A stretch of 20,000 bases of DNA from Atractiella rhizophila (Eukaryota), in NCBI GenBank assembly GCA_021432655.1, contig MU271207.1, positions 141,277-161,276 on the forward strand. Reading direction: 5' to 3'. The position numbers were made by a program, and so were the translations under genes. Below the pieces are notes generated by a model. It made no database searches. It was given only the letters and a program-made list of their open reading frames with translations, and was not told the origin of the DNA. Within the stretch, counting starts at the first letter, position 1; each line of letters begins with the position of its first letter. This document shows, one piece after another, positions 1 to 20,000 of this stretch.

Positions 1-927
1 TTGAATCGCCATCTGTTTCCACAGCTACGTAGCTGTTTGAAGACACAGTCGCATAGTTCATCTGATAAAGAACAATCTTCCCCCTCCCGCACCATGCAAC
101 TAGATCGATGTAAAAACTCACCAGCACCAAAGGCGTTAACCCTAGACACGAAAAAGAGCAACACAAACGCGATGATCAAAAGGAAAGGAGGTTTGGAGAA
201 CGCCATATTTGATCGGAATCTGATCCTCAATTTCTAGGTTTCTGTCGCTTCGATTTCGTGTTCGCTTGTAAGTACGTTATAAAAGATTCAGTTCTGTCGT
301 CTGCTGGTTGATGCTTGTGATTTGGATGTTGGGATGAGGCCTCGTCGTCGTTTTTGTGAGCAGCCTTGGAAACGGAGGCACATTTAACGATACGCTAATG
401 ACGACCGCCAAGACTTGCTGCCAAGACTATCTCGCCTAACGTTTCATTGCCATTGTGCAAAGGGCAAAGCAACAGGGGCACTAATCTGCTTTAATAATGA
501 GATAAATCTCTGGATTGTCTTAGTTGAAGACGTTGTTCTGACTGGTCATTACAATAATGTATTACTATTATTCGATATTCATCACTAGTTACTAGTTTGG
601 ATTGACATTTGCGTCAGTCGACGTAATGTGTCGAGTGTTAATGGATGGAGTAAGTTGCATTGCACGACGTTACTAACGTTACTGACATGACTGATCCCAA
701 AAAGCTCTCGAAAAACGAGAAACAGAAAAACTGCAGCGAGAGAAGAATGGCTGCAGTGCTAAGGGTTTATATAGTAAGACTATCCAGTAGCGACAGAGAA
801 AGCACCGAACATGTAATATATGAAGCTACTGCTAATGATAGAATGATACTTTTCGAAAATCGTGTATGCGCGTGTCATGATGATGATAAAAAATATGTGA
901 CTCCATGGAGTCAGTCCTTCTTCAAAT

Positions 928-2370
928 CTACATCCCAGAACTGGGACCGAACCACTCTTCCACGAGTTTCCCAACGTGCTCCTTCCATTTCGTCATTCTC
1001 TCGAGATCCAAATGGAACGCTATGGCACCAAAGAGAAAGACAGCAACGAAGAGGACGAGGAAGTAAAGTGACCGCAGTGTTGCAACACGACGGTTTTTCG
1101 ATGCCAAATTCGACGAGATAAGCGGATCGGTCTCTACTGCTTCAGACGAGCGAGCGACCTTCCCGCCTCGTTCGACGTCATTGCTTCGCGTCCTCCTTAA
1201 GCACCCGAATATCCCGCATGTCCTACCTTCCTTCGCTTGCTCACTCTCATCTTCTTCATCCGAAAATGTTGGCGGCTGATCCATGAACGGAGTATAAACC
1301 TTCGAATTTGGACGATGATATTCTTTAAGCGAAGGACGGCGAGTGGAGGTGCTGGTGTCAACGCCCTCGAAGGGACGGATCGTTTTCGAGCTCTCTCCGC
1401 GAGTTAAAGGCAACGGGGTGACAGATCGCAATGGAGAGGAAGGGGGAAGGGGTTTAGGGGTAACAATCGGGACGGATTTTATGTTCGCGGCCGATGACGA
1501 TGCAACACGTTTTGAAGGAGGAACGATAGGCATGGCCGACGAAGAGGGATATTTGAAGTCAGGAACGGACGAGGGTTTAGCCAGTTTCGCTTGTTCAGCC
1601 GCAAGAGATGGGATCCTCGATTTCCCTTTATTCTCCTTCCCACCGCCTTCTCTCTTCGACCGTCTCTCCTCTTCTCTTCGAGCGCCCAATTCAATGCTCT
1701 TCTGCAAGTCCCTCTTGTGTCTTCGAAACTCATTCATCTCTCTTCTTTGACCCTGACTGTGCAACGATGTCTCGCTTCCACGCTGAGCCAGCGAACGAAC
1801 ATCCTTGTCTCTCCTCCAGAAGCTCTCTTCGAACTCAGCTGAAGGAGGAGGGGAGCGCAAGATGACGCTTTCCCCATCCTCGTCATCGTTCGACTTCCAT
1901 CGGCTTTGACGGAATGGTCCCGAGGTCGAAGCGTACGAGTACGCCTGAGGCTCTGTGCCTCTTCTGGAAGTGAAAGGGCTCGTCTCCCTGGACCGCAACG
2001 GGCTGGTTTCTCTACGTGCCACAGAGCCATAGTAACCGGAATCTACGCGGTCTTTATCGGATGCCTGTAGACGGAAGGAAGAGTGTTCCCCATCCGCAGA
2101 CACTGCCGAGTCGATGGAGTCTATACGCCGGATTTTTCGGTAGTCGGGAGACGTAGAGTGAATGCTTTCCGTCGGCGTGTGAATAAAACGAGTACGAGAG
2201 ATGGAGGAGGAGGAGGGAATGCGAATGGCGGTTATATTGCGAGCAGCTATCGCAGCAGCGCGGCTCGGAGTGGTTGGTCCATCTGGTTGACGTATAACGG
2301 GAGATGAAGGTGCCATGCTATCTTGCAGACTGGTAGAAACCATCTGTGAGTATGCTGAAGCCGAAGGCAT
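928..2370 (-). CDS. Hypothetical ~480-aa Ser/Pro/Arg-rich, largely disordered protein with a short charged helix and one C-terminal transmembrane segment (tail-anchored-like)
   Basis: Long uninterrupted ORF. The ORF-track start at 2397 is TTG; the first ATG is at 2370 (MPSASAYSQ). It has a charged helical stretch (REMNEFRRHKRDLQKSIELGARREEERRSKRE), a hydrophobic segment (LYFLVLFVAVFLFGAIAFHL, ~1010-1075) and a ~25-aa tail. No family recognised; upstream exons cannot be excluded. Confidence 0.75.
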   Translation of the reverse strand: MPSASAYSQMVSTSLQDSMAPSSPVIRQPDGPTTPSRAAAIAARNITAIRIPSSSSISRTRFIHTPTESIHSTSPDYRKIRRIDSIDSAVSADGEHSSFRLQASDKDRVDSGYYGSVARRETSPLRSRETSPFTSRRGTEPQAYSYASTSGPFRQSRWKSNDDEDGESVILRSPPPSAEFEESFWRRDKDVRSLAQRGSETSLHSQGQRREMNEFRRHKRDLQKSIELGARREEERRSKREGGGKENKGKSRIPSLAAEQAKLAKPSSVPDFKYPSSSAMPIVPPSKRVASSSAANIKSVPIVTPKPLPPSSPLRSVTPLPLTRGESSKTIRPFEGVDTSTSTRRPSLKEYHRPNSKVYTPFMDQPPTFSDEEDESEQAKEGRTCGIFGCLRRTRSNDVERGGKVARSSEAVETDPLISSNLASKNRRVATLRSLYFLVLFVAVFLFGAIAFHLDLERMTKWKEHVGKLVEEWFGPSSGM

Positions 2371-4469
2371 GATTTCGATATCATTATGACAATCCAACGA
2401 ACTTTTACATGCAGCCTGGGGGAGCAGCTCTCCTGGCAGGATAACACCAATTTCCTCTCATGTCTTCTTTGATACTGACGGTCAACGAGCGGAGAGATAG
2501 AACATTCAGTCACTATTCGTTGAAAGGAAGTAGAACCAAGACAGGGTACTTTCAATTGAGCCATTTGTAATGACATCGAAAGCCAACATGCATTCACCTT
2601 CATAACACAAAGTGAAAAGTCAAAGTCTTAGGGCTTCCTCCGAATGGTAACACTTTACTTGACCAAAGTTCAGTGCTGTGGAAGCGCGTCGCAGCCCTCA
2701 TTACAAATCAAATTTCGCTGAGGCTCCTTTACACCACTAGCAGGCAAAGCGGTGAGAACTATTATGCAGTACCCTCAGTCTCTCGACATGTAGATGAATA
2801 GTGTCAAAGCAAAAGCGTTTAAACTGGAACGAAACAGCAAGTAACTTTGTGGACACCTCCTTCGCCACCTCATGGTGACCAAGTCCTCATTCCCAACGCG
2901 AGCTAGTACAAAAGAGGACTCCACTCCCTCTCCCCGAGCACAACAAAGACAACTCACCAGCAAAGTTCCTGTTAAGGCACCAAAAGCCAAGATCCAATCT
3001 CCAAACAAACTGTCAATGTCACGCTAACGCCACGACTGCGATCCAGTCGAGCCAATCCCAAACGTGAGCCGAGGCAGCTACTTTAGCTTTGAAGATGAGT
3101 TGGCTTGCGACAGCGGGGCGATAATTGAGAGGATCGTCGTTTTTGAGTGCTTTGCGGTCGAGCTTCGGCTTTTTGACGTCAGGTTTGCTCAGGTTGGGGT
3201 TGGGGAAGGTTTGTGGGACAGAACGACGATTTCACCGGGTGACACGGGGAGACAGTCGCAGCTTGGACGCAGTCTAGCTGGTCGAGAAGGATACTGTAAA
3301 GATAATAGACGTGCTGAAGGGCGACGAGTAAATGAAGAGGAAAGTAGGTGTCAAGCACAGAAATTGAGTGAAAATAAAGATTGCAAACTGCATTATCTCA
3401 ATTGTGAGTTCCGTGTTTAGCGTATTACGACAACAGCTCCACAAAGCAGCACTTGGTTAGGAGCACTGAGCTAGCGTTCATTGACTTCATTGCTTAGTCG
3501 CACATAGATATTTGAATATCGCCGTTGCTAAGCCGTTTTCTATGAGCAGCAGCATCTCAATGTTGTTGGTAAACATGAGTACCATTCTGTTTAGTTGCAT
3601 TGTGGTCGCTAAAACGATGTGTTTAAAGCCTATAAATGAGTTTATTGCTCATTTTATTCGTGTCTCTAAACACCATTGGAGCTATCTTTGCCAGAAATAA
3701 ACACTTTGCTGTCTCTTTCCTGTGGTGTTTCTGCATGAAAGCAGTTCATCTCTGTAATTTCCTACGACAGTCCCCCTTCTTCTCGGACTTGACATTGTCC
3801 ATCGCCTGTCAGATCAGATTGCTGAGATAACTGGATTGTGGTCTGATTCTTGCCCACTTATGTGGGAGAAAGGACAACGTTCTGACACAAATTTCAGACA
3901 ATAAACGCATTCATTAGACAGCAAAGCCATGGGTGTTCAATAACGTTCAGTTGTTGTGCTAGCTAGATAAACTTGCTTTTTTGCTTGTTTATGCTCTGTC
4001 CCAAAAGTGTTACATGTGAAACCTCCATTGCGCCGTATTAACATGCAACTTAGAAACAAAGGAATGTTTCATATTGCCCACGGAGCCACATAGTTGGTCA
4101 GGGATTGTTCATGCTGTCATCATGTCAACTCTTGCTACAGGTTGCCAATGTGGTGATTCTCTAATCATTGCACAAACTGTGTTTGCTTCATTAGGTTGAC
4201 AGTCTGTCACTTCCAGAGACTCTTTGAAAACTTGTTAGATGACAAACTGGCAAATGGTTAGGTGTTTACAGCTCGTCACAGATTAATTACTAGTCCTGAA
4301 TAGGTATTAAACCCACTCAATAAGCCCTCCCGACGAATACACCTTGAGGTTTCTGGAAAGGACCAAAGACTGACCAGTCTTGTAACACGGTCATCCCCAA
4401 TGACCACCCCATTTCGTGGTCCCCACAACCTCCAATAGATTCCTCTCTCCAACAATACCGACTGCCTGC

Positions 4470-7400
4470 ATGTCCAACTTTCAGCGGGGCATCTTTCGAG
4501 CCCCTGGTGATATCAAGAAACCAAATGAGAGAGGTCTACGAATCCTCGCCATTGACAACGGTGGAATTCGAGGTTTGTCGACATTGTACATGCTCGAAGC
4601 TATCATGTGCCAGGTGGCTGCCATCTTGGATGTACCCGACTATCGTGAGCTCCGGCCCTGTGAGTTCTTCGATCTTATCTGCGGAGCGTCAACAGGTGGT
4701 TGGATTGCCATCATGCTTGGAAGACTTGGGATGACCGTTCGTCAATGTATTGATGCATACCTGAACATCGTGGCGAAGGTCTTTTCGGAGGAGGCTCGTA
4801 TCACTCCAACAGCAAACAGTGACCAACCCTACTACCCCTTTTCGGCACAAAGGCTGGAGGATGCCTTCATCTCTCTCATAGAACAGCACGCTACAAGCCC
4901 CGTTGGATGTGGACGTGCCGTACCGATGAAAGACCCTGATCAACTCTTTCAAGAGAGGTGTAGGACCTTTGTTGTAGCCACCTACGAAGCCGATACCCGT
5001 GTATCGTGCGAAATGCGGACTTACGACTCACTTTCGAAGGCTGCAACTTGCGCAGTTTGGCAGGCAGCCAGAGCGACGGCTGCTGCCCCAAACTTCTTCC
5101 CAGCTCTCACCGTCGATAACACTACATACGTCGCGATCGGACGGAATAATCCTTCAACCATGGCAATTACAGAATCTAAGCGTATTTGGGGGCAACGAAG
5201 CGAGATCGCCTGTTTTGTTTCTTTAGGCACTGGAGTTACGCCTGCCCTGAGGATTGATGGCATTCTGCACAATCTGACTCAAGTGATGAAAGACATCGTG
5301 GAAGATTGCTCTAGAGTCTCGAATGAGGTTAAGATAAACCTGCAAGAACAAGGACTGGGATTTTGTTTCTATCGATTTTGCGTCGAGTCTTTAGGGGGTA
5401 TCGGCTGGGAGGATTGGAGGAGAAAGGACGATGTGGTTGGTCAGACAAAAGCTTTCATGGAAAGTATGAGTCACGAAGTTTTAGCTTTGACCAAATCTCT
5501 CACTCAGCGTAAGCATATCGACCTTCTTCCATGCTACAAGTCATGATATTTCTTTGAGCAGCTCACCACCTGCGGATAGCCATCTTTAGGAAGCTACCAC
5601 TCCCTCCCCCACCATTGTGCTTCGGAAGAGAGAAAGAAATCAGCGCGATAAAAAATGCTGCTCTGGCTGGCCAACACGTAGCGATTGTAGGTGGTGCAGG
5701 AAATGGCAAATCTACGGTGGCACTGGCAACACTGCACACTGAGGAAATCAAGTCAGCTTTCACCCAGCAGCTTGAAGATCGTTTAGAGGAGCGGCGCTTT
5801 TGGGTTCGTTGCGACGCCTTCAATACCTTTTCTAGTCTATGGAACCATCTATGTCACAGTATCTTTTGCTTAGTTCCACTACCAGGAACCACCGAGCTTG
5901 ACATGGTTACCGGCTATTTTCAAAGTCAGAAGTGCCTTCTAGTGCTGGACAACCTTGAGACTCCAGCAGGTTCCGATCCGACAAACTTCCAACCATTTCT
6001 TCAGAGCCTGCTCTTCAACAATAAAGCTCGGTCCGTCCTGGTTGTCGCTCATCGTGGAGATCGAGCAGAACGGATAGATTTGCAAGGGGCGCAATTCACT
6101 GCAGTAACCATTTGCGGCCTGGAGCAGGACATTGCTTGTAAGCTTTTTCGACATCATTTTCAAAACCATCGCGATTCGCCAGATCTCGAAACAACAATCA
6201 ATGAAATCAATTCATGCTTAGATCATCATCCCCTTTCGATCCGTCTCTTTGCCTTGCGAGCGCGACATGACAGAGATCGATCCCTCAAGCAATTGCGCGA
6301 ACTCTGGGAAGCAATGAAGACGGATATTCTTTGGAAGGATGAAAGGGACGGGACACCCGCTCTTGCGTCGTCGATTTCCTTTTCTCTTCGTTCTCCGGTA
6401 GTCACCGCATCCCCTCAAGCATTATCTGCACTTGCAATTTTGTCTTGGACCCCAGAAGGGCTCGTCCACGATGATTTGGAGGCCATATTATCGGTTGAGG
6501 ACAGTTACAAAGCTGTCGATTCTATCCTCGCGATCGGGCTCGCCGAGAGGATTGGTGGGGTTGTAACTGGTCGACGACGTTTACGTATACTCGCTCCAAT
6601 TCGTGAACACCTAAACAGCCTAGTGTCGCTGTCACGACCACCGTTCTTAGAATCGGTTTTATTGTCTCTTGAGCCACTTGTCGCTCATCAAATACAAACA
6701 GCGAAGCAGATGATTGAACAATTTGAAGTGAGGGAGCGACATGCGGCATTCATGTGCTTCCAGGAAGAATACCCCAACTTGGAGCACCTCCTCATGACAA
6801 CTATGTCCCAACCCCCTCTCCAACGGCAAGTTTTTGCCTTCCTCAAAGATGCCGCGCATTTCTTGTACTCTCACTTATTCCCTTCCGTTCGACTGGCTTC
6901 AGCTGTGGTGGATCTCAGCCGCACGCTCGTAGAGGAGTCGACGGTCGTAGCGACATTCCTGTTCTATCTCGCCGCCACAAAGCATGTAAAGGGCAACACT
7001 CTGGATGCAATCCAACATTATCTGGAGGCAAAAGAGATCTTTCTCGAGCAGGGGAGGCGCAAGAACGTCGCCGCTTGCCTCGAAGGAGTTGCAAATCTCT
7101 ACTTGATCAGCGGGAGACATGACTCTGCTCTGCAGGCGTTCCGCGAGGCAAAAGAGATTAACATTGAGGAGGGGTGTCGCAAGGGAGTCGCCGGCTGCCT
7201 CGCCCGAATGGGGACCATCGATTCGTTACGCGGCAGGCATGACTCTGCTCTGAAACTATTCCAGGAGGCGATGGAGATTCACCTGGAGGAGGGAGATCGC
7301 GGTGGAGTCGGAAATATCCTTCATGACATTGGAGGAGTCGAGTGTCTATGCGGGAGGCCCAATTCCGCTCTGCAGGCTTTCCAGGAGTCGAAGAAGATTG

Positions 7401-9049
7401 CTGAAGAGGAGAGGAACCCCGGATCAGTCGCTGCTTGTCTCAAGAGCATCGGCGATGTAGAGTATCGATACTGGAGGACCGACTCTGCTTTGAAGGCATT
7501 CCAGGAAGCGAAAGAAATTTTCGTTCAGATGAATATGCCTTTGGTATTGGCCGCTTGCCTCGAAAGCATCGGCCGTGTCGACTTGCGGTGTAAGAGGTAC
7601 GATTCTGCTCTGGAGGGCTTTCACAAGGCGAAAGAGCTCAACCTCGAGTTCGGATATGCTAGTGGAGTGGCTGGTTGCCTCAATAATATCGGCTCAGTCG
7701 ACTCCGATTGTGGGAGGCTGGATTCTGCTCTGAAGGCTTTTCAGGAGGCGAAGGAGATTCACCTCAGGCTCGGCGACCGCCTCGGTGTCGCTGCTTCCCT
7801 CAACAACATTGGAGTCGTCGATCTCAGATGCAGTAGGAGCGATTCTGCGCTTAGGGCATTCAAAGAGGCGAAGGAAATTTGTCTCGAGGTGAATCATCGC
7901 CTAGCCCTGGCTGACTGCAACACACGCATCGGACAGGCCCTCAGCCAATGTGGAAGATACGATTCTGCTCTGCAGGCCTTCCAGGAGGCGAAAGAGATTT
8001 ATCTCGCGGTAGATCATCGACTGAAATTGGCCAACTGCACCCGATGTATTGGAGAAGTTCATTTACGAAGTGGAAGGTACGATTCTTCTCTGGAGGCATT
8101 CCAGGAGTCGAAGGAGATTTACTTGGAACTGGACTGCGGTTTCGGAGTCAAAGAGTGCCTCGAATTGATCGCAGCCGTCCACATTGAATGTGGGAGGGAT
8201 GATTCTGCATGGAAGCTTGTCGACGAGCCGGCGCCAAAGGGGAGACTCGGGCAGCTTAGATTTCCAAACCAGATTGGTAGTGGAGAAGGAGAACGGCGTG
8301 GAGAGACAGATCAACAATCTAGACCAACTTGTCTAGCCAATGCCCAATCCTCAACGCAGGATGAACTACCAATTCTTCCTCCCTCACAACGCATCGTCAG
8401 CAAGGAACCATCTGCTCACAAAATCCAATCTCCACCCCATTTACTTCATCCAGACCCATCCGCCGCCATCTCAGCTCACCTCTCCAAAGTCGCGACCAAG
8501 CTCGCGACGCTCTCGACGGCCACTCTTCCACCTACCTTAACACTGCATCTCACGTCTCCGATACTGACATTCCATCCGTGCAACATACCTCATCGCGAGC
8601 TCAGGCAACAGCTGGAGTCGCTGCTATTGGAGTTGGATGGGATTGAGAGTGAGGGAGACGAAAATGTTAGGAGAGAGAGGAAGAGAATGGTGAGGGAGGC
8701 AGAAGAATTACTGGAAAAGTTGGAGCGGGGAGTCAAGGAGGAGTGGGAAATGCGATGTAGGAAAATTGGTATGTTCTTATTTGTGTCTTTACGATACAGC
8801 TCCTACTAACTGTAGATGTTGGACTCCAACTTCCAGAAGCGGCCGTTTCTGCCTCCGACGCCGAGCCAACTCCTTCACTAAGGCATTCAAAAATCACTCC
8901 TTCTAAAGACCCATCAGTTCAAAGGAAGTGAGTGTTCAGCGTTGTAGCTCTCTTGAGTACAGAATAAAGCCGATCTCGTGTTCGTTAGGGCTAGGAATCT
9001 TATCAGCTCTTTCCTCCCAAAATTCAGGCGCACGCGGCACTCGAAATGA
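4470..9049 (+). CDS. Fungal NLR-like receptor: patatin-like (PNPLA) domain + NB-ARC/STAND ATPase + 40-aa TPR-like repeats + C-terminal BAG-like domain; predicted exons 4470-5508, 5562-8768, 8816-8927, 8989-9049 (~1472 aa)
   Basis: Patatin motifs LRILAIDNGGIRG (D at 4554), FDLICGASTGG (GxSxG 4683-4697) and ARATAAAPNFF. Removing intron 5509-5561 (GTAAGC...GCAG, 53 nt) joins the two long ORFs in frame (..LTQ-P-HHLRIAIFRKLPLPPPPLCFGREKEI). Walker A GGAGNGKST (5690-5716), Walker B LLVLDNLE (~5936-5959), DHHPLSI (GxP-like). Intron 8769-8815 is GTATGT...TACTAAC...TAG. The last intron, 8928-8988 (GTGAGT...TTAG), is less certain; without it the stop is at 8931. Confidence 0.88.
5509..5561 (+). other. 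Spliceosomal intron joining the patatin and NB-ARC exons
   Basis: GTAAGC donor, pyrimidine tract and CAG acceptor, 53 nt, phase 1. It contains the TGA that ends the 376-aa ORF, and splicing restores the frame into the 1064-aa ORF. Confidence 0.88.
7001..8210 (+). repeat. Intragenic tandem array of ten 120-nt (40-aa) TPR-like repeats plus the start of an eleventh
   Basis: A GA(C/T)TCTGCTCTG-like motif (DSAL) recurs at 7121, 7241, 7361, 7481, 7601, 7721, 7841, 7961, 8081 and 8201, an exact 120-nt period with no indels. Consensus DSALxAFQEAKEIxLExGxRxGVAxCLxxIGxVxxxxGRx. Confidence 0.93.
8459..8726 (+). other. BAG-like three-helix domain (Hsp70 co-chaperone family) within the NLR reading frame
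   Basis: HRELRQQLESLLLELDGIESEGDENVRRERKRMVREAEELLEKLE matches the BAG helix 2-3 pattern (LLxLDxIxxxGxxxxRxxRKxxVxxxxxxLxxL). The preceding LPPTLTL...LTFHPCNIP resembles the insert I recall from basidiomycete BAG proteins. Recognised by eye, not by HMM. Confidence 0.8.
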
Positions 9050-9921
9050 ATCGATAGTTTCTTGGCTTGACAGTCATGCTAGTCATGACAGTGCATATTG
9101 ATTATAGGCTATCCTTCACATCCATGATACCAGTGACTACTGTGAGCTAATCCACAGTGAAGATGAGATGGTGGAAATGCTAGGGAATCAGGACGAAAAC
9201 AGACCTAACCCTATGTACATGTTGTAAGGTGGGAAGAGACCAAAATGAAAAACCAATGATTGTGCAATTGTGCCGAAGAGTGCAAAGAAAGGGAGAATGG
9301 TACAGTCTGTAGGCAATGAAAGGAGTGGATGTGAAGGGAGCTAAAGGGAACAGAGGTAACAGTACCATTCTCTGATAGCAGAGAGTTTCTCAAATGTGAT
9401 TTGATGTGCTTTCACGGGCATTTTACTCAAGGCTTAGCATATTTTACAGAAGCCCAGCCTCAAGGACTGAAAAGAAAAGAAGGAGACTCAATACTCAGTC
9501 CCCGACTCACTGATCTTGAAGGAATCACTGCAACTTGGCAATCCTGAGTTAATTCTTGCCCTATGCAGTCAGGATTTAAGCTTCTGGACGATTATTCACC
9601 TTGAAGTCTTTTTCTCTTGATCAAGCACTCTTGCATAAAAGTCACACCTGCATATTGGATGGGAATGCTCATGTGGGATGAGACAGACAGGGAAAAGGCT
9701 ATAAATTTGTTCATACTTTTCAGTAGCAAAGCGTAACCGAGGGATGTGAGCCATAAGGAATTGTTTCCTTGTTGGTTTCGTTGTTGTATCCAATAATACT
9801 AAAATTCTAAGATTTGCAGCGTGGTGGCCTCCACCTTGACTCAGAACTCTGCTGAATCCGGATTCTGAACCAAAGCGGCTCAAGCCGAATTTGGTCGGGC
9901 AGTTGTAAATCACATGATTGA

Positions 9922-9972
9922 GCTAGATCCGCTACAACTTGAAAATGCGAACCCTGCAATAGGAAATCAGTT
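9922..9972 (+). repeat. Copy 1 of a degenerate direct repeat flanking the Helitron ORF
   Basis: GCTAGATCCGCTACAACTTGAAAATGCGAACC vs GCTAGGTCCCCTACAACTTTGAAATGCAGACC at 14727 (26/32 identical). Both are followed shortly by AAATCAGTT. Confidence 0.7.
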
Positions 9973-10153
9973 GTTTGTATTGTAAAGTGTCAGCCCACAC
10001 CGATATGCAACCAGTCTTAGCATAGCCTGCCTCCTCCCACCTCTATCTTATTTTGATACTCGCCTCTGCCCATGAACTAAGTACTCCCTTATCCGGCGAC
10101 GAATGAAATTGATGTTCCTAGCATCTACATTCAAAATCTGGGGCTTAGCTTAA

Positions 10154-13100
10154 TGTCTCCCTTATCCGGTAATGAAAGCTCTCTTTTTAATATCGTCCTC
10201 TTTCCCTCTAATGCTTTCATCTTCCAGCTACCACTTGAATCTGATTCTCTCTGCCCTTGCCTCAGATGCCCCTCAACCGTGAGCAAGATCGTCTGCGTGA
10301 TGCTGCCAGGCGGCAAGACCCTGAACTTCAAGCTCGAGTTCAGTAACAGTGAAGAGCGAGATGGAATACTCCTTATAGAATGCTCAGCAGCGTGAACACA
10401 TGGCTCGGCAACAACAACTACAACCTGCACCTCAGAGAGAGAATGCTGTAGAAAGAGCTGCACATTGGTGACGATTTTTGAATAGTGATGAAGGGAGATG
10501 GACGACCTCTTGGAGGAATGCTAAGTGTAGATTCTGTGGTGCTCTGCTGTTGGAATTGGAAGATACAGGTTTCTGTTGTCAAAATGGACACGACATTCTT
10601 CAGCCCCTGCCCCCTCTTCCTCCTCCTCTGCAAGATCTCGCTACATCCAACCCTCACGAAGCATCAGCTATGTCTTGACGTCTCAACTGAGCCTTCTGTT
10701 TAAGTTCTCTTGGTATTTCTCCTGCTGAGCCTGGATTCGAGTACTTTGAAGACCTTGACGCATAGACATTTGCGTTGAATGACCGCACATATCACCGCAT
10801 GTTTCCAACTGGGAGAGCCGATCATCCTATGCATTAGCTTTTGCACGATGCTGAAGGAAGTGACAGAAATGCAGAGCAAAACAATCTATCATTAGCCTTA
10901 GTGGGTTCGTTAAACTTTCCAAAATATATGATCGAACGTTGTCCTTCTAAGTCTGACTCTCAAACTCTGTAGAATCTCTCTGACGTACTTTCTCTTTTGA
11001 ATCCTCTTTTCCACCATTATCATTCCTTCGCTACCTTCGAACCAGACCAAGAACAAGCTGTTATGGAGCTTCGCGACCCAACAGCTGATGAGGAAATAGC
11101 AGCAATCTTTCACTCAGGAAACCGCACCATCAGGCATCCAAGAAGTGTTTATGTTGGACATCATGCAGCTGGCATACCTACACATGTCAGTACTCTTTCC
11201 CAACTTTACGAATCCTTCCAATACCCCATCTTCTTCCCACATGGAACACCTGGCTGGGTGTCGACTCTCCTCTTCTTCAACAGAACCAACACTTTACTTA
11301 ACATGTTTGGTATAAGAACTGCCTTCTTACTGAGCCACACTTTTTGGATTTTGGAAGGCTTGGATGTGAATACATATGTGATATGGTATCCCAAATGGAG
11401 GATGAGTGTTTGGAGTATGTTGGGAGTAATCACAAGGCTCAGTTAGAGGATTGGGAAGCTGCTATTGTGGTGGGAGAACATGGAGAAGATGGTGACTTTG
11501 AGTTTACCTCTTTGCCTTCAAGTGTAACAGGATCAAGAAAGTGGGCTATGGAAAATGTTGCGGATGCTTTAGCGATAGCAAAAGTCTTGGGAAGACTTAA
11601 TTTCTTTGTTACGGCAACTGCAAATCCAAATTGGCCCAAAATGAAGTCTCAACTACGTCCGGGTCAATCTGCTACAGAAGGCGCTTGGATAACTACTCAC
11701 ATCTTCAAAGCAAGATTGACGGTTTTGCTAGAGGAAATCAAGAAACAGTTTGGAGGCTTACTTTACAAGATCCATGTTATTGAGTTTCAGAAGTAGGGTC
11801 TTCCTCATGCTCACATAGTGATCAAGGTATGGTTGTTCTATTCATTTTTGTTTCCAACATCTGAATAGTATCACAGTGCAAACATAGACCTGCACTGGAA
11901 GATATAGACAATGTCATTTCAGCAGAACTACCTCAAGAAAATGGACCATTGCAAGAAGCAGTATTGATACATGACTAGTGTCATCTTGAAAGGTCATACT
12001 CACGATGTCAAAACAAGCATGGTGTATGCTGCTGGGGGTTTCCACATCCTGTATGACCGAATACCACTGTGATGAAAGTGGAAGAGTCCTTTCTCAAAAA
12101 CGCTTAGAAGAGGACGCCTGGATAGCTACTTATCCGCCCTCTCTAATTCTTAAGTGATGGTCACATCAATATTGGATGCCGTATTCATGGCAAATGTCTT
12201 CCTCTATCTGTACAAGTACCTGTACAAAGGAGTCGATCAAGCAAGGTATCAAGTCCAAGCTGTTGGAGAAGAGTTGAATCCTGTTAAGGACTACATCCAA
12301 GGTCAATATCTCTGCCTGTGAAGTGTGCTGGCGTATTCAGGGAAATCAACTGTCCTCAAAGGACCTATCCATCTTCTAACTTTCTATTTACCTACCAGGC
12401 CACAATTTCTCCCGATTCACCTGCCAGTCTAACACACTGTCATCCGGTTTCAACACTCCTTCAATATTTCCACCGTCCTAATGATGCACTGTTTGATAAC
12501 GTCACTACTCTGAACTCTTCTCTCACTGGATTCTAGAGTCTTATCCACAAGATGGAGTTGTCAGGGCTGGACGTTATGAAGAGATTGCGTTTAGTGGTAT
12601 GCCTCCTCACAAATTAGTCAAGAGGAGAGAAAGGGGCATGAAGATATCAAGACTTCAGACGATTTGTCCTGGACAAGGGGAGCCCTTTATCTTCGGATGT
12701 TGCTGTTTTCTTGACCAGCACGCAATTTTGTTGAGCTCCGGACAGTTGATGGTACTGTACAGGAAACGTTTCTGGATGCAGCTTGAGTTCTAGGCCTCTT
12801 TACAGATGAGACAGAAGGCGAATTCCCGCTACAAGAAGCTGTAGAAAACTTTGTCGACGGTCCCCAGCTTCGCCTTCTCTTTGTGCAGCTCATCATCGAA
12901 GACTCTCCTGCTCTTCTTCTGTGGGAACGATTCAAATTGGCCATCTCAGCAGACTACCTCAGATGATACAATCAGAACACCTTACAGCATTTTCCAAAGC
13001 CATTGGAGATATAGATTGTATATTGGGAGAGAATGGGTGATCCTGTGAAGATTACGGTCTGGAGGTTCCTAAGGAGTGTACTGTTGAGATTGTGCAGGAG

Positions 13101-14532
13101 CTGAAGTACTTTGCAGGTAATTAGAGCAACTTCAGGCATCATCTCTTCGAGCATTCAATACGATGAATGAGGAACAAATCAATACCTTTAATGTCCTGAA
13201 GGTAACAGCAGAAGAAGGCCACAACTGCAACAACCTCCTTCATCAACCCCATCTGTTTTTCATAGATGGAAAGGCTGGCAGGGGTAAGACCTTTGTTGTT
13301 AGTGCCATCATAAACCATTTTAGAGGAAAGGGGGATGTGATATTAGTGGAACATGAGTTCCCCTCACTAAACTGAAAATAGCATGGTGCGAACATGATTT
13401 CCAATATTCATCCTGAATCCGCACGAGCAGATCTTATTCGAGCAGCTAAACTCATTCAATGGTCTGGGATGAGATTGTCATGGCAAATAAGGTGGTTTTG
13501 GAATGTGTCAATGATCTCTTCCATAGGTTGACAGGTTTTGATGTTCCTTTTGGCAGCAAGATGATTGCTGGAACTAGAGACTTTCGTCAGACAGCTCCAG
13601 TTGTTATTGGGGGTCCTACTGCAGATCTCATGGCATCTATCAAGTCTTCCAATCTCTGCAGTTCCTTTCAAGTCTTTCAGCTAACAACTGCTTAGCGAAA
13701 TGGTGGCAACATTGGATATTCAGAGTTTGTTGACTGTGTTGGAGATGGTTACGACTGGACCCATGTTGACTTGACAGATTACCTCAAGCATACAGAAGTC
13801 CTTGAAGAAGTCCACCACTTTGTTTATGACGATGAGGTCATCCTGTGTCTTGAAGAGTGTGCACGCTGAGCTTTCCTCTCTCCCCTTAAACTCCTATGTT
13901 GAAGATTTCAATCACCAACTCTTGGATCGGCTTCCTGGCTTTGAATGTAAGGCCTTTCATGAATTATATAAAATTTTATTCACTGTACATGCAGCTGTCT
14001 ACACATCCACAGATTCAGTGAAAGCTACTGAAGGTATTGATGACGAACATCCTATAGCGACTCAAGGATACCTCAACATGAGTGATCAGCCTGGAACACC
14101 ACAACACTGACTTTGTCTTAATCTGGAGCGATCGCTTCCTTAATGTCTAATTTATCTGTCGACAAGGGTTTAGTGCAGAATTCTAGGGTGGAAATTATCG
14201 AATGCAGGAGAAGATACATAGGGGTACGACTTCTGTAGCAGCACCTTCGAAATTATACCTATCTTATCCTCGCATCAACTTCGAATTCCAACCAAAGTGT
14301 ACTGGCTTCAAAGTCTTGCGCAAACAAGTGCCACTACGTTTGGCATGTGCAGGCACCTTCAATAGCTGCCAAGGTCTCACATGTGATATGATCGGTCTTG
14401 ATCTTCAAGGAGATGTCTTTGCTCATGGTCAGCTTTATACAGCTATTTCAAGAATATGAAATCATGCATATGCCCAGAGAGAACAAGACTGTTGCTAACG
14501 TTGTATATCGTTTACTGTTGCTGAATGCGTAA
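10154..14532 (+). pseudogene. Decayed Helitron Rep-helicase gene (Zn finger, HUH Rep domain, PIF1-family helicase) with many stops and frameshifts; 5' limit approximate
   Basis: Motifs appear in the expected order: CRFCGALLL..E..GFCCQNG, YESFQYPIFFPHGTPGW, FFVTATANPNWP, VIEFQK*GLPHAHIV (HUH ~11806), YLYKYLYKG (~12205), FIDGKAGRGKTF (~13260), WDEIVM, DFRQTAPV, RKQVPLRLACAGTFNSCQGLT, FAHGQLYTAISR, NVVY..LL*. Likely introns at 11827-11876 and 13947-13994. Confidence 0.93.
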
Positions 14533-14726
14533 ATTCTCTGTTATATATTTGCCAAATCTTTATAACTCTATAGCTCGAACTTATGTTACATTTTTTTTTG
14601 CTTTTAAAATTGATTCTTTTATTTGCTATATTATTGCTGTTATCGCCTAGATCTAATCGTTCACAGAGCTGAATTCAGAGGAGAAGTTGTACCTAGCCTG
14701 GGGCAGTTAGTAAGTTAAGCGATGGG

Positions 14727-14782
14727 GCTAGGTCCCCTACAACTTTGAAATGCAGACCTTGATTATGAAATCAAATCAGTTT
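14727..14782 (+). repeat. Copy 2 of the degenerate direct repeat flanking the Helitron ORF
   Basis: See copy 1. It forms the 3' arm of the inverted repeat AAGTTGTA-CCTAGCC (14684-14698) / GGCTAGG..TACAACTT (14726-14745). Confidence 0.7.
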
Positions 14783-15834
14783 CTACATCCACTTCTACTA
14801 CATCCCGATCCTAAACTAATGATTCATACTAATCTGTCACGCTTTCGTAACATACCAATTTGTCACGTCCGGAAAGAGACCGCTACAACCAATAAATAAT
14901 TGGGATCTGTCTTGAACAACTATCTTAACTTTTGCCAGGTATGGCAATCACTATCTCTTTCTGTCTCCCAGTATACCATATATAATGTGTACTTTCCTTC
15001 TGCGAACTTATTTTCTTACTCAACAATCTGAAGCTTCAATTTTCAACTCTCCACTTTTGCTTTATTCACTCTATCAACAATAACAGTACCTCTTAGTTGT
15101 AAGTTTGGTTTCTCTCCAGTTTCATTACTGGCTAACCTGCACCTTAGGAAATGTCAGTGTGCAACAATCAAATTACCTTTATCAGCCCTATCAACGAAGT
15201 GGCATGGATGGAACCTGGAAAAGAGATGTTGAATCGTCTACTGAACTTATTACCACCAGTGATGGTGTGTCCTTATCTCCTTCCTTATATGATATATATC
15301 TCTGATAAAATGGGTAGCGGGTTTGGATCGATTGCTGCTAAAACTAGATACTGGCAACTTTGCTCTCTTCCACTCATGCAACCAAATTCGGTCGTTCTCA
15401 TCTACCACAGTCTAAGAGCTGTTCCATCTTCACCTATCATTGTCAATTCCCGAGAAGATGGCCAGGATTGGAGATCAAGACACAATCGATCCTACTGCTG
15501 GTGTTGTCACTGCAGTTGGGACTGTTGTTGGTGTCCCCAGTTCAGAAACAGATGTGACCATTACCACACCGATGTATATCAAAAAGGCCCTGCTGGTGCT
15601 CAAGTCAGTACTGTCCTCCTATTGAATCATTTCTAACACACAAGTCCAAGGGTTCTATGGTCCATTTCCAGATGAACTTCTGTTGCATTGGTCCATGCTG
15701 GGCGAAGCGTCCTTTGCCTGCTCCAGGGTCTACCCTCCAACTCTCTAGTGTTATTAATGGACTCCCTAGTATAGATGGCCTCCTCACCTGTGAATTCACA
15801 AGTTGTCCTCCCAATTGGCTCCCTCACTAAAAAC

Positions 15835-15998
15835 TGTCAGAGTTTGGGACCGTTTTAAGCTGCATTCGTCCCACTGTCATTTGTGGCTCTAGTTTTCTTT
15901 CCCCTTTGCCATTTCTTTCATTTTACCAAGTTCCTTAAGGTATAAAAGCCCATTATAACTTCATTGTAATTCATTCGTTTCGACCCTTGGAATCAACA
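15835..15998 (+). repeat. 5' LTR (164 bp)
   Basis: TG...CA termini and a TATAAAA box; 9 substitutions plus 1 indel relative to the 3' LTR by manual alignment. Confidence 0.95.
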
Positions 15999-16000
15999 AA

Positions 16001-16008
16001 TGGTAGCG
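16001..16008 (+). promoter_or_regulatory. Primer-binding site, probably for initiator tRNA-Met
   Basis: TGGTAGCG begins 2 nt after the 5' LTR and is identical to the first 8 nt of the yeast Ty1 PBS (TGGTAGCGCC). Confidence 0.75.
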
Positions 16009-16063
16009 AGAGAAGTTCGATTTACAAGCACATGCCACTCATAGCCACTTGATTAATACAACC

Positions 16064-17219
16064 ATGTCCAACTCCAACCTTAACTCTCTGATTCAGTCAG
16101 TTCCCAAGCTTACAGAAACCAATTATTACGACTGGAAATTCGCTGTCTCGTTGGTGTTGAAGAGAGGTGGCCGCTAGGAAGAAGTGAGTGGAGTGGTGGA
16201 GGAGCCTTCAGCGGAGGGGACGAAGAAACTGAAGAACTGGAAAGATGCGAATGAGGTTGGGCTGACGATTGTCAGATTAAGTGTGGATCCATCGCAATTC
16301 ATCTATATCCGAGATTCAGCTACCGGGGCGGTGGCATGGAAGGCTTTGAAAGACAAGTATGAGAAGAACAGCCGCGCAAACCGTATCACGCTTAAACACC
16401 GTTTCTATAACGCGAAACACGACCCCTCGAAGCCAATTGAGTCCTACGTTCAAGAAGTTTCTGCTAGTGCGTCGAATCTCAAATCGATCGGGCTCCAGAT
16501 CTCCGATACCGATATTACGGATGTCCTCATCTTCAACCTCACGGAGGACTGGGGGAAACTTGTGTCAGGTTTGCATCTTACGCAAATCGGCGCCCGTTCG
16601 CCGGATTGCATCTCTTATCGCCCATTTGCGTTCCCTGCGAATCGGCGCCCGTTCGCCACTGCGTCTCCCGTCGCCCATTTGCACCTACATCACCACTTAG
16701 CCCAATTGTGCCTAACCTCCTCTTATTAACTCCGCGTAATCCCACTGTCACTACCCCTTTTGGTTCTCTTACATGTTTCATCTGCTCTCCTCCACGCTCT
16801 GTGGCAGTGTTATTCCGCTTGTATATATAGATCAGAGAGTAGTGGAGGTGGCCTTAGAGTATTCTCTTAGGTTTATCTCCACTACAGACGCATCGCCTAT
16901 CGGCGACCGCACATAGTGTCAGCCCTAACAACTTGCTGGAACATTAATAGCGACTAAGGAAGAGTTGTCCATTCAAGATGTTATTGGTGCTCTCAGGGAT
17001 GAGGAAGGGAGAAGAGGAGGTTCAGGGGTGTCAAGAGGAGGAACTGGGGAGGCACTGCTCACGAAGGCGAGAAGGTTCAGAAGGTGTGATCACCCAAATT
17101 CCAATCGACAAATCAATTGCTGGGTCTGCGGAGACTCCGGACATTTGGCACGAGATTGTTCCGAGAAGGCACTAGCGAAGAAGGATAGGTCGGAAGCGCA
17201 CATTACTGAGGGATTTTAA
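16064..17219 (+). pseudogene. gag: Copia-type gag (~260 codons after removing the insert), inactivated by TAG at 16175-16177 and a solo-LTR insertion
   Basis: PKLTETNYYDWKF N-terminal motif, AWKALKDKYE (Retrotran_gag_2/UBN2-like) and zinc knuckle CWVCGDSGHLARDC (17118-17159). Excising 16563-16935 restores DWGKL-AGTLIATKEELSIQDVIGALRDEE. Confidence 0.92.
16563..16930. mobile_element. Solo LTR (368 bp) of a different retrotransposon family nested in gag
   Basis: TGTCAGG...CCTAACA imperfect terminal inverted repeat with TG...CA ends; 5-bp TSD ACTTG (16558-16562 and 16931-16935); TATATATA box at ~16822; removal restores the gag frame. Confidence 0.9.
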
Positions 17220-17453
17220 TTTGGAAGACCTCAAGATCCGTCGAAGTTTGGCGCAAAAGGCGGCTGGGAATCAATTGCAAAAGTGTGGCTTTGATCCTTC
17301 GACGTTGTGGCATCTGGGGTAAAGAGAATTGTTAGAATGAGGCGGAGTGAGGAGCTTTCAAATGTTATTGGAGTGTTTTTTTTTACAAAAGTTTGTTTCT
17401 TTGGTGGGTACCTTTAGTTCTATCGTGGCACCTCATTTGCTCAAGGGGGAGTT

Positions 17454-17618
17454 TGTCAGAGTTTGGCACCGTTTTAAGCTGCATTCGTGCCACCATCATT
17501 TGTGGCTCTAGTTTTCTTTCCCCTTTGCCGTTTCTCTCATTTTGCCGAGTTCCTTAAGGTATAAAAAGCCCATTATAACTTCATTGTAATTCATTCCTTT
17601 CGACCCTTGGAATCAACA
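17454..17618 (+). repeat. 3' LTR (165 bp)
   Basis: Preceded by PPT AAGGGGGAG and followed by TSD AAAAC; ~94% identical to the 5' LTR. Confidence 0.95.
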
Positions 17619-17870
17619 AAAACAACACTATGGCTGCTGTGACTCCGAAAGTATCCTGTTGGGGCTGCAAAGAGGAATGCTGCTGCCATGCTTGGTGGAG
17701 GCACCGGTACAAATACTGGTGATATGGTTATCCGGGAAAGAGATGATTTTGAGGAAGGTATACCTATCCCAAAGAAGGTGAAGTTTGTGGGAACCAGTGT
17801 CAAGGACAAGGGGAAGGGGAAGGCTGTTGCGGAAGAAGTAATTGAACAGCACAAAGATGTTGGAGAAGGC

Positions 17871-19731
17871 TAGGGATGGCTATCGGAGTCGAATCGTACC
17901 AGCTACGCCGGGTCCGATGGCCAGTCGTGTATCGATCGAAGACAAAAAAGGACCACGACTTACGATTCGATACGAGTACGGCTCCCAAGGCGTATCGAAT
18001 CGCCAGTGTGTGGATTTTACGACTACGATACGATACACGATTCCATGCGCACGTTTTTGGGGGAACGGCACCAATAGTAAGCTGTTCACATCACTCTCAG
18101 CTGCGTGTGCTTACAGTCCTCAGCCCCATGGCTGCTGTCGGCCAGCATATAAATCCTCCCTATCTTCTCCCCGTTGACATCACGCCACCATGGCAACACT
18201 GGACAGTTTTCTCGGGCTAGGAAAGAGGTCAAGGACTTCAGTGGATATTGTGAAGAGGAACAACGAGGATGGGACTGCACTTAGCCAGTCCAAGAAGCGA
18301 AAGGATGAGGAGTCTGAGTGGGTCTTCTCTCCTTACAATGAACGCTTGTTGATTGAAATTGTACACAGACACCAAAAGATACCGGGTTACTTTGAGCTTA
18401 AGATCTTGCTGGCAGCTTCGCACAATTTCAAACCTGACCCGAATTATGTATGTCTGCCCGTCATCAACTGCATTAGCTTTCACTAAATAATGGTCCAGGA
18501 GGCTGCTTCGCTCTTTCTCACTTGTCAACATCTTATTCAGGAGGTTGCATCGCTTGCCGAGGACAACAAGGAACCCATTCATCGTGCATTCTCTCTCTGG
18601 AACCCAACTCTGGCCGACATTGGCGGGAAACAAGGGCTCGTTGCGTTTCGAGTGCTCTGGCTGAAACTCCTGCAAGTTGACGAATCCTCCGTACCAGGCT
18701 ATCTCCTTAACGCGCGAAAAGCCTCCATCTGTGCCATTGCCTCAAAAATCCACACAGCCCTTGCTGCCGAAGGTCTCGTTGATGATGCTGAGGTTGAGAT
18801 GGACTATGATCCTTCAAAGGATGAGAGTAGTGCTTTGTGGGAGGATGAGGAAGATCCATTAGGAATGGATATCGATGGGCTTGAGTTGGTGGAGTCGTTG
18901 GAGCAGAATAAGAAATTGGATCCGAAAGGCAAGAAGCAAACAAGAGCAAAGGTTCGCATTCTTTGTTTGCGCTCTTCGACTTAACTAATTCTGTGTGCAG
19001 AGCTCTACCGGCAACCACGTACCTGTTTCGACCTTCGATCCACTCGCGCGTGAGGCAGTTGTGGCAGACACCCAGCCAAGGCAGTATCAAGTAAGCTGAT
19101 ATTTTTGTGTTCTGTGGCAGCGGTAACACTTCTCTAGGCAACTTCGAAGAGAAGAAACCTTGTCTGGCTTTTCTACACCATAATCCCGAAGTCAGAGGCA
19201 CATGCTGATGTGCAGCATGGGCACAAAGACGGGACCGTTTACTTCAAGTGCAATCACTGTCGCTGGACGAATCGAGTCACGAGAAGCAGCAACGGAAAGC
19301 TCACACACCTTGAGGACCATCTCACCAGATCGCCACGTCACTTCAAGAGCACTGGTCCTCTTTTCAAGTTGCTGAGGAAGAAGTACGAGGACAAGGTACC
19401 CATCTCGGAAAACGAAAAGAAGAAAGCATCAAATGAGATTCCCGTTCGTCTTCTTTTCAACTTCCTCCACAGGCTAGTTATACATAAATAGATAACCGAT
19501 GCCGATGTGAAAAACTCAGGGCAACAGCTAGATATCTTAGATCAGCTACAAGGCATGGCAGCGCATTTCAGCGATCAGGTGAGCACAGCTCATCTTTATT
19601 AGATTCTTTTTCACTTGCTTTGTTATAGGCGTTTGACCAACTGAAGTTTGATGAACTCCTGGTCAACTTCTTCGTTGCGACGGATCAGCTCTTTCAACTG
19701 ACAGAGAACCCACACTTCCGTGACCTCCTCC
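17871..19731 (+). mobile_element. hAT-type DNA transposon, left part (right end outside the window)
   Basis: Starts TAGGGATGGC, like the Ac TIR (C/T)AGGGATG. It is followed by ~180 bp rich in TACGA/TCGTA-type subterminal repeats and then a BED-finger transposase gene. The second TIR and TSD are not visible. Confidence 0.75.
18190..19731 (+). pseudogene. hAT-like transposase, N-terminal half; predicted exons 18190-18447, 18499-18951, 19001-19090, 19138-19443, 19492-19578, 19629-19731; interrupted by an insertion at 19732
   Basis: Five 47-51-nt GT-AG phase-0 introns give one open frame. It includes a BED finger (NLVWLFY...YFKCNHCRW...HLEDHLTRSPRH) and FDELLVNFFVATDQLFQLTENPHFRDLL, like the hAT PFxxVExxxFxxLL region. 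The DDE domain is not reached. Confidence 0.8.
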
Positions 19732-20000
19732 TAGGGCTGTTCAACGTCACCGTTGAGACGGCTGATGGTGCGGGGCGGACGGCTTTTTCAGCCACCCGTC
19801 CCGCGACCGTTGGCACTTCCTTTCCAGGCGATGGACGGGATTGGCGGACGGCAGGGTGCCGTCCTTCATCACCAACCCTCTTTCGAAGACGGCTGAGACG
19901 GTGTGAGACGGCTGGTTGTGGGAGTCGAGGGTTTAACCGGAGCTTGAACCAGCAAAGGTTCGTGGTTCAGATCACACTTACAGGAATATTCCAAATATTT
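19732..20000. mobile_element. End of a second hAT-like element or MITE inserted into the transposase
   Basis: The frame breaks abruptly at TAGGGCTGTTCAAC. A GC-rich stretch follows with about nine GACGG/CCGTC pentamers in both orientations (19757-19911), typical of transposase-binding subterminal repeats. Confidence 0.65.

What the first reader, a model, noticed from the sequence alone, without database searches (positions are those of the whole stretch)
4554..5153. Patatin domain looks catalytically dead: DG of the catalytic Asp motif is deleted and the oxyanion loop is altered
Seen: the nucleophile elbow GASTG is intact, but the Asp motif region reads TTYV-AIGRNNP (5127-5153), where relatives typically read (F/Y)VDG(G/A)(L/I)GxNNP. 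This looks like a clean in-frame 2-codon loss. The glycine loop is DNGGIRG instead of DGGG(I/V)RG. Established: patatins use a Ser-Asp dyad, and lipase activity is required for PLP-1 killing in Neurospora. Inference: the rest of the 4.4-kb frame is intact, so this may be a sensor-only NLR or pseudo-lipase that binds lipids or signals through a helper, possibly linked to gain of the BAG domain.
Basis: partly seen in the sequence, partly recalled or inferred. Interest (0 to 1): 0.75.

Follow-up and report, generated by a model that had tools for sequence, protein, structure and literature searches.

The report
Conserved Asp-less patatin NLR family
A fungal immune-receptor-like gene carries a lipase-type head domain that has lost one of its two catalytic residues, and the same loss is shared by a whole expanded, expressed and conserved gene family in this root endophyte rather than being a fresh defect in one gene.

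Summary
The gene (ATG 4470, four exons, 1465 aa; patatin-NACHT-TPR-BAG) reads DNGGIRG, GASTG and YVAIGRNNP. No Asp stands at the dyad position, where 226 of 240 relatives have D.

It is not a private lesion or an assembly error:
- Spliced transcript contigs match the exon without a mismatch.
- 12 of 12 Atractiella rhizophila paralogues that cover the motif lack the Asp.
- These paralogues form one clade (UFBoot 96 / SH-aLRT 98), so the loss is a single old event.
- A paralogue outside that clade (P0123) keeps DGG.

The domain is still constrained:
- The AF2 model is a confident patatin fold (pLDDT 89.7).
- 45 of 52 family-conserved positions are kept. The 7 lost include the Gly-loop residues and the Asp.
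- A rough pN/pS is about 0.25.
- Patatin identity among paralogues equals that of the nucleotide-binding region.

Ala222 occupies the Asp site. Asp216 sits in a hairpin turn and also occurs in the DGG-keeping paralogue, so it is not a replacement.

Best reading: a conserved non-catalytic pseudo-lipase head on an NLR. How it signals is only inferred. Catalytic-residue loss recurs in this subfamily: 41 of 240 relatives lack Ser or Asp. The link to the BAG domain is not supported. This is a new variant of a known kind, of moderate interest.

The parts
4272..4469 (+). 5' leader on the transcript contig, with a 12-codon upstream ORF at 4400-4438 in another frame
   Evidence: X1 record 1 begins at 4272. 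The only ATGs upstream of or at the start are 4400 and 4470.
4470..5508 (+). Exon 1: patatin-like domain, residues 1-346 plus the first base of codon 347
   Evidence: Pfam PF01734 E 2.3e-15. AF2 pLDDT 89.7, pTM 0.90. Foldseek best match CapV 8zr9_A, E 5.9e-15, TM 0.73.
4554..4574 (+). Gly-rich loop DNGGIRG. The first Gly is replaced by Asn30; Arg34 and Gly35 are kept in this gene.
   Evidence: Position 30 is G in 233/240 relatives and N in 10/10 clade members. R34 is R or K in 230/240 relatives but R in only 2/10 clade members.
4683..4697 (+). Nucleophile elbow GASTG with Ser74
   Evidence: Ser is kept in 11/11 clade members that cover it.
5115..5120 (+). Asp216-Asn217, the turn of the beta hairpin before the dyad strand
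   Evidence: DSSP of the model gives strands 213-215 and 218-221. The same Asp (D175) is present in P0123 together with catalytic D181.
5127..5153 (+). YVAIGRNNP: the Asp-motif region without Asp and two residues short. Ala222 (5133-5135) sits at the Asp position.
5509..5561 (+). Intron 1 (53 nt, GT..AG, phase 1)
   Evidence: X1 contig joins 5508 to 5562. Splice-site letters.
5562..8767 (+). Exon 2: NACHT-type NTPase (about 5678-6166, P-loop GGAGNGKST at 5690-5716), TPR array (about 6953-8143), and a low-complexity linker followed by the BAG domain (8594-8725)
   Evidence: Pfam: NACHT 28.2 bits (cut-off 26.7), TPR_12 E 7.3e-50, BAG E 4.4e-09 and 1.6e-10 on the tail alone.
8768..8835 (+). Intron 2 (68 nt; the cut may lie one base to the right)
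   Evidence: X1 record 3 joint.
8836..8927 (+). Exon 3
   Evidence: X1 record 3. The spliced product ends exactly as the annotated protein P0006 does.
8928..8988 (+). Intron 3 (61 nt, GT..AG)
8989..9049 (+). Exon 4 coding part, with the stop codon at 9047-9049. Total product is 1465 aa.

Best explanation
The gene encodes an expressed, full-length NLR-type receptor of Atractiella rhizophila with the architecture patatin-like head, NACHT NTPase, TPR array and BAG tail. Its head domain is a conserved pseudo-lipase. It keeps the patatin fold and the Ser elbow but has no dyad Asp, and in most paralogues it has also lost the Arg-Gly of the glycine loop. The loss happened once, on the stem of a lineage-specific expansion of at least 14 gene models, and the domain has been kept under purifying selection since. 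Shown here: absence of the Asp, its clade-wide distribution, the fold, expression, and sequence constraint. Inferred: that canonical Ser-Asp acyl hydrolysis is lost or crippled, and that the head now acts without catalysis once the NACHT-TPR part oligomerises. It could act as a lipid- or ligand-binding surface, or as an interaction surface that passes the signal to another protein.
For: Asp column: D in 226/240 relatives and in 0/12 clade members (A 8, L 3, T 1). The clade of 10 Asp-less rows is monophyletic at UFBoot 96 / SH-aLRT 98, and all 12 Atractiella rows group at 100/98. P0123 from the same species keeps DSGGLRG, GTSIG and YVDGG. AF2 model: pLDDT 89.7, pTM 0.90. Patatin fold: CapV TM 0.73, patatin 1oxw TM 0.71. 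Ala222 takes the place of P0123 Asp181, the fifth residue after the hairpin turn in both models. Of 52 positions conserved at 85% or more in the 240 relatives, 45 are kept by the clade. The 7 lost are G30, R34, G35, A205, A206, D222 and T254, so the losses include the glycine-loop residues and the Asp while most conserved positions are kept. 18 clade-specific near-invariant residues, such as N30 10/10 and W78 12/12, argue for new constraint rather than drift. Expression: spliced contigs of X1 cover 4272-9132 with three GT..AG joints. A ~93% identical DNA copy differs by in-frame indels only (+3, -9, +9), and by 12 synonymous against 11 non-synonymous changes among the 23 listed exon-1 differences, giving pN/pS of about 0.25. 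Patatin identity to paralogues (43-55%) equals that of the nucleotide-binding region (45-50%). Background: patatin and cPLA2 enzymes use a Ser/Asp dyad (PMC7603386, passage read). PLP-1 cell death depends on patatin activity and the P-loop (PMC12881547, passage read, citing Heller et al.).
Against: No activity was measured. Ser74 and its elbow are kept in 11/11 members, which a fully non-catalytic domain would not strictly need; the elbow may be kept for structural reasons. This particular gene also keeps Arg34-Gly35, the ATAAAP motif and SLGTG, so it is the least degenerate member of its clade. The pN/pS comes from 23 differences in two sub-intervals whose limits I estimated from the table, and 151 further differences were not shown. 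Most paralogue gene models are truncated or broken, so part of the family may be decaying. No downstream partner was identified.
Confidence: 0.65

Rival explanations
1. The domain is still an enzyme. Ser74 works with a different general base, or with a substrate-assisted or acyl-transfer mechanism, in a remodelled pocket.
For: Ser74 and the GxSxGG elbow are kept in 11/11 clade members. The NNP motif and most of the conserved positions are kept, 45 of 52. This gene keeps Arg34-Gly35. Clade-specific invariants near the elbow (N30, W78) could belong to a rebuilt site.
Against: No acidic residue or His is among the 18 clade-specific invariants adjacent in sequence to the three motifs; E173 and E181 lie in the strand region 165-183 and H301 in strand 300-304, and their distance to Ser74 is unknown. 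Most paralogues have also lost the loop Arg and Gly: R in 2/10, G in 2/10. Asp216 is in a hairpin turn and predates the loss. 37/240 relatives have lost the Ser itself, which shows that this subfamily tolerates loss of catalysis.
Confidence: 0.2
2. The head domain is a decaying remnant in a birth-and-death NLR family. The missing Asp reflects relaxed selection, and the domain has no function.
For: Many paralogue models are short or broken: P0126 lacks the elbow, P0003 has a further deletion, and P0001, P0002 and P0121 end early. The gene sits among transposon remains, a Helitron-like N domain at 11302-11793 and a copia gag at 16178-16726. The public annotation starts the protein at Met231 and so omits most of the domain.
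Against: The exon is open over 346 codons, transcribed and spliced to the NTPase exon. The rough pN/pS is about 0.25, and the close copy has only in-frame indels. The domain has the same identity among paralogues as the nucleotide-binding region. 45/52 conserved positions are kept, and terminal branches are short: 0.14 for the window against a median of 0.48.
Confidence: 0.08
3. The dead patatin head is a bait (integrated decoy) that mimics an active patatin lipase targeted by an antagonist's effector, and binding of that effector triggers the receptor.
For: There is only indirect support: an inactive copy of an enzyme domain on an NLR, a lineage-specific expansion, and an intact stand-alone paralogue (P0123) that could be the guarded enzyme.
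Against: In fungal NLRs the N-terminal position is that of the effector or signalling domain, and the repeats are taken as the sensing part (PMC4986451, passages read). No effector or interaction data exist.
Confidence: 0.06
4. Sequencing or assembly error removed six bases.
For: None found.
Against: RNA contigs of X1 match with 0 differences over 4272-5508. X1, X2 and X3 show no indel at 5127-5153. 12 separate paralogues share the state.
Confidence: 0.01

Closest known systems
PLP-1 (Neurospora crassa), VIC-2 (Cryphonectria parasitica) and HET-Z1 (Podospora anserina): patatin-NB-ARC-TPR NLRs of allorecognition
   Same: N-terminal patatin-like domain, central P-loop NTPase and C-terminal TPR array. 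C. parasitica vic2 (P0095) is a detectable relative of the head domain: E 2.4e-23, 28% identity.
   Different: Those proteins read DGGGIRG ... FVDAALG with an intact dyad, and PLP-1 killing depends on patatin activity (PMC12881547, passage read). Here the Asp is absent, Pfam labels the NTPase NACHT rather than NB-ARC, there is a BAG tail, and none of the 12 neighbouring open frames scanned matched a SNARE family.
CapV / CapE, the patatin phospholipase effectors of bacterial CBASS
   Same: They are the closest solved folds: 8zr9_A E 5.9e-15 with TM 0.73, and 9ioq TM 0.64. Both are immune effectors that work as oligomers or filaments, going by the PDB entry titles.
   Different: CapV has YVDGG where the window has YVAIG. 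One deposited CapV-type chain (9kh7) reads A at that position where its near-identical relative 9wn1 reads D; I take this to be an engineered change, which is my inference. CapV is activated by cyclic nucleotides, not by a fused NTPase.
Patatin / PNPLA / iPLA2 enzymes
   Same: Same alpha/beta/alpha fold, Gly-rich loop and GxSxG elbow.
   Different: The defining Ser/Asp dyad (PMC7603386, passage read) is incomplete here.
Other dyad-deficient patatin domains among the fungal relatives found here
   Same: 37 of 240 relatives lack the Ser (33 read Gly, e.g. GTGTGG in about 750-aa Orbiliales proteins), 14 of 240 lack the Asp, and 10 lack both. Loss of catalytic residues therefore recurs in this subfamily.
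   Different: Most of those have lost the Ser, or the Asp by substitution. The Atractiella clade keeps the Ser, lacks the Asp and has a loop two residues shorter. I found no paper describing any of these (passages of PMC9815663 and PMC4986451).

Membership tests
Patatin-like phospholipase domain (Pfam PF01734 / PNPLA) | Profile match and alpha/beta/alpha patatin fold | tested here: met
   57.7 bits against a cut-off of 27.7. AF2 pLDDT 89.7. Foldseek CapV TM 0.73 and patatin TM 0.71.
Patatin-like phospholipase domain (Pfam PF01734 / PNPLA) | Nucleophile elbow G-x-S-x-G | tested here: met
   GASTG, residues 72-76.
Patatin-like phospholipase domain (Pfam PF01734 / PNPLA) | Gly-rich loop G-G-G-x-[RK]-G | tested here: inconclusive
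   The window reads N-G-G-I-R-G. The first Gly is changed (G in 233/240 relatives), and Arg and the last Gly are kept. The dyad-intact paralogue P0123 has S at the same place.
Patatin-like phospholipase domain (Pfam PF01734 / PNPLA) | Catalytic Asp in the D-G-[GA] motif | tested here: not met
   Ala222 is at the Asp column, or a gap at D-G in the other alignment. D stands there in 226/240 relatives. The domain is therefore a homologue by descent, not a member of the enzyme class as defined.
Patatin-like phospholipase domain (Pfam PF01734 / PNPLA) | Acyl-hydrolase activity | not testable with these tools
   Needs an enzyme assay.
Fungal NLR (STAND NTPase with an N-terminal effector domain and C-terminal repeats) | Central NACHT/NB-ARC NTPase with a P-loop | tested here: met
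   NACHT 28.2 bits against a cut-off of 26.7 (a weak match). GGAGNGKST at 5690-5716 and LLVLDN.
Fungal NLR (STAND NTPase with an N-terminal effector domain and C-terminal repeats) | C-terminal superstructure-forming repeats | tested here: met
   TPR_12 E 7.3e-50 in 5 stretches, TPR_10 E 2.8e-26.
PLP-1 / VIC-2 type patatin NLR allorecognition system | Catalytically competent patatin head required for cell death | tested here: not met
   The dyad Asp is absent. The requirement comes from PMC12881547 (passage read).
PLP-1 / VIC-2 type patatin NLR allorecognition system | Linked polymorphic SEC-9 SNARE partner | tested here: inconclusive
   None of the 12 neighbouring open frames scanned matched a SNARE family. 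The genome is not held, and exon-broken genes could be missed.
BAG domain (PF02179) | Profile match | tested here: met
   41.8 bits against a cut-off of 23.4, but covering only profile positions 33-76 of 78.
BAG domain (PF02179) | Binding to the Hsp70 nucleotide-binding domain | not testable with these tools
   Not tested.

The most novel reading that the evidence does not exclude
The Asp-less patatin heads are not effectors but adaptors. When the NLR oligomerises, its clustered dead patatin domains recruit or nucleate the free, dyad-intact patatin paralogue (P0123 type) through patatin-patatin contacts like those in CapV/CapE filaments. That would give a sensor-executor relay built from one enzyme fold. 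More broadly, pseudo-patatin heads (41 of 240 relatives lack Ser or Asp) would be a common, so far undescribed signalling class in fungal NLRs.
Probability: 0.1. Interest if true: 0.8.

Novelty: new variant of a known kind. Interest (0 to 1): 0.45.

Why it matters
The one functionally studied patatin NLR, PLP-1, is reported to kill through its lipase activity. This family comprises at least 14 gene models in one species, whereas Dyrka et al. 2014 (PMC4986451, passage read) report a mean of 1.7 patatin NLR domains per species. It has done without the dyad Asp for a long time, yet keeps the fold, the Ser elbow and expression. That makes it a natural test of whether a patatin head can signal without hydrolysis. 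Together with the 41 of 240 relatives lacking Ser or Asp, it suggests that annotating every fungal patatin NLR as a phospholipase effector is too simple. It also corrects the public gene model, which omits most of the domain.

Tried and rejected
- Whole-genome search for paralogues: no genome is held for this window.
- Complex prediction of the window's head domain with P0123: no verdict (score 0.02, controls not run). This counts neither for nor against binding.
- Origin of the BAG tail: a search among proteins of 586-1868 aa found only the gene's own product, and none was found among proteins of 103-329 aa. Both searches are word-limited, so this is weak evidence.
- Earlier notes of this scan: none for this place or for these words.
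- Asp216 as a replacement for the catalytic Asp: rejected on topology (hairpin turn) and because it coexists with the catalytic Asp in P0123. No coordinates were available for a distance.
- Soil metatranscriptome runs X4-X8 hold small shares of the stretch. X4 gave three short identical contigs in exon 2. I draw no conclusion on habitat or expression from these.
- Upstream open frame 931-2457 (- strand): no Pfam family, and atlas hits under 0.8 with a poorly folded model. Not pursued.
- My first translation was out of frame by one base. One Pfam call failed on a frame slip and was corrected.
Full report
**Gene structure and source**

The finding lies in exon 1 of a + strand gene. The start codon is ATG 4470; my first translation was one base out of frame. 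A stop-to-stop frame runs 4404-5546 and a second runs 5558-8809.

Contigs of public run X1 join 5508 to 5562, 8767 to 8836 and 8927 to 8989. Each joint has GT..AG ends, and the contigs cover 4272-9132. They are therefore RNA-derived and define four exons.

The spliced product is 1465 aa with its stop at 9047-9049. The annotated protein P0006 ('TPR-like protein', Atractiella rhizophila, 1235 aa) is its exact C-terminal part. The public model starts at Met231 and so omits most of the patatin domain. The transcript contig, however, carries the whole open exon from 4272 on, preceded only by a 12-codon upstream ORF at 4400.

Pfam gives the following matches:
- Exon 1: Patatin, E 2.3e-15.
- Exon 2: a weak NACHT match (28.2 bits, cut-off 26.7), strong TPR_12 (E 7.3e-50) and a partial BAG domain (E 1.6e-10 on the tail alone).

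The P-loop GGAGNGKST is intact.

**The observation**

I compared them with relatives from two searches:
- A word-seeded search for longer proteins: 273 hits at E <= 0.001, 120 listed.
- An exhaustive phmmer search of 1.84 billion representatives: 6000 hits at E <= 0.001, 150 listed.

From the 264 stored proteins with a phmmer match I aligned 256 domains. Proteins whose match did not span query residues 35-240 were left out, except Atractiella ones. P0006 was left out because it is the window's own product.

Among the 240 rows outside the Atractiella group, the dyad column is D in 226, the next two columns are G/A in 222 and 220, and the first loop Gly is G in 233. The window has Ala at the Asp column and two residues fewer before NNP.

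The 72-row alignment A1 instead places the two-column gap exactly on D-G, so the gap position is ambiguous. The structural comparison favours 'Ala in place of Asp, then a shorter loop'. In the AF2 model of the window (pLDDT 89.7, pTM 0.90) the strands are 213-215 and 218-221, with D216-N217 as the turn. In the model of the paralogue P0123 (pLDDT 86.4) they are 172-174 and 177-181, with D175-N176 as the turn and the catalytic D181 closing the strand. Ala222 and D181 are both the fifth residue after the turn.

**The loss is not private to this gene**

The best hits are all from A. rhizophila (8 of the 10 proteins looked up carry that name). Fourteen gene models, including the window's, belong to the Asp-less group. 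Twelve of them have a residue at the Asp column and none is Asp: A 8, L 3, T 1. All 10 that cover the loop read N at position 30, and 11 of 11 keep Ser74.

An IQ-TREE analysis used 46 rows: the window, 11 Atractiella models and 34 outgroups that I picked from the top hits. The fragments P0122, P0125, P0126 and P0215 were left out. The tree gives:
- The 10 Asp-less rows form one clade at UFBoot 96 / SH-aLRT 98.
- All 12 Atractiella rows form one clade at 100/98.

Two further Atractiella paralogues fall outside the Asp-less clade:
- P0123 reads DSGGLRG, GTSIG and YVDGG, with an intact dyad.
- P0131 reads YIAGVNGNVNP. That is Asp replaced by Ala with the loop at the usual canonical length.

The simplest history is one loss on the stem of the expansion, plus a separate substitution in P0131. 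It sits in the hairpin turn at the far end of the strand. I reject it as a replacement on topology, though without a measured distance because no coordinates were available.

**Constraint versus decay**

Several results argue for constraint:
- Of 52 positions conserved at 85% or more in the 240 relatives, the clade keeps 45.
- The seven it has lost are G30, R34, G35, A205, A206, D222 and T254. These include the glycine-loop residues and the Asp.
- Eighteen positions are near-invariant in the clade but rare elsewhere, for example N30 and W78.
- Identity of the window's patatin domain to paralogues (43-55%) is the same as for the nucleotide-binding region where both can be compared (45-50%, P0008 and P0005).
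- The window's terminal branch is short: 0.14 against a median of 0.48.

Runs X2 and X3 also hold a copy about 93% identical (X3 record 15, 4582-5805, 80 other letters). Its only length differences are +3, -9 and +9 bases. Of the 23 exon-1 differences listed, 12 are synonymous and 11 are not. With Nei-Gojobori site counts for the two intervals these differences cover, pN/pS is about 0.25. This figure is rough: I estimated the interval limits, and 151 further differences were not shown.

Against constraint, many paralogue models are truncated or broken. The locus also lies among Helitron and copia remains.

The window's gene is the least degenerate member of its clade. It alone, with the fragment P0215, keeps Arg34, and it keeps Gly35, ATAAAP and SLGTG.

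**What it most likely is**

The fold is that of patatin and CapV (Foldseek: 8zr9_A E 5.9e-15, TM 0.73; 1oxw TM 0.71). Patatin-family enzymes use a Ser/Asp dyad (PMC7603386, passage read). A review states that PLP-1 cell death depends on patatin activity and on the P-loop (PMC12881547, passage read).

Without the Asp, and in most paralogues without the loop Arg-Gly, I take canonical hydrolysis to be lost or crippled. I take the head to be a conserved pseudo-lipase that acts after NACHT-TPR oligomerisation, either by binding (lipid, ligand or protein) or as a scaffold.

This last step is inference. Confidence is 0.65 for the non-catalytic reading and lower for any particular mechanism.

Rival readings:
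- Residual or altered Ser74 chemistry: 0.2.
- Decay: 0.08.
- A bait or decoy role: 0.06.
- Artefact: 0.01, refuted.

A test of head-to-P0123 binding gave no verdict and counts for nothing.

**Comparison and novelty**

The architecture is that of the PLP-1 / VIC-2 class of patatin NLRs (the C. parasitica vic2 product P0095 is a relative). It fails that class's functional criterion of an intact dyad. None of the 12 neighbouring open frames scanned matched a SNARE family.

The BAG tail was found in no other protein (word-limited searches). Because the Asp loss is clade-wide, a causal link between the two is not supported.

Dyad loss is not unique to Atractiella. Among the 240 other relatives, 37 lack the Ser (33 read Gly), 14 lack the Asp and 10 lack both, so 41 lack at least one. 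Some of these may be gene-model errors.

I found no paper describing dyad-deficient patatin heads in fungal NLRs:
- Full-text searches.
- Passages read in PMC9815663, PMC4986451, PMC10197012 and PMC12881547.
- The search for 'Atractiella rhizophila' listed 12 of 15 papers, judged from the listing only; none of these titles or abstracts concerned this gene family.

Supplements were not consulted. The original Heller et al. paper was not read, only its summary in the review.

Dyrka et al. 2014 report a mean of 1.7 patatin NLR domains per species (PMC4986451, passage read), so 14 or more models in one genome is a marked expansion.

**Verdict**

This is a new variant of a known kind, of moderate interest.

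Noticed in passing
window 4470-5159: The public gene model (P0006, 1235 aa) starts at Met231 and leaves out most of the patatin domain. A spliced transcript contig covers the whole open exon from 4272, so the protein is more likely 1465 aa.
   Followed up: yes
window 8594-8725: A partial BAG domain (Pfam 41.8 bits, profile positions 33-76 of 78) follows the TPR array after a low-complexity linker, on the same transcript contig. No other protein with this tail was found in two word-limited searches.
   Followed up: partly
relatives P0078, P0082, P0085, P0087-P0092, P0094 and others: 33 of 240 fungal relatives read Gly instead of the nucleophile Ser (GTGTGG). These include a group of about 750-aa proteins from nematode-trapping Orbiliales that keep the Asp-type motif as FLDEG. 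This is a second, independent kind of dyad-deficient patatin domain.
   Followed up: partly
window 4582-6868 (runs X2, X3): The DNA-like runs hold a second copy about 93% identical at higher contig depth than the identical copy. It differs by in-frame indels at 4818 (+3), 4899 (-9), 5038 (+9) and 6190 (-3), and reads Thr for Ala73. It could be a recent paralogue, an allele or another strain.
   Followed up: partly
window 6138-6221: A low-depth X1 contig joint skips 84 bases with GT..AG ends inside the NTPase region, beside an unspliced contig. This may be a minor in-frame splice variant removing 28 residues. Support is one contig with a 30-base side.
   Followed up: no
window 11302-11793 and 16178-16726: A Helitron helicase-like N-terminal domain (E 5e-21) and a copia-type gag (E 6.1e-22) lie in short broken frames downstream. 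The NLR gene sits in transposon-rich DNA.
   Followed up: partly
window 931-2457, - strand: A 509-codon open frame upstream has no Pfam family and a poorly folded atlas model (pLDDT 0.46). It is probably a disordered or lineage-specific protein.
   Followed up: partly
window 4400-4438: A 12-codon upstream ORF in the transcribed leader, in a different frame from the main ORF.
   Followed up: no
paralogues P0001, P0002, P0004, P0121, P0126, P0215, P0263: Most Asp-less paralogues carry a 70-245-aa Ser/Pro-rich N-terminal extension before the patatin domain, with a shared stretch. The window's gene lacks it: there is an in-frame stop before 4404, and the transcript contig shows no upstream joint.
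   Followed up: no
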